Virus record (IMG/VR): IMGVR_UViG_3300009506_000019
Location: 64,001 to 128,000 of that record
Strand: one strand, 5' to 3'
Length of the DNA stretch: 64,000 nucleotides
DNA from: a virus
Position numbers and translations under genes: made by a program. The stretch's first letter is position 1, and the number at the start of each line of letters is the position of its first letter. Positions 1 through 64,000 of this stretch are shown in pieces. Below the pieces are notes generated by a model. The model made no database searches, was not told where the DNA came from, and worked only from the letters and a program-made list of their open reading frames with translations.

Positions 1-755
1 ACAGTACCCCCAACAAATTGTTTGAGGAAATCGTCATCTCCAGAGTACCTCACTTTTTCTGGTTCGATGAATTCACCCCAATCGGTGACCACACCATCGT
101 TTTCCAGAACTACCATCATGCCTTCGACGAAACGATCATAGTTGACATCCTGTCCCGTCTTCTTGCGGAAGTAGTCAGTGAGATTCAACTTCTGACCGGG
201 AAGTACCACCATCTTCGTGCCACGTGCTGCCTTCCTGCAGGCATTTGCGCCAACACCATGAGTGGTAGAGCCAAGAGCTTTCCATGCACTGTCCGGTGGA
301 AGCTTGTCGCATCCAGCACAAGTGCCACCAAGCTTGGCATGTTCGCTGCAGTCGATTGGGTGTGTCCACAGATCACCACAATCCGGCATACGACCACCAT
401 TTTCTGCGATTTTGTCGATTGGGTCGATGATAACAGCATTTGGATCGATCATGAGACGATCATCGCTCCAAACACCAGCTTCTTTCAGAACTTCGATTTC
501 GTGCTTGAGATGTTCGATGTCGATTTGAGCATTGGCACCAAGAACCACTTTTGCATTGGGGAAGTGGAAAGCGCCACAAGGAATGGTGTGGAAAGCAAAG
601 TGCTTTCCTTTGTACTCGACAGTATGCGCTGCGTTTGGACCACCTGTACGAACCAGAGCAGCGTAGGGAACATCTTGCAGGATGGACATGAATTTGCCCT
701 TGCCCTCGCTGCCAGCATTCAATCCCACCAAAATATCAACGCAACGATTCGTCAT
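1..755 (-). CDS. purZ: Adenylosuccinate-synthetase homolog of PurZ/PurZ0 type (runs off the left edge; absent from ORF track)
   Basis: Manual translation from ATG at 755: MTNRCVDILVGLNAGSEGKGK...RTGGPNAAHT...MIDPNAVIID...LGSTTHGVG, open to window edge. PurA motifs are present, with Ser in place of the catalytic Asp (GSEGKG vs GDEGKG). Confidence 0.8.
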   Translation of the reverse strand, partial: MTNRCVDILVGLNAGSEGKGKFMSILQDVPYAALVRTGGPNAAHTVEYKGKHFAFHTIPCGAFHFPNAKVVLGANAQIDIEHLKHEIEVLKEAGVWSDDRLMIDPNAVIIDPIDKIAENGGRMPDCGDLWTHPIDCSEHAKLGGTCAGCDKLPPDSAWKALGSTTHGVGANACRKAARGTKMVVLPGQKLNLTDYFRKKTGQDVNYDRFVEGMMVVLENDGVVTDWGEFIEPEKVRYSGDDDFLKQFVGGT

Positions 756-1000
756 TATGCTTTCTCCTGTACAATGTTGTCGATATAACTCGACGGTATG
801 GAGCCTTTTACTTTCAAAAGGACGTTTCCCTTGTCGTCCACTATAATACTGGTGGGGTAGCTGATTATTCGGTACCGTGCTATCGTCAGCAGGTCTTCCA
901 AATCAGTGGAGTCGAATCGTATATGCTTGAAGTCCAAACCATCACGTTGTGGAAGGGTTGGTAACTTCTCACCATTCTTTGTGAATACGTAGATAATCAT
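755..1000 (-). CDS. Small thioredoxin-fold-like protein lacking CxxC
   Basis: 81 aa from ATG 1000; RYRIISYPTSIIVDDKGNVL resembles the cis-Pro/beta-hairpin part of the thioredoxin fold. Lies just downstream of the RNR gene; its stop overlaps the next start (TAATG). Confidence 0.55.
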   Translation of the reverse strand: MIIYVFTKNGEKLPTLPQRDGLDFKHIRFDSTDLEDLLTIARYRIISYPTSIIVDDKGNVLLKVKGSIPSSYIDNIVQEKA

Positions 1001-1014
1001 ACATATTTTATACC

Positions 1015-3306
1015 TTAACAGCGGCTGTAGCCGCAATTATAGCATTTGGAGCAGCCTTCTTCGAATGCCATGGCTGCACCGCAAGACGGACACGCACCAA
1101 CATGCCCATTTGTGGCCTTATGCTCAGCTGTTTGCCCCTGCATCTCAGCAAGATGTTCCTCAAGAGCAACAGAGATAGCATCTCCACACGATGTGATAAT
1201 TCGTGGTCGATTTCCTGTATGCTTTGACTTGTGCATTGCTGTGACGTGACAACGAATGCCACCAAGTTGTTTTGCAATTTTCTCTGGTGGAGCGCCGTGT
1301 TGCATGGCAATGCTGGCCATTCTGGCGATAGCTTCTGTTTGTGCAGCAGCACAGCCACCACCTTTGCCCAGACGAGCCGTAATCTCGTGCGTACCATCCT
1401 CATTTCCACCAATGTATACCATTAGACTACCGCAACCGTTCACTACTTTGCGGTTGCTGCCATGCGTAACCGGTGCACGCTTGCCAATCTGGATGAGCCC
1501 ATTCGGCTCTACCTTCTTGGTGCTGAGAGGCTGATATTTACGGCTTCCATCGCGGTATACCGTAATTCCTTTGCATCCACCTTCAAAAGCCATCTTGTAG
1601 GCTTTGTCCACATCAGCAGCAGAGGCATCGTGACTCATATTGATGGTTTTTGATACCGCCGACGTAATGTATCTCTGCCAGATAGTTTGATGATGGATAT
1701 GCCACTCATAATCAATATCATGAGCGGTGGGGAAAGCTGCCCGAATGTCTGCTGGTAGAAAATCCGCTTTCTTGAGAGAACCACCCACATTGGCCAACTT
1801 CTGTCTAACCTCTGGGGTGTCCAACCCACGTCGCTCGAGCATGCTGAACAAAGCAGGATGATAATCCACCTGCACCATACCAGCCTGATCACGAACAGTC
1901 ACAGGAGCGAACAATGGTTCAATCCCACTTGAACACATGGCATAGAGCGATGTGGTGCCAGTCGGAGCGATGGTCGTTCTATCACTATTGCGCATATGCT
2001 TTTCTTTGCCATCATACGCACTCCCCTCAAAGAAGGGAAAATTCCCACGATCTTGACCAAGCCTACGACTCTCATCCAACGAAATCTTGTCGAAAAACTC
2101 ACCGATTTCATCGGCCTTGGACAAAGCCGCATCTGAATCGTATGGAATATTCATGGTAGCAAGCATGTCTGCCCACCCCATGATGCCAAGACCAATCCTA
2201 CGAGTACCACGGTTCATTTCAGCCAGCTCTTGGATTGGAAAGCAATTTACTTCCACAATGTCATCCAAGAATTGAACACCAAAACGAACGGCATCTTCCA
2301 GCGCTTCCCAATCTACTTGGGATGTACCATTGATTCCGGCCACGAACTTGCTGAGGTTTATATGTCCGAGATTGCAGGACTCATAGGGGAGGAGCGGCTG
2401 CTCACCACAAGGATTAGTAGTACGAATCCTACCAATGTGGGGAATAGCATGCTTCCTATTAGCAGTGTCTTCGAAAAAGATGCCAGGCTCGCCATTTTCG
2501 TGTGCATTGTGAACAATCAAGTCCCACAGCTCTTGAGCTGGCATTGACCCACGTTTTTCGCCTGTGTGAGGATCTTTGAAATACCAATCATCACCAGCAA
2601 CTAGAGCTTCCATAAATCTGTCTGGAATTGAAACCGAGATGTTGAACTTCTCGATTCCAATGACAGATTTGAGTCTTTTGGCCTCTTCCGGGCCAACATC
2701 AAACTTCTTGGCCAATTCATCAATTTCTATCTCAATGCCTGCTTTTTTGCAGGTGATGAAATCAACAATGTCCGGATGCCCAACATCCAGCATTGCCATA
2801 TTTGCTCCCTCACGCATTCCCTGTGCTACATGGGTCGCATTCTCGTTCAGCATCCGCAGCCAATTGACCGGACCTCTGGTTGTGAATCGATCTGCGGCTT
2901 TTGTGCCTGCGGAACGTATTCCACCCAGGAAGAATCCCGTGCCTCCACCGGAGGCTTGGATCATCCCTTGATTGTAGTGCGATTTGTATATAGATGGAAG
3001 GTTGTCTTCTACCGGTAGTACGAAACATGCTGAACACTGTGCGTTGGGAAATCCTGCATTGACAAGCGTAGGAGTGTTTGGCATAAACTTATGCTCAAAC
3101 ATCATCTCAGTTGCTTTTTCGATAAAACGAGCAGTAGCCTTGCCATCCTCATACACAGAATGGCCTTTTGCTACGTGATTGGCTACGCGACGAAATGCAT
3201 CAAGCGGCGTTTCTTGTTTGCCATTGTCTTTTGTGAATAAAATTCTCTCCCGCATGATGTTGTAAACAACATCGGAGACATTAATGCCTTCAGCCGCAGC
3301 CTGCAT
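1015..3306 (-). CDS. nrdJ: Class II (adenosylcobalamin-dependent) ribonucleotide reductase with C-terminal TSCPD-like domain and Zn ribbon
   Basis: PNTPTLVNAG, SACFV, GGGTG, TNPCGEQPL, CNLG, TTIAPTGT, SKTIN, KGITVYRDGSR, C-terminal CPSCG...EEGCSKCYNCGYSRC; no beta subunit adjacent. Confidence 0.93.
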   Translation of the reverse strand: MQAAAEGINVSDVVYNIMRERILFTKDNGKQETPLDAFRRVANHVAKGHSVYEDGKATARFIEKATEMMFEHKFMPNTPTLVNAGFPNAQCSACFVLPVEDNLPSIYKSHYNQGMIQASGGGTGFFLGGIRSAGTKAADRFTTRGPVNWLRMLNENATHVAQGMREGANMAMLDVGHPDIVDFITCKKAGIEIEIDELAKKFDVGPEEAKRLKSVIGIEKFNISVSIPDRFMEALVAGDDWYFKDPHTGEKRGSMPAQELWDLIVHNAHENGEPGIFFEDTANRKHAIPHIGRIRTTNPCGEQPLLPYESCNLGHINLSKFVAGINGTSQVDWEALEDAVRFGVQFLDDIVEVNCFPIQELAEMNRGTRRIGLGIMGWADMLATMNIPYDSDAALSKADEIGEFFDKISLDESRRLGQDRGNFPFFEGSAYDGKEKHMRNSDRTTIAPTGTTSLYAMCSSGIEPLFAPVTVRDQAGMVQVDYHPALFSMLERRGLDTPEVRQKLANVGGSLKKADFLPADIRAAFPTAHDIDYEWHIHHQTIWQRYITSAVSKTINMSHDASAADVDKAYKMAFEGGCKGITVYRDGSRKYQPLSTKKVEPNGLIQIGKRAPVTHGSNRKVVNGCGSLMVYIGGNEDGTHEITARLGKGGGCAAAQTEAIARMASIAMQHGAPPEKIAKQLGGIRCHVTAMHKSKHTGNRPRIITSCGDAISVALEEHLAEMQGQTAEHKATNGHVGACPSCGAAMAFEEGCSKCYNCGYSRC

Positions 3307-3456
3307 GCTTGCTCCATTACCAATAAATTGGGTATGTTTCTATATCGCGGGTAGAAGAGTTGTTAATTATCCCACGACGATGAGTCACAATATACAATAA
3401 TCCGGCTCTGCAATCGTGCAGCAATATGGTACACCTTATTCGAAAAAGGAGTAAGG

Positions 3457-3759
3457 TTAACTGCCGGTGGTCTGCGTCAAAATAGATGGATCTGGTTGGC
3501 GCTCAGAGACTATAATGAAGTCTCCTGCGACAATGCGTTGAGCCAGCTCGAGAGCTGGATCTTTACACATGTTTCGCGCCGTCCAATAATCTGCTGCTCG
3601 CAATGTGGCAGGAAGAGCTTCGTCCACAAGATCTTGCTCTTCATCTTCTGCCCAGGCATACCCACCATAGCCTTGCATTGTGTATCCGCCAGTCCTGACA
3701 CACTTTATGCGAAGCTCGCCTTTGAGAGCTGCTACTTGTTCTGGAGTCAATTCAGCCAT
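3457..3759 (-). CDS. Hypothetical protein, paralog of 9632..9880
   Basis: Tight operon spacing; shared motifs DLvdeaLP, DywTA, L.Q.I.aGD. Confidence 0.7.
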   Translation of the reverse strand: MAELTPEQVAALKGELRIKCVRTGGYTMQGYGGYAWAEDEEQDLVDEALPATLRAADYWTARNMCKDPALELAQRIVAGDFIIVSERQPDPSILTQTTGS

Positions 3760-3762
3760 TGG

Positions 3763-4053
3763 CTATTCTCCGGCAGGACACTGATGCTCTGGTGTCCTAC
3801 GAATTTGGCCGCAATCCAAACAGAGGATAGATCCTTCGATCTTACACTTGGCACCTCTGATGGCCTGTACAACCAGACGCTGGTAATGCGCGTCTTTCTC
3901 ACGCGCTATAGCCTCGGCCTCTGTGGCTTCTTCTTTTGCTTCCCTCAGAGTATCCAACGTCTTTTGTTCAACAGTAGGCACATCTTTGGCCATAGCAGTC
4001 CTCGCCAACGCTGCGGCAGTCCTTCTTGCCTTGCGGTTCATTGTGTTAGTCAT
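3763..4053 (-). CDS. Hypothetical coiled-coil protein with C-terminal Cys cluster
   Basis: Operon spacing; helical E/K/A-rich core, CLDCG...HQC. Confidence 0.65.
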   Translation of the reverse strand: MTNTMNRKARRTAAALARTAMAKDVPTVEQKTLDTLREAKEEATEAEAIAREKDAHYQRLVVQAIRGAKCKIEGSILCLDCGQIRRTPEHQCPAGE

Positions 4054-4059
4054 AATAGA

Positions 4060-4392
4060 CTATACAATGGAACCGGCGTCGATTATCCCCTTCGCCAAAA
4101 GGTACTCGAACAGACCACGCTTGGCGGCATCATACGTCAACTCGCCATCGTTGGACGCATGTGTCGTAACAAGGGTGGTATAATCCTCTCCCTGAATGGA
4201 AACACTGGTCTCTTTACCAGTGGGGGTCATTCCTGGGACCCAATTGTCGGTCACAGTATTTCCATACTCAAGCTCGAGATGGATCATCTGGCGACGACGA
4301 TCATGCAACTGACGCATGATTGAGATCTGGTTGTAAGGGCCATTCGGATCAAGATCACCGACAGCCACGGGAGTAGTTAGTTGCCAAGGCAT
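4060..4392 (-). CDS. Putative fibre-associated/chaperone protein, paralog of 30963..31337
   Basis: Immediately downstream of adhesin fibre; LTT.V..GDL, EYG....WV.GM, YD...R.L...L...G shared with 30963..31337. Confidence 0.7.
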   Translation of the reverse strand: MPWQLTTPVAVGDLDPNGPYNQISIMRQLHDRRRQMIHLELEYGNTVTDNWVPGMTPTGKETSVSIQGEDYTTLVTTHASNDGELTYDAAKRGLFEYLLAKGIIDAGSIV

Positions 4393-4401
4393 GATTTTCT
4401 C

Positions 4402-6393
4402 CTATGTAGCGGAGCTTAACCCAGCTCCCTCTAGTACGTTAATAATTGCGTTTATAGCCGCTCTGGCTTCCGAGTCTACCGTTGTACCTCCAGTAGGATC
4501 GGAAATCTTAGTCGGCTGCGATGATGGTGGAACAGCTCCCCATGCCGCAAAACCACTACCAATCTGAAGTTCTAAATCATAAGAACCACCAATGGTTCCC
4601 ATAGTAACTCTATTGTTGCTGGTGGTTGTGGCACCTCTACCAAAAGCCATACTAGTATTGTGTGAAGCGTGTGCCTGATAGCCAAGTGCCACGGAACCCT
4701 GTATATTATCATCTATCTGAGTCGCAGCACCGATTGCAATAGAATAGTCTGCATTACCGGTTGCGGTTGATCCAACATCGGCCCCATCGCCGAGAGCAAT
4801 GGCACTTACTGAATTGTTCCACACCTTGGCGTTTCCACCAATGGACACTGAGCTACCCTGGCCAAGGTTTTGTGCGTTTACACCGATCGCAACACCACCG
4901 GTCTCACTTACTGTTGCTGCGCTTCCGATGGCAACCGAAGAAATACCTGTCGCCTGAGCGTTGTTACCCATAGCCACAGAAAATTGAAGTGTGGCATCAG
5001 TACCTGAACCAATAGCGACCGCACCAACACCAGTAGCAGTAGCGGTATCACCGACCGCCACTGCTGAAGAGGCACCACTAGAAGCTGAATAACCAATAGA
5101 AACCGCGTGTGTTGGAGTTGTTCCTGACGTAGAGGCTAGGTTGCCGACAATCACACTACCAGAACCACCACCACCCGCAGTTGCACCAGCACCAATTGCA
5201 ATCGTACCTGTATTTGTGGTGTTGATGTCTGCGCCGTTGCCGATGGCGATTGCCACAGACCCACTTCCAGCTGAAGCAAGACCTATCGCAATACCATTAC
5301 CTGCAATGGCTCCATCGCCAAGACCAACACCCCCAGCAGTTGAAGTCGTGCCTGTTCCAATAGCAATCGAATCATCACCAGTACATTGAGCACCGGTACC
5401 AAGAGCGATTGCTCTCAAGGAACTATCATTTACTGTAGAATCTTGGCCAATTGCGATCGATAGACTTGATCCACCACCCGTTGTGGTTCCAACTTTGGCT
5501 GCATATCCAATCGCTATGGCTGACGTGTTGCCATTCCACACCCTAGCGGATCTACCAAGTGCTACAGCGTCCGTGGCGCTGGCGTCAATTTCGGCGCTAT
5601 AGCCCAAAGACACTGTGCCTGAAGCGTAAGCTTTAGAGTATGGACCAACCGCAACTGCTGTTCCAGCTGTCGCTGATGAAGAAATTCCAACAGCAACAGA
5701 GCTTCCACCATTTGCAACAGAAGCTTGATATCCAACAGCAACAGATCCAATGCTATTGGTGTTGCTTGCTAAATAACCGAGAGCAACTGAGCTTCCTGAC
5801 CCGGCTGATGCCTGTGTTCCAATGGCAACACAACTCGTGGCGCTAGCTGCAGCCGTCGCAAGATATCCCATCACGATAGCGTAGTTCGCACCAGCACCAA
5901 CCGTAGGTCCTCTACCAATGGCAATAGCATTGGTACCAGACACATTGGGCGCATAGCCCATTGCAATCGCGTATGATGTAGAATCTTGCACCAGGGCATT
6001 GTAACCAATGGCGATAGCGTAATCAGAATTTCCAGTTGCAGTAGTTCCTATTCTAGCTTGGTAACCGACTGCAATACCACCAACAGTGTTATCATATACT
6101 TGAGCCGTGTTGCCAATTGCAATGCTGTTCGCACACGCATCGTTTATAGTGGCAGAACCACCGATCGCAATGCCGTAATCGGAATTTGCAGCAGCTGTTG
6201 ATCCAACATGTGCACTGTGTCCAATTGCCACTGAGTTGGAGGAGCTATCCCAAACCTGAGCCTGATTTCCAAGAGCAACGCTGCTTTCACACCCGTCTTT
6301 TACTGACGCAGTGTCACCAATAACCACACTGTATGCTGATCCACCAGTGGCTGAGCCTCCCACGTTACGATCGAACGCGAGCAATTGTCCCAA
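4402..6393 (-). CDS. C-terminal part of giant YadA-head-repeat (trimeric adhesin-like) fibre; frameshifted from 6300..9629
   Basis: Dozens of ~14-aa (S/A)(I/V)A(I/V)G repeats. No convincing own start; the repeat register continues from the upstream ORF. Confidence 0.75.
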   Translation of the reverse strand: MGQLLAFDRNVGGSATGGSAYSVVIGDTASVKDGCESSVALGNQAQVWDSSSNSVAIGHSAHVGSTAAANSDYGIAIGGSATINDACANSIAIGNTAQVYDNTVGGIAVGYQARIGTTATGNSDYAIAIGYNALVQDSTSYAIAMGYAPNVSGTNAIAIGRGPTVGAGANYAIVMGYLATAAASATSCVAIGTQASAGSGSSVALGYLASNTNSIGSVAVGYQASVANGGSSVAVGISSSATAGTAVAVGPYSKAYASGTVSLGYSAEIDASATDAVALGRSARVWNGNTSAIAIGYAAKVGTTTGGGSSLSIAIGQDSTVNDSSLRAIALGTGAQCTGDDSIAIGTGTTSTAGGVGLGDGAIAGNGIAIGLASAGSGSVAIAIGNGADINTTNTGTIAIGAGATAGGGGSGSVIVGNLASTSGTTPTHAVSIGYSASSGASSAVAVGDTATATGVGAVAIGSGTDATLQFSVAMGNNAQATGISSVAIGSAATVSETGGVAIGVNAQNLGQGSSVSIGGNAKVWNNSVSAIALGDGADVGSTATGNADYSIAIGAATQIDDNIQGSVALGYQAHASHNTSMAFGRGATTTSNNRVTMGTIGGSYDLELQIGSGFAAWGAVPPSSQPTKISDPTGGTTVDSEARAAINAIINVLEGAGLSSAT

Positions 6394-9300
6394 ACCTTGG
6401 TTTGAGCGCCTATGGCCACCACACCATGAGTAAGTGCTGTTGAGTTATACCCAATTGCAATACAATCGTCTTGGTTTACATGGGTACCGTCACCAATGGC
6501 CACACTGTATCCAATGGCCACACATCTTTCAGACTGGTCTGATATTGATGAATTATGACCAATAGCAATAGATTCAAGCGATGCTCCCGTAGCCGAATTT
6601 CCGATTTCAACCGACCGACCGATTGCGATCGCGTCTGTAGTGTTGTCCCAAATTGTTGCAAGAGTACCAATTGCAATTGAATTGTTTGCGGTAGACGGCA
6701 ATGTTGAGAAAGGAGCAATCGCAATGCCGTAACCAGCAGCACATGTTACCTGTTGGCCGATTGCAATCGAGCCTGCAGAACCTGACGCGGTTGTATTCCA
6801 GCCAACAGCTGTGCCACCACTACCAGTAGCAGATGACGATACACCAACAGCTGTGCCATACACTGCAGACGCTATTGAACTATCACCAACAGCAATGGCA
6901 CTGGCTTGGTTCACAGTAGCATTGCGTCCAATCGCCAATGTAGAATTGGCTGAAGCAGCTGCACCATAACCAATCGCCATCGCATAAGAAGATATGGCTT
7001 GGGCATTGGTGCCAATGGCCATCATATACGAGTGGCCAGACACCCCAGCGCCAGCTCCATAACCAATGGCCATAGAGCCACTGGAAAGTGTGACCGCCGC
7101 ATTTTGGCCAATAGCGATGCCGTTTCCGGCTGTCGAAGCTACCGAAGCAGAACTACCAATAGCGACCGCTCCGGTGCTAGCTGCAGTAGCGCCTGGGCCA
7201 GCTTTGAAGCTATTAGCACCAGTGCCAAGAGATGAAAGAGCTGTGCCACTTCCAACAGTTACGGAAGATCCATCATATGTGAATTCGGACGATCCACCAA
7301 ATGCACCAGCATTGTTATATTGAACTTGAGTATCGGCACCACCTGGAGAAGTAGAACCACCAGCCTCGTCTTGCCATGTTGCTGCTGATCCAGATGTAGC
7401 CTTCAATACCTGACCGGCTGTCGGGGCCGTAGCACTCGAAATGGCAACTACTGTGGTAGCAGTTCGAAGTCCACTGGCAGTACGGTCATCAGACAGGCGT
7501 GAATCACCAGTATCGATGAGTGTGGCATCTGATATCTTACTGTTCAAATTTGCAAGTGTGTCAACTGTATGAAAAGCTCCACCAAGAGCATGTGCTGTGA
7601 GACCAGCATCATCCTGCCATGTTGCAGCCGTGCCTGATGTGGCTTTCAACACCTGGCCAGCTGTTGGAGCTGTAGCACTTGAAATGGCCACAACTGTGGT
7701 AGCTGTGCGAAGCCCACTGGCGGTACGATCATTCGACAAACGCGAATCGCCCGTATCGATGAGTGTAGCGTCTGAGATTTTACTATTGAGATTTGCAAGC
7801 GTATCGGCTGAATGATAAGCGCCACCAAGAGTATGCGCTACCATACTTGAATCAAGATTTACCCAAGCTGAACCAGTATGGCCACGGAAATTTGAGCCAT
7901 CCCACTCGATTGCACCAGCTGTTGCGGTTGTTCCACCACCAACAATGATTCCCTTTCCAAGCTGAAGCTCGAGATCATAGGCACCAGCAATGGTACCAAT
8001 AGTACACCGACTTGCCGCAGTTGAAGCTGCGGTATAGCCAATGGCAACACTGTTTATGTGAGTAACAGACGCGGTGTCACCAACAGCAACCCCACCGGCT
8101 TGATTTACTAAAGCACCACCACCAACGGCAACCGTATAATTTGCTCCTGCCGACGCGGTATAACCAATTGCTATGGCATCAGATGATGCACAGGCAGCAC
8201 CATACCCAATAGCTGTAGTCCGCAATGCCGCTGCGTTGGCCGCTCCTCCAACCGCTGTACTGTTCTGAGCCAAAGCTGTTGTAGTGTAACCAATTGCTAC
8301 AGCATAGTTTTGTGCAGCATTGGCTTGATATCCAAGAGCAAGAGTTCCAGAAGCACCAGCTGTTGCAGACCCACCAACAGCGAACCCATATGCTGCTGTT
8401 GAAACAGCACCTGCTCCAATCGCAATAGCATTGCCATAAGAAGACGCGCCAGAACCAATGGATACGCTATTGACGCCAGTTCCAACAGCTCCCGGACCAA
8501 CCACAACAGCATGATCACACAATGCATTGACTTCGGCTTGATATCCAATGGCGATAGAATGTCCGGACGCTCCTATCGCAGAATTACCAACATCAGCTTG
8601 ATAACCGATGGCAATCGCATATGGGCAGTTATCCCAGATCTTTGTAGTGTAGCCCATTGCGATTGTGTCAGTGGCTGTCGCAACAACATTAGCAGAATAC
8701 CCAATGACTATCGAATTTGTTGCAAGACCAGAGCTAACATATCCAATTGCTATTGATGAATTGCCGGTAGCTTGGGCGTTTGGTCCAAGAGCAGTGCTGG
8801 CAAAGGCAGCGTCTGTAAACGGACCAACCGCAACTGCATTTGTGTTGTTCGACAATGCCGAACGACCTATCGCAATTGATGATGTGCCTGTGGTCTGAGC
8901 AGACAGCCCCATACTGATACTGTATTGTCCCGAGGCTGTGGTTAAACCACCAACCGCTACGGCTTGAGCGCCTGCGGTGGCGCTATTACCAACTGCTACA
9001 GAGTTCGTGTTGCTAACACTAGAAGATCGACCGACAGCGACAGACCCAGAAAAATTAGCAGTGGCTTGAGCACCAATAGCAACCGAACTACCTTGACCAG
9101 ATCCCGAGGGTACGAGAGCAGAGGCTTGGTATCCTACGGCCGTGCAATACTCACCACCCAAACCACCAGAACCGGCTTGTGCGCCGGAACCGATGGCAGT
9201 ATCATAGCTGGCATTAGTGATAGCATTGTATCCAATGGCTACCGTTTCTGGATCACCCGCACGGCTGCTATATCCGACCGCGACACCATGAATACCAGTC

Positions 9301-9629
9301 ACTCGTGCATCATACCCAACAGCAACGCTGTGTGATGATCCACAATAGGTGTTATGACCCAAGGCCGTGCCATTGGCAGCATCAACCCGAGCAAAATGAC
9401 CAACAGCTGTTGAGAGTGTACTTACTGCATGAACCCATGCACCATGCCCAACAACTGTACATTCAGAACCTTGACCAGTTGCTCCCTCTCCAATAGCTAC
9501 TGCATGAGAACCGCTCGCAACGGCTCCATTGCCAGCCTTAAAGCTCTCAGCACCGCTGCCAGGAGACAGAAGGGCACCCACAAAAGTTTGGATGCCTTGA
9601 TATACTGCGTCTCCGTATACTTTACCCAT
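6300..9629 (-). CDS. N-terminal part of giant YadA-head-repeat fibre/adhesin
   Basis: Two blocks of AIAIG repeats separated by a duplicated 81-aa stalk-like unit and a GGADTQVQYNNAGAFGG phage-fibre motif; last ~21 aa out of repeat frame. Confidence 0.8.
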   Translation of the reverse strand: MGKVYGDAVYQGIQTFVGALLSPGSGAESFKAGNGAVASGSHAVAIGEGATGQGSECTVVGHGAWVHAVSTLSTAVGHFARVDAANGTALGHNTYCGSSHSVAVGYDARVTGIHGVAVGYSSRAGDPETVAIGYNAITNASYDTAIGSGAQAGSGGLGGEYCTAVGYQASALVPSGSGQGSSVAIGAQATANFSGSVAVGRSSSVSNTNSVAVGNSATAGAQAVAVGGLTTASGQYSISMGLSAQTTGTSSIAIGRSALSNNTNAVAVGPFTDAAFASTALGPNAQATGNSSIAIGYVSSGLATNSIVIGYSANVVATATDTIAMGYTTKIWDNCPYAIAIGYQADVGNSAIGASGHSIAIGYQAEVNALCDHAVVVGPGAVGTGVNSVSIGSGASSYGNAIAIGAGAVSTAAYGFAVGGSATAGASGTLALGYQANAAQNYAVAIGYTTTALAQNSTAVGGAANAAALRTTAIGYGAACASSDAIAIGYTASAGANYTVAVGGGALVNQAGGVAVGDTASVTHINSVAIGYTAASTAASRCTIGTIAGAYDLELQLGKGIIVGGGTTATAGAIEWDGSNFRGHTGSAWVNLDSSMVAHTLGGAYHSADTLANLNSKISDATLIDTGDSRLSNDRTASGLRTATTVVAISSATAPTAGQVLKATSGTAATWQDDAGLTAHALGGAFHTVDTLANLNSKISDATLIDTGDSRLSDDRTASGLRTATTVVAISSATAPTAGQVLKATSGSAATWQDEAGGSTSPGGADTQVQYNNAGAFGGSSEFTYDGSSVTVGSGTALSSLGTGANSFKAGPGATAASTGAVAIGSSASVASTAGNGIAIGQNAAVTLSSGSMAIGYGAGAGVSGHSYMMAIGTNAQAISSYAMAIGYGAAASANSTLAIGRNATVNQASAIAVGDSSIASAVYGTAVGVSSSATGSGGTAVGWNTTASGSAGSIAIGQQVTCAAGYGIAIAPFSTLPSTANNSIAIGTLATIWDNTTDAIAIGRSVEIGNSATGASLESIAIGHNSSISDQSERCVAIGYSVAIGDGTHVNQDDCIAIGYNSTALTHGVVAIGAQTKVWDNCSRSIVTWEAQPLVDQHTVWLLVTLRQ
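7367..7838 (-). repeat. Tandem 243-nt (81-aa) intragenic duplication
   Basis: AH.LGGA.H..DTLANLNSKISDATLIDTGDSRLS.DRTASGLRTATTVVAISSATAPTAGQVLKATSG.AATWQD occurs twice. Confidence 0.9.
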
Positions 9630-9631
9630 GA

Positions 9632-9880
9632 CTATATCCCAACCGGTTCTTTGATCTCATCAATTTCGATATCACCACCCTGAATGTCTTGATATAGTTT
9701 AGATGTGGTAAGCTCAGTAATCAATCGCTTTGCTGTGCCCCAATCTTCATAGTGATTAGGTAGACCTGGTTCCATGAGATCCACAACTTCTTGATCTTGC
9801 ATGGTATAGTCTATTTCTTCCACATGGTATGTAGAACCTGACACATTCTTGACACTGATTTTGCCTCGAGACAATATCAT
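9632..9880 (-). CDS. Hypothetical protein, paralog of 3457..3759
   Basis: ATGA overlap with upstream gene; shared motifs. Confidence 0.7.
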   Translation of the reverse strand: MILSRGKISVKNVSGSTYHVEEIDYTMQDQEVVDLMEPGLPNHYEDWGTAKRLITELTTSKLYQDIQGGDIEIDEIKEPVGI

Positions 9881-11397
9881 ACTCTCACCATGTGATTAGA
9901 ACGCACATCATCATGTACGTAACTACCAGCAGAAGCGAAGTCAGTCGCCCACGTCAACACATCTGTTCCATCAATCGTACCATCCCCATTCGTTCCAGTA
10001 ATGGTGGGTGTAGACGACAACGCAGAAAAGGTCACATATCCACCAACACCAAGACCAGCATGTATTCCCCACCCACCATTGCCAGAACCAACAACGGTGG
10101 TACGCAAGTCTATACGACCACCATAGTCTGGCGCAATACCATGGCGGGTACAATTGTTTACTTCTGCGTTCTGTATAACCGCCTTGGCTCTGCTGATCCA
10201 CACACCATCATAACAACTTTCCACTCTCAGGTAATTGACCCATGGGAAGCTGTCAGTAGCGTAGTATCCATTGTTGGTTGCGTTTTTAATCCACACTCCC
10301 TCAACACCACACACCTGGCAAGATGAGATATATAATGATGCAAAATCACCACCATCGAGGAACCAACCTTTCTCATACGATCCATTTGCTGCCATGGTCA
10401 TGGTAAGGAAGGCAATTCCATATACTGTTGGGTTTATTGCACCAATTTGACTCCATCCAGCCTTGGCCGAATCCTGGCCAACAAAACCATAGTAACAATT
10501 TCTTGCCACAACTCTCTTTAAACCAAGGGTGCTCTCTGATGCATAAATAACAGCACCATAGGTTGGACCATTAATGAGAAAGTCTTGCATGAGCATGTAA
10601 CCAGTACATGCGGTGTGCCATAAAGCAGAATAATTCGATGGATGTCCAGCATTGAATATGGTAGTAGGTTCTGTGATCTCGAAAACAGATGTGCCATTTG
10701 GGATGGGATTGAAGATTCCAGCTGTTCGAATGGTATCTGTATCATTGTCAGCAATAATAAGCTGCTGACCTGCACCCTGCCCAGCTGTGATACTTACGAA
10801 CCTTCCTTCTAAATTACCGGCAGTCCATCCAGCAGCCGTTAATGAAAGGCTTCTGTTGGTTCCGCTGGTTGCTGTTCCTGATGATGGTCCCGTGGTTGGA
10901 GTGTAGATTCCTTGTGTGCCATAAATAAAAAGATTTCCAGACAGATTTCTACCACGAACATCGATACCAGTATAGTTACCAGCAGCCACATTAATAGTTG
11001 TGCTATGCACCATATTGAGCGGAATTGCATTGATAGCAGCCTGTATCGTAGCAAATGGTTCTGCTGAATAGTCACCGCTCAATAAAACAGCTGGTCGTGT
11101 TTCTGTTGGAGTATCACTACCAGTGCTTGCATTCACAGCAAGAGTTAGTGCGCCTTCTGTCTGGTATGAATTTCCTCCACCACCAGCTCCAGCAGTGTTA
11201 TCCTCCCAAGCACTCTCGGTTTTGCGCCACCACTTCTCGGCCGTTTCTTCACGAAACCACGTGCCCAATGGAGCGCCCTGAATCTCAGGTGGTGCTCCAC
11301 CATCATTCGGATCTCCATCATAGCCAGTAATGGCGTTGTTGAGGAATGCAGATCGACGAGGAAGCTCGAGGACTACGAAATCTTCAAAGGCACCCAT
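9877..11397 (-). CDS. Putative tailspike/beta-helix receptor-binding protein
   Basis: PFATIQAAINAIP...TINVAAGNY beta-helix cap motif; C-terminal TITGTNGD motif shared with neighbours. Confidence 0.7.
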   Translation of the reverse strand: MGAFEDFVVLELPRRSAFLNNAITGYDGDPNDGGAPPEIQGAPLGTWFREETAEKWWRKTESAWEDNTAGAGGGGNSYQTEGALTLAVNASTGSDTPTETRPAVLLSGDYSAEPFATIQAAINAIPLNMVHSTTINVAAGNYTGIDVRGRNLSGNLFIYGTQGIYTPTTGPSSGTATSGTNRSLSLTAAGWTAGNLEGRFVSITAGQGAGQQLIIADNDTDTIRTAGIFNPIPNGTSVFEITEPTTIFNAGHPSNYSALWHTACTGYMLMQDFLINGPTYGAVIYASESTLGLKRVVARNCYYGFVGQDSAKAGWSQIGAINPTVYGIAFLTMTMAANGSYEKGWFLDGGDFASLYISSCQVCGVEGVWIKNATNNGYYATDSFPWVNYLRVESCYDGVWISRAKAVIQNAEVNNCTRHGIAPDYGGRIDLRTTVVGSGNGGWGIHAGLGVGGYVTFSALSSTPTITGTNGDGTIDGTDVLTWATDFASAGSYVHDDVRSNHMVRV

Positions 11398-13004
11398 CAG
11401 ACCACCTCCTCAACATTGGTGATCGTGGCAGTGCCACTTGAGTTTGCGTTTACACTTGGTGTGTGCAACCAAATAATGTTGGTTGGCTTAAGGCCGGTAT
11501 TATTGATAGTGTACCAACCTTCTTTCCCAGCATCGCTTGTCGGAGGTGTGCCAATCGGCTGTCTTACAGCTGGAGCGTTGCCCGCCGATGGGAAAACCCC
11601 AGCCTGCAGTTTGGAGAATGTGACCACTTCCACATCCATTGCTGCATTGGGTGAGAAAGCTGGGAAGGTGAGCGTACGTTGCACAAACCCACCCAGCACA
11701 TAACTACCACCAGATGTGATTGTAGTTGTTACAATACCAGCAAGGTTTGTGACCGACAGATTTTGCCAGTTATACGTGCCCTTTGTGTCATCATCATGAA
11801 CTTGTAAAGTTCGAGTCCAGTTGACCGGGCCTCCACCCCAACTGCCGATAAACGTTCCACCACCAGTGTCCTCATCCATGGCGGCAGAAAGCAGCTGTTG
11901 GTTGGACTGAATTGTGATGATGTGGCTCTGAATACTGGTACCATCATTTCCACCAGACCGCAGACGTGCGGCCGGAACGGCAACATTGATGACCGCAGCC
12001 ACATTTGCAATATTCACCACACCCTGTTGAATGGTGGTTGAATCGTTGGCTGCTCTGTTAGCCGTAATTCTAAAATTGAAGGTGGTTACGTTGTATGTGC
12101 CACCAACTCGAGAAACACTCTTTGAAGCCTCATACGTAGACGGGTTCGTGATATTCAACTCTGTAGTTGTTGGGTCATCGTATGCCACAGTATCGAAATC
12201 GGTAACTGTGTTAGCTACCGTAGCTGACTCTGCGCCCTTGAGTGCACTTTGCGTTGCAGGATAGGAAATCGTCCCAATGGACACACTTGGATAGAGGTTG
12301 TTGCATTTTACCACGTTGACACCTTCCACACTTCCTGTGGTGTCGGTATCATACGGGTCACTTATGGCTCCAGTAACAGCATCACGCACAGTCACGCGAG
12401 CTGGGCGCAAAACAGCTGTGGTTCCTCTGTCCGCAATTGGGATTGGTACGACCGCATTTGTTGTTGGAGAAACATCAATGATTCCGGACTTACCAGCCTC
12501 GTAGTCAGCAACATAGATTCGATCAAAGTTCTTATCAGCTGTGATGTCGATCTGGTATGTGTCATTCTCTTTGACTTCTGTTTGCGATCCAGGATAGCCA
12601 CCAGTAAAGACAGCTGCTGTGATTTCTGGTGGTAACAACACCGCCGACACGGAAGTATCGATTGAGCTGTATGTGTCGTCCGGAGAAATCAGCTGGGCGA
12701 CAACATTTCCACCACCCGGTGGCAAGGTTATATTCACAAATCCTTGATAAATATCGCCAACCTTCGGCAACGTTCCTGCAATCGAGTTTACTTCAACCTT
12801 GGGAAAGCTGGCTTCTACATATACCTTGATATCTAAGGTAGATGAGGTAAATGACTGAAGAATGGTGTCACCACCCGGATCTTGATAAACCTTGTTTGTG
12901 ATGGTGCCAGATACCTGCACGTCTACATCGTAGATACGAATCCAGCCACCAGCCAAGATGGCCTTACTCATCACATCTTCAAATCTTTGCTTGGTGAATG
13001 GCAT
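11397..13004 (-). CDS. Putative virion structural protein (T/V/G-rich, beta-rich)
   Basis: Long ORF in structural operon; start moved to ATG 13004. Confidence 0.65.
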   Translation of the reverse strand: MPFTKQRFEDVMSKAILAGGWIRIYDVDVQVSGTITNKVYQDPGGDTILQSFTSSTLDIKVYVEASFPKVEVNSIAGTLPKVGDIYQGFVNITLPPGGGNVVAQLISPDDTYSSIDTSVSAVLLPPEITAAVFTGGYPGSQTEVKENDTYQIDITADKNFDRIYVADYEAGKSGIIDVSPTTNAVVPIPIADRGTTAVLRPARVTVRDAVTGAISDPYDTDTTGSVEGVNVVKCNNLYPSVSIGTISYPATQSALKGAESATVANTVTDFDTVAYDDPTTTELNITNPSTYEASKSVSRVGGTYNVTTFNFRITANRAANDSTTIQQGVVNIANVAAVINVAVPAARLRSGGNDGTSIQSHIITIQSNQQLLSAAMDEDTGGGTFIGSWGGGPVNWTRTLQVHDDDTKGTYNWQNLSVTNLAGIVTTTITSGGSYVLGGFVQRTLTFPAFSPNAAMDVEVVTFSKLQAGVFPSAGNAPAVRQPIGTPPTSDAGKEGWYTINNTGLKPTNIIWLHTPSVNANSSGTATITNVEEVV

Positions 13005-13006
13005 TA

Positions 13007-14707
13007 CTATGTTTTCTCCACCCAATTATACGACGAATCGCTGTATGGGCCACTTGATACGATGTCTGTGTATGATAAGATTCCTCCATCTGCCATTCTA
13101 ACATCACCGTTCGTACCAGTCACGTCCGTAGCAGCATCTAACTGAACTAGGGCGTATGGCCCAATAATCTCAATACCAACATCAGCGTTGCCGCCACCAT
13201 CTTTGAATCCGTTGCCTGTGGTAACAAACTTTCCTTGCGTCCTTATACGTACGCATGGTCCACCACAATTTTCAAAATACCACAATTGGGACTCGGCTCT
13301 TCCTAGATTTGACCCGTCAAATATGTCAATTCCTACGCTAGGAGCGTTCCTGATGGTGTCTATTGCTCCTCCCATAGCATAGAAATTTTGAAAGAACCCA
13401 TTTCGTTCAAGAAGTACAGATGGCTCGCTTCCGCTACCAACGGTGTCCAGTATCAAATTCCTGAACAACAACCCACCATTTTGATATGCAAGAATGCCAG
13501 CTGTGTGATTGCAAATGAAACAATAATATCCATACAACTGAGAGCCCATGTCGGTAGACCAAAGTGCTCTGTCAGCACATTTGTGTGCCGGATCAGCATA
13601 AATACCAACATCATACAATGAATAGACGTTGTTTGTCCCAGATTGGAATGCCCTGCCACGAACAGTAGATCCAAATTGGACACGCTCATATTCATGATCA
13701 ATGATCACACTACGAGCATTAAACCTGGTACCAGTTACCCCAGACACAACAAATGAGTACGATCCAACACCTTCTAGCTGTACATTGTTTATCTCTAAAT
13801 CAGAGCCCCAAACATCACCCTGAACTTTCAGACCAATGATGTAGTAGTCTTTTCGTGTTGTAGGTGTAGCCGCCAACGCGTTTCTTATACTGACGTTTGG
13901 TCTTCCAACAAAAACTGTGTCTGTGGCTACTATTGGATTTGGACTGATAGGTCGCATGAGATGCAATGTATTATCATCATGCGCGTTGATAATACCATAC
14001 ACACCATTGCTAAGAATGGCCATCCGACCACGAAGATCTTGTCCAGCAAATGGGGTGCCGCCCACCTGTACCCATGGGTCGTTCGATGCTTCTTGAAATG
14101 AGGTGATGGTCTGTGGTGACACAAGCTGTGTCCACTCGGACAGCGGCCTACCATTTATTCGAACAACACCACCAACACCAATACTAAATCCTTCCACCGG
14201 CAAAGAATAAAAATCTGATACAATCGGATCAGCAAAATGTACACCAGAAGCCAGATTGAAATCTACCTCATGCTCTACAGACTGAGGTAGTGTTCTGAGT
14301 GCTGAGTAAATATGCTTGAAATTTGATGCTCCCTGACTAGTCAGATAATCGTTGATTTGAGCTTGTGTTGCAAATATTGTTCCAGGAGGAGCATCAACAG
14401 CGCCAACATCATTGCAATCAACAGAGTATGTTAGATTCTCTCTTGTGGTGAGGATGACACCTTCAGCAGGAACACTACCTGTAGCTTCCGCCCAATCCCC
14501 GTTGGTGATTCCACCTTTAAGCTCATATATCTTGCCCTCGGACAAGACATTGACCTGCATTCCCTCTTTTCTTCGTAAAGAAGGAATCGCATCTCGAGCA
14601 GTTATGTCAGCAACGGTCCTCCAACCACCGAGGAACTCGGTGTCCTCGGCCATTGGAAAATCGCCGTCATTCTTCGGCTTTATTATGTCAATCAGTTGAA
14701 TCGGCAT
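13007..14707 (-). CDS. Putative tailspike/beta-helix protein, paralog family
   Basis: N-terminal GGWRTVADITARDAIP..RRKEGM phage fibre anchor motif; core shared with 15423 and 16935 ORFs. Confidence 0.7.
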   Translation of the reverse strand: MPIQLIDIIKPKNDGDFPMAEDTEFLGGWRTVADITARDAIPSLRRKEGMQVNVLSEGKIYELKGGITNGDWAEATGSVPAEGVILTTRENLTYSVDCNDVGAVDAPPGTIFATQAQINDYLTSQGASNFKHIYSALRTLPQSVEHEVDFNLASGVHFADPIVSDFYSLPVEGFSIGVGGVVRINGRPLSEWTQLVSPQTITSFQEASNDPWVQVGGTPFAGQDLRGRMAILSNGVYGIINAHDDNTLHLMRPISPNPIVATDTVFVGRPNVSIRNALAATPTTRKDYYIIGLKVQGDVWGSDLEINNVQLEGVGSYSFVVSGVTGTRFNARSVIIDHEYERVQFGSTVRGRAFQSGTNNVYSLYDVGIYADPAHKCADRALWSTDMGSQLYGYYCFICNHTAGILAYQNGGLLFRNLILDTVGSGSEPSVLLERNGFFQNFYAMGGAIDTIRNAPSVGIDIFDGSNLGRAESQLWYFENCGGPCVRIRTQGKFVTTGNGFKDGGGNADVGIEIIGPYALVQLDAATDVTGTNGDVRMADGGILSYTDIVSSGPYSDSSYNWVEKT

Positions 14708-15423
14708 CAGGTCACCGTCACAGTGGTGCTACCGAGGCTGTGATTGTCGCTACGGTAGAGATAATAGTTCTGGGTGACCCCGAACGAATTCGTTACGGAG
14801 ATCGTTCCAACAAGACTAAACCCACCTTCAAACCCTCCTACGAAAAACGTCCCTGTTCCATACGCTGACGGATAGGCATAAAAAATGTATTCACCAGCAC
14901 CAGCGTTTACAGTGAACGTAACTTGGCGATTATTATCTAGTTGTTGGTTAGCAAGTGCCTCGATGAAAGCTTCATCGTATGGGCCGGTGCTCGAATTTAC
15001 TCCATACATGGTACGTGGACGCCAATACATCGTGGTGTTCTGTGAATCCACTTCTCCATCTTCTTCGGCATTCAACGTAAACACAACAGTCTCATTATTG
15101 TTAAATTTTTGAAAATCGGCGTCTGAATTGAAGGCAGTTGGAGAATATATCACATCTTTAGGAGGATTTCCATCATTGTCGCTTAATGCTGCAACGGTAG
15201 GTGTTCTATTGTACGCGGCTGTAAAATCTGGCTCGCTGACGAACTCACCAACTTCTTTTATATTACCACCAACAATGGAAAAGGACGTGATATCAAAAGC
15301 TGGAACAATCCAGGACTCCTTTATGGCACGATATGCTGGTTGATCTGCAATCTCAACTAATGCATATCCATCATTACCGGTAGTCTCACCAGCTTTGATT
15401 AATTTTTTGATAGATGATGCCAT
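14707..15423 (-). CDS. Putative virion structural protein
   Basis: AGAGEYIFYAYPSAYG...GGF...YYLYRS motif typical of phage structural hypotheticals; start/stop overlaps. Confidence 0.65.
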   Translation of the reverse strand: MASSIKKLIKAGETTGNDGYALVEIADQPAYRAIKESWIVPAFDITSFSIVGGNIKEVGEFVSEPDFTAAYNRTPTVAALSDNDGNPPKDVIYSPTAFNSDADFQKFNNNETVVFTLNAEEDGEVDSQNTTMYWRPRTMYGVNSSTGPYDEAFIEALANQQLDNNRQVTFTVNAGAGEYIFYAYPSAYGTGTFFVGGFEGGFSLVGTISVTNSFGVTQNYYLYRSDNHSLGSTTVTVT

Positions 15424-16931
15424 TATATCTTCTCAATAAGATCAAGGCCCTCATCAGTAAGCGGGCCATCGGTCTCGATTGTGGTATAACTTACGACCTC
15501 ACCACCAAACAATTTTACATCACCATTGCTTCCTGTGACATCTGTTCCAGACTCAAGCTTGCAGGATGAATGGCCTCCTTCAAATTGAATACCAACATCC
15601 AAATTCCCACCACCATCAACAAAACCAGCTAGATTTCCAGATCCAATAACAGTGCCGGTAACTTCTATGTGGGTGTCAGACCAAATTCTTACGCAAGGCC
15701 CTGGAATATTTTTGAATATTACTCTTGATCCAAAGAATCCTCTTAGCCTTGATCTTTCAATACGTAGTCCTGATATTCCATTGGAACCACTACGTATTTC
15801 ATTTCTCTTCCCCTCATTATATTCGTTGAATTCAAACTCTTTTACATCCTGCAAAACCACACATGACCAATCAATAGCTTCTCCAATCGCATTACCTACG
15901 TTTTCAAATACGCAATTTCCCATTCCTCCTATTTCTACATCATAAAAGTTGACACCATCTTGGCCACGAATTCCATAACATCCAGACAAACTTGCGATGT
16001 TTGATTTATAAACTGATATTACAGAATCTGTGTCTGCCCCGATTGCTCGATGCGAACAATCAGACATAAACAGCACATATGTATTAGATGCTGCGTACGA
16101 ACCACCATTTGCGATTGGCGCATCTATCTCGCGATTTACAAGTATATTCGTCCAAATATGACTACCCTCGGTACCTATGATAGCACTATATGCACCATAG
16201 TTGACAAGGGTAAGATAATTCACATTAAAGATGCTACCTACAAAATTATAATCTCTGGACAATGGATTTATGTCTAAGACATAATTTGTGGCAACCTTTG
16301 TTATGTCATCCAAACTGTTTTTCAAAATAGTTGATGGTGTCATAATAGACACCGTTGTGGGAACCGGACTAAGCACTTTATTTACGTATAGTGTGCTATC
16401 ATCATGATCATGTATCGTGGTAACTTGCCCGGTGTTAAATACAGCGAACCACCCCTTTAAGTTAAGTCCAAGAAATGGTGTGCCAGCAAAGCTAACATAC
16501 GGATTTCCACTAGCAACCTGCATGGACGAGATTGATAAATCTTCAAGAGATGGATCTACCAAATCCCACGCTGATGGTGGAGAACCATTTATCGTAAAGT
16601 TACCACCAACACACTGTTTTGATGTTAGTGGCCAAGCTGCAGTGGTGTCTGTCGCTCTTGGACGATGAACACCAGTAGCTAGATTAAATGTAATGTTGTG
16701 TGCAATATAATACGGCAAAGCCTCATATGCGGCAGCGAGATGTTTGAACGCTGTCCAACCATTATTGGACAGCATGTTATCGATGTCATCTTGAATGCGA
16801 AACACAGACCCAATAGGTGGATCACCAACAGACCCACCACCAACATCATCATAATCAATAGGGATAACCAAGTCTTCGATGGTGGTAAGGCTATGGCCAG
16901 CATCGATTTTAATTTTGTCAAACGCGCCCAT
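15423..16931 (-). CDS. Putative tailspike/beta-helix protein, paralog family
   Basis: DYDD..DPP, FKH...ALP..I.H.I...LATGVHRP, DGGGN.DVGI...DVTG.NGDV motifs. Confidence 0.7.
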   Translation of the reverse strand: MGAFDKIKIDAGHSLTTIEDLVIPIDYDDVGGGSVGDPPIGSVFRIQDDIDNMLSNNGWTAFKHLAAAYEALPYYIAHNITFNLATGVHRPRATDTTAAWPLTSKQCVGGNFTINGSPPSAWDLVDPSLEDLSISSMQVASGNPYVSFAGTPFLGLNLKGWFAVFNTGQVTTIHDHDDSTLYVNKVLSPVPTTVSIMTPSTILKNSLDDITKVATNYVLDINPLSRDYNFVGSIFNVNYLTLVNYGAYSAIIGTEGSHIWTNILVNREIDAPIANGGSYAASNTYVLFMSDCSHRAIGADTDSVISVYKSNIASLSGCYGIRGQDGVNFYDVEIGGMGNCVFENVGNAIGEAIDWSCVVLQDVKEFEFNEYNEGKRNEIRSGSNGISGLRIERSRLRGFFGSRVIFKNIPGPCVRIWSDTHIEVTGTVIGSGNLAGFVDGGGNLDVGIQFEGGHSSCKLESGTDVTGSNGDVKLFGGEVVSYTTIETDGPLTDEGLDLIEKI

Positions 16932-16934
16932 GCC

Positions 16935-18890
16935 TCAATCCTTCGACACTATATTTAATCTTTGTGTGATAAGTGGATTGACGTAAGTTCCAAGATCTGT
17001 GTATGGACCAACAATTCCTTCAAGCCTGATGTCACCAGCTGTCCCACTTATGTCTACGCCAGGACCCAGAGTTATCTTTTGGCCACCCCCAATAACTTCA
17101 ATCCCAACATCGGAATTTCCAACACCATCATTTTGCCAACCAGGATACCCATCACCACAAAGACTCAAATCGCAATCAGAGTCATCAACTAAAACTATTG
17201 GTACTTGGAAACCTTCAAACCAAACACCGTGTGTAAAGCCTCTGTTGAATGGATCTATACATTTTATTACTCGGAAAGCATTTTGATCATGTGCGGTTCT
17301 GAAAGTCGTGCGCTTCCCTTCATAGGTTGAGATTGCTACTTGCTGATTAGACCAAGATGATCCATATCCAATGCGGAAGAATGCCTTGGAACCATAATAA
17401 TCAGACCAACCTTCATCTTCAAACACACAAAAATAGGTGTTCAAGAATGAATCGGTTTCAATGTAATTAACACGTCTCCCACCACGCATGTAGCTATTAA
17501 TCATAACACCGCGTATGCCATCTGCATAGTAAATATGACTTTGATCGTTAATACCGTATCTTCCTCTAAAGGAAACATGTGTTAGGTTCACACCAAAACC
17601 ATTGGTCGCCTGTACGGCACGACCACACGTGAACCCAAAAGTATCAAATTCTTCGGCTATATCAAATAAGCAGTGATCTAAAGCAATATATGCAGTGGAA
17701 TATGTAGACGAAACATGCCACTGTGCCCCAAACGACTGCAGCCAGCAGTTCACAAACTTAACAGGTCTGATACCATCAGCATCATTTGATAGATACATAC
17801 AACCACTGCTCGATTTTTGTGTGATGCCATCCAAACTATTCTGGAGGACCGTAGATGGACGACAAACACGAACAGTTGTTACTCCATCAATTGGAGTTGG
17901 TGACAACTTTTGTAATACGAAGAGTGTACTATCATCATGGTCGTGAATAATGCAGGCTTGTCCTGTATCGAAAACGGCAAACAATCCCTTAAGATCTTGC
18001 CCAGCAAATGGTGTGCCAGCTACTTGCACCCAAGGATCATATGATCCTAACGCTTGATGAGCTGTAATAGTTTGTGCGGCCACAATATCAATCCAAGTTG
18101 ATGAGGTGGCTCCATTAAAAGTAATGTTTCCATCACGAGAAAAATACTTACCATTAAGTTGGAATGCATAATTACCAGCATCCGAAGCTGGCCGATGCAC
18201 TGTTGCCGCAAGCTCAATTGTAATAGGATGAAAAATAAATACAGGTAGCGCGTCCCACAGCTTTTCAATATGTTTGAAACTTGTTGCTCCAGCTGTGGTA
18301 AGAAAATCATCGATTTCGTCTTGCGTGGCAAAATACGTATCGGCTGGTGGATCTACAGCATCAAGATCATCATAATCTACTGTCGCTGCTAATGGTGTGA
18401 GCGAGTAAAGTATGTCTAGATCTTGCGATCCACCACCAGCACCCTTATTTCCAATATAGCGATACCCACTAATCTTAAGCGGGGTCGGCCTGGTCAACGT
18501 TCCATTGAACGTAAGAATACCGGTTTGATAATCAAAAAACCAATCAAGTGGATCGGTTGGGAAAATCTCAACATCATCACCATCAAAAAGATGAGCTACG
18601 AATCCATCGCCATATTTTGGTGAAATCCAATCTTTGGTTCCAGCTTTCCAAGACTGACTATTGGGGACAGTTGGATCTACAGTCAACGCAAAAAGTGTTT
18701 GCTGTTCTACGCGACCAAGAGCAATACCAAGCGGTGGATCATTATATGGAATGGTGTCCGACCAAATATCATCAGAGTGGACATTGATGGTATCTGCACC
18801 AAATTCGTTAAAATAGAACTTATTATCAGAGTCAGTTGTCTCTCTGTTGATGAGTGTCTTGAATGACCGGTCTTCTTTGTTGGTTGCCAT
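16935..18890 (-). CDS. Putative tailspike/beta-helix protein, paralog family, distinct N-terminal domain
   Basis: N-terminal DWFFDYQTGILTF...ISGYRYIG; same core motifs as 13007 and 15423 ORFs. Confidence 0.7.
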   Translation of the reverse strand: MATNKEDRSFKTLINRETTDSDNKFYFNEFGADTINVHSDDIWSDTIPYNDPPLGIALGRVEQQTLFALTVDPTVPNSQSWKAGTKDWISPKYGDGFVAHLFDGDDVEIFPTDPLDWFFDYQTGILTFNGTLTRPTPLKISGYRYIGNKGAGGGSQDLDILYSLTPLAATVDYDDLDAVDPPADTYFATQDEIDDFLTTAGATSFKHIEKLWDALPVFIFHPITIELAATVHRPASDAGNYAFQLNGKYFSRDGNITFNGATSSTWIDIVAAQTITAHQALGSYDPWVQVAGTPFAGQDLKGLFAVFDTGQACIIHDHDDSTLFVLQKLSPTPIDGVTTVRVCRPSTVLQNSLDGITQKSSSGCMYLSNDADGIRPVKFVNCWLQSFGAQWHVSSTYSTAYIALDHCLFDIAEEFDTFGFTCGRAVQATNGFGVNLTHVSFRGRYGINDQSHIYYADGIRGVMINSYMRGGRRVNYIETDSFLNTYFCVFEDEGWSDYYGSKAFFRIGYGSSWSNQQVAISTYEGKRTTFRTAHDQNAFRVIKCIDPFNRGFTHGVWFEGFQVPIVLVDDSDCDLSLCGDGYPGWQNDGVGNSDVGIEVIGGGQKITLGPGVDISGTAGDIRLEGIVGPYTDLGTYVNPLITQRLNIVSKD

Positions 18891-18960
18891 AGACTACTCA
18901 CCGCACCAGGTATTCGTGTACGGGGAAATAGTCCGTTGAAGGACACCGATAGTAACTTGT

Positions 18961-19296
18961 TTACAGCGACTTCACAAAGGCATATAACGCCATCAGAGCG
19001 ATGACGAGATAGGATATGTAGAAAAATAAGAGGCGGCGACGACGGGACGGCATATTATCCGCTTCGTGACATACCTGTACCCAAAGAAGGACAGCCCCAT
19101 CCCTATCACCCTTATTGATCAAATCTTCAATTCGACCAAGCCAGATGCCAGGCACATACTGTGCAATCTTTTTGGCTGAATAATGAACGAACTTCTTGAA
19201 TCCGGGTGCTGTTCCAGTTTCGATGAAGAACTTGCCACGCTCGCATATAGCTCTTGTTTTGACGCTCATCTTATCAGAGGTATATGCACTGGCCAT
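18961..19296 (-). CDS. Hypothetical protein with C-terminal transmembrane helix
   Basis: RRRR followed by LLFFYISYLVIALMALYAFV. Confidence 0.65.
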   Translation of the reverse strand: MASAYTSDKMSVKTRAICERGKFFIETGTAPGFKKFVHYSAKKIAQYVPGIWLGRIEDLINKGDRDGAVLLWVQVCHEADNMPSRRRRLLFFYISYLVIALMALYAFVKSL

Positions 19297-19299
19297 CTT

Positions 19300-20205
19300 C
19301 TAGTCTATCACTGACAGCAACCCCCTGTGTTTTCTCGGAATGAGATCCAGAAGGTAATTTGCTTCCAGTGTTCCTTCTGAGAACAGATACTCAGGAAAAG
19401 CTTTTCTGATCCTTCGTATCTTGTTCGCAATCATCGTTTTGTTGACGCCCAAATACCTACCGATGTTTGCATTATAATTGGTACAACGGTCGATGTCAAA
19501 TACTCGAGCATCGCAGAGCTTGCAGGCAGAGCACATATCAATCGATGCCTGCGGGTTTGTTAGTATCATCAAGACCTGATAGGCTCTGGTCTCGTGCCCA
19601 AGTACCCGGTCTCCAAAATCGTTGATGATGGATCGAATTCGTTGTTCGATGTTCCTGTCTTCGAACTCTTTGCCAACACCGTTAATTCCGAAGTTGTCAA
19701 GCTCATCATTGATTTCGATGAACTTGTAGGTGGTTATCATCTCACCTTCACATCTAGTACAGGTCTTGTTATTCTTGACCGCAGTGGTATGACCACAAGC
19801 AATACAGCATTGCTGAAGATTTTTGCGATATAGTGAGTTGATATAATTCCGCACACAGAACCCACCCTGCCTTCTCACCCAATGAATCGGATTGTTTTTC
19901 GTTCCTCGAACCTGTCCGTTCTTTTGGCCGGGTGTTTTGATTCTGACTTTCTCTCCCCAAAGCTTGGCTTTGTCCACGTTCTCGAATACGCCTTGCCAGA
20001 AGACTGAGATAATATCGTCCAATTCAAGTAAAAATTGATCGGCAATCAGCTCCTTAGCAAACATTCCACGAATGCAGCCTTGACGACTTGAATCATCGAG
20101 CCTGTAGTTCTCTACGCCAGCCACAGCACTCATGAACTCTTTGACACATCTCCCCTGTCGAAAAGATATCAATAGTTTGTTCGCATACTCGTTGTCTACT
20201 CTCAT
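19300..20205 (-). CDS. Putative phage sigma70-family factor with Cys-rich (Zn) insertions
   Basis: Region-2-like DDIISVFWQGVFENVDK and IHWVRRQ...RNYI; region-4-like HTH NANIGRYLGVNKTMIANKIRRIRK; AAGGAGG before ATG 20205. Confidence 0.6.
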   Translation of the reverse strand: MRVDNEYANKLLISFRQGRCVKEFMSAVAGVENYRLDDSSRQGCIRGMFAKELIADQFLLELDDIISVFWQGVFENVDKAKLWGEKVRIKTPGQKNGQVRGTKNNPIHWVRRQGGFCVRNYINSLYRKNLQQCCIACGHTTAVKNNKTCTRCEGEMITTYKFIEINDELDNFGINGVGKEFEDRNIEQRIRSIINDFGDRVLGHETRAYQVLMILTNPQASIDMCSACKLCDARVFDIDRCTNYNANIGRYLGVNKTMIANKIRRIRKAFPEYLFSEGTLEANYLLDLIPRKHRGLLSVID

Positions 20206-20282
20206 ACTGCCCTCCTTATCCCTCCGTTGATGGTTTCTTTTAATACGCTTGGTCATTTCACGATCCATACTAGCACAGGGGT

Positions 20283-20363
20283 ATGACAGGCGTGGGCTAG
20301 AAAAGACCACTCGGAGGGATGGTAGTCTACGCTTGCGCGTGCGCTCCAACCCACACCTGTCAT
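20283..20363 (-). promoter_or_regulatory. Structured 5' leader (three-way junction) of sigma-like gene
   Basis: ~19-bp closing stem with G-U pairs only on minus strand, enclosing ACGC-GCAA-GCGT and AGACTAC/GTGGTCT hairpins. Confidence 0.6.
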
Positions 20364-20364
20364 G

Positions 20365-20709
20365 CTAATGTTTTGTAATAAACTCTTCAGCATCCTTGTC
20401 ATCGCCGAGGTCGCTTCGAAGCTCGTACGGCTCTGCCATAAATAACCTGGCAGTGAGCTGCATGTGTTCCCTCAACCCCCTAACTTGTACATCTCGCAAT
20501 TCAATTTTATACTTCACCATCACCGTAAGAAGAGTCTTCTCGATGATGTTTTCTACGGTTGGATCGTCCAACACGTCCAGCATGATTTCATGAATCAGGG
20601 AATTCGGAGGGCATCCTAACTCAGACCTGATTTTCCTGAAACCAAACTTGATGAGTGTGTAGATGAGGTTATTTACCTCATTTTCAGTCAATCTCATTGG
20701 ATCTGCCAT
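20365..20709 (-). CDS. Hypothetical protein
   Basis: ORF with GGAG before ATG 20709. Confidence 0.6.
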   Translation of the reverse strand: MADPMRLTENEVNNLIYTLIKFGFRKIRSELGCPPNSLIHEIMLDVLDDPTVENIIEKTLLTVMVKYKIELRDVQVRGLREHMQLTARLFMAEPYELRSDLGDDKDAEEFITKH

Positions 20710-20721
20710 CTCCGCCCACAT

Positions 20722-20973
20722 CTACGCCTCCACCATCAGCTCTGCGGCTGCGTCGATGACACCCATTCTCATTTCTTCGATTTCTCTTACTCTTATGGCC
20801 TTTCTATGAAGCTTGACCTCCTTGGTAAGTGCTTTATTCACTGAATGGAGCTGTTCTGCCTTCTGCAGCAGCCTGACCATTTCCCTTTTGTACTGGTTGA
20901 ATTGATGTCTCTTCCACTTCCTGCCCACCCACACCCCAACGATGAGACAGAAAATTCCAGTCAGTAGCAGCAT
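20722..20973 (-). CDS. Small membrane-anchored coiled-coil protein
   Basis: AGGAGG before ATG 20973; N-terminal hydrophobic helix followed by basic residues. Confidence 0.65.
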   Translation of the reverse strand: MLLLTGIFCLIVGVWVGRKWKRHQFNQYKREMVRLLQKAEQLHSVNKALTKEVKLHRKAIRVREIEEMRMGVIDAAAELMVEA

Positions 20974-21105
20974 GACGTACCTCCTACCCAACTAGTCATG
21001 CATGTTGCATGCCAACTCTGTCTCTGTGATGCATATGGCATGCCCGCTGCATTAATCAAAGGTGCACGAGCCGCTATAGACACACGTTCAACGGAGGCTT
21101 TCACA

Positions 21106-21765
21106 GTGGCCAAGAACAAAAAGAAACCAGTCAACAAGTCAAAAGATGTCGAGGCCAGCCCGATTCCGAGGCCCGAAAATCTGGTCATCTGCGACATGAT
21201 CAGGCAGCAAGGTCGCCATTGGGAAATCTCTGATGGCACTAAAGCTGTACCTGGAAAATGGTATAAGTCAAAAAGAGGATATTCAATCCTTCTTTGGGAA
21301 TTGCTTGAAGACGGATCTGTCATCGCACAATCGCACACCACTGGTAACAAAGTTACTGTCCCACCAGACCAGGTGTTGTATTTTACTCTTGATGAAGATC
21401 CGGGCACACCATGCGGCACTATTATGGTGGGCGGCGAGAGCGAGGGCGAGACGCCAGAAGAGATCGCCAAACACGACAGCGTGTACGCCAAATACCCGCA
21501 TATTATTCCTGGTTCTGTATATAAAGTACAGAATGTTGGTGTGAAAGACAACACACCACAGTGGGAAAGAAAAAGGAAAGGTAAAAAGACACAAATCAAA
21601 GGGCAAGTGAGATGCAAGATCCGCTGCCAAGAACCAGGATGTGATAACGAACGAGACATCAAAGTCCAGGACGCATTCCAAGTAAAGAAATGCGAAGCTT
21701 GTCGTGATAAGAAGAAAAAGAAGAATCTAGAGAAATTCCTGGACAAGAAGAAGGTCAAGAAATGA
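21106..21765 (+). CDS. Basic protein with C-terminal 4-Cys domain
   Basis: GGAGG before GTG 21106; YAKYPHIIPGS...RC....C...VQDA.Q.K.C..C. Confidence 0.7.
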   Translation: MAKNKKKPVNKSKDVEASPIPRPENLVICDMIRQQGRHWEISDGTKAVPGKWYKSKRGYSILLWELLEDGSVIAQSHTTGNKVTVPPDQVLYFTLDEDPGTPCGTIMVGGESEGETPEEIAKHDSVYAKYPHIIPGSVYKVQNVGVKDNTPQWERKRKGKKTQIKGQVRCKIRCQEPGCDNERDIKVQDAFQVKKCEACRDKKKKKNLEKFLDKKKVKK

Positions 21766-22040
21766 AGAACGAGGACATTTACAAGAAATATCCCCACATC
21801 ATACCCGGATCCATTGAAGAAGTTGATCGTGGCAGCGTGGTCCGGGGTGGGAAAGACAGCCAGATAACGAGTCATGGGAAGATCGCAATCATAAGATGTG
21901 CTGATTCAGATATGCCTGGCTGTCTGAAGACCAGGATTATCAACGTACAAGATGCTGAGCAGACTAAATACTGTGCTGCCTGTACTCGTAGACGCCGAAA
22001 TGAAAGACGCCGTGCCAGGCGTCACCAGCTGAAAAATTGA
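21762..22040 (+). CDS. Single-domain paralog of the preceding C-terminal 4-Cys domain
   Basis: YKKYPHIIPGS...RC......C...VQDAEQTKYCAAC plus Arg-rich tail; ATGA overlap. Confidence 0.75.
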   Translation: MKNEDIYKKYPHIIPGSIEEVDRGSVVRGGKDSQITSHGKIAIIRCADSDMPGCLKTRIINVQDAEQTKYCAACTRRRRNERRRARRHQLKN

Positions 22041-22098
22041 GGTCATTAATTTCGTCAATACCCCCTTCAGTCCCCGCCTCTCGAACCAGCATTAGCCT

Positions 22099-23367
22099 TT
22101 AGCAGGGAGAAACAGTAGAAAAAGCTGATTCCTCTACCGATACTCCGACAGGGGTATTCCGAGGGGAAAATGCCTTACCCCTCCACACGCGGCAGGCACT
22201 AGACGCGAAGTGTCGTATATTCTGCGCACCAGTGGCACGCAGGATGAGATTTCGACACTCTTCATCCTCCAGCATGTCGCGAACAGTTGCCAGATACCGA
22301 TTGGTTATACCATCCGGCAACGAAACTTCCCCTGCTAGTCCCCACGAATTGACAAACGTGTCACGGCCCTCTAGGAGCTGCTCTTTGCACCCACCGTACG
22401 AATCTACGTCGCTACCAACGGGCAGCGGGCATTCCGCCTGGCGTGGTTTTTGTGTGCGATCCGGAGACAATACTCGACTTGCCCCTTCACCTGGCCCTAG
22501 CAACGCCATGAAACTGTCAAATCTTACAGGAACTTCCTTCTCGATTCTTGCGCTTGTGAACGTGTTCGGCAGCTGTACTGCCAAATAAGTCACCTCCTGC
22601 ACTCGTCGTCGTTGAAAAATCTCTCGTCCTCGTACTCGTACTCGTCGCTCGGGGCCGAATCGATACAACCGTTCGGCCTCACGGAATGCCTCAATGGCAT
22701 CCGTTCTAGTGCAATCAGGCTGAAAAAGAAGAGACATCGGGTCTATCAAGAGGAATGTGCCTGTCTCGTTTACCCTGGCCTTTTTTGACAGCTTGATAGC
22801 AGCATCACGTTTATGACCCAAGATATCAGCATGGATCTCTCTACTCAGCAATTGACGACTACCATAGATAGCCATCAATCCGTAGAGCAAAGATTTAGTC
22901 TGATTCATATCCTTAGGATCAATCAGATTTTTGGCTTTGATGTCGTAACGTCTATCATCAAGGAAGAAGATGGCGGGCTTGAACGACGACAATTTGTCGC
23001 CATATGCGGACTTTTGCTTATGGAATGCAAGCTCGGCCATACGGTTGCGACCGGTTATTGAATAGTACCCGTCACCTTCTTCCTCAATGAACCCAAGAGA
23101 CATGGCCTTCCGTAGCCTACGTTGTGCCGTAGGCCGAATACACCCCATGTCTTTGATTAGTTGGTTGAGAAAATGTTTTCTATGAACGCGGCCGGAAGGA
23201 TTACCGCGATTGCGTGCCATCGCGAAATCCTGAGCTAATATCCATACTACAAATGCATCATGCGCTTGATTGTGAAGGGTCCACATAACAACAGACCCGC
23301 GCACTTTACATGTATGATCTGGATACCTCACAGCATCAGGATCCATAGTGCCATAGACAGCACGCAT
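22099..23367 (-). CDS. Putative DNA-binding (winged-helix) protein, possibly replication initiator-like
   Basis: LIKDMGCIRPTAQRRLRKAMSLGFIEEE resembles a wHTH; basic 422-aa ORF. Confidence 0.5.
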   Translation of the reverse strand: MRAVYGTMDPDAVRYPDHTCKVRGSVVMWTLHNQAHDAFVVWILAQDFAMARNRGNPSGRVHRKHFLNQLIKDMGCIRPTAQRRLRKAMSLGFIEEEGDGYYSITGRNRMAELAFHKQKSAYGDKLSSFKPAIFFLDDRRYDIKAKNLIDPKDMNQTKSLLYGLMAIYGSRQLLSREIHADILGHKRDAAIKLSKKARVNETGTFLLIDPMSLLFQPDCTRTDAIEAFREAERLYRFGPERRVRVRGREIFQRRRVQEVTYLAVQLPNTFTSARIEKEVPVRFDSFMALLGPGEGASRVLSPDRTQKPRQAECPLPVGSDVDSYGGCKEQLLEGRDTFVNSWGLAGEVSLPDGITNRYLATVRDMLEDEECRNLILRATGAQNIRHFASSACRVWRGKAFSPRNTPVGVSVEESAFSTVSPC

Positions 23368-23374
23368 TAATCCA

Positions 23375-23474
23375 CGGCTGCCACCACCACGATCGTGTGT
23401 TTGCAGTTAGAGCCAACCGTGGCGGTGGCAAGCCGCGAAAGTAAAATTCTCAGTTTTGTTGATCTGCAAACACA
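23375..23474 (-). promoter_or_regulatory. Predicted H-type pseudoknot abutting the start codon of 22099..23367
   Basis: Interleaved stems: 11-bp perfect TGTGTTTGCAG/CTGCAAACACA and 13+4-bp TGCCACCGCCACG/CGTGGTGGTGGCA. Confidence 0.6.
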
Positions 23475-23696
23475 GCTGACGTTTCTACCATGGCTCTACC
23501 TACCTGTCAATTATCGGCAGAAATGTTGAATATGTTGCTAGTTGGACATGTTCGATTTTATGTGGTAGGTAAAGATATGGACCAGCCCTCAAGTAGCGTT
23601 CACCCCCCCCAGAGGGAACAGTAAGGAAGGCTGCTGAGAGGGGATATCACTCAGCAACCAATCCTAACTCGGCTTGAGGGAAAAGACGTCTAGGGA

Positions 23697-24100
23697 CTAC
23701 GAGCGGCCAAGGAGGATGTTGTCCTTGCCTTGATCGAAGACATCGGCAAGAGTCTCAATGGGGCTGATGAGACACCCCTCTGTCGGAGTCGTGAGCCAAT
23801 ACTTCCGAGTGAACCCAGAAGGCGCCTTTGTCCAGCCAGACATGTCGTTGCCTACGATAGCGCAGAACCTGGTCATCAGCCGTGGGTCTGCGGGGGCGCC
23901 GCAGAGAACCCCGAAGTAGCTGGAACCCTCAAAGACGTTGCGAATGATCTGCCCATAATCAAACCCCCAAGCGGCGATTCCGTAGGAAGCGAGATCGTCA
24001 GCTTGGATGAGATTGTTCGCAAACCTCGCACCCAATGGGCGGCCAGATCGGCTGAACATATAGGCGAGCACACCGCCCATACGCTTGCCCTTAAAGACTA
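23697..24100 (-). pseudogene. Stand-alone divergent copy of the C-terminal ~130 aa of 24142..25458
   Basis: Colinear similarity (GKR.GG, ASYG..AWG.DYG...RN.F.GS..FG, YWLT..TE.CL..PI, QGK.N..LGR); similarity begins upstream of the ATG; no RBS. Confidence 0.7.
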
Positions 24101-24129
24101 CAGGCGGTAGTTAATCGCCTGTAGTCTTT
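24093..24129. terminator. Perfect 14-bp inverted repeat, probable (bidirectional) terminator
   Basis: AAAGACTACAGGCG-9nt-CGCCTGTAGTCTTT, 12 nt after the stop of 24142..25458. Confidence 0.7.
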
Positions 24130-24141
24130 TGCTAGATCACA

Positions 24142-25458
24142 TTACAAACGACCAAGAACGAGGTTGTTCTTACCCTGCTCCAACACCTTGCTGAGATCCC
24201 CGATTGGAGCAACGAGGCACTCTTCCGTCTTCGGTGTCAGCCAGTATGACTTATACATGACGGTCCACTCATCCATATTGTTCCCGACCAGCGCCCCACG
24301 TCTCGTGAGCGCGGGATAGGCGTCGGACGGGGATCCCCAACAGATACCGAATGTACCTGATCCTTTGAAGATGTTCCTGGTCACCACCCCATAATCAATG
24401 CCCCAAGCAATGAGACCGTACGACGCCATCTGCCGCGCATCGATGATGTTGTTATAAATGAGCGCACTATTGGGCCTGCCAACCGGCCCGATATTCGCAA
24501 AGAACCCTCCAAGGCGCTTGCCGTGCATTATGATCTCGTTGTCCTCAAAAGCGTAATCGCCGTGTGGACTTGTGAACAAAGCGGGATCATTTTGGACAAC
24601 TTTGTCCGCGCCGTGGGAGAGCACCAGCCCATACGACCCTCCACTGGACCCAGCAATGTGCCCACCATAGAAAGTCTCCATCTTGTTGAAAAGAGTCTCT
24701 CCTTGACCGAAATCGTCTACTTGTAGGATTCCAAAAGCTGAGTAGTTTTTTACCACACAGTCTCGGATGAGCGCCCTTTTACCCACCTGCCCAATGTGGA
24801 TACCCATTGAGAACCACGCATTTGGGGTTTCACCACCAGCATCCGGCCATGCCCCACCTTCCGACACCTTTGCAGGATTGACGGTCTGACGATCACCTAC
24901 ATAAGGATCTTCTGCGTCAGCGCCAGATTCGAGATCCACCTCGCAATTCCGTACCTCGACATTTCCAGTAATCTCAGTCCCAGTGACTGCCCCAAATCCG
25001 GAGCTTCCGACAAGCATCCAGATGTTCACCTTGTCTGGATTGGCCCCACTCATATCCTTTGATGTGGCATACCCTCCATGCACAGATTCCATGAGCACAT
25101 CTGCTGCATGCTTGACGATGATATTATGGTTAGCACCTTCTGTGACTTTCAGATTTTTGAGAGTGAAATTCTTTCCAACACCATCAAACTCGATGGAATT
25201 CTCACCACCGGTTATCTCAGTTTCTTCAGGACCGTCTCCTTGGACGGTGAGTGTCTTTGACAAAACCACCTGCTCTGCCGCTCCCAGCTCGAACTTCGTG
25301 GAAGCATCGGCTTGATGCATCGTGATGATATCACTGTCGGATGCATCATCATGAGCGGCTTGCAAAGCAGCTTGATCGCTACCGTATGGTGACCCGCCCA
25401 ATGGGGTTCCATCCTTGGTAACAGTGTGGCTCCCGCTGGTGACCACGTATTCGGACAT
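24142..25458 (-). CDS. Right-handed beta-helix (pectin-lyase-like) protein
   Basis: ALQAAHDDASDSDII cap, KTLTVQGDGPEETEITGG, repeated N-ladder strands; GAGGAG RBS. Confidence 0.7.
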   Translation of the reverse strand: MSEYVVTSGSHTVTKDGTPLGGSPYGSDQAALQAAHDDASDSDIITMHQADASTKFELGAAEQVVLSKTLTVQGDGPEETEITGGENSIEFDGVGKNFTLKNLKVTEGANHNIIVKHAADVLMESVHGGYATSKDMSGANPDKVNIWMLVGSSGFGAVTGTEITGNVEVRNCEVDLESGADAEDPYVGDRQTVNPAKVSEGGAWPDAGGETPNAWFSMGIHIGQVGKRALIRDCVVKNYSAFGILQVDDFGQGETLFNKMETFYGGHIAGSSGGSYGLVLSHGADKVVQNDPALFTSPHGDYAFEDNEIIMHGKRLGGFFANIGPVGRPNSALIYNNIIDARQMASYGLIAWGIDYGVVTRNIFKGSGTFGICWGSPSDAYPALTRRGALVGNNMDEWTVMYKSYWLTPKTEECLVAPIGDLSKVLEQGKNNLVLGRL

Positions 25459-25509
25459 GATCTTCTCCTCAAAAGTGGTTTGTTCGTTTGGTCATTCAGT
25501 GACTATCGA

Positions 25510-26274
25510 CTAGGTGTCGGCAATCACAGTGTACGTCTTGATGAGCGTGCCCACGCCCGACAGTAAGCTGAGACCGCTGACATCGATGGTGACGGTGATG
25601 ATGTCACCGATCTCGTAGATCTTTGTGGCTCCCGCGTCGGTGTCCATCACGACATCTATGGTAAGGTAGCCAGCCTCGAACTGAGGAGTCCCAGCAGGGG
25701 TCGCCGGCTTCACACATGTCGGAGCACCCCCCGTCCCCGTTGCAATGGGTACATAGGCAGGGGTGACTGTGGGAACGAAGTTGGCCCAGCCGTGGAGCAA
25801 CCCTTCAGAGGTAACCAGCTTCACACCGACTTTTTTGATCAATTCCCCAGCCGCTGCTCCATTGAGATCACCAACCTCAATGTCTTCAGCCAGGGCTCCG
25901 GGGTAAATGTTCAGAGCCGCATCCCCTTCTGCCATTGCCCCAACCACCTTCTCCAAACTCCGAACTGCATTTTGGAGAGCGAGCATAGAAAGAGAAGACT
26001 GATCATTCGCTGACTCGAGAGAATTCGTTAAGGTGCTGGTAGCCGCATCAAATTTGTCTTTACCAGCGTCTTCGAATTCATCAGGGGTGTCTGGATCTTC
26101 CTCAACAGTATAGCTAATATGCCCAGCTTGCTGGAGCTTTACCAGCTCGTCCACAGCTTGTTCTGGAAGATCATCAAAAAATCGTTTACTCTTCTCACCA
26201 CTAGCAGGGACGGAGAGTCTCAAAGACTGAATTGAAACTTTGACGTTTCGAAGATTCTTAATAGTAAGAAGCAT
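25510..26274 (-). CDS. Hypothetical (possibly virion) protein
   Basis: GAGGAG before ATG 26274; upstream promoter. Confidence 0.65.
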   Translation of the reverse strand: MLLTIKNLRNVKVSIQSLRLSVPASGEKSKRFFDDLPEQAVDELVKLQQAGHISYTVEEDPDTPDEFEDAGKDKFDAATSTLTNSLESANDQSSLSMLALQNAVRSLEKVVGAMAEGDAALNIYPGALAEDIEVGDLNGAAAGELIKKVGVKLVTSEGLLHGWANFVPTVTPAYVPIATGTGGAPTCVKPATPAGTPQFEAGYLTIDVVMDTDAGATKIYEIGDIITVTIDVSGLSLLSGVGTLIKTYTVIADT

Positions 26275-26349
26275 TTGTCTCTCCTCGCGATAACATCGCA
26301 ATGATATATAATATTCTAATTAAAAGTGTCTTTAGAAATACTTAAAAAT

Positions 26350-26378
26350 ATTGTACGCGTGATCACAATAATATGCAA
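26350..26378 (-). promoter_or_regulatory. Sigma70-type promoter
   Basis: TTGCAT-17nt-TACAAT in AT-rich gap. Confidence 0.6.
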
Positions 26379-26394
26379 TACATTAAAACGATTA

Positions 26395-26470
26395 TGGCGG
26401 GAGAGGAGGGACTCGAACCCTCATCAAACAGGTTAACGGCCTGTTGCTCAGCCAATTGAGCTACACTCCC
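26395..26470 (-). tRNA. tRNA-Asn(GTT), C33
   Basis: Cloverleaf, loop CC-GTT-AA, encoded CCA. Confidence 0.88.
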
Positions 26471-26474
26471 GCAT

Positions 26475-26549
26475 TGGTGGGGCGGAGTGGAATCGAACCA
26501 CTGCTCTCGGATTTTCAGTCCAAAGCTCTACCAACTGAGCTACCACCCC
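26475..26549 (-). tRNA. tRNA-Phe(GAA)
   Basis: Cloverleaf, loop CT-GAA-AA, CCA. Confidence 0.93.
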
Positions 26550-26552
26550 ATG

Positions 26553-26625
26553 TGCAGAGCTGGTCAGCCACGCGCTACCCATCCCAGATTGTGCTGGGCC
26601 AAAGCCTTGTCCGCTGCGCTCTGCA
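26553..26625 (-). ncRNA. Unassigned tRNA-sized structured RNA
   Basis: 8-bp closing stem TGCAGAGC/GCTCTGCA, CCCAG/CTGGG hairpin, no TTCGA loop. Confidence 0.45.
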
Positions 26626-26638
26626 ACTCTTACTTGTT

Positions 26639-26715
26639 TGGTGGACCGGACGGGACTCGAACCCGTGACCTCCTGGGTGCAAACCAAGCGCTCTCCCAAC
26701 TGAGCTACGCGGCCC
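26639..26715 (-). tRNA. tRNA-Ala(TGC)
   Basis: Loop TT-TGC-AC, G3-U70, one bulged base in acceptor stem, CCA. Confidence 0.92.
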
Positions 26716-26716
26716 A

Positions 26717-26792
26717 TGGAGCTGGTGAGAGGAATTGAACCTCCAACATCCGGTTTACAAGACCGGGGCTCTGCCAATTGAGCTACACCAGC
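26717..26792 (-). tRNA. tRNA-Thr(TGT)
   Basis: Loop CT-TGT-AA, CCA. Confidence 0.93.
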
Positions 26793-26810
26793 TCTTTGCC
26801 AGCGTTCAAT

Positions 26811-26885
26811 TGGCGGGCCTACTCCGACTCGAACGGAGATCTCCGGTTTTGGAGACCGGCATCCTACCAATTGAACGATAGACCC
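26811..26885 (-). tRNA. tRNA-Trp(CCA)
   Basis: Loop CT-CCA-AA, CCA end. Confidence 0.92.
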
Positions 26886-26905
26886 TTGTTTCTTCACCAC
26901 CCGGC

Positions 26906-26980
26906 TGGTGGGCCGGGAGGGAATCGAACCCTCAACAAACGGGTTAAAAGCCCGCTGCGCTACCGTTGCGCCACCGGCCC
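26906..26980 (-). tRNA. tRNA-Lys(TTT)
   Basis: Loop CT-TTT-AA, CCA. Confidence 0.93.
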
Positions 26981-27014
26981 ACACCGCCGATGGTCTTCTC
27001 CTCAGCGAACCGGA

Positions 27015-27091
27015 TGGTCCGCCAGGGAGGACTCGAACCCCCGACACGCGGGGTAGAAACCCGCTGCTCTGTCCAACTGAGCTACTGACGG
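27015..27091 (-). tRNA. tRNA-Arg(TCT)
   Basis: Loop TT-TCT-AC, CCA. Confidence 0.9.
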
Positions 27092-27111
27092 ACAGATCCG
27101 ATATTCGCGAC

Positions 27112-27187
27112 TGGTAGGCGAGGGGAGAATCGAACTCACCAACCTGTCGCTTATAAGGCGACGGCTCTACCATTGAGCTACTCGCCA
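27112..27187 (-). tRNA. tRNA-Ile(TAT)
   Basis: Loop CT-TAT-AA, U1:U72 mismatch, CCA. Confidence 0.88.
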
Positions 27188-27199
27188 TTTCTCTCGAGT

Positions 27200-27274
27200 T
27201 GGACCGCCAGGTCGGAATCGAACCGACGTGCGCCTGCTTGGAAGGCAGGGGACCAGCCACTAGCCCACTGGCGG
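27200..27274 (-). tRNA. tRNA-Gly(TCC)
   Basis: Loop CT-TCC-AA, U73, CCA. Confidence 0.9.
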
Positions 27275-27277
27275 TTT

Positions 27278-27353
27278 TGGTGCGCAGAGCAGGGCTCGAA
27301 CCTGCGACCCTCTGCTTGTAAGGCAGACGCTCTCCCAACTGAGCTACCCGCGC
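27278..27353 (-). tRNA. tRNA-Val(TAC)
   Basis: Loop CT-TAC-AA, CCA. Confidence 0.93.
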
Positions 27354-27355
27354 AC

Positions 27356-27431
27356 TGGTCCAGGTGAGTGGAATTGAACCACTGACATCACGATTATCGG
27401 TCGTGTGCTCTCCCATCTGAGCTACACCTGG
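27356..27431 (-). tRNA. tRNA-Ile(GAT), C33
   Basis: Loop CC-GAT-AA, CCA. Confidence 0.9.
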
Positions 27432-27443
27432 ACAATGAAAGGC

Positions 27444-27567
27444 GGGGCTGGGGCGTCGCGCTCTTTCCATGCATCGACCATTCGCACCCTCTGGCTTAGC
27501 GAGCCAGCGCACAGTTTCTGGGGTGTCAGCCCCATGGTCTACCCCACGCTCTGACAAGCGTTGCCCC
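27444..27567 (-). ncRNA. Unassigned multi-stem RNA with complementary (kissing) loops
   Basis: Hairpin loops TGTCAG and CTGACA are exact complements; additional GACCAT/ATGGTC and CTGGCT/AGCCAG stems. Confidence 0.6.
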
Positions 27568-27574
27568 ATAATTT

Positions 27575-27649
27575 TGGTAGCGGGAGCGAGAATCGAACTC
27601 GCGACGGTCTGGTTATGAGCCAGATGTTCTACCACTGAACTATCCCGCA
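27575..27649 (-). tRNA. tRNA-Met(CAT)
   Basis: Loop CT-CAT-AA, U1:U72 mismatch, CCA; initiator/elongator status unclear. Confidence 0.88.
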
Positions 27650-27660
27650 ACAAATGCAAG

Positions 27661-27736
27661 TGGAGGGCCAGGCAGGAGTCGAACCCGCGACACCTTGGTC
27701 CGTAGCCAAGTGCTCTGTCCACTGAGCTACTGGCCC
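27661..27736 (-). tRNA. tRNA-Arg(ACG)
   Basis: Loop CT-ACG-GA, CCA. Confidence 0.92.
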
Positions 27737-27738
27737 TT

Positions 27739-27814
27739 TGGCGGTGCGTACGGGAATCGAACCCGTCGTTTCCTGAGTGACAGTCAGGCCGGTTCACCAG
27801 CTCCGTCACGCACC
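27739..27814 (-). tRNA. tRNA-Asp(GTC)
   Basis: Loop CT-GTC-AC, G73, CCA. Confidence 0.9.
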
Positions 27815-27901
27815 GAGACGTGACCCAACTGTCCTTCAGTAGGTTCTGACCGTTTTGTCGATACCACCGAAGGAGGTCAGTTAGGCCACGGTGGTATCTC
27901 G
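27815..27901 (-). promoter_or_regulatory. Putative attenuator: mutually exclusive RNA structures between leader 1 and tRNA-Asp
   Basis: Perfect 10-bp GATACCACCG/CGGTGGTATC helix competes with long CGTGGCCTAACTG..TCCTTCGGT/ACTGAAGGA-CAGTTGGGTCACG hairpin. Confidence 0.65.
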
Positions 27902-27988
27902 AAAATTCGCTTTAATACCGGCCCACATTGTCGTCGTTATGACGACTCTTCCGGTCCTTGCGACCGAATGTGTGCCGAGGGGTAACAT
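27881..27988 (-). CDS. Putative leader peptide 1 (35 aa) of the 14-tRNA operon
   Basis: MLPLGTHSVARTGRVVITTTMWAGIKANFRDTTVA*; last 27 residues use exactly the 12 amino acids of the downstream tRNAs; ATG 7 nt after TATAAT. Confidence 0.8.
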   Translation of the reverse strand: MLPLGTHSVARTGRVVITTTMWAGIKANFRDTTVA

Positions 27989-27995
27989 CACGATC

Positions 27996-28024
27996 ATTAT
28001 AACACAGCATGCTGTGCGTGTGAA
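27996..28024 (-). promoter_or_regulatory. Sigma70-type extended -10 promoter of the 14-tRNA operon, with 14-bp palindrome in spacer
   Basis: TTCACA-17nt-TATAAT, TGn; CACAGCATGCTGTG at 28003-28016. Confidence 0.75.
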
Positions 28025-28031
28025 TTATTAG

Positions 28032-28115
28032 TGCTGAGGGCGGGACTCGAACCCGCACGAGCAATTGCCCAGGAGATTTTAAGTCTCCAGTGTCTACCAA
28101 TTCCACCACCCCAGC
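28032..28115 (-). tRNA. tRNA-Leu(TAA), CCA not encoded
   Basis: Long variable arm, loop CT-TAA-AA, ends A-CTA. Confidence 0.92.
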
Positions 28116-28116
28116 T

Positions 28117-28202
28117 TGGTGGGCAAGGAGGGAATCGAACCCTCAATCCCGAAGGCACTGGTATTTGAAGCCAGCGTGTATACCAAGTTCCACCACTTGC
28201 CC
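28117..28202 (-). tRNA. tRNA-Leu(CAA)
   Basis: Long variable arm, loop TT-CAA-AT, CCA. Confidence 0.9.
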
Positions 28203-28280
28203 ATGAGCTACGCGCCCTGGAACCCTGTCGTAGCTCGATGACGCCCTCCTACGTGCTTGACGCCACACCACTTTCTCGAT

Positions 28281-28366
28281 TGGTGGGTGCGGAGGGAGTC
28301 GAACCCTCAATCCCGAAGGCACCAGATCCTAAATCTGGCGTGTATCCCAAGTTCCACCACGCACCC
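28281..28366 (-). tRNA. tRNA-Leu(TAG)
   Basis: Long variable arm, loop TT-TAG-GA, CCA. Confidence 0.92.
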
Positions 28367-28367
28367 T

Positions 28368-28453
28368 TGGTACGGGAGGCGGGACTCGAACCCGCACGGA
28401 CAAGCCACATGCTCCTCGGGCATGCGCGTCTACCATGATTCCGCCACTCCCGT
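28368..28453 (-). tRNA. tRNA-Leu(GAG), C33
   Basis: Long variable arm, loop CC-GAG-GA, CCA. Confidence 0.9.
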
Positions 28454-28463
28454 AGCTTACTTT

Positions 28464-28529
28464 TTACAAGGATAAGAGTCGCAGGAGGAAACCTGCGACA
28501 GCGATCGAGTTGTGCGTTTTATTCGCCAT
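28464..28529 (-). CDS. Putative leader peptide 2 (21 aa) of the tRNA-Leu operon
   Basis: MANKTHNSIAVAGFLLRLLSL*; Leu codons CTC CTG CTC TTA TTG; overlaps 8-bp hairpin GTCGCAGG/CCTGCGAC; stop 10 nt before tRNA-Leu(GAG). Confidence 0.7.
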   Translation of the reverse strand: MANKTHNSIAVAGFLLRLLSL

Positions 28530-28538
28530 CTCACTCCA

Positions 28539-28567
28539 AGTATAACATACTGGTGACCGCACATCAA
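28539..28567 (-). promoter_or_regulatory. Sigma70-type extended -10 promoter of the tRNA-Leu operon
   Basis: TTGATG-17nt-TATACT with TGn. Confidence 0.7.
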
Positions 28568-28586
28568 TCATTACCTATATCCGGAC

Positions 28587-28760
28587 ATGGACGAACAGCA
28601 ACAAAAAGATGCATTAGAGTTGTTGAAGGAAGCCACGGCAGCTCACCCAGACATTGTTTATGGAAGACCCAACACAGTAATTTCTCACACAGACATGGTG
28701 AATTGGTTGTATCAGTGGATTCCTCGAGTTCAAGGCTTCCTTGATGAAGTTGATGGATAA
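28587..28760 (+). CDS. Small hypothetical protein (57 aa, below ORF-track cutoff)
   Basis: MDEQQQKDALELLKEATAAHPDIVYGRPNTVISHTDMVNWLYQWIPRVQGFLDEVDG*; fills the divergent gap. Confidence 0.5.
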   Translation: MDEQQQKDALELLKEATAAHPDIVYGRPNTVISHTDMVNWLYQWIPRVQGFLDEVDG

Positions 28761-28812
28761 ATTGACAACCACCACGTGATTATGATCTAATTGGAAGTGA
28801 TAGGAGAACGTC

Positions 28813-28923
28813 ATGGATACCGTGATGAAAAACACAGGCTTCGCTGTTCTTGCCAACGCCCTTGTTGGTCAGTCGCAGCCGTGTTACTCCTATCATCATT
28901 ATTCACAACCACACAGTAGTTAA
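28813..28923 (+). CDS. Putative leader peptide 3 (36 aa) of the 7-tRNA operon
   Basis: AGGAG RBS; MDTVMKNTGFAVLANALVGQSQPCYSYHHYSQPHSS*; last 17 residues are only Q,S,P,C,Y,H; stop 16 nt before tRNA-Ser. Confidence 0.85.
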   Translation: MDTVMKNTGFAVLANALVGQSQPCYSYHHYSQPHSS

Positions 28924-28939
28924 GGCACGCTCACATAGA

Positions 28940-29029
28940 GGAGCGGTAGCCTAGCCTGGTAAGGCGGCGGGTTGCTAACCCGTTGGTGTGCTTGCACACT
29001 CGAGGGTTCGAATCCCTCCCGCTCCGCCA
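28940..29029 (+). tRNA. tRNA-Ser(GCT)
   Basis: Long variable arm, loop TT-GCT-AA, CCA. Confidence 0.93.
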
Positions 29030-29047
29030 TTTTCTTGTGAGGTTGTG

Positions 29048-29230
29048 ATGAAGGATGAATTCAAGAAAGCAGTAATCATGACAGGTGACGTACCGCACTG
29101 TTCGTGTCGGTATTGCAAAAACCTGAATCGCACCAGAATCGACAGGAAAAAGCAAAGAAAACAAAAGAGAAAAAGGAGGGCAAGACAGATTTTGAAGAAA
29201 TATTTACGTACGGGAGTAGCGCAGTGGTAG
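29048..29230 (+). CDS. Small basic protein with HCxCxxC motif inside tRNA operon
   Basis: GAGG before ATG 29048; MKDEFKKAVIMTGDVPHCSCRYCKNLNRTRIDRKKQRKQKRKRRARQILKKYLRTGVAQW*; last codons overlap tRNA-Pro. Confidence 0.6.
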   Translation: MKDEFKKAVIMTGDVPHCSCRYCKNLNRTRIDRKKQRKQKRKRRARQILKKYLRTGVAQW

Positions 29231-29284
29231 CGCACCGGTTTTGGGAGCCGGGGGTCGTGAGTTCAACCCTCACCTCCCGTACCA
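29210..29284 (+). tRNA. tRNA-Pro(TGG)
   Basis: Loop TT-TGG-GA, CCA. Confidence 0.9.
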
Positions 29285-29287
29285 AAC

Positions 29288-29375
29288 GGATGGGTAGCCT
29301 AATTGGTAAGGCACCAGTCTTGAAAACTGGCGATGCATTCGTGCACTGCGGGTTCGAGTCCTGCCCCATCCGCCA
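29288..29375 (+). tRNA. tRNA-Ser(TGA)
   Basis: Long variable arm, loop CT-TGA-AA, CCA. Confidence 0.93.
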
Positions 29376-29384
29376 GCTTAAATT

Positions 29385-29455
29385 GCACCCGGCCGCAGGC
29401 GAAAGCCGAATTGGACCGAGCGAAAGCCGAAAGTCCGAGGATGACGGCCGGGTGC
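29385..29455 (+). ncRNA. Unassigned structured RNA with GAAA tetraloops
   Basis: Perfect 11-bp stem GCACCCGGCCG/CGGCCGGGTGC enclosing GGC-GAAA-GCC and GGAC..GC-GAAA-GC..GTCC. Confidence 0.6.
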
Positions 29456-29460
29456 TTTAT

Positions 29461-29536
29461 GGCGGTTGTAGCTCAATGGAAGAGCATCCGGTTGTGGCCC
29501 GGAAGACGAGGAGTTCAATTCTCCCCAATCGCCCCA
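29461..29536 (+). tRNA. tRNA-His(GTG)
   Basis: G-1:C73, loop TT-GTG-GC, CCA. Confidence 0.92.
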
Positions 29537-29539
29537 AAA

Positions 29540-29614
29540 GGCCAGATAGCCAAGTGGCAAGGCATGGAGCTGCAACCTCCATCATCGTCGGTTCGATTCC
29601 GACTCTGGCCTCCA
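29540..29614 (+). tRNA. tRNA-Cys(GCA)
   Basis: Loop CT-GCA-AC, U73, CCA. Confidence 0.93.
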
Positions 29615-29615
29615 C

Positions 29616-29689
29616 AGAGGAGTCGCTCAATGGCAGGGCAACGGGTTTTGGCCCCGTTTATCTGGGTTCGATTCCCAGCTCCTCTTCCA
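29616..29689 (+). tRNA. tRNA-Gln(TTG)
   Basis: Loop TT-TTG-GC, CCA. Confidence 0.9.
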
Positions 29690-29694
29690 TCCAT

Positions 29695-29782
29695 GGGTGT
29701 GTAGACCGCTATGGACACGGGCTTGGCTGTAGACCAAGCGTGCTTTGGCACCGTGAAGGTTCGATTCCTTCCACACCCACCA
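29695..29782 (+). tRNA. tRNA-Tyr(GTA)
   Basis: Long variable arm, loop CT-GTA-GA, CCA. Confidence 0.9.
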
Positions 29783-30244
29783 TCAATCATCTGAAGCTTC
29801 AGCCCAGGTGAACTGAACACCCCAACTACCACTCGGATTATCAAACCAGTGGAGTGCCTCGGTGTGGTCGAGCCCCATCCTCATCTTGCCGTACGAAAAA
29901 CCATCTTCTCCATGGCCTGCGGTGTACTTCCCTCCACGAGTATTCAACTCCACATCACCGTTCTCCGGTCCATGTTTGGAAACTGTCGTCAAGCACCAAC
30001 CACCGTCTTCGTCTTTGTACATATCGACGTAGTAGTAGTCTCCTGGCGTATACTCCTTGCCTCGATTGTCGAGTGCCGGACCTCGGAAATTCAACGTGGC
30101 ATCGCCTGACGGAGTGAACTTCCAGAACACCGCATTCTCAGGATTCTTGCCATTCTGAAGGACTGGACCCAACTCGACGATGACTGAACGGTCCCACTTC
30201 TTGGTGACTGACAAACAACGGAATTTTGCGCGTACTTGTCTCAT
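29783..30244 (-). CDS. Hypothetical phage protein
   Basis: GGAGG RBS; RAKFRC...ENAVFWKFTPSG motif; own promoter. Confidence 0.7.
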   Translation of the reverse strand: MRQVRAKFRCLSVTKKWDRSVIVELGPVLQNGKNPENAVFWKFTPSGDATLNFRGPALDNRGKEYTPGDYYYVDMYKDEDGGWCLTTVSKHGPENGDVELNTRGGKYTAGHGEDGFSYGKMRMGLDHTEALHWFDNPSGSWGVQFTWAEASDD

Positions 30245-30315
30245 CTCTTCCTCCAAAAACGGTTTGAGTTGAGACCGCGCTGTTGACCCGGATCGCGGAC
30301 GTGCCGGTTACTATT

Positions 30316-30344
30316 ATTCTATCACAATCTGTACTTGACAGCAA
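30316..30344 (-). promoter_or_regulatory. Sigma70-type extended -10 promoter
   Basis: TTGCTG-17nt-TAGAAT with TGn. Confidence 0.55.
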
Positions 30345-30520
30345 CGCCACGACCACTTGGAGCCTGTGGATCGAGGAGGTCCTTTGGAACCATCATTTGC
30401 AACCACACAATCTCATACAACCGTTGCATGGTTTGAGAATAATCGTATGTGACACGAACAAGTGAAACTGTGGTGAAGGACTCACCACCAGCAGGGTCTA
30501 CCCCAACCAAAAGCTTTCGC

Positions 30521-30913
30521 TCAGGTCTGCCCTTCAGTAGCTTCAGGAGACACCTCTTGTACGTTTGGTACCTCTTTGGGAAGAGGAACAGACCTAGTGA
30601 ATGGGTTTGGGTTGTCGGGTGTTACCATACCTTCTGTTTGCGGTCTGATCACAATGGATTGTTGTAGATCGAATTTCCATCGTGAAACATCTTCACCAAC
30701 TCGTTGAGAAACCATCTTTGCAATCAATTCCTCCTGCAAAGCAAGGTTATCCAATTCTCTGCTTTTCAGCTCCTGTTGAAGTTTCAAGTTCTTGAACTTA
30801 AGAACCTCAGTTTCTGTAAGCCTATACCCACCAGGTTTTTTGGGCTTGTTCTCTGTTGGTGGTGCATCTTTGGGGTCAGTTCCACCGTTGCCTTTGACTT
30901 CTGCTTCAGACAT
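30521..30913 (-). CDS. Hypothetical coiled-coil protein
   Basis: AGGAG before ATG 30913. Confidence 0.65.
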   Translation of the reverse strand: MSEAEVKGNGGTDPKDAPPTENKPKKPGGYRLTETEVLKFKNLKLQQELKSRELDNLALQEELIAKMVSQRVGEDVSRWKFDLQQSIVIRPQTEGMVTPDNPNPFTRSVPLPKEVPNVQEVSPEATEGQT

Positions 30914-30962
30914 GGCTGTCTCCTGTAGGGTACTATATTTCAAAAGAATTTTGGATTTATCC

Positions 30963-31337
30963 CTACTCGATGGTTCCAGCAAAATGGCCATTATCAATCA
31001 ACCATTGATACAAAACTCGAGCAACACCATCATATAGAAGCTCTGCACCATCTGTTGGCAGAGAGGCTACCATGTCAGTAAAATCCGTAACATCAGGTAT
31101 CGGATCTCCTGCGCCATCAACCTGACCAATCATGTCTCTAATCGCATAATCTTTGGGAAAACCAACCGGTTGAAACATACCGGCTACCCATTTGGAATCT
31201 TGAATCGTACCATATTCAACCACAAAGCGTATGTATTTTGCTTCTGTCTTGAGCTGAAAATCTACAATTTTGACACGATCATAATCGAATCCCTCAAGAT
31301 CGCCAGGGCTGACCGCAGTTGTCAACAATAATGCCAT
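30963..31337 (-). CDS. Putative fibre-associated/chaperone protein, paralog of 4060..4392
   Basis: Directly downstream of 1097-aa fibre; shared motifs. Confidence 0.7.
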   Translation of the reverse strand: MALLLTTAVSPGDLEGFDYDRVKIVDFQLKTEAKYIRFVVEYGTIQDSKWVAGMFQPVGFPKDYAIRDMIGQVDGAGDPIPDVTDFTDMVASLPTDGAELLYDGVARVLYQWLIDNGHFAGTIE

Positions 31338-31346
31338 CTGAATCTC

Positions 31347-34300
31347 CTATCCTACAAATCCTTCTGGGGTTATGATTGTCGCCTGTACTGATGCCCTGCC
31401 ACCGTGAATCACCATCGGCTCATTATCTCCAGCTGCCCATCCTGACGAAGTAAAATCCCACTGAACATAAAAATGTGTCGTCTCATCTATGTCCTGATCT
31501 GTGCCAGAATTTATATTAAATACTGTATCGTATGCCGTAAGAGCATCTGTGACACCAGTGTTAAATTCAGTTGCTACTTGAGATCCACTACCATTAAAGT
31601 TTACTGCTCTTTTCCACATTCTAACACGAATGTTGAATGCCTGAAACATGTTGAACTTAGTCCAATATACATGAACTTGGGTGAGTTTACCGCCCTTAAA
31701 ACCACCACATGGAATGGTTATGTAACCAGCAATGTCCAATTTGTATAAGGATCTTCCTTGTCCATAGCATCTTGATTGACCACCCTGAAATCCATTTTGT
31801 GATTGGCCGCAGTTCATACCAGAAAAACCGATGAGGTATGTTTGAGTTGATGGTGTTCTAAACGCGTTTTTGTCCAATCCGTACACCAAATCCCCTCTTA
31901 GATTTGCTGCACGTACGTTGTTCCATTGTTGACCAGACAATCCCCAATCCTGAGCATTATTGAACCCAGGACAGAAGTTTCCATTACCAAGGCCAATCAA
32001 TGATGCATCAATGATACCATCATTTCCAGTATTTGCAAGAACAATAGCTCCGTCTGGTGCTGTTTGTCCACTGTCGGTTTTCTCTATCAATAAGAAATTG
32101 TTTGGTACATTTCCGGTGGCATTTACTATTGCTTGCAAACCAGATCCAGCATAACCAATACGAGCGCCATCTGCGTTTGGATTAGTAGAGCCATCACGCG
32201 TTGCGTTTGCGCCCCACCTAATGTTGGTTCTTTCTGTAACACCAAAATCGAAACCCCCAACATCAAGACTCCAGATGTTTGATGCAGCAATGTATGCATT
32301 CAATTCATTTGACGCTCTAACATACTCGAGCCTATCTACTTGGCTAGCAGTGTCAAATACAATCCTTGGATTGGAACCATCGAGTTCCAAATAGAATGCT
32401 GTGTCTTCAACTTCTACCCTATCACCAAAATGAACACGACCTACACCTGTGTGAACTGCCCAATTGTTAACACCACGGCTTTGGTTTTCTACCTTAATAC
32501 CGTACGCGTTGGTTATTTCTGTTGCTGCTGAGTGTGTTCCACCAGGAGCTTGAGCATGGACCGCAATGGCATTGCCAACATTGGCACCAGAATCAACATC
32601 AACTCTTCCCCACAAGCTGTCTGCTGTAGTGACTGTGCCACCTACATGTTGACCACGCACCAATGACAAAAGACCAACGGCATTAGCCATCGTGCCACTG
32701 CCGAAGTCCAAGATGACATCGGATCTTATACCCTGTTTGAGCCCATCCTCAGCGGTACTGTATTGTGCGGCACTGAAGATACCATATTGTTCTGTGCTGC
32801 GTCCGTAGGTGTGTGCTTTACCAACTACGGTAAGCTGTGCTCTACCAAGAGCATAGTTAACAACGTTCGGCCCATCATAGTTCGGATCAAGAATCCCTAC
32901 TTGACGATGTGTTATAGACGCTGGACTTTCAGCCTCATCGGTCTCTCCATCAAACCAAAGAGCTGCATCGTCCCTGATGTCGAATGGAGCAGTGATTCCG
33001 AATAGCCGCTTGTCCAATACTTCGTTTGGAGCGTTATTGACGCCAAAACCATTCCCCAAGAAACCAGTCGCGGCACCCGAGTAGACAACCGTACAAATAT
33101 GCAACCGATCTTTTAACTCGTTAGTGGTTGGACGATCCGAGATTGTCAGTGGACCAATCAAATCCCCAAAGGTTCCCAACGATGAACTAACCAGCAAATC
33201 GATATAATCGATACCATTATTGCTAAACAAACGCATTGGTAACGATCCGCTGGACGGGATGGCTTTTGCTGGTCCAGCCGAATCACCGGGTGCTGTATAT
33301 GTTAGCAAGTTAGAAGCAGTGGTAAAAGCAATTTGACCAGCACCAGCAACAGTGCCTTCACTCAAATCACGAAGTTGTACATAAGTCGTTAGTGTGCTGA
33401 GTGTGTCAAATCTTACACGCTCTCGTTTTTCGATGTCTGTCTGGCTATTTGGTCCATTCTTAGCAAATATTTCAAACAAAATTTGGGTATTATCTACCAC
33501 GTCCGTCATTGGGACGGCTGTTTGATTGGATGAGATGAATAAAGTACCACGGAGATACACATAAAAATTTGGACCGACTGTGATTGATAGTTCGTCTGGA
33601 GAGGCTCCAGTATTTACTACCGCCTGCAGTGTGGTTATATCAGAGTCACGCCTGATGCCGTTTGAATGCATCAGCGTCTGGTGTTCTTCAATTGGTGTTC
33701 CAGAAATACCGAGATCCGAAAGTGTCAGACCATGTGGGTTATTCGGTGTTGGAACACCGCTACCAACCAGAGATCGGTGATGAATATCATTTGATGAATG
33801 TCTCGGTGCATCTTCATAATAAAGATTTTGTACCTGAATTGTGTCCGTTTGATTGGATACTGGCAGAATTGCAGAAGATACAAATACTGTCAAAGTTTTG
33901 TTGGATGGAAATGACTCAAGTTCGAAGAAACCACCATCCAATACATTTACCGGATTTCCGGTAGTGTCATCTGGCGCGGTCCAAGTGAGAGTTCCATCAT
34001 TGAAATTGAATACTAAAGTTCCGTTACCGTTTGCTGTTCCGGCTTCTGCTGATGAAATTGTAACACCGGTAACATTGTTTGTAAGGTTGGCAATATTGAT
34101 AGCACTTCCAAATATCGGTGGAAGTTGTATTGCAGAAGACGGGATAGATACTCCGGATCCCTGAGCTATGACCGATGCTGCAATCAGAGTTCTATTGCGA
34201 GCATCATTATCAAAATTGTCGTCACTCTCTGGAAGAGCATCATATTGTGCTCGTGTGAATACTCTTAGCCGCACACTCCTATTTGCTTCTGTTGGGAAAC

Positions 34301-34637
34301 TATCTCCGGACGTCTCGTGTGGTTGTGGTCTATCGTAGCTTTCCGTATATACCAATACCACAAGATTTTCAACACCAACGGAAGAGTTGGCCAAAGAAAC
34401 AGCCGTGATACCGGATTCTAGTTCAGCCAGCTCTCCATCAGATGTATATCCATATCCAGCTTCAACATCGAGCAATGCTGGGTTGCCTGTGTTTGGAGTT
34501 ACAGAAAGACCAGCAACAACACCTGGAAAGGTATTATCAATGTGTCTTTGTAAAATATGGAAGGAGCGTGTGTCCTCAGTATGTTTGAGGTCTGATTGGT
34601 GGACCTCTACTCCCTCTGGGTATAAGCTTCTATCCAT
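31347..34637 (-). CDS. Putative tail fibre/baseplate-attached protein (long paralog)
   Basis: N-terminal ~550 aa colinear with 34649..36595; distinct G-rich C-terminus. Confidence 0.7.
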   Translation of the reverse strand: MDRSLYPEGVEVHQSDLKHTEDTRSFHILQRHIDNTFPGVVAGLSVTPNTGNPALLDVEAGYGYTSDGELAELESGITAVSLANSSVGVENLVVLVYTESYDRPQPHETSGDSFPTEANRSVRLRVFTRAQYDALPESDDNFDNDARNRTLIAASVIAQGSGVSIPSSAIQLPPIFGSAINIANLTNNVTGVTISSAEAGTANGNGTLVFNFNDGTLTWTAPDDTTGNPVNVLDGGFFELESFPSNKTLTVFVSSAILPVSNQTDTIQVQNLYYEDAPRHSSNDIHHRSLVGSGVPTPNNPHGLTLSDLGISGTPIEEHQTLMHSNGIRRDSDITTLQAVVNTGASPDELSITVGPNFYVYLRGTLFISSNQTAVPMTDVVDNTQILFEIFAKNGPNSQTDIEKRERVRFDTLSTLTTYVQLRDLSEGTVAGAGQIAFTTASNLLTYTAPGDSAGPAKAIPSSGSLPMRLFSNNGIDYIDLLVSSSLGTFGDLIGPLTISDRPTTNELKDRLHICTVVYSGAATGFLGNGFGVNNAPNEVLDKRLFGITAPFDIRDDAALWFDGETDEAESPASITHRQVGILDPNYDGPNVVNYALGRAQLTVVGKAHTYGRSTEQYGIFSAAQYSTAEDGLKQGIRSDVILDFGSGTMANAVGLLSLVRGQHVGGTVTTADSLWGRVDVDSGANVGNAIAVHAQAPGGTHSAATEITNAYGIKVENQSRGVNNWAVHTGVGRVHFGDRVEVEDTAFYLELDGSNPRIVFDTASQVDRLEYVRASNELNAYIAASNIWSLDVGGFDFGVTERTNIRWGANATRDGSTNPNADGARIGYAGSGLQAIVNATGNVPNNFLLIEKTDSGQTAPDGAIVLANTGNDGIIDASLIGLGNGNFCPGFNNAQDWGLSGQQWNNVRAANLRGDLVYGLDKNAFRTPSTQTYLIGFSGMNCGQSQNGFQGGQSRCYGQGRSLYKLDIAGYITIPCGGFKGGKLTQVHVYWTKFNMFQAFNIRVRMWKRAVNFNGSGSQVATEFNTGVTDALTAYDTVFNINSGTDQDIDETTHFYVQWDFTSSGWAAGDNEPMVIHGGRASVQATIITPEGFVG

Positions 34638-34648
34638 CACTTACCTCT

Positions 34649-36595
34649 TTACCAGGTAGTAGTCCAGTAGTATCCATTCCAAACGTACAGAGAACCACTG
34701 TAGTTATATACTGCTCCAGCGTCCTCAACTTCCAAACTTGGCAAAGAAGATACTGGATAAATCCTCAAAGGAATCACGTTTGGATCTGAACTCCCAAGCG
34801 CAAGACATGTTTTCAGACCTTGAGCATTCTTCCATGGAGTTCCAATAATGAACTGTCCCAGCTCTGAAATACCATACCATTCACCACTGTCAACATAAGA
34901 ATCAAAACCAGCCTTCATGTCCACGCCATCCGTTAACCCAAACACTCGTTTATCGTTTGGATCGTTGGGACTGTTGGCTGGTCCAAAGCCATTTCCAAGG
35001 AATCCGGTGCCTGAACCGGAAAACATTGTTGTGCTAAGTAATAGTCTATCGCTGAGCTGTGCAGCAGTCAACATTGCTGTAACTAAAAGATCGACCGTCA
35101 CATCACCAATGGCCCAATCGGAATCTTCTTTTACAAATAAATCTATCCAATACTCCCTTGTTTCATTCCATAAGCGAATGATTCCAGGATCATAATTTAC
35201 AATGTAATCCAAATCAACATATGGACCAAAACCAGCATCGCCTGGAGCCTTGAAATAAATACGCTGACTTGCTGACACATATTGAATTTGTGCTGTTCCG
35301 GCCGGACAGTTGTTGCTCAGGTCTTTCAATTGTGCCAATGTAGAAATAGTAGGAGGTGGTGTGTCAACATACCGCACACGCTCCCGCTTTTGCAATGTGG
35401 CTATACTGTTTCCTGTCCCAATCACGGCATACGTATTGAACAGAATCTGTGCGTCATCCGTTATGTCCGTGAATTGCAAAAGAGGACCATTGATGGTATT
35501 GTGATAGAACCCACCAAGATATAGCTTATCTCCTGCAATAGCTTGTGTAAAATCAATAGAGTGTGGAATGCCGCCAGTGTTCACTATTGGTTCAAGGAAC
35601 CCTGGATCAGAGTCTGGGCTTATACCGCTCGAGTGAAATACTTCCTGGTGAAATTCTGTGTTGGTTTCACCAAGACCAAGATCTCCAGGAGTCAACCCAT
35701 GAGGATTGGTTGGTGTAGGCACGCCACTACCGATAAAGGACCGGTGTTGATCGTCTTTTGCTGTGTGATGTGGGACAGTTTGTGTATATATGTTTGCTAC
35801 AGCAACTGTGGCACTATCATCAGCCAGAGGCAATAACGAATTTGATACCAATACGGTTAGAATATTTCCAGATGGCTGTGATGAAAGCTCAAACACTCCA
35901 CCAATTGCCACGTTGACTGGAACACCGGACGTGTCGTCTGGAGCCACCCATTCCAATTCACCCGTAGAATAGGTATAGGACAACGTACCAACGCCCGCTG
36001 GTGTATTCTCATCAACACGAATAATGGCTACTCCTGGAATAGCACTTCCAGTAACAGTAGCAGTTACACCACCACCAAAGGCAGAAGAAAGCTCGATGTT
36101 TGATGTGACTAGATTGACGCCACTGCCTTGCGCTGTCACTACCGCCAAGACCAAAGATCTATTGTAACTGGTATTGTCTAAATTGGTATCCTCGATCGGT
36201 AGAGCATTAAATTGGCTTTCGGACAAAACTTCGATTCGCACACTTCTATTTGCACGTGTTGGAAAACTATCTCCGGATGTTTCATGTGGTCGTGGGTTGT
36301 CGTGTGTTTCTGTATACACAGCTAGTACGAAGTTCTTGACACCGGCTGTTGAATTGGCTAATTCTACTCCAGCGACACCGTTTTCAACTTCAACCAGTTC
36401 TCCACTTGGAGAATACCCATAACCAACAGCAATATCAACGTTTGGACCATTTGGAGTGACCAACAGTCCTGAAACCACACCCGTGTTGGAGCTGTCTGTC
36501 TGTCTTCGTAGAATATGGAAAATACGAGTATCTTCCGTATTTTTGAGGTCTGATTGCCGTACCTCAACACCCTCAGGATATAGGCTTCTGTCCAT
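34649..36595 (-). CDS. Putative tail fibre/baseplate-attached protein (short paralog)
   Basis: MDRSLYPEGVEV.QSDLK.TEDTR, PHETSGDSFPT, GSGVPTP.NPHGLT shared. Confidence 0.7.
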   Translation of the reverse strand: MDRSLYPEGVEVRQSDLKNTEDTRIFHILRRQTDSSNTGVVSGLLVTPNGPNVDIAVGYGYSPSGELVEVENGVAGVELANSTAGVKNFVLAVYTETHDNPRPHETSGDSFPTRANRSVRIEVLSESQFNALPIEDTNLDNTSYNRSLVLAVVTAQGSGVNLVTSNIELSSAFGGGVTATVTGSAIPGVAIIRVDENTPAGVGTLSYTYSTGELEWVAPDDTSGVPVNVAIGGVFELSSQPSGNILTVLVSNSLLPLADDSATVAVANIYTQTVPHHTAKDDQHRSFIGSGVPTPTNPHGLTPGDLGLGETNTEFHQEVFHSSGISPDSDPGFLEPIVNTGGIPHSIDFTQAIAGDKLYLGGFYHNTINGPLLQFTDITDDAQILFNTYAVIGTGNSIATLQKRERVRYVDTPPPTISTLAQLKDLSNNCPAGTAQIQYVSASQRIYFKAPGDAGFGPYVDLDYIVNYDPGIIRLWNETREYWIDLFVKEDSDWAIGDVTVDLLVTAMLTAAQLSDRLLLSTTMFSGSGTGFLGNGFGPANSPNDPNDKRVFGLTDGVDMKAGFDSYVDSGEWYGISELGQFIIGTPWKNAQGLKTCLALGSSDPNVIPLRIYPVSSLPSLEVEDAGAVYNYSGSLYVWNGYYWTTTW

Positions 36596-36604
36596 AACTT
36601 CCTC

Positions 36605-39600
36605 TTAAAATCCGGGTGGTGGCGATCCAACACCAGTCATATTCAAACCTTTGACCACAGCGCTGTGAACTCTCAAATCTCTAATATCTGAGATGTTCTT
36701 GAACGTGAGCCTAATCTGATGGAATCGCTTGCTTCCATCGATGCAACTATTGATGTCAAATTCAAAGTATGTGGCAGCACTCAAACTGAACGCTGTGTTT
36801 GCGCTTCTCACCTCTGATATTATGCTAACAGCACGTGCTGGGTCAACCAATTGTTGGTTATATTCAATATTGTAAATGGCTGCTGGATTATATTGGTTTC
36901 CGTCCAATCTTATAGTGGACGAATCAACATATATCCATGCTGACAGTGGGACAACTCTTTTGGCCGTGCCGATGTCTTCTGTCAACACCGATTTCAATTT
37001 ATCTTGATCAGAACGCCTTGGAAGCGTAGATTCAAAGGCCGCATTGAAAAAGATGGATGACACTTCTCTAATGGACGACACATCACTTGTGTGTCTGTTC
37101 CACACCACATAATCAGCAAACCACGTCTCATTTCCATTATTGGGCGGTGTACTCAAATCGATTGGGCCTGTTTCCATGCGTGTCAATAGTTGATACTCAA
37201 TAGTATATGTCGCACCAGGCACAAAACCAGACAGCACTTCTATCTCAGACGCTGTATTGAATTGCCATTGGTTGTTTGGTAGTGGAATACCATTTTGATA
37301 GAGTATTGCTCTGTCTTGGTCTTGATCACAATAGAAAAACAGGTTGGCTACGTATGGTGCCACCTGTGTAAATTGAAGCTCTTCATTTTCTTGCTGGCTG
37401 ATACGTACTGGCTTAAGATAGCTGAACCTAGTTGGTGACCTACTCTCTATTTCCAGATTGGTAAGAGTGGCACCTAACCATTCTGCCTCATCAACAAACC
37501 CTCGTACATTTACAACATCGCCACTAACTACATCAGTAACATCGAAGGCATCGATTTGTTCGTGGGCATTGTGTATGTTTCTGATCAAACCAGATATAGA
37601 TGGAGCATCCAATCCGAGCACATTCTTCTCTGTAACAGAAAGTTCATCTGGAGACCACACATACAGCAAAGAACCGAAGTTAGATCGTCCACCAGATCTT
37701 GGAATAGTGCCATCACCCAGATACAAAGAGTCAAATGGCTCTTGAAGCAATACTGCACGCTCTACTATGGCTCTTTCTGCCCCACTTCCACCTGTGGTTC
37801 TTCTGATACTTACCTTGAATTGAGTAGCATCTGGCGGCAATACCTGTGAAAATTCTAACATCTGAGGATATTGTACGGTGTCTGTTGGATCAGACACCAA
37901 CAACCCAGAACTTTCTATCAGGCCAGAACCAAAGTCAAACCCCAACTTAAATTCCAAAGCATGTCCGCTCAAAGCTACGTTACGTACCCATACTTTGAAA
38001 TTGAACAAGAAACCGCATTGATCCTGACGAAATGGCACACTTCTTTCAAAAATAACATCGTGAGTTGTGTCATCGATAAGTATGGCTCCCTTTGCAAATT
38101 TTGCTTCAGGAGTCATCACAAATTCTCGAGGAGCGGAAGACTTGTCAATCCATCCAGATGGGAGTTTTGGTTCTCCAATCACAATGTTTGCTTGGCTGGA
38201 CACCAACGCCGGTTCTTCTGAAACAACTGTGTCTATGGTCAAGTCGCCAAATGTGTCTTCACTCCCAGACTCAATTGGTGGCACGCGTGTCTTTGGTATT
38301 ACTTCATATGTTCCATTCAGAATATCATAGTTGCCCTTTATCGGGTCTTTGAGAGCCCAAATTTCATTACCACCACTTGGTGTTACACTTATTACTGTTG
38401 CAACTTCTCCAGAACTCCATGGAGTAACACGAATACTTGTAGTAACAGAATTTACAATAGAAAATTGATGTAGTATCGCCGCTTTAACTCCAGACACATT
38501 TGGAAGTGTACCAATATTTAGCGGATCAACATAAATATCAATCCATTTATAACCATCAATAGGAGCGCTGTAAAGACGAATATACCCACCACCACCGATT
38601 GAAACAAATGAACTCCATGTAGAAGAATACGGGGGTTTCCAACGAAGAAATGTTCCAGCCTGCTGCCAATCAAATTCCATCTGATTAGTAAAATTTATTT
38701 CATCAGGAATGCTGGGATCTGTTGCTAATATATAGACATACCATAAGCTTGCAAATGGAACATTTTTATGTGCTCGTTCCTGCACACCAGCTGAATTAGT
38801 ACGATCGTATCGTATAAGTAATTGTTGAGACGACTCATTAACATCCAATACGGGATGTACACCTCTCATGCAACTCACATATTTATCACCTGATCCTGAC
38901 AACACATTTAGCAATATGTGTGTGATCCCTCTTTTTAAAGTAAATGAACCGCTGAAATTTTCAATGTATGCTTCATGTCCATATGATCCACCAATAGGAT
39001 TTAACTCAAAATCAACTAATGTTCCAGTACCTAAATCATTACCTTGTCCTCTGCCGATAATCACATCGAATGGAACATCAACAACACCATTTACGCTGTT
39101 GAAGCTTTCCATCGTACCATTCGTAACCACAACTTCTGTGTCATTTTCAGACACAGATGCCTGCAATAAGGCATATTTTTGGTCAAGGCCAAAGACATCC
39201 CTATGATGACTGAATGGGCCATCTAGCACTTGAACAGTTGATGGTCCATCTGCAATAAAATCATTTTCAGAGTTGATTCTGAGCTTGGTGGTAGACAAGA
39301 CAGTTTCAATTGGGCTTTGATACCTATTTTCTATGACGAATGTGTCGGTTGCTGTAGGTGGGGTGTCAAAGCCAACAAACACATCAATGTGGTCTGTCCC
39401 ATTATCTGAATATAATCTGGAGACTCCACCTGGAGTGAAAGTAACTGGTGCTCCCAAAGCACCATCGGTTGGAGACTGATACGATAGATTTCCAAAACCA
39501 TCTGAGTTGATAGTGCCTGTTCCAGTGAGTATTGCTGGGTTTACATTTAATTCTGTATGATCGCTTACGGATATTACTTCAAGATATCCGTCCAACGAAC

Positions 39601-40705
39601 CACCGGGTTGACTCTGTACTCGCCTAAATTGTTCATAATGCAGACTATTTTTCATATATAGGTTCATAGAACCAGCAACCAAACCTACATCAAAATCAAA
39701 CCATAACCTTGGGATGAAGATACCACGATTGTCTACATTGAGGTAGAGTCTGACCCCGGTAGCTGGAGTAAAACCTGTTGGAGCAAACAATGAATCGAAA
39801 AACGCCTTGGATCTTCCGGTAGGAATTACATACCTACCATCAACAGAAACTACCGGGCTATCATAGAATCTTGGTGTATTAAGAAGTGGGACAAATTTAA
39901 GTATGTCCGGTGGAACCCAAACAAACCGTTTGAAGCGTTTGCTGTATGTGAGTGTTCCGGTTCCCGTGTTTGCATAGGCATCTGCTTCAACCAGCGTAAC
40001 AAAATCACCAACGGAATTGATCTCTGTCACTAGGTCACTGCCATCCAAAGGACGGACAGCTTCTTGAAAATCGTTGTTTGGCAACCTATTGCGTCCGAGA
40101 ATCCAACGTGGGGCGTTTATAGAACGCGAAAAGATAAGAGGGTTTACTTGTGTGATAGCCGCGACCACAGCACGTTTCCCAGACAATCTGCCACCGAATT
40201 GTCTGAACGCCTGACGCATGAATTGAAGAATCTCTCTATATGTCTCGAGATCAGCACCAAATTCGTTAGGGGTAAGAAGCCGTACACCATGCGCCAAATC
40301 AATATCTGTAGAGCCAGCCTCAGCAAGCCTGAACGCCTTGAGTGTTGACTCAATGTAGTCATCGATTACTTCTGCTTGTTCAGCAATGGCGGCATGCCAC
40401 ACGCTGAAATCTTTGGTTGTGACATACGCGGTGACTTTGTTTTCACTAGCTTCTTGATGTAATTCTACTACCACATCTCCAAGAGGAAGATGTAGCTCGA
40501 AAATGGCGTTTCCATTCACATCGGTCGTAACAAACCCACTCTCAATGTCATTGACGAATATTTGATAGGTTGTATTTGGATTATTGGTCAATAATCTGAG
40601 CTGGGTATTGCCACTTCTATAAGGTATTACGTTCCCAATTGCATCGTAAAATTGACCAGCTGGAACGTAAGAACCTAGGTCAGTATATCTGGTCTCAGTT
40701 GTCAT
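36605..40705 (-). CDS. Large baseplate wedge/tail protein
   Basis: 1366 aa in tail module; DLETYREIL segment resembles gpI-like wedge domain. Confidence 0.55.
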   Translation of the reverse strand: MTTETRYTDLGSYVPAGQFYDAIGNVIPYRSGNTQLRLLTNNPNTTYQIFVNDIESGFVTTDVNGNAIFELHLPLGDVVVELHQEASENKVTAYVTTKDFSVWHAAIAEQAEVIDDYIESTLKAFRLAEAGSTDIDLAHGVRLLTPNEFGADLETYREILQFMRQAFRQFGGRLSGKRAVVAAITQVNPLIFSRSINAPRWILGRNRLPNNDFQEAVRPLDGSDLVTEINSVGDFVTLVEADAYANTGTGTLTYSKRFKRFVWVPPDILKFVPLLNTPRFYDSPVVSVDGRYVIPTGRSKAFFDSLFAPTGFTPATGVRLYLNVDNRGIFIPRLWFDFDVGLVAGSMNLYMKNSLHYEQFRRVQSQPGGSLDGYLEVISVSDHTELNVNPAILTGTGTINSDGFGNLSYQSPTDGALGAPVTFTPGGVSRLYSDNGTDHIDVFVGFDTPPTATDTFVIENRYQSPIETVLSTTKLRINSENDFIADGPSTVQVLDGPFSHHRDVFGLDQKYALLQASVSENDTEVVVTNGTMESFNSVNGVVDVPFDVIIGRGQGNDLGTGTLVDFELNPIGGSYGHEAYIENFSGSFTLKRGITHILLNVLSGSGDKYVSCMRGVHPVLDVNESSQQLLIRYDRTNSAGVQERAHKNVPFASLWYVYILATDPSIPDEINFTNQMEFDWQQAGTFLRWKPPYSSTWSSFVSIGGGGYIRLYSAPIDGYKWIDIYVDPLNIGTLPNVSGVKAAILHQFSIVNSVTTSIRVTPWSSGEVATVISVTPSGGNEIWALKDPIKGNYDILNGTYEVIPKTRVPPIESGSEDTFGDLTIDTVVSEEPALVSSQANIVIGEPKLPSGWIDKSSAPREFVMTPEAKFAKGAILIDDTTHDVIFERSVPFRQDQCGFLFNFKVWVRNVALSGHALEFKLGFDFGSGLIESSGLLVSDPTDTVQYPQMLEFSQVLPPDATQFKVSIRRTTGGSGAERAIVERAVLLQEPFDSLYLGDGTIPRSGGRSNFGSLLYVWSPDELSVTEKNVLGLDAPSISGLIRNIHNAHEQIDAFDVTDVVSGDVVNVRGFVDEAEWLGATLTNLEIESRSPTRFSYLKPVRISQQENEELQFTQVAPYVANLFFYCDQDQDRAILYQNGIPLPNNQWQFNTASEIEVLSGFVPGATYTIEYQLLTRMETGPIDLSTPPNNGNETWFADYVVWNRHTSDVSSIREVSSIFFNAAFESTLPRRSDQDKLKSVLTEDIGTAKRVVPLSAWIYVDSSTIRLDGNQYNPAAIYNIEYNQQLVDPARAVSIISEVRSANTAFSLSAATYFEFDINSCIDGSKRFHQIRLTFKNISDIRDLRVHSAVVKGLNMTGVGSPPPGF

Positions 40706-41370
40706 GACTTATATATCTCTACTCTGTCAACGAAGGTGCTTTCTCCGGGAGTAATCAAACCGCCAATCCCAATTTTATCAGTTTGAGGGATACCACTTCT
40801 ATTCTCTAGAATATTTGGGCTTACCTTCAACCAATCTGGAGTGGTTATCTGATGATAGTTTAGATCGTTGGTAAATACCTGTACAACAGCCCTTCCATCG
40901 GACTGCAAAAGAAAATCGAGTCTAATGTGAAACCATTTATATTGTCCATTGGTTCCACCAAGAAGCGGCTGCTCATATAACTTGGTAGATGTCCCATTTA
41001 GCAACCGATACAAATTCAATGTGTGATCGTCCAGAATGAGCAGTTGATATCCGTTGGGCGTGAATTGATCTATAATGTCACCAGAAACTGGTGTCACTGT
41101 AACATCATCATCCATGCGCAAGCCAATACCTGCCATATGCACCAGTGCATCTGTCTTTTTGATAGAAAAGGCAGCTCGAATACTCAAATCCTGAATCAAT
41201 GTGTATTGTTCACTGATGTACTTGAAAAACCAATGGCCACGATCACCACTAAAACTTCTGCAATACAAATCGTGAGCTAGCTGGTCATCAGGCACCGTAA
41301 CGTTCTCTTGGCGACCATCAACGATGGTACCAGCACCAGATGTTAATTTTTCCCAATCAAGCTGTCCCAT
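40702..41370 (-). CDS. Putative beta-sandwich (lectin-like) virion protein
   Basis: N-terminal MxxxDW, beta-rich, C-terminal GIGG...VDRVEI. Confidence 0.55.
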   Translation of the reverse strand: MGQLDWEKLTSGAGTIVDGRQENVTVPDDQLAHDLYCRSFSGDRGHWFFKYISEQYTLIQDLSIRAAFSIKKTDALVHMAGIGLRMDDDVTVTPVSGDIIDQFTPNGYQLLILDDHTLNLYRLLNGTSTKLYEQPLLGGTNGQYKWFHIRLDFLLQSDGRAVVQVFTNDLNYHQITTPDWLKVSPNILENRSGIPQTDKIGIGGLITPGESTFVDRVEIYKS

Positions 41371-41377
41371 ATCAATC

Positions 41378-42199
41378 TCACGGAGGAATAACTTCGTAGT
41401 TGGTTATAATTACGTCTTCAACTTCCATCTCCAAGAAATATGGTGATCCTCCATACCAGTTGGTAGATGTGCTGTCTGTTTGAAACCCAAAACCAGGATA
41501 GAACCCACTAGACAAATCAATGCCAACACCAAGTATTTCGGTATTGTAATCGTATGAACCAATTTGCTCCCAATCAGACCAGCCAACACTACCAGGCGGT
41601 GTCATCTCTGTACCACCATTGTAGCGGATCATCATTCTAAAATCTTCGCTGCCTAGCACAAGATCATTGAGTAGGAAAACTACTTCAAATTGTCTCCACT
41701 GTGTGCCGCCTATTTTTGGAACACTCTCAAGAGAAGCAGATGGAGCATTGGCTTCACCACCAGCCACCGTAACTCCATTTGCAATCCTTCTTGTCCAAAG
41801 ATCAAGACCAGTTGTGCCAAGATTGTTGTTGAACCCAACCATAATAAGATCGATGTCTGCGTCTGGTGTTGGTGTTCCTTGATAATATCCATCATCACCT
41901 ATCAAAGCTGGACTAATAATTGCCCCAAACCTGAAGTTGTTTGGGTTAACCACACCACCAGCCATTGCCATTGAGATAGCACAATACTTTGTTGGTAGAA
42001 CCGCGCTGCCTGGTCCCTTATAGAGTTGCCCCCAAATCTTTGGCACTGTTCCACCAGACGACAACTCTGTATGTAGAATAGGATTACCACTGGCACCAGG
42101 CGGGAAAGATGACTGAGATGTTTCTTTGGCTACAAGTCGCAACCCATAGCCGCCGAAATCGGCACCATTTCTAAATTCTGTCCAGTTTGCCTGTGCCAT
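41378..42199 (-). CDS. Putative beta-sandwich virion protein, paralog of 42199..42915
   Basis: MAQANW, QFE...R.NGGT..T.PGS.GW, GFG. Confidence 0.6.
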   Translation of the reverse strand: MAQANWTEFRNGADFGGYGLRLVAKETSQSSFPPGASGNPILHTELSSGGTVPKIWGQLYKGPGSAVLPTKYCAISMAMAGGVVNPNNFRFGAIISPALIGDDGYYQGTPTPDADIDLIMVGFNNNLGTTGLDLWTRRIANGVTVAGGEANAPSASLESVPKIGGTQWRQFEVVFLLNDLVLGSEDFRMMIRYNGGTEMTPPGSVGWSDWEQIGSYDYNTEILGVGIDLSSGFYPGFGFQTDSTSTNWYGGSPYFLEMEVEDVIITNYEVIPP

Positions 42200-42915
42200 T
42201 AGTCAATCAACTCCTGCGTGATTGACACGCGATCCCAATAGTGCCCATTACTGATATACGCACCAGAAGTTCTGGCCATAATGCCAAAACCCCAATACCC
42301 AGCATTGTACAAGACACCTGGGGAAGAATCTATATCTGTGAGCCCAAAATTTGTCCAACCAGGACTTCCTGGCAATGTGAGCTGAGTTCCATTGTTTCTT
42401 CGTGTGTATGTTTCTACATTTCCACCATTGTTGATCAAACGCATCTCGAATTGAGTATAGTAAGTTGAATAATCAACCACGTTGTAGATAAATGTTCCAG
42501 CAATCTTACTTGCAACACCATTTACTATTTTATACATCGCCCAATAGGCGTTGTTGTCTGTGGTGGCGTCCATTTCGACACCAGCCATATAGAAATTAAG
42601 ATCATTTGGATCAGAAATTACACCATTCAGATTTATTTGTGATCGTAGGATAACTCCAGTCAAAAGTGGACCAGAGTAGTTGGAACGAATAGCTGCAGAG
42701 ATTTGCCCTTCCAAAAGTGGAAATTCACCAATGTCAGGACCGTTATACATATATCCCATTACTGGATTGGGAGAGCCTCCAGTCCAGGCTCCATAGGTGA
42801 GTTTCAATGCTGTAGTGTCTCCACCAGGGGACACTTCTGTTGCAGTCTGTACACCATTAAAAACCTGGTCTCCAGGAGCATTGTATTCGAAAAAATTCCA
42901 GTCAGCTTTTGCCAT
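42199..42915 (-). CDS. Putative beta-sandwich virion protein
   Basis: MAKADW, QFE...RRNNGT.LT.PGS.GW, GFG. Confidence 0.6.
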   Translation of the reverse strand: MAKADWNFFEYNAPGDQVFNGVQTATEVSPGGDTTALKLTYGAWTGGSPNPVMGYMYNGPDIGEFPLLEGQISAAIRSNYSGPLLTGVILRSQINLNGVISDPNDLNFYMAGVEMDATTDNNAYWAMYKIVNGVASKIAGTFIYNVVDYSTYYTQFEMRLINNGGNVETYTRRNNGTQLTLPGSPGWTNFGLTDIDSSPGVLYNAGYWGFGIMARTSGAYISNGHYWDRVSITQELID

Positions 42916-42917
42916 AA

Positions 42918-45005
42918 TTACTCCGTATTGAACGTTCTCAATCTGCAGTCGCCAGCACTAGTTGGACTCATCTGTCCAAAGAACGAGGTCGCGTCCAATC
43001 CATTATGGAATCTATGCCAAAGCTGTACCTTGGTTCCATTTGAACTATCACCAGGATTACCTACTTGCTCTCCAGCCAATGACCAACCATTAGACCAACC
43101 AAGAAGAATGGTATCATTGCGATAATATGCAGAAACTGTAGCCCATAGCTGTTGTTGTTGTCCATTTATTCCACTAGAAAGTACAACCACATCGCTGCCA
43201 CTAAAGTATCCACCTCTGTTTACATCAAGCACGTTAACATCAGACAACAACCCGGTGTATTCCGCAACAAAGAACGCTGCATTGTAGTCACCAGCAGCCA
43301 AGTTTACCGTCAACGATGGTGTCACAGTACCATCTACATCATATCCAACCCAATACTCCATGGAGCCGTCACGATTTCCAACCCAAGTTACGCCAGTTTG
43401 AACTATAGACGTAATAGCACGAATGATGGAAGATCCAGCCAGTATCAGAATGTTTCCTGGGGTTGGTGTAACACCGAAAGTTATGGGAATGGACGATGAT
43501 CCACCAGCAATGTGAGAAGCTCCAACCGATTGAACCAACGACACTGGATGTGGTGGATACCAATCTGAGAAATCTTCAACATCTTTCACTGGAGTTGTTG
43601 GGTTGTCTCCAGTTCCGTATTCAAGATAGCTTGGGTCCAAATTCTCTTCGGGATAGATTCTGTTCTTGGTCCAACCATCTCCTGTAAGATCGTTCCAATA
43701 GACAGGTGGTTCTTCAAAGCCTTCCTCTACTGGATCATCTGACATCTTAGCGTAGTCTTTCCAACCACTCACAAATTCTTCATACGGAAAGACCGATGGT
43801 TCAAAATAAGATGGAAAGCCACTGAATTCCAAATTGTCCAATGGAATTTCGGCTACTGGCTCGAGTTCTTCTTCCAAGGCTGTAGACTCATACTTCTTTT
43901 TAACAATTGAGTCTACAATATCTAACTGTGCTGTGAGACTCTTACCAATTATGAACTCCTGTGGTGGCAGCACATAGGTAAATCTTTTTATGGCTTCTGC
44001 GTTTCCATGAATGCCAAGAATTTTCACTGGATACTGACCAACATTCGCTCCACCAGGAACATTTTGAATTAACAAGTCCCTCAAAATTGGTGGACGTGAT
44101 GGTGGCTTAATGAACATATCAGCAGAGTGCTGAGCTTCCGATGTTTTCTTTAGATATGTATCTACTGATTGAAATACAGAACTAGCCCCAACCAGCAACG
44201 AGTCTGCTGTATGCTGCTTTGTACTGGTTTTTCGAAGCAAAGTGTCTGTGTCATGATCAATCTCTGATACGAGCCGCACGAACGAATCAGTTGTGTGATT
44301 GTCTTCATATTGAAGAGAACCAGCAAAGGCAGCCATTACGGCCGTGTAATCAGCTGGATTTCCGACACCAGTTATACAATTCAGACCTTGTTCGTCTGTA
44401 ATTTTATATGCTAAGTATCCATAGGCATTGCTCTCTATTGGATTTGCGCCAGTATCTTCTTGTCCCAGCCAGATAAACCCATTGGTTGGAGCAATTATTG
44501 GATCATTGTCTCTTTCATTCCATACGAAAAATGCAACCAACAACGAGGGTGGAATAGGCGTTGCGCCAATAGCAGTTGTGTCGAACGCATTATTAGTATC
44601 GCTCTTGGTTGCGGATGTTACAAATACATTAAGGTCATCCGTATTAAGACCACCAACGCTCATACCCAGAGACACTATTCTGCTGTTTGCAGTGCCTGGA
44701 TAGATGTCGATATCAAAATTTTGATTTCCACCAAAACCAGTGTTTTTGCTTGATACCCAAACTTGCGTGTGTAATATACCACCACCAGCAACAGACCGAG
44801 AATGTTGAAACACTCTCGTCATGGTCATTTGATTGATTAAGGTGTCATGATGTACATCGATACTGGTAATTCCATACGGGACATAATCTTGAATGCCAAC
44901 ACAGATGATTGCTCTTTCACCAGTAGATACACTGAGACCATCCAAATTACTGTGAACAGCACTATTATCATGCCTTTTGGCAAAATCGTGATAGGTTATG
45001 GTCAT
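42918..45005 (-). CDS. Putative virion structural protein
   Basis: 695-aa ORF in tail module with overlapping stop/start. Confidence 0.6.
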   Translation of the reverse strand: MTITYHDFAKRHDNSAVHSNLDGLSVSTGERAIICVGIQDYVPYGITSIDVHHDTLINQMTMTRVFQHSRSVAGGGILHTQVWVSSKNTGFGGNQNFDIDIYPGTANSRIVSLGMSVGGLNTDDLNVFVTSATKSDTNNAFDTTAIGATPIPPSLLVAFFVWNERDNDPIIAPTNGFIWLGQEDTGANPIESNAYGYLAYKITDEQGLNCITGVGNPADYTAVMAAFAGSLQYEDNHTTDSFVRLVSEIDHDTDTLLRKTSTKQHTADSLLVGASSVFQSVDTYLKKTSEAQHSADMFIKPPSRPPILRDLLIQNVPGGANVGQYPVKILGIHGNAEAIKRFTYVLPPQEFIIGKSLTAQLDIVDSIVKKKYESTALEEELEPVAEIPLDNLEFSGFPSYFEPSVFPYEEFVSGWKDYAKMSDDPVEEGFEEPPVYWNDLTGDGWTKNRIYPEENLDPSYLEYGTGDNPTTPVKDVEDFSDWYPPHPVSLVQSVGASHIAGGSSSIPITFGVTPTPGNILILAGSSIIRAITSIVQTGVTWVGNRDGSMEYWVGYDVDGTVTPSLTVNLAAGDYNAAFFVAEYTGLLSDVNVLDVNRGGYFSGSDVVVLSSGINGQQQQLWATVSAYYRNDTILLGWSNGWSLAGEQVGNPGDSSNGTKVQLWHRFHNGLDATSFFGQMSPTSAGDCRLRTFNTE

Positions 45006-45376
45006 GGCAATTCAAAATCCCTGAGCTTTGGAGGATAGAACCATGGATGATCTTCTTTGAAATCGCCAGCCGCCTCTATAAATCCATCCTCAAATACATA
45101 TGACATGGATTGAACGATTTCATCACCAACTTTCATTCTCCATCCAACAATATGACAGGCTTTTTCTGGTCCTCCTACAGTCTTTTCCACTCTTCTCCTA
45201 TACACTAATTTGCGTCTTTCGTCTAAGAACAACTTTAAGACGCAATCGCTATCTTTCATCAACAAAAAGACTCGCACACGGTCTCTGTCAATGATGTCAG
45301 CAGACACAGGGGATCCATCTTCGTTGTATTTTCTCACAACAGTGCCGTCGTCGTATTCAGCAAGCCACCAGTACAT
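45002..45376 (-). CDS. Hypothetical phage protein
   Basis: W.AEYDDGT motif; operon spacing. Confidence 0.65.
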   Translation of the reverse strand: MYWWLAEYDDGTVVRKYNEDGSPVSADIIDRDRVRVFLLMKDSDCVLKLFLDERRKLVYRRRVEKTVGGPEKACHIVGWRMKVGDEIVQSMSYVFEDGFIEAAGDFKEDHPWFYPPKLRDFELP

Positions 45377-45377
45377 A

Positions 45378-45908
45378 TCAAGTCTCGTCGTATCTCCAGG
45401 TCATGGTGATAGGCGTAACTGCGCCCGGACTTGCCGATGCCCCAACACCAAATTGGTAAACCATGAAATCGCCAACAGGCCCGGTGCTGGTGGTTGAACC
45501 AGAAATGGAGAATGGACTACCAGACGTGTAGGGTGTCAAGTCAACTGGTGTTGCCCCGAGCGATGGATAGTTCGTGGTGTTCAACACGTCTCCGGTGTCC
45601 CCAACACTGCCAGTAGCTTCAACATAACTGCTAGCAGAGTAGCCTTTCAAAGTAAGGCCAGGGTCCAAAGCTCCACTCATGAACCAACGAATATTGTCCA
45701 GAGTGCCGCCCAATCCAGAAACCACCTCGAGTTGAGTAGATACCCAAAATGAGTATTTAGTTCCTGTGGTTGGAATGGCCACTGGATTGTTGGTCCCTGC
45801 GGTGGTGTGCGTATCCTCCGCGTTGGCACGGGTATTTATGCCCGTAATGTTCGATGCCGCGCCAGGCGACACCCCATTGAATCTATTTATGATTACGACA
45901 GCTGCCAT
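45378..45908 (-). CDS. Putative virion structural protein
   Basis: AGGAG RBS; T/G/S-rich, ends TWRYDET. Confidence 0.65.
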   Translation of the reverse strand: MAAVVIINRFNGVSPGAASNITGINTRANAEDTHTTAGTNNPVAIPTTGTKYSFWVSTQLEVVSGLGGTLDNIRWFMSGALDPGLTLKGYSASSYVEATGSVGDTGDVLNTTNYPSLGATPVDLTPYTSGSPFSISGSTTSTGPVGDFMVYQFGVGASASPGAVTPITMTWRYDET

Positions 45909-45916
45909 GTTAGCTC

Positions 45917-48751
45917 CTACACGTTCACAATTGAATCCCCAATGACTACGACTGGCCTAACTGTGAAGTTAGATATTTTGGTGTTAATGCTTCTGTCTGT
46001 AATGGTCTTGTTGTAGAATCGAAGGATTCCAGGACCATCTTTCAAAGATGTGTTGATTAGGTTCACACCATCAATGTAGATTTTTATTTGCTTGCCAGCT
46101 CTCAGCATTCTGATGGAGAATTGGCTTTTCTGGGTATTGATGAGCTTTTTGTTGATGGTAGGAATCCCACTGTTGGTGAGCAAGGCCCTAAAATAGGCCC
46201 TGTTCACAATGTCTGCTACCATTTCTATGGCGAGCACAACACCATTTGCTCGCATTTCCATAGCAGCAAGAATTACTTCACTTTGTGGTGGGCTAGATAC
46301 TATATTGGCATCCACCTCAAAATCAATTGATATGTCAGCGCCACTTGGCAGATCTCCACTATAACTTCTGAGCATCCTGGCCATAGCAGACCCAATGCCA
46401 GTTGTTGATAGAGTAAGAATTCCACTTTTAACATTGATTCCAGCAGCGCCTGTTGATTCGTCATTTACACCATCATCAACAAACAACAATTCACTACCAG
46501 CACCGATATCGATATCGCTGGCAAATTCCACCTTAAATGTTTCACCACCAGACAACTCATCAGAGGTTGGTAGAATATTAGAAATCTGTGGAAATGGATA
46601 ATATGCGTCTGGGTTCTCGTCCAGCAGCATCTTGCAACTTTTTATTACAATGGCTTTGTCACCAGACACAATACTTCCTAATTCAATACTATCGACCGCA
46701 GCTGGAACAACAGAGGATGGGCCACCTGTTTGTTTTAATAGATATGGGTCCACAAAGTCTTCTTTGCCAGAATATAATCTGGCTACTAGATTGTCTTGTG
46801 TTCCCTTTATGGATAACCTGAAGAACAGGCTGTCTCCTTTAATGCTGGGTCTGAAGTCATATGGTGGAGAATTCACAATGTCATCTAACCACACTTCATG
46901 TGTGGAAAAATCAACAGATACTGATGCCACTCCTTGTTCCCCACGTAATAATCTTAATACTTTTGTCTTCCCAACAACCGCTCCAGCAGACACCACAACA
47001 TCGAAAAGAACACCAGTTTCGAAATCAAGACCGGCAGCATTCTTTCTGATAAAGCTAGTACCAGCAGCGTTTGGAACGGTAGTCATTCCACCAACGCCAA
47101 ACGTTGGTGTAGAACCTGTACCTGATGTCTGAATGGTAAAATCAGACGGCAAACTTGAAAGATCAACTTCTTCCGTATACACTGCCGGGAAGATAAATTG
47201 GAAAGTTTGTGGTACGAAAGAATAGATGAATGCGTATGGTGTAGTTTCAAAGGTGTAATTCACCTGAGGCATCGTTGTGCCTTGCAGGTCATTGTCGGCA
47301 TCTATTCGAACAGCGATTACTTGACTAGTTTGAAGAGGATCTTCTGGTACAATGGTAACATCATAACCACTGCCATCACCAATCGGCGCGACCACTGAAC
47401 CAGGACCACTATATCCAGCCTGGAAAATACCACCAATAATAGCTGCCTCGTACCCACTTCCTTGATCGATGCTTACATCGATAGTTGCAACATCAACACC
47501 ACCAATGGGATTCGACGCAACCCTAAACTTTATCTGTGTTCCTATGCCAACGTCTGTTTCCCCCGGCGCAGGATCTTGATTAGATACTGCTGGTTCTTCA
47601 TATTCAAGATATGATTCATTATTGAACTCAAGCAAACAACATTCGCGAACAGTTGCCGCTTGTGCTAGAGATTGTGACCAAAGATTAGATAAAGTGCTAG
47701 AACTGGAACCTTGTCTTGCACCATGCATGATGGCGTCTGGAACACTAGAGATTCCAGGATTTTGTGTGGCTGGAGCAAACTTATTTCCAGGACCAAAACT
47801 GATAATAGTACCAGTGCCGCTTCTATATGTTTGAAGGTTCCACTGCTGAGCGTCATCCAACGCATCACATGCAACACGAGCAAATATGGCATTCCAACCA
47901 TACAAGTAAGGAGTTGTAATTTCGTTTACGGTATGAGTCGATGTGTCTGAATATACTGTGTTCAACACAGCCTGGTCATACTTATGGCCACCAAACGTAT
48001 TCAAACGAACAATGAAAATGTTCGAATATCTATGATCCCACGCATTAGCACCAATAAACTCTGTTCTGATAGTGAGTGGGGTAGCTGCTGGTGCTGGTAG
48101 CACCCACAAACCGTTCATTGTGTAAGACAGATTCGGGTTAGCAGCACCATTATATACATCTCTCTGCATTTCACAGAGCTGTTGTGCGTTGGTCACATCA
48201 TAGACACGCATTCCACCGTACGTGCCCTTTGTGCTTCCAGATGGGTTGTCAATTGCCCCAAAAGCAAAGACTGCATAGTCGCTCGTACCATCAGGCGTAA
48301 AGGTTATCGAAGCACCAGGATTATCTGTATATGTGTTGTTGAGATCAGCCTTTGGTGTGGAGTTTTCATTGAAGAAGTAATCGTAACCTTCAGCTAGATA
48401 CTCCAGATCAATTGCAATGGCTCTAACGAAATTTGTTTGAGCATTGGTACCAGAATGCTCTCTTCCTACAATGCCAATATATGTATCTGAAACAGGAGTG
48501 AATATGCCCTGGCCATAGAAGTTGTGAGCGCTATCGTCATGTTGCCATCGTCCCTTAAATCTTGGATCTATGGCACCATCAACTTTCCAATCAATACTAA
48601 AATCAGTACCACCAAATCCGTAGGCGTGAGCATTCCATACGATGAAATATTTCTGACCCAATACCAGTGTAGTGATGTTGATAGTTTGGTCGGAACTAGT
48701 CCAACCAATACTAGAAAGCGAACTGTATCTAAAATCGATTATGCCAGCCAT
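45917..48751 (-). CDS. Putative multi-domain virion protein with Ig-like domain
   Basis: P.VSNQDPAPGETDV...YTFETT Ig-like segment. Confidence 0.6.
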   Translation of the reverse strand: MAGIIDFRYSSLSSIGWTSSDQTINITTLVLGQKYFIVWNAHAYGFGGTDFSIDWKVDGAIDPRFKGRWQHDDSAHNFYGQGIFTPVSDTYIGIVGREHSGTNAQTNFVRAIAIDLEYLAEGYDYFFNENSTPKADLNNTYTDNPGASITFTPDGTSDYAVFAFGAIDNPSGSTKGTYGGMRVYDVTNAQQLCEMQRDVYNGAANPNLSYTMNGLWVLPAPAATPLTIRTEFIGANAWDHRYSNIFIVRLNTFGGHKYDQAVLNTVYSDTSTHTVNEITTPYLYGWNAIFARVACDALDDAQQWNLQTYRSGTGTIISFGPGNKFAPATQNPGISSVPDAIMHGARQGSSSSTLSNLWSQSLAQAATVRECCLLEFNNESYLEYEEPAVSNQDPAPGETDVGIGTQIKFRVASNPIGGVDVATIDVSIDQGSGYEAAIIGGIFQAGYSGPGSVVAPIGDGSGYDVTIVPEDPLQTSQVIAVRIDADNDLQGTTMPQVNYTFETTPYAFIYSFVPQTFQFIFPAVYTEEVDLSSLPSDFTIQTSGTGSTPTFGVGGMTTVPNAAGTSFIRKNAAGLDFETGVLFDVVVSAGAVVGKTKVLRLLRGEQGVASVSVDFSTHEVWLDDIVNSPPYDFRPSIKGDSLFFRLSIKGTQDNLVARLYSGKEDFVDPYLLKQTGGPSSVVPAAVDSIELGSIVSGDKAIVIKSCKMLLDENPDAYYPFPQISNILPTSDELSGGETFKVEFASDIDIGAGSELLFVDDGVNDESTGAAGINVKSGILTLSTTGIGSAMARMLRSYSGDLPSGADISIDFEVDANIVSSPPQSEVILAAMEMRANGVVLAIEMVADIVNRAYFRALLTNSGIPTINKKLINTQKSQFSIRMLRAGKQIKIYIDGVNLINTSLKDGPGILRFYNKTITDRSINTKISNFTVRPVVVIGDSIVNV

Positions 48752-49071
48752 TATACCAAGTCCACGTTTACACCCACTGTGATTCTTTGCCCTTGTGGGT
48801 ATTCAGGTTCATCGGATGGCCTAATGATCACAACAGTGACATCTGATAAATCTTGAGCACCAGAATTGTCAATATACTCACCATCGAAACCATTCGAAAA
48901 CACACCACCAATAATTGGCTCCTCTACCAAGACACCATTGTCAAGAATGACATTCAGGCTGCTCAAATCAAGAGAGCCCACAGTCTTGATCATTCTAAAC
49001 ACAACTTCTGCGTTCAGAGGAACGTTTATGTCTCCATCTCCGGGAGACACTGCTGAGAACAATACAGACAT
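48751..49071 (-). CDS. Small Ig-like protein
   Basis: VSPGDGDINVPLNAEVVF motif. Confidence 0.55.
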   Translation of the reverse strand: MSVLFSAVSPGDGDINVPLNAEVVFRMIKTVGSLDLSSLNVILDNGVLVEEPIIGGVFSNGFDGEYIDNSGAQDLSDVTVVIIRPSDEPEYPQGQRITVGVNVDLV

Positions 49072-50477
49072 TACGCCACCAACGTTATATCACCAGAGGC
49101 GATTCTTGCAAATTCGTTTTTGTCAATTTCAATGTCGGCGTTTGCTGTTCCCCCAACCCTGTCAAGTACCTGGAAGACAAAGTTGTCAACACCAGATATA
49201 TTTCGCACTACAGCTTGAATGTCGCTCTTTTCAACGGCTTCACCCAATCCAAGGCTGTTGATGTAGTCAATGACAGCATCCACAACTGTTGACTGGATAG
49301 TAGTAAAGGAGAACCCAGGTAGAACTACCAACCTTGCTGTCAAGGTTGTATCTACCTGTGTGCCTGTTCTAATAAGCGGGTCTTGCCCACCAACATTTGT
49401 GTCCGCACTGTCCAATGCTGCTTGGATGTTTGCTACCAGAACATCTTGTTGATAGTCGATATTGATTGAGCTTCCGATGGCAGGTGTGGTACCAGACGGC
49501 AAAAAGCGAATGCCGTCCTCTGCACGAACACTGTTGGCTACACCGGTTGTATCCTTCACGAATTCATAATCTACCCCAAGGGTATATCCAGGAACATTTA
49601 CTATATTCTGTACAGGTTGATTATCTAGCACAATAAGCTGACCAATACCTAGGAATTCAGCTTCATCAGATCTGGTCAGGTTCTGTGATCCAGTAATAAA
49701 CACATCGATTGCGCCAGAGTCTTCACCAGATCTGGTAATCAAAGGATCACCAGCAAACACAACCAACACATCACCAGCGTCTTGAAAACGACTCTTAATG
49801 AATAAACGCAAGCCATTTTGTACACCAAGCTGAGATCCCACAATAGAGATGGAATATCTCTCCAACAAGTCTGCGTTGGTCTCTCTATCAGTGACGATTG
49901 AAGATCTGCTTTTATTTTCCACCGAATCGAAGCCAGACAACGGACGAAGTGGTCTATTAATCTTTCCAGGACCAACCTCACCAATCTTCCCGGAAGTGGT
50001 GGCTTGTACAGCCACTTCAAGCTCATACCGTTCTGTTTCGAGGTTGTAGTAAGAGGCAGCCGATGCCACAGGCATCGTTTTTGATTCTGTGGTTACAAAC
50101 ACAACAGTCTCACCAGTCTCTTCGTCTGGCGTGGTTGCGATCGGAAAGTTCTTCTGAACAGTAGTATCAATTTGAGGAGCAGTTGCTCTAGAAAATATAA
50201 CTGTAGTGCTGGAACGACCGCCCTCGTTTCGAGTCAAAAACTCATTGTACACAAATGCTTCGACATCGATATCATCAAATTCTTCTTGTCCTTCTAATAG
50301 AATCAGCTGCGATACATTTCTGATTCTGTCATTCTGATTTTCAAGCACCAATGCGGTGGGTTGAACAACGATGTCCGGAATTGGGCCAATTTCAGTGTCA
50401 TGACCCTCGTTTCGGTCTTGTATGCCAACATTCAGATCGTTAGCAAACTGATCCGCTGTAATTTTTGGTACAGGCAT
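49071..50477 (-). CDS. Baseplate J-like wedge protein
   Basis: VQATTSGKIGEVGPGKI, DRETNADLLERY, YINSLGLGE...ISGVDN motifs. Confidence 0.85.
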   Translation of the reverse strand: MPVPKITADQFANDLNVGIQDRNEGHDTEIGPIPDIVVQPTALVLENQNDRIRNVSQLILLEGQEEFDDIDVEAFVYNEFLTRNEGGRSSTTVIFSRATAPQIDTTVQKNFPIATTPDEETGETVVFVTTESKTMPVASAASYYNLETERYELEVAVQATTSGKIGEVGPGKINRPLRPLSGFDSVENKSRSSIVTDRETNADLLERYSISIVGSQLGVQNGLRLFIKSRFQDAGDVLVVFAGDPLITRSGEDSGAIDVFITGSQNLTRSDEAEFLGIGQLIVLDNQPVQNIVNVPGYTLGVDYEFVKDTTGVANSVRAEDGIRFLPSGTTPAIGSSINIDYQQDVLVANIQAALDSADTNVGGQDPLIRTGTQVDTTLTARLVVLPGFSFTTIQSTVVDAVIDYINSLGLGEAVEKSDIQAVVRNISGVDNFVFQVLDRVGGTANADIEIDKNEFARIASGDITLVA

Positions 50478-50480
50478 CGC

Positions 50481-50921
50481 TTACCCCACTACTCCCGATA
50501 TTTCAGTGTTCCCTTTATCGGCAGTTCTAACACCAAGCCTAAAACGAAAATCGGTCTTATTACCTTCTGGTATGATTTGCAATCTAGATATAGAATAAAA
50601 TCGTTCGCTTCTTGGCCTGATGGCTGGTCTTTTGTTCTGCTGTTTCAGCATGAAAGAAAACATACCTCTTATTTGTCTGTTAATCAATATAGAAATAGTT
50701 GCACTGCCGAATTGAGGCACAGTGCCAACCAAGTTCTGAAGTGCAGCTGTGGTGCCATTACGTACACGCTCGAGAGACAACCCACGTCTCAAATCTTGTA
50801 GTGTCTTCTCCCTCGATTTTGCCTTGTCCTCTTCGTTGACAGGATTCCCAATCAACTTTGGTCTACCATTGCTGGCATTCACGACCACATCACCATTTGA
50901 TATTTTCAGTGTAGTGGCCAT
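50481..50921 (-). CDS. Putative gp25/gpW-like baseplate (sheath initiator) protein
   Basis: LKISNGDVV N-terminus; position immediately upstream of baseplate J. Confidence 0.55.
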   Translation of the reverse strand: MATTLKISNGDVVVNASNGRPKLIGNPVNEEDKAKSREKTLQDLRRGLSLERVRNGTTAALQNLVGTVPQFGSATISILINRQIRGMFSFMLKQQNKRPAIRPRSERFYSISRLQIIPEGNKTDFRFRLGVRTADKGNTEISGVVG

Positions 50922-50923
50922 GA

Positions 50924-51376
50924 TCAACCTCCGGACAAACAAGCATCTATAATTGTAGAGATGTTTGTAAACTGGTCAATTGCCGCGTTCAATTCGTTCA
51001 CGATTGCATTCAATTCATCCCTATAACTGAGAAGTCGAGTCAACTCAAATAATAAATCATTGGTTGTGCTCAACGCAACATCAATCGATTGCTGTAGATT
51101 TAGATTAAAAAAGCCAAGATCAACACATTGACTGATTTGATTCAACGGGATCAGATATGCGGATTGTTTTACTTCTTCAACCACAGCATTCGCTGCTTGT
51201 TGGACCGCTTGAACCGGCAGAGCCAGAATATCATACTGAAGAAGCTGCGTCTGGAACACAACAATTTGAGCTTCCAGAATAGCAACTTGACCATCTATCA
51301 GAGCTTGGATACTTCGCAGCGCAGAATCCGATAAGGAGCAAAGTATCTGTTTAACACATGGATTCAGTTCTGCCAT
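50924..51376 (-). CDS. Hypothetical helical protein
   Basis: Operon spacing; heptad-like pattern. Confidence 0.6.
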   Translation of the reverse strand: MAELNPCVKQILCSLSDSALRSIQALIDGQVAILEAQIVVFQTQLLQYDILALPVQAVQQAANAVVEEVKQSAYLIPLNQISQCVDLGFFNLNLQQSIDVALSTTNDLLFELTRLLSYRDELNAIVNELNAAIDQFTNISTIIDACLSGG

Positions 51377-51383
51377 AAGTCAC

Positions 51384-51884
51384 TCACGTGATTGGTACTG
51401 TGCCACCAACAGAAAGCACCCACAATCCACCTGTTGCGTTAGCTCCACCAAGAGCCGCTGCTGTTGCGGTAGCAGCCTGTGCTCTTGTTGTAGTGGGGAG
51501 TATGTTTGTTGGAAATACAGAAGGCAGAACCACAGCCGCAATAGTTGCTACGGCTGGTGGTGGTGTTGCAGAAGCTGCTCCAGCATACAAAGAAGCAGCT
51601 GCTGCTGAAATTCCCACCCACGCCTGCACAAAACCTGCTTGTAACTTTAACGGTCCTTGAGGGGGAGGAGGTGGCGGATCTCCACCAGGATCTGATAATC
51701 CAACCATTGCTGTCTTGATGGCCCCTTCAAGACCCTGAATAATACTATCTGTTCCAGGTAATCGATCCATTCCAAGGAAAAAGGCAATCATCGCAGCAGC
51801 CCATGCATCAATGGCTTCTTGCTCAGTGCCATATTCACCGAGTAGAGGATCTTCAAGTTCTGTTATGGTACTAGCCATTGGCAT
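51384..51884 (-). CDS. Hypothetical Ala/Pro-rich protein downstream of spike
   Basis: Start reassigned to ATG 51884 (or 51878) after the spike gene stop. Confidence 0.55.
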   Translation of the reverse strand: MPMASTITELEDPLLGEYGTEQEAIDAWAAAMIAFFLGMDRLPGTDSIIQGLEGAIKTAMVGLSDPGGDPPPPPPQGPLKLQAGFVQAWVGISAAAASLYAGAASATPPPAVATIAAVVLPSVFPTNILPTTTRAQAATATAAALGGANATGGLWVLSVGGTVPIT

Positions 51885-51888
51885 TTTA

Positions 51889-53040
51889 CTATCCGTCCGG
51901 GATGTTGAGTTTTGTAGAATTAATAGCCGAATCCCAATCCGGCATCTGCACCAACACCGATGGTGTTCCACTAGGACCAACACCAGTAGGATGAACATGT
52001 GTATCAAACGTATTCATCTTTGTTTGAAGTTGTCCCCACAAAGCCTGCAGATGATCCGCGATGGCAACCGCAACCTCCGGTGCTCCTGTTAGAGAAATGT
52101 AGAATTGCCCAGACGCGCCATCGATATCAACACTTGTCTGGTCTGTCTTCCATTGAACATAGGTTGCTGGCTGAGACTGCTCTATGTTTACATTCCCAAG
52201 ATTATCAATCAATAAACTGAATACTTCGAGAGCATCTGCGCCATCACCCAAGCTAATCTTGCCCCTGAGCGGAAAACCAGAAGGCCCAAGTTCTGGTATA
52301 TTTGTGCTATCCAAGATGTCGCCAAAATGAATCTTGGCTCGAGATTGTACGCTTGGCGTACCGGTCGGCAATGGGAAGTTAACATCAACTAAAAATTCTT
52401 TGTATATGCCACTGCTTGCGGGGGTTTCATCTTGATCCGTTGGTACTTTCTTTCGAAATACGGTGCCAAACCGCATTTCAGCTGTCTCGGACGAATAGTG
52501 ATACTCAGAAGCTTTGGATTCTAACCGATATGCTTGCTTATTGAGCTTAATAAACGCTTGGCCTCCGGAGAGATAGAGAGTTCCTTGATTTGATCCATGG
52601 ATATATGCGTCACCACTCGATTTGAAGTCAAATTCACCAGGACGCAATTCCCTGAACACGGCAAACCCAGCAATCCCATCATCGGCAAATTTCTTGAGTT
52701 GCTGCCACCCCTCTTGCGGTAATTCTTCCCCACTGGCATTTATGTCGTATCCCATGATAATGGGAGAGTCATCATTTCTGTAAGCAACATGCACGTTCTC
52801 CCCGCCAAAGGGCATATACCTGCCCCATGCAGATTGCCTTCCCTTACCAGAAAACCACAATGGTGGCACGGTTATATTTCTAGTGCCATGCACCTCTAAT
52901 GTGTTTACCTGGCCTTTTCCATTTGGTGGATCAATAGAGGCCAACTTCCCACGCACAATGCGTGACAAGTAGCGAGCGCCATCTCTGGTACCCATGTAAC
53001 CAGTAGAATCTTCGCCTGGATATGAGTCTCTTCCTGCCAT
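51889..53040 (-). CDS. Baseplate central spike (gpV/gp5-like)
   Basis: N-terminal OB-fold-like segment (RG.LASID...MPFGGENVHV), C-terminal THVHP...GPSGTP apex motif. Confidence 0.75.
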   Translation of the reverse strand: MAGRDSYPGEDSTGYMGTRDGARYLSRIVRGKLASIDPPNGKGQVNTLEVHGTRNITVPPLWFSGKGRQSAWGRYMPFGGENVHVAYRNDDSPIIMGYDINASGEELPQEGWQQLKKFADDGIAGFAVFRELRPGEFDFKSSGDAYIHGSNQGTLYLSGGQAFIKLNKQAYRLESKASEYHYSSETAEMRFGTVFRKKVPTDQDETPASSGIYKEFLVDVNFPLPTGTPSVQSRAKIHFGDILDSTNIPELGPSGFPLRGKISLGDGADALEVFSLLIDNLGNVNIEQSQPATYVQWKTDQTSVDIDGASGQFYISLTGAPEVAVAIADHLQALWGQLQTKMNTFDTHVHPTGVGPSGTPSVLVQMPDWDSAINSTKLNIPDG

Positions 53041-55115
53041 TATCCCGCACTCGGAGTAGCTGTGTTGTTTCCAGAATCAGCATCCACCAGCTTAAACAAC
53101 AACTTGTAGTTCAATGGTCTGCTTGGTAGTCCTCCAATCGTTGCGTACACAGGATTACCGCTTTTATCTAGTAATCCATCCCAACCACGAAGATAGCCTA
53201 TATTAATGCGTGTGTCCACGCTGCCACCCATTCCCCACTTAATTGAATGTCTTAGTGAGGATGTGGTTCCTATGCAATTGCGTTGAGTGATAAATATTGG
53301 TCTGTTCAACCACAAACCAAAATTTGGAAGTGCGTTGATACCCATATTTCTGGAATCTGCGTTCATCTTGTTCAGGGTTATATGAGCATATGCATGCGCT
53401 GCCTCTTTGGTGATAATGATACCTTTAGGATCTGTTTGCTCCAGCCTCAGGCCATACAATGGCACAAGATGTTTCAATGTTATGACAGCCCCAGACTGAA
53501 ATTCTTTAGCTAGACCCAATTCAGCATAACCTTGTGCAATGTTGAAATGGCCAACTATTTGCGTTCTGACTTTTTCGTCAGTGATTTGCTTGCTAAAGTT
53601 TATTGTGTCGCGTTTGGTGATGACATACCTACTACCAAATGGCCCACGTGTGTCTGTTTCATTCACCAAAGTGAATAGACGGCCATTGTCTATAGTTACA
53701 AGCTTGGCGCTTTCTTCCAGCGACCAGTCGTCTGGATCAAAATCATACAGAGGAAATTCACAAATCAAATCTCCCTTGGGTGATTCATAAAATACAAATT
53801 CTATCCTCTCAATAGAGTCAAAGATTATACGAAGCCTACTTGAAAATTCTGTCTGCATCGCAGGATTTTTGAGTATATCCCTTAATGTCGCTTCTCTATT
53901 CACAGAAGGATGAAATGACGCTGGCAACAAAAGTAAAAGACGACCACCATCAACAGGAAAGTCTTGTGGATTTTCACCGATAATGGTTATTACTGAGGTT
54001 GGATCTGGTGTACCATCACCATACCTGACAACATCATTCATGTATGGAGTGCTGTCACCATTTTCAATAATCATCTCCTCTATGTCTGTTATTTTGACTT
54101 CATGATCTATGAGCGATTGCCATTGAGATAGATCCTCAATTGGTGTTATGTTTATACCCTTGAGCGCGTCCTCAACTCCACCACTAGAGGTTGGACCGTA
54201 TTCCAAAACAGCTGAACGTTTATAGCTGAAGTTCCCGACACCACCTATTGTGGCCTGCGCCACAGCAGCACCAACGGGGCTATCCCTACGTAGGGAAAAC
54301 TTGTCGTCATTTTCAGGATCGTTACCAAACACTATGAAGAACAGAAGTTCAGGCAACGTTAGATTTGCAAGACCAGAACTCCAGAATGTTCTGACCACAA
54401 CGTCAAGTTCTTCTTGCTTGATAGCGTTGATGTCAATAATACCTGGGTTGAATGTAACACGAGCGTATCTAAATTGCTTGAGGGGGCCTTCTCCGCCAAT
54501 AGTCAAGATTCTTTGATTGTTTTCATCGACATTATCATCGAAATTGCTAACAAAACCAGCAAACATATGATACCAGCGAGTTGGTACATATGGATCTCTG
54601 AAAAAGACACGTATCGGATCGTTTGGGTGAAATATTGGATCTTCAGCTTGGAATGGATACCTAAACGCATCTCCTATCAACGGATTGAGAGATGATTCCT
54701 GACCATCTACTTCTGGAGCTGCGACGTTTGGTACTCTTACTGTTATCTTTCTGCCAACAACTGTTCGTTTTATTTCTGGTGTTATATATTGAACATTGTA
54801 TAAAATCGCATCTTCGATATCTTGTTCATCAACATAGATTTCCGTTAGTTTGTCTGGGTCTTGTCCTGCCTCAACTAACTTACTTATCTTTCTTTGAAAG
54901 GCCAATTGAGTTACATCTGTGAATATAGTAGTAAGATCAGTTGTGGTGTAGACATATTTATCGTCTGGATTTGCGAGTGTGATAGTGCATGTGTTTGGAG
55001 CACGACCTTTGTTCCAATCAACATCTACATCCAACACGTCTTCGGTAACATCAACACCGAAAATAAAAACCCGAAACGCCGGGAAGGCGTGTCTGACTTG
55101 TCCACGTGTTGTCAT
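53040..55115 (-). CDS. Baseplate hub (gp27/gpD-like)
   Basis: Position between tube initiator and spike; FYESPKGDLI, YGLR motifs. Confidence 0.6.
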   Translation of the reverse strand: MTTRGQVRHAFPAFRVFIFGVDVTEDVLDVDVDWNKGRAPNTCTITLANPDDKYVYTTTDLTTIFTDVTQLAFQRKISKLVEAGQDPDKLTEIYVDEQDIEDAILYNVQYITPEIKRTVVGRKITVRVPNVAAPEVDGQESSLNPLIGDAFRYPFQAEDPIFHPNDPIRVFFRDPYVPTRWYHMFAGFVSNFDDNVDENNQRILTIGGEGPLKQFRYARVTFNPGIIDINAIKQEELDVVVRTFWSSGLANLTLPELLFFIVFGNDPENDDKFSLRRDSPVGAAVAQATIGGVGNFSYKRSAVLEYGPTSSGGVEDALKGINITPIEDLSQWQSLIDHEVKITDIEEMIIENGDSTPYMNDVVRYGDGTPDPTSVITIIGENPQDFPVDGGRLLLLLPASFHPSVNREATLRDILKNPAMQTEFSSRLRIIFDSIERIEFVFYESPKGDLICEFPLYDFDPDDWSLEESAKLVTIDNGRLFTLVNETDTRGPFGSRYVITKRDTINFSKQITDEKVRTQIVGHFNIAQGYAELGLAKEFQSGAVITLKHLVPLYGLRLEQTDPKGIIITKEAAHAYAHITLNKMNADSRNMGINALPNFGLWLNRPIFITQRNCIGTTSSLRHSIKWGMGGSVDTRINIGYLRGWDGLLDKSGNPVYATIGGLPSRPLNYKLLFKLVDADSGNNTATPSAG

Positions 55116-55876
55116 GTCTGCCCAGCTGTACGCCTTGTGTCAATGGTTAATTCTTGAATCTGTGTTGGGAGTTCTGACAGCGGCGGTACAACCTCCTGCA
55201 CTGTGAACGACATCGAATAGTCGCGTGTGAACGGCTTGTCTGCATTCTCAGAAAATTCAAGTACATTACTGTAATGACCAATCAGATAGATTTGAACTGG
55301 TATACCAACAGACGCATACATAATCAAAAACTCATTGCGTGTGTTATCATCCAACAACATCGCTTCCCTGGTAAGCGCCCAAAGATTGTGCCAAATGAGT
55401 AACTTTCTGTTGGCTCCGGTGTTATATCCTCCCTGAGTAGAAAACAAACCACGATCGGTGGTTACGTCGCCTCTGATATCGAGATTTCCAGTGTTTCCTC
55501 TGAAGTCCAGAGTGAGGATATCGTTGTTCTCACCCTTTGAATTTGTAAAATGAAAGAATACACTACCTTCTTGTGTGTCTCGCTTGGTAATGCGTTTTGG
55601 CTGACGAAAGTTAATACTGTTGGGATTTACAGCCATCTCTATTGAGATGAGTTCTCCACCAGGAGCTGACAACGGATTGGTAGTAGACAAAAATTCAAGT
55701 GCACTGGCTGTATTTTCGGTTCCGGAAATTCTTGCAGATGGATCAATGCCTCCAGTACGCAATCTCTTCAAAGAAGTAAATGTCATTGGAACACGGTTTG
55801 GGTCCGTGAACGATTTTCCGCCCTCACCAAATATTGTTTGACCGAGGGCAGATGTAAAATCAGGTATAAGCGTCAT
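55112..55876 (-). CDS. Tail tube initiator/baseplate-tube junction-like protein
   Basis: MAVNPNSI...FSENADKPF.RDYSMSFTV; downstream of tape measure. Confidence 0.6.
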   Translation of the reverse strand: MTLIPDFTSALGQTIFGEGGKSFTDPNRVPMTFTSLKRLRTGGIDPSARISGTENTASALEFLSTTNPLSAPGGELISIEMAVNPNSINFRQPKRITKRDTQEGSVFFHFTNSKGENNDILTLDFRGNTGNLDIRGDVTTDRGLFSTQGGYNTGANRKLLIWHNLWALTREAMLLDDNTRNEFLIMYASVGIPVQIYLIGHYSNVLEFSENADKPFTRDYSMSFTVQEVVPPLSELPTQIQELTIDTRRTAGQT

Positions 55877-58086
55877 TACGGTGCCTCTGGTAAGCCCTTC
55901 TGGCCTTCCCAACCTAATATCTGGAAGACAACTTTGGCTTTGATTTTGCCCTTGCCAGGCACATTCACCTCAGTCATCTGTTCTTCTCGTTGTTCAACAT
56001 TTAACATCTGAGAACGCAACTTGTCGCCAACCATTCCCCCAATAACTTTATCTTGTTGTAGACGTTGATATACAGCCTCTTCTCCCCTGCCGGTTTTTCC
56101 TTCTTCTTTCTTGTAAAGCTGCATGAGTTCTGTATATAAACCTTCTTGACGAAGAATCATGCTGTCATTATAGTTGCGTAATAGCACACCAATGGCGCTG
56201 GTCTTTCTTTCTCCAATGCGTGCCTTGCCTCTTCGCCCTATGTCTTCTAACTCACTTCTGGTTACTGTCTCTGTAATATCAGATCCAAATACACCAGTGT
56301 CCTCACCAGAAGAGAATTCATATGCTTCTCCACGCTTGATTTGATCTTCTCTTTGCTTGATTCTTTTTAGTTTTTCGTCATATGATTCATACTTACCACC
56401 AGCACCTGTCATAAGGGTGCTGAGAATTCCCATTCTAGCGCCGCCCATAACTTCTTTGGCACCGCCCATCATCATCTTGATAGCTCGAGTGCTCATTTCT
56501 GCTGATTGAGCTATCATCTCGCCTGAAGCTTTTTTGGCAGCCTCATCGCCAAACAAGCCCATAGACAAATATTTTATGCCATATACGATCGATTGCAGTC
56601 CAGCGATGGTTGCGCCGAGAAGACCAGCACCAATCTTGGCTAGTCCATTTTGAATTTTTAACAACGAGCGTTGGAACGATGATGTTTCAGCAGCTCGATC
56701 AACAAATGCCCTGTTGAATTCTTTTTGATGATTTTTTATTGCGCCTTGTATATCGTTGGTTTTAGCTGCTTCTTTGCCAACTTCCACAATGGCTTTAGAT
56801 CCCTCAAAACCAAAGCCCATTTTTTCAAGGAAGAATCGTTGCTCCTCTACTGTTCTTCCATTCTCTTGTGCAAGTTTGAGAAGCTCACGTACAGACTCCA
56901 CAAACATACCGCCTTCTTCAGTGGTCTGTCCTCTACCACCAAATCCTTCGCGTAGAGCATAATATGCCTCAAGGCCAGTTTTTGGCCCCCCACCACCAAC
57001 ACCACGAGCTGTCATCCTTTCGCCCAGAACAGCAGAAAGGCCGACACTCATACCCGCCAGACCTTGAGTTACTTGACCAATAGCACGTTCTGCATATCCA
57101 GCCGCAAACTGCTGAGTAACACCAGGCATATTACGTTCGAGTAATTTTTGGAATCTGAGTTGAGCTTCTGCTACTTCTTCGATATCTACACGTTGTGTGC
57201 GTAGAGCCTGAGCAGATCTCATAATGGAACCAGTAAATGCAGCAACACTGGTACCAGAATCTCTTGCAGCCAAACCAATAGAAGCTATGATCCTAGTTGA
57301 TTCTTGAGCATTTTGATTGAAATCTTTGACCAATTCCCCCATCTGACGAGCAGCTGTACCAGACGCCTGTTTGAACAAAGAATCAATTGCCATCGAGGCT
57401 TCTAAAATAGATCCTCGAGACCCTTTGATTGGTTCGGAAAACTTACCTTTTACTACACTTTCTATATCTATTCCGGCCTGCGCGAAAGCTGCCGCCGCAC
57501 TTGCTGCTTCACCAGCAAGTCCTGTTGGCCCCTTGCCAAGCATTACGCCAAGACGACGAACGTCCCGTGAAATGAGGGACATCTCTGCGCGGCCAGCCTG
57601 ACCAGCTTGTTGAAAAACACGGCCAACAGTAGTACCCATGGCCCGGACTTCTTCTTCGCGCTTACCGCCCAGAACCATGAGCCCAATCAACCCACCAAAT
57701 GGAAGCTCAGATAGGATAGAGCCCTTGAGCTTAGCCATGCTATTTTGGATGCCCATAAATTGTGCTTGTTGAGGGAGCATCTCTCCGATGATTCCCTTAA
57801 CACCACGTTCGCGACGCATCTTTGCAACAGCTTCCTCATATGCCTGACCGATAGATTTGACTTTCTTTGCAGTCTCTTCTGATGCTGTTGCTTGCTCTTT
57901 ATTGATATCCTTGATGCCTTCGACCATACCAGCATACGCCTGCTTCATATAGTCTGATTTCTCAATGGTAGTGTCGTGCCACTGATCCATGAGGTCTACG
58001 GCATCTTCTAGGCTGGATGTGAATTCATCCAACCTATCTTTGAGATCACCAAGATCCAGATCTACTTTGGCTTTTACATCAGGCAT
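55876..58086 (-). CDS. Tape measure protein
   Basis: Helical A/G/M-rich protein following tail assembly chaperones. Confidence 0.75.
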   Translation of the reverse strand: MPDVKAKVDLDLGDLKDRLDEFTSSLEDAVDLMDQWHDTTIEKSDYMKQAYAGMVEGIKDINKEQATASEETAKKVKSIGQAYEEAVAKMRRERGVKGIIGEMLPQQAQFMGIQNSMAKLKGSILSELPFGGLIGLMVLGGKREEEVRAMGTTVGRVFQQAGQAGRAEMSLISRDVRRLGVMLGKGPTGLAGEAASAAAAFAQAGIDIESVVKGKFSEPIKGSRGSILEASMAIDSLFKQASGTAARQMGELVKDFNQNAQESTRIIASIGLAARDSGTSVAAFTGSIMRSAQALRTQRVDIEEVAEAQLRFQKLLERNMPGVTQQFAAGYAERAIGQVTQGLAGMSVGLSAVLGERMTARGVGGGGPKTGLEAYYALREGFGGRGQTTEEGGMFVESVRELLKLAQENGRTVEEQRFFLEKMGFGFEGSKAIVEVGKEAAKTNDIQGAIKNHQKEFNRAFVDRAAETSSFQRSLLKIQNGLAKIGAGLLGATIAGLQSIVYGIKYLSMGLFGDEAAKKASGEMIAQSAEMSTRAIKMMMGGAKEVMGGARMGILSTLMTGAGGKYESYDEKLKRIKQREDQIKRGEAYEFSSGEDTGVFGSDITETVTRSELEDIGRRGKARIGERKTSAIGVLLRNYNDSMILRQEGLYTELMQLYKKEEGKTGRGEEAVYQRLQQDKVIGGMVGDKLRSQMLNVEQREEQMTEVNVPGKGKIKAKVVFQILGWEGQKGLPEAP

Positions 58087-58696
58087 CGTCGGTATCAAAC
58101 GTCACTTTCACGTCCCGTCGTGACTTGTGACGCTTTTTCTCCTCTTCAATTTGTTGCTCTACCTCTTGCTTTGCTACTTGCCTTTCAAGTGCAGCCTGAC
58201 GCTTTTTCTGCTGAATTTCTGCGCCATCAACACTATGATGAGCCGTTTCCTTCAACGGCTCCTCAATAATTTTAACTCCCAATCTACGAAGCTCTTGCTC
58301 TCTGCCAGGTGTAAACCATTCGTTCAGTTGCTGATCTAACTCCTCATCTACTTCAAACAGAGGAGCCATATCACCTAAATCTTCCCCCTTTGCGATGGCT
58401 TGAGACATTGCCTCAAATTCATCGTCATCCATAGCAGCCTGAACCTGCTGATCTGCATCCATCTGCTCGAACATATAGCCAAGCACTTCCCTTCTTGCTG
58501 TCATGAGAGACAGTGGGACAATTCGTTCTTCTGTCTCACCGTCCTTTTTCGGTAGCATGTTCAAACCAAGTAAATTAACAAGGATGTTTTTGAGAGCCTT
58601 TAATACTTGGTTCGCTATCTCTGCTACCTCTTTCTCCTTTTCTTGTTCGCTCTCCCGCAGCAGCATGTATTCAAACAGCCACTGAGCGTTGGTCAT
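58079..58696 (-). CDS. Tail assembly chaperone, -1 frameshift (GT-like) portion
   Basis: Frame is open upstream to slippery heptamer at 58783-58789. Confidence 0.75.
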   Translation of the reverse strand: MTNAQWLFEYMLLRESEQEKEKEVAEIANQVLKALKNILVNLLGLNMLPKKDGETEERIVPLSLMTARREVLGYMFEQMDADQQVQAAMDDDEFEAMSQAIAKGEDLGDMAPLFEVDEELDQQLNEWFTPGREQELRRLGVKIIEEPLKETAHHSVDGAEIQQKKRQAALERQVAKQEVEQQIEEEKKRHKSRRDVKVTFDTDDA

Positions 58697-58701
58697 CTTT
58701 C

Positions 58702-59274
58702 CTACATCTGGGTTGTTGACGAGGATTCCTTTTCGGGAGAGGACGTATCCTTTGATTCGCCACCAGGAATCCCCGTCGAGGAATTTTTTAGGCCATCAAT
58801 CGACTCCTTCCTCTGCCTACTGATTTTTTGATATTCAGCAGCCAGATCGTCGATGACCGGCATTCCCAATTCACCCAACCACACATAAAGCTGGTTCATC
58901 TGCCAGGTACGTTGACCATACCGAGACATGGTGAATTGTTTCTTTGTGTCCTCGTCCATGCCATCCGGAAAATCAAATAACTCCTCAACTGGCACGCCAT
59001 CAATGCTTTTGATAGCCGCAGCCAATCTTGATTTCCTATATGAGGAGATTGCCTGTGGGGTGGAATCGGTTTGCATGAAACCATCAGCCCACATTTCCTC
59101 ATCGGAATTGATGGTGGTCATATGAAACTTGTGACCAGCAACCTCAGCAGTTGCCTCAAGCTCATGACCAGCAAGTTGTTTTTGAATGTCCAACAGCGCC
59201 GCATGTCGCTTTGCTATCGGTAGACTGGTAAGAACGATACCCTCGTCCTTCTCTTTCTTCTCTTCGTTAGCCAT
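58702..59274 (-). CDS. Tail assembly chaperone (G-like)
   Basis: AAGGAGG RBS; LAAAIKSIDGVPV; between tube and tape measure. Confidence 0.75.
   Translation of the reverse strand: MANEEKKEKDEGIVLTSLPIAKRHAALLDIQKQLAGHELEATAEVAGHKFHMTTINSDEEMWADGFMQTDSTPQAISSYRKSRLAAAIKSIDGVPVEELFDFPDGMDEDTKKQFTMSRYGQRTWQMNQLYVWLGELGMPVIDDLAAEYQKISRQRKESIDGLKNSSTGIPGGESKDTSSPEKESSSTTQM
58783..58789 (-). promoter_or_regulatory. -1 programmed frameshift heptamer A-AAA-AAT
   Basis: X-XXY-YYZ in frame (CTA AAA AAT); -1 frame reads FLDGDSWWRIKGYVLSRKGILVNNPDVGK into MTNAQW. Confidence 0.8.
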
Positions 59275-59320
59275 TATGGCCTCCTTCAAGTGAAGGGTAA
59301 AGTTACATCATACTACAGGC

Positions 59321-59893
59321 TCATGCCAGCCTCAACCTCCTCGTGAATTGTAGAGATGCTCTGGCTTTAATGATACGATCATCGTTGGCGGCAATGGTGA
59401 TTCCCCAATCGGTAAACCAGACACCAACATAAATGTAGGCTCTGATTACGCCGAACGGATCTCTCCAAACCTCCCTTACATTGAATGGTCTGGTTTGACG
59501 TACTAAACTGACCAAATCATTCCCATCCACACTACCAGTTTCTTCTGGCGATGTACTACTACCAATCACTGGCACACCAAAAGCTTCTCCCATGTGTGCC
59601 GTGTACATCTCATACCTGTCCACAGAAATTCTGTTGGTATTTTGAATTTGAGGAACCTGCTCAATAGGCTCACCAGTGCTGTTGGCCTGAACTTCAAAAA
59701 GTTGTTCGACGACTCTTGCCATGGATGGGGACCATGATTGAATTCGAGCAACTTTTATTCCCTGATCTGTTCTTATTGTGATGGAATGAGATGACGCTGT
59801 TTGCGTCATCGGCGGATTCGGAGCATAGCCACCAGTGTCTTGACTAGTTAGCCAATCACTTGCGTCCTTTATGAAAGTCTCAAATCCACCCAT
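59321..59893 (-). CDS. Tail tube-like protein 3
   Basis: SHSITIR...W.P...FEV...P.E..P...DRYEMY...GVWFT shared with tube 1/2. Confidence 0.75.
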   Translation of the reverse strand: MGGFETFIKDASDWLTSQDTGGYAPNPPMTQTASSHSITIRTDQGIKVARIQSWSPSMARVVEQLFEVQANSTGEPIEQVPQIQNTNRISVDRYEMYTAHMGEAFGVPVIGSSTSPEETGSVDGNDLVSLVRQTRPFNVREVWRDPFGVIRAYIYVGVWFTDWGITIAANDDRIIKARASLQFTRRLRLA

Positions 59894-59895
59894 AA

Positions 59896-60480
59896 CTAAG
59901 TCAGTCTCAAACTAAAATCTAAGTTGACAGTATCACCAGCCAGACCAGTAACTTTCACCTTTTTGGTGTAGATGAGTGTGGCATTGACATTGACAATACG
60001 ATTATCGTCGGCTCGTAATGTCCGGCCAAGATTAGAAAACCAACACCCACTATAAAGGAATCGTTCTTCCTCAGTGAATGGGCTGTTGGTCCTGACAAAC
60101 ATTGGCCCTTCACGACCAGTAAGATTCTGAAAAATTCCAGGACCAGGAATGAATGTTGACTCCCCAGGAAGCTTCCAAACCTCCATCACATCAAAAGGCT
60201 GATTCTGCCTTGTGAGCATGGTAAGATCTGGTGTGTTGAAGGCTTGTTCCATCCTTCTGCTATATGTATCAAAACGACTGATTGCTATTTGCAATCCAGT
60301 CATGTTCCCAGGCATATTTTCAACTGGATTGCCGGAATCATCAACACTAACTTCAAATATGGGTGTGACTGTCCTAGCTTGCGCAGGATTCCAACCGTTG
60401 ATGAGCCCTACTGTGATTCCGTTAGCTTTTATGGTAAGGGCGTGGGAGGTGCGTACTCTCGTGATGGGTATACTGGCCAT
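59896..60480 (-). CDS. Tail tube-like protein 2
   Basis: RTSHALTIKAN...GLINGWNP...YSGCWFSNLGR..RIVNVNATL. Confidence 0.8.
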   Translation of the reverse strand: MASIPITRVRTSHALTIKANGITVGLINGWNPAQARTVTPIFEVSVDDSGNPVENMPGNMTGLQIAISRFDTYSRRMEQAFNTPDLTMLTRQNQPFDVMEVWKLPGESTFIPGPGIFQNLTGREGPMFVRTNSPFTEEERFLYSGCWFSNLGRTLRADDNRIVNVNATLIYTKKVKVTGLAGDTVNLDFSLRLT

Positions 60481-60501
60481 GCACCATCCCTCAAACCCTT
60501 G

Positions 60502-60975
60502 TTAGGAAGCTTGCACCAATACGCGTTTCACGTACTCCAGTGTGGCATTGACGTTGACAATTCGGTCACCATCAGACCGATAGTTGCGGCCGATGTTCGA
60601 GAACCAGCAGCCTTCGTACCGGATGACCTCTGTTCCTCCCCCAACAGCAGCACTGTCTGGGAAGATCCATCGTTCGATGACATCGAATGGTGCGTCTTGC
60701 AAAGACAACATCATGAGATCTGGTGTTCCAAACGCTGTCTCCATACGACCCTTGTACAGGTCGTACCGCTGGATAGCGATGGTTTGTCCCGTAACGTTGC
60801 CTGGCACCTTCTCGAGCGGATCGCCACTGGTCCGTGTCTTGATTTCATAGATTGGAGTGATTGTCCGACTGATGGTCGGGTTCCATCCATTGATCAAGCC
60901 AATTGACTGCGAATTCGCCCTAATAGTCAGCGAATGTGAGGTGCGGACTAATGTTTGCGGCGGGTTTGTTGGCAT
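60502..60975 (-). CDS. Tail tube protein 1 (probable major tube)
   Basis: Directly after sheath; strong GGAGGAGG RBS; YEGCWFSNIGR. Confidence 0.8.
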   Translation of the reverse strand: MPTNPPQTLVRTSHSLTIRANSQSIGLINGWNPTISRTITPIYEIKTRTSGDPLEKVPGNVTGQTIAIQRYDLYKGRMETAFGTPDLMMLSLQDAPFDVIERWIFPDSAAVGGGTEVIRYEGCWFSNIGRNYRSDGDRIVNVNATLEYVKRVLVQAS

Positions 60976-61004
60976 TTATCGCCTCCTCCAACTCACATCC
61001 AATC

Positions 61005-63464
61005 CTAGAAGAACGGGTTATCCACAGAGAACTCACCAAAGAATCGCAGCGCTGGGTAGCGCAGGAAGAAGAAGTACCGGAAGAAGAACTTGGTCGGATC
61101 GACCTTGCTCTGTTCTGCCTGGATGTCCTTCGACAGATCGATGTCTCGTGAGACCCCGTTGGCATCTCTGAATGGACCAATAGCACCGCTCTCAATCAAA
61201 GATGTGAGAACCGATGCAACAATCACCTTGATATCGAAAATGAAATCCGCGAGGTCGTCTGGAACGATACCGCGCAGATTCCGATCGATGGCCTTGTCCA
61301 CTGCTCTCGTCACATTGTCTTTCTGTGACGACAGCGAGCGGTACATGAATTGCGGAAGCTTCCCGCCACCGTTCTCGGTGGAAACCGGGTCCAGAAGCTC
61401 GAGCCGACCACCCTTGTTGGTAACGACGCAGGTTCCATTGGACGCGAGCTGCGCACGTTCTGCCTTCAGGTAAGTCGGAAAGGTATCAACATCGAAACCG
61501 ATGATCGTTTTTCCAGCCAACGAAATGGCTGGCGATGTGAAACTGGTATGCTTGGCTGCGATGGCCACCCCCAACGCGTTGGAATCCAACGTGAGGGTTG
61601 TGGTTGTACCGTCTTCGTTGGTGATTTGACGTTGCACACCAGTTGGAGCCACCAAGAACAAACGACCACGAGCTGGGCTGTCTGGACTCACCTGTAGAGT
61701 AACCGCAGCACGGTACACGAAAGTGTCAGGTGTGTCCTTATCGCCAACTTCTGTTCCGACTGGCATTCCAAACCAACCAGACCGGTAGTTCTTCTCCGTA
61801 ACAGAGCTTTGATTCTCAACGTGAGTAAGAAGGTTGACCTGACTATTCAGTCGGGTATCATCCATCACTACGTCTGTGATCAACGATGATTGCTCCAGAC
61901 CATCGATGCCGTCTTTCATCTCGTTGACGGTCGGGAATCCGGGAGTGTTCAGATCGTTCACCTGACATGTGATGAGTGAAGGAGCATCGTTGTCGAACGC
62001 AATCTGACCGAGCATCGACAAACGATTCTCTGCTGAAACTGGAGTCAGATCCTGAATCATCGAATCTTCTGAGAAGAATCGCTTCGGGACATCGTACTCA
62101 TCAGACGGCCGGTCGTACTCATAGGTGGCAAAATAGTACGTGCCAACCATTGGTCTTTGACCAGTGCCCATCAACACATATGTCAATTGAGTTGTGGCCA
62201 AACCAAAGATGATCGTGGTTGCATCATTCGCTGCCGGTTCAGCGATTTCCACAGAAGAAATCCGGCCCTGTGATGGACTGGTCAACGCCACCTTTCCACC
62301 AACATCAGTGGCCACAGCCCGATATCTCGGACCATAGCCAGCCATAGTAGAAAGAACGGCATTGATGTTGTTTGCAATTTCTGCAGCCGTAGCTGCAGCT
62401 GGCACGGCTGGATCAGCATAGCCTGGAGGCGGAGAGGCAAGACCATTCAGGTCGATATTCACCGCTGCCTTGCCATCGAATGCCAGTCTCAAACTGTCAT
62501 TGGTTGACAGATCAAAGGTCTCTGTGATCGCGCCAGTGAATGTTGCGGCAGAGTCAGGAGACCAATCGATGTTTCCTGATGCCAACAAATAATCCACTGG
62601 CTCTGTGAAGCTTCGGACACCGGCAAAATAGCCAACACGTACGATGGATGTTGCTGTATTTTCAAAACTGTCGATGTCAGTGTCCAAAGCCACGTAGTCC
62701 ACTTCGTACGAAGCATTGCTATCGTAGAAGGCGTCATCGACTTCGAGGATGGTTACCGCACGTGCGGGAATGGTGAAACCAAGAGCAGCTGTTGCATCAT
62801 TTGCAAATGGCTCGAGGATTTGAATATCAGACACTGGAGTTGAAAGCGGACTATCGAGTTGGATTCCAGTGGTTCCGTTGGAAGCAACCGTCGCATAGGC
62901 AGCACCATACCCAAGGGAAGACGCCGCAGCGAGACCAGCATTGATGCCAGCCGCAACTTCATCAATCGTAGCTGCAGCACCAGCAGTGGTCAATGGTGTG
63001 GTGACTTCGATCAAAGACCCGGTGATTGTGACGGCAGTAGCGCCATCGGTGAAGGTCATGGTGACTTCTTGACCACCATCAAGCTTCAATCCGATTGCGT
63101 TGTTGGTTGTGAGATCGAATGGCCCAGCATCAGAACCGAGAAGGCTTGCTGCAAGATAGCTGACAGCACTATCTGGAAGATTGATGACCTGACCGTTCAG
63201 GGTTCTGCGAACGGTGGTGTTCGAGATTCTGCGATCACCAAAATTCACAAGCGTTGCTTCGTGGGGAATCGTTCCTGCCAGGGTGAGAGCTTCTTCGCTC
63301 ACCTTGCCACGCTGCACGCTCTCATTGATGGATCGCTTCTTTCGATTTCCAGTCGCCACGATGGAAAGAATGTCTGGTACGGTGGCAACTGAGATACCGG
63401 CAGGTACAATCACTTCACCAATGAGAACGCCGGGATCTGTATAACCTGAGACATTAAGGGCCAT
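61005..63464 (-). CDS. Tail sheath protein
   Basis: N-terminal YTDPGV..., C-terminal sheath domain (DPTKFFFRYFFFLRYPAL); precedes tube genes. Confidence 0.85.
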   Translation of the reverse strand: MALNVSGYTDPGVLIGEVIVPAGISVATVPDILSIVATGNRKKRSINESVQRGKVSEEALTLAGTIPHEATLVNFGDRRISNTTVRRTLNGQVINLPDSAVSYLAASLLGSDAGPFDLTTNNAIGLKLDGGQEVTMTFTDGATAVTITGSLIEVTTPLTTAGAAATIDEVAAGINAGLAAASSLGYGAAYATVASNGTTGIQLDSPLSTPVSDIQILEPFANDATAALGFTIPARAVTILEVDDAFYDSNASYEVDYVALDTDIDSFENTATSIVRVGYFAGVRSFTEPVDYLLASGNIDWSPDSAATFTGAITETFDLSTNDSLRLAFDGKAAVNIDLNGLASPPPGYADPAVPAAATAAEIANNINAVLSTMAGYGPRYRAVATDVGGKVALTSPSQGRISSVEIAEPAANDATTIIFGLATTQLTYVLMGTGQRPMVGTYYFATYEYDRPSDEYDVPKRFFSEDSMIQDLTPVSAENRLSMLGQIAFDNDAPSLITCQVNDLNTPGFPTVNEMKDGIDGLEQSSLITDVVMDDTRLNSQVNLLTHVENQSSVTEKNYRSGWFGMPVGTEVGDKDTPDTFVYRAAVTLQVSPDSPARGRLFLVAPTGVQRQITNEDGTTTTLTLDSNALGVAIAAKHTSFTSPAISLAGKTIIGFDVDTFPTYLKAERAQLASNGTCVVTNKGGRLELLDPVSTENGGGKLPQFMYRSLSSQKDNVTRAVDKAIDRNLRGIVPDDLADFIFDIKVIVASVLTSLIESGAIGPFRDANGVSRDIDLSKDIQAEQSKVDPTKFFFRYFFFLRYPALRFFGEFSVDNPFF

Positions 63465-63479
63465 TTTAGCTGCCTCCGA

Positions 63480-64000
63480 CTAATTCTTCTCTGGTATGGT
63501 ACCGTCGTACTGAACACCGTCTGCGTCAAGATAGAATGGAGTACCCCCGCTGGACACAACGGCTCTGTCGGTGTACCAAAGAGTTGTTACTGGAACGTTC
63601 AAGCGGTTCACGTAGAGCTTATCCCTTTCATCTCCACCTGGCCGAGGTACTTCACTTTCTCCTGCCATAGACGGATCCGGTTTAATAATCACCTGATACG
63701 TCTCGTTGGGAATACTAGGGTCGAAAATAGTTCTACCCAAGAACATATAATCTCTTTCATCCATATAGAACGTGAAAAATGACCAGACGAGATCCGCCAA
63801 CTCTGTTCTTATGTTTTCATCCTCGGACACTACCTCTATAGCTATGTCCAAAGACATAGCTTGATGATATCTATTGAACGGGGTAGTAGCTGAATATTCT
63901 GATTTTTGTCCGGGGGAGAATCCTAGGGCAGCTGCGGCTGTACCAGGATCGCTCTCTTCATCACCTATTTCAATGTCACCGCTCACACTGTTGCCCTGAG
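63480..64000 (-). CDS. Putative tail terminator/neck protein (runs off the right edge)
   Basis: Frame open to window edge; position upstream of sheath. Confidence 0.5.
   Translation of the reverse strand, partial: QGNSVSGDIEIGDEESDPGTAAAALGFSPGQKSEYSATTPFNRYHQAMSLDIAIEVVSEDENIRTELADLVWSFFTFYMDERDYMFLGRTIFDPSIPNETYQVIIKPDPSMAGESEVPRPGGDERDKLYVNRLNVPVTTLWYTDRAVVSSGGTPFYLDADGVQYDGTIPEKN

Follow-up and report, generated by a model that had tools for sequence, protein, structure and literature searches.

A seven-tRNA operon of a marine-sediment virus is preceded by a 36-codon open reading frame (leader 3) of split composition. As the first-pass annotation had stated, codons 1-19 are free of Gln, Ser, Pro, Cys, Tyr and His, and codons 20-36 encode those six amino acids only. 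This split is far beyond chance, and leader 3 probably senses tRNA supply, judging from sequence comparison. We regard it as moderately probable that leader 3 is a translated sensor ORF for its own operon. The idea that these are sensor codons, also put forward in that annotation, was strongly supported by two relatives (L002 and L001), which keep the split composition while permuting the tail.

The window, meaning the whole 64,000-nucleotide stretch of DNA that was analysed, comprises bases 64001-128000 of a marine-sediment virus record of 166 kb. Twenty-five tRNA genes were located within it at 26395-29782 using ARAGORN and Rfam. They form three operons, one of 14 tRNAs (minus strand), one of four tRNA-Leu (minus strand) and the seven-tRNA operon 3 (plus strand). 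The order on the plus strand is promoter, Shine-Dalgarno sequence (SD), 36-codon ORF, tRNA-Ser(GCT), 60-codon ORF and the tRNAs for Pro, Ser(TGA), His, Cys, Gln and Tyr (Table 1). The promoter scan required A at position 2 of the -10 hexamer and therefore missed the promoter of operon 3, which was read directly from the sequence. In an alignment of the window with L002 and L001 the TTGACA hexamer and the block TATGATCTAATTG were invariant. The spacer between the leader 3 stop codon and tRNA-Ser(GCT) is 16 nt in the window and 7 nt in L001.

Table 1. Features of operon 3 and its leader (positions are those of the window)
Feature	Position	Strand	Remarks
Promoter of operon 3	28762-28791	+	TTGACA at 28762-67, 18-nt spacer ending in TGA, TCTAAT at 28786-91; extended -10 type, near-consensus
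Closing helix, 5' strand	28797-28806	+	Contains the leader 3 SD; at or near the predicted transcript 5' end
SD of leader 3 (AGGAG)	28802-06	+	Read from the sequence
Start-codon hairpin	28809-28827	+	Encloses ATG 28813-15; eight pairs; kept in three sequences, with one-sided G.U/A-U changes
Leader 3 ORF	28813-28923	+	36 codons; ATG at 28813-15; homologous ORFs at L002:2136-2252 and L001:6733-6843
Sensor tail	28870-28920	+	17 codons; residues QSQPCYSYHHYSQPHSS; codons for all seven downstream tRNAs
Anti-SD (closing helix, 3' strand)	28887-28896	+	In the sensor tail, codons TCC TAT CAT; from the fold of the leader
Bracket helix, 5' arm	28892-28917	+	Core 28903-28915
tRNA-Ser(GCT)	28940-29029	+	First tRNA of operon 3; ARAGORN; Rfam tRNA model, 62 bits; within the loop of the bracket helix
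Bracket helix, 3' arm	29034-29059	+	Start region of the 60-aa gene; GAGG 29039-42, ATG 29048-50
60-aa gene	29048-29230	+	Cys/His motif and Arg/Lys-rich stretch; stop codon 29228-30 lies inside tRNA-Pro (29210-29284)
Remainder of operon 3	29210-29782	+	tRNA-Pro(TGG), Ser(TGA), 86-nt structured insert, His, Cys, Gln, Tyr; ARAGORN, Rfam

The six amino acids of the tail are those of the seven tRNAs of operon 3, and a cognate codon is present for each tRNA. Both serine codon families are used, as had been noted earlier (TCG, TCC and TCA, and AGT twice), matching tRNA-Ser(TGA) and tRNA-Ser(GCT). The length of the C-terminal run of residues within the set was determined across the 166-kb phage genome, in which 4670 stop-to-stop frames have 20 codons or more; leader 3 gave a run of 17, and the next best frame gave 9. 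By computation, only 35% of the single-base nonsynonymous changes in the tail codons would remain in the six-amino-acid set.

The same genome-wide frame test was applied to the leader of the 14-tRNA operon (27881-27988), scored for its set of 12 amino acids; the run was 27, against 13 for the next best frame. The operon of four tRNA-Leu is preceded by an ORF with five Leu among its last seven codons, a count equalled by one other frame, and this tail is conserved in four sequences. From the runs of 17 and 27 and the Leu-rich tail, the three leaders are each matched to their own operon. The leader of the 14-tRNA operon is separated from its first tRNA by a 66-nt spacer, and a very stable hairpin (z -5.3) extends from the last codons to 5 nt before tRNA-Asp. 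The ATG of this leader lies 7 nt after a TATAAT with an upstream TG (window 27988-27996, minus strand; promoter match 11/12). Such a short distance suggests a leaderless mRNA, which may point to the host group.

Relatives were located through the 57-aa gene directly upstream (28587-28760), for which three were found in ENA and Logan assemblies. The same layout was present on the contigs of two of these, L002 (86% protein identity) and L001/L005 (79%; a 186-kb contig): four tRNA-Leu on one strand, then the 57-aa gene and the tRNAs for Ser(GCT), Pro, Ser(TGA), His, Cys, Gln and Tyr on the other. The L002 contig stops after tRNA-Cys, so that the first five of the seven tRNAs of operon 3 are visible there. 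Leaders were compared in three independent sequences (window, L002 and L001), of which two are close. Both relatives retain the split-composition leader with its promoter block, SD and ATG. The tails read QSQPCYSYHHQPYSQPHSS in L002 and QPSCHSYQHYPYSPQHS in L001, and the N-terminal 19 residues of both avoid the six-amino-acid set. Between the window and L001 the tail has undergone six replacements and gained two inserted residues, all eight within the set, and of 14 replacements in the N-terminal half not one introduces a residue of the set. Residue order in the tail is permuted between relatives, some of the tail is conserved as nucleotide sequence, and indels within the ORF are of 3 and 6 nt, both multiples of three. 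The stop codon is TAG in L001 and TAA in the window and L002. Selection on the composition of the tail, as read from these comparisons, is on which tRNAs it calls for and not on the peptide sequence; a permuted tail with its composition kept is what a putative sensor of tRNA supply predicts.

Near-identical variants were present in reads from four public runs, where the one listed change in the leader is synonymous (28899 T>C, CAT to CAC); a more divergent contig from the public-run data has 12 differences across 28819-29054. Contigs from an RNA library span 26393-29614, including the leader-tRNA and tRNA-small-ORF junctions. This coverage shows neither transcription nor a precursor, since DNA carry-over is possible and the flanking gene is uncovered in DNA runs too.

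Searches among known phage genomes gave matches at the tRNA level only and no relatives. Scans of IMG/VR with two neighbouring proteins, the back-translated tail, the promoter/SD block and the tail of the Leu leader gave nothing, and neither did a scan of JGI metagenomes with the Leu tail. A JGI metagenome scan with the promoter block returned 14 loci, which were rejected as apparently chance matches (tRNA array at 0 of 14). More distant relatives reached through the neighbouring 263-aa and 422-aa genes had no tRNA array next to the anchor gene; a tRNA scan of L020-L023 detected none, and L026 and L027 were judged from gap-free gene maps only. No matched leaders were found by leader scan in two unrelated phages rich in tRNA genes, Tunturiibacter phage Tunturi_5 and Streptomyces phage Annadreamy, which indicates that they are not a general property of phage tRNA arrays.

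The RNA of leader 3 was folded alone and was found to be unusually stable (z -3.5). The 10-bp helix between 28797-28806 and 28887-28896, which closes the leader SD against codons of the sensor tail, is kept in the window, L002 and L001. Accessibility was estimated by a partition-function model in which the tRNA was replaced by a closed hairpin. In the three sequences, the modelled probability that the leader's own SD is unpaired was 0.00-0.01 in free RNA, 0.87-0.99 with a ribosome on the sensor codons and 0.00-0.02 with a ribosome at the stop codon. In the model, then, the own-SD helix opens only when the sensor codons are masked by a ribosome. The first-pass annotation had assigned another partner to this part of the tail, namely 29046-29055 at the start of the 60-aa gene, for the segment 28888-28898. 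These segments do pair if a one-base bulge is allowed; however, most of 28888-28898 is covered by the anti-SD, and the leader's own SD is the better-conserved partner.

The following course of events is proposed. The near-consensus promoter would fire by means of the host RNA polymerase, and the first ribosome would bind the SD co-transcriptionally, ahead of synthesis of the distal part of the leader. It would decode 19 codons that are independent of the operon's tRNAs and then 17 that need only those. If all seven tRNAs were ample, the ribosome would get to the stop codon, 16 nt before tRNA-Ser(GCT), and depart. The leader would then close on itself, its SD paired with 28887-28896 and its start codon in a hairpin, and the G-poor tail would be bare. 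If any of the seven were short, the ribosome would be held on the tail, the leader SD would be open and more ribosomes would load. A held ribosome would also block pairing of the tail with other partners. One such partner in the window and L002 would be the start region of the 60-aa gene, whose translation would go up moderately on stalling as a lineage-specific add-on, in the manner of ermC-type translational attenuation.

The main output, we infer, would be more tRNA when supply is short. The most likely route would be access of Rho to the exposed, C-rich tail, on the model of the tna operon. In 40 nt of the tail there are 14 C and 4 G, and downstream of the anti-SD the tail is unpaired in the leader-only fold; the C-rich stretch is about 55 nt, which is short for a rut site, and the codon set itself favours C. 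Because C is partly forced by the codon set, and the leader of the 14-tRNA operon is not C-rich, masking from Rho cannot be general. The second most likely route would be by stability or processing of the precursor; control of precursor stability or RNase P access is suggested as an alternative by the position of the leader stop codon, since two of the three operons have 7-16 nt between it and their first tRNA. A scan of the plus strand at 28813-29060 gave no terminator-like site. An intrinsic terminator is therefore lacking ahead of the tRNAs, which excludes the classical attenuator output for leader 3.

Several known systems were compared with leader 3. It resembles the trpL, hisL, leuL, pheL, thrL and ilvL attenuators in that a short, SD-bearing ORF stands before the operon on the same transcript and carries a distal cluster of regulatory codons, whose reading would depend on the end product of the operon in the form of charged tRNA; in thrL and ilvL several amino acids are likewise mixed in one leader. 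The trp leader sequesters its own SD after the first ribosome. The SD of leader 3 is similarly sequestered by a distal segment, which would limit the leader to a first round of translation. The regulated genes here are, however, the tRNAs themselves, and the six amino acids and seven tRNAs represented in the tail are exactly those of the operon. Unlike the trpL/hisL type, leader 3 has no terminator/antiterminator pair with a U-tract, and its stop codon is 16 nt from the first tRNA. By analogy, leader 3 would thus work like leader-peptide attenuation but without the terminator/antiterminator that defines it.

A likeness to ermC, cat and cmlA would lie in the pairing of a leader coding segment with the SD/AUG of the next gene, a site that a held ribosome would free. 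The stall would result from tRNA shortage and not from a drug and nascent peptide. In addition, the leader and the small gene are not contiguous as in ermC and cat, the 90-nt tRNA-Ser(GCT), which is expected to be excised, lying between them, and one relative (L001) is without the regulated gene, so that support for the comparison is moderate. The ermC-type resemblance would therefore be limited to the 60-aa gene. In tnaC (also mgtL and mgtP) the likeness is that a ribosome held at the end of the leader could mask a C-rich, G-poor stretch by the stop codon and so exclude Rho, and that the downstream genes have no ribosomes of their own to shield the transcript; here, however, the C-richness of leader 3 is partly dictated by the codon set and is not shared by the 14-tRNA leader, and a role for Rho is putative. 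T-box riboswitches also set expression by the supply or charging of specific tRNAs, but they bind uncharged tRNA through RNA and regulate synthetase or amino-acid genes, whereas the reader proposed here is the ribosome and the target is tRNA genes. No T-box was matched in the Rfam search.

The 60-codon ORF differs from that of L002 at 19 codons, of which 17 are synonymous and 2 nonsynonymous (3/0/17 by codon position), which shows it to be a real gene under purifying selection. Its product gave no homologue or family in Pfam, PHROG or database searches; it is weakly like the N-terminus of an HNH gene in the L001 array (38% over 42 aa, E 0.06). The 60-aa gene is absent from L001; tRNA-Ser(GCT) is followed there by GGAGG and an ATG with a frame of 10 codons, which enters tRNA-Pro in the same register as the gene does. 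RNase P cutting at tRNA-Pro removes the stop codon, so the full 60-aa protein could be made only from unprocessed precursor, and its translation would require unwinding of the acceptor and D arms of tRNA-Pro.

The central proposal of the first-pass annotation was that the sensor codons base-pair with the ribosome-binding site (RBS) of this gene across tRNA-Ser(GCT), and that a stalled ribosome frees it. The pairing itself was found as described: 12 of the 13 bases of 28903-28915 are complementary to 29036-29048, the second segment holds the GAGG and the A of the ATG, and by coordinates the helix flanks tRNA-Ser(GCT) on both sides. RNAduplex merged this pairing with that of 28888-28898 into one 20-bp duplex (28892-28917 with 29034-29059, -24.8 kcal/mol) with three interruptions. 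Equally strong pairing arose with 0.5% of shuffled 3' arms and with 1.1% of 31-mers drawn at random from the genome, figures that are suggestive only and not decisive alone, since the pairing was found by inspecting the neighbourhood of the leader. L002 retains the 8-bp core, where an A-to-G change has produced one G.U pair, and has lost the three outer pairs through changes in both arms; the four arm substitutions between the window and L002 comprise one G.U, three broken pairs and no compensatory change. A 6-nt insertion in the L002 leader (CAACCC) creates new complementarity to the start of the small gene, partly in a new register, and the L002 duplex reaches -25.9 kcal/mol (2% of shuffles as strong). 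The duplex in L001, which is without the 60-aa gene, is at chance level (-12.3 kcal/mol; 47% of shuffles as strong).

With the tRNA closed, the modelled probability that the start region is paired with the leader was 0.80 in the window and 0.69 in L002. When the sensor codons were masked, the modelled probability of an unpaired start site rose from 0.19 to 0.40 in the window; in L002 it rose from 0.31 to 0.48. Occlusion of the RBS, on a gene that is real, is therefore physically plausible in the window and L002, and to that extent the proposal stood. It did not stand as the core mechanism: a helix this strong is an event of about 1%, no change is compensatory, the opening is modest, and the leader is kept in L001, where the absence of the 60-aa gene means that the pairing cannot explain its retention. 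The bracket pairing goes with the presence of the 60-aa gene, with no covariation support, and is at most a lineage-specific add-on. Pairing in cis across tRNA-Ser(GCT) would moreover be short-lived, as RNase P and 3' trimming would separate the arms.

These data bear on three other explanations. It is possible, though doubtful, that leader 3 senses supply and the helix to the start of the small gene is fortuitous, a CA-rich tail against a GU-rich SD/AUG, with the 60-aa gene an independently translated hitch-hiker and perhaps a remnant of a homing endonuclease. A fortuitous helix would fit the frequency of equal pairings among genomic 31-mers, a discovery made by searching near the leader, the pairs broken by three of the four arm substitutions, the leader retained in L001 and the excision of the tRNA in the loop; the resemblance to the HNH protein would fit a hitch-hiker. 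The duplex nonetheless spans exactly the SD, the AUG and +10 of a gene under purifying selection, and it is strong in L002, where the inserted 6 nt add complementarity to the same region; even in L001 the SD-like GGAGG and the ATG are retained after tRNA-Ser(GCT). That the bracket helix is a processing stem, setting the order or rate of the RNase P, RNase E or RNase III cuts that part the first tRNA from the leader RNA and from the remaining precursor, appears improbable. Its arms are suitably placed, the 5' arm ending 22 nt (core 24) before tRNA-Ser(GCT) and the 3' arm beginning 4 nt (core 6) after it, and when the entire region is folded to minimum energy the helix forms in both the window and L002, with a weaker bracket predicted in L001; the hairpin of the 14-tRNA leader (z -5.3) similarly reaches to 5 nt before its first tRNA. 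Flanks that pair around an excised stable RNA are also found in the processing stems that bracket rRNA, but the bracket helix is much shorter and interrupted, and one of its arms is coding. A helix of 20 base pairs with interruptions is short for RNase III, its pairing is not conserved between relatives, and the operon of four tRNA-Leu has no room for such a bracket.

We attach very little probability to the explanation that the leader 3 ORF is not a sensor at all, and that either its peptide acts in its own right, for example as a modified peptide rich in Cys, Ser, Tyr and His, or its frame is incidental to a conserved RNA element. Translation of the ORF is putative, and the nucleotide-level conservation of a portion of the tail would suit an RNA element. 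Set against this are the three leaders that each match the tRNA set of their own operon, the permutation of the tail within its set, the frame-preserving indels, and the invariance of the SD and ATG.

Returning to the sensor, we think it on balance somewhat likely that the lineage runs a homeostat of tRNA supply, in which each operon is gated by a leader that spells its own tRNAs and a shortage raises operon output, here together with an embedded RNA-binding-like protein. If so, the shortage that acts as trigger could be, for example, attack by a host anticodon nuclease. Phage tRNA arrays are usually seen as constitutive supplements to codon usage or as spares against host defences that cleave tRNA. 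If the leader reads the products of its own operon, phages would measure and adjust their tRNA supply, and ribosome-mediated attenuation, known from amino-acid genes, would apply to tRNA genes as well. Full-text literature searches turned up no case of tRNA genes or operons controlled by a leader peptide, a hit in a paper on pheL being irrelevant; if true, this would be the first such control and the first leader to act as a multi-tRNA barcode. The rule that tail composition equals the tRNA set of the operon is searchable, and a direct test follows from it, in that a change in the tail should alter which tRNA shortage induces the operon. The leader may also offer a compact sensor for several tRNAs at once.

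Further features of the tRNA arrays were recorded. The sole tRNA-Glu of the genome lies isolated between protein genes outside the window (genome 25834-25909), with no leader ORF found before it; with this gene included, the phage tRNAs cover all 20 amino acids. In operon 3, tRNA-Ser(GCT) and the U-run that follows it were considered as a terminator and rejected, as four bases separate the stem from the U-run and the U-run is not conserved. The insert between tRNA-Ser(TGA) and tRNA-His is an 86-nt Y-shaped RNA (window 29376-29461, plus strand) with an 11-bp GC-rich closing stem, GAAA-type loops and a z of -4.6, followed by UUUAUG. It had no match in Rfam and is absent from L002 and L001, where the two tRNAs are 4-11 nt apart. 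On the minus strand, the 143-nt gap between tRNA-Met and tRNA-Ile(GAT) (window 27432-27574) gave no tRNA or Rfam call. The 78-nt spacer between tRNA-Leu(CAA) and tRNA-Leu(TAG) is kept in the window (28203-28280, minus strand) and L001 (L001:5609-5687) and is missing in L002 and L003, in which the two tRNAs touch.

The 14-tRNA operon with its promoter and leader (window 26395-28030, minus strand) is missing as a block in L002 (compared with L002:840-1230), where a homologue of the 263-aa gene abuts the Leu operon; by this presence/absence difference the tRNA operons behave as cassettes. In L001 a 136-aa gene resembling an HNH or zinc-binding homing endonuclease (L001:7517-7927, plus strand) is placed between tRNA-Gln and tRNA-Tyr. 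Tyr codons remain in the L001 leader, which suggests that tRNA-Tyr is still co-transcribed there. An extra tRNA-like gene (L001:7307-7381, plus strand), with the loop region UGUUACAG and an anticodon loop left unassigned by ARAGORN, lies between the tRNAs for Cys and Gln in L001; it could represent a suppressor or carry a loop of eight bases.
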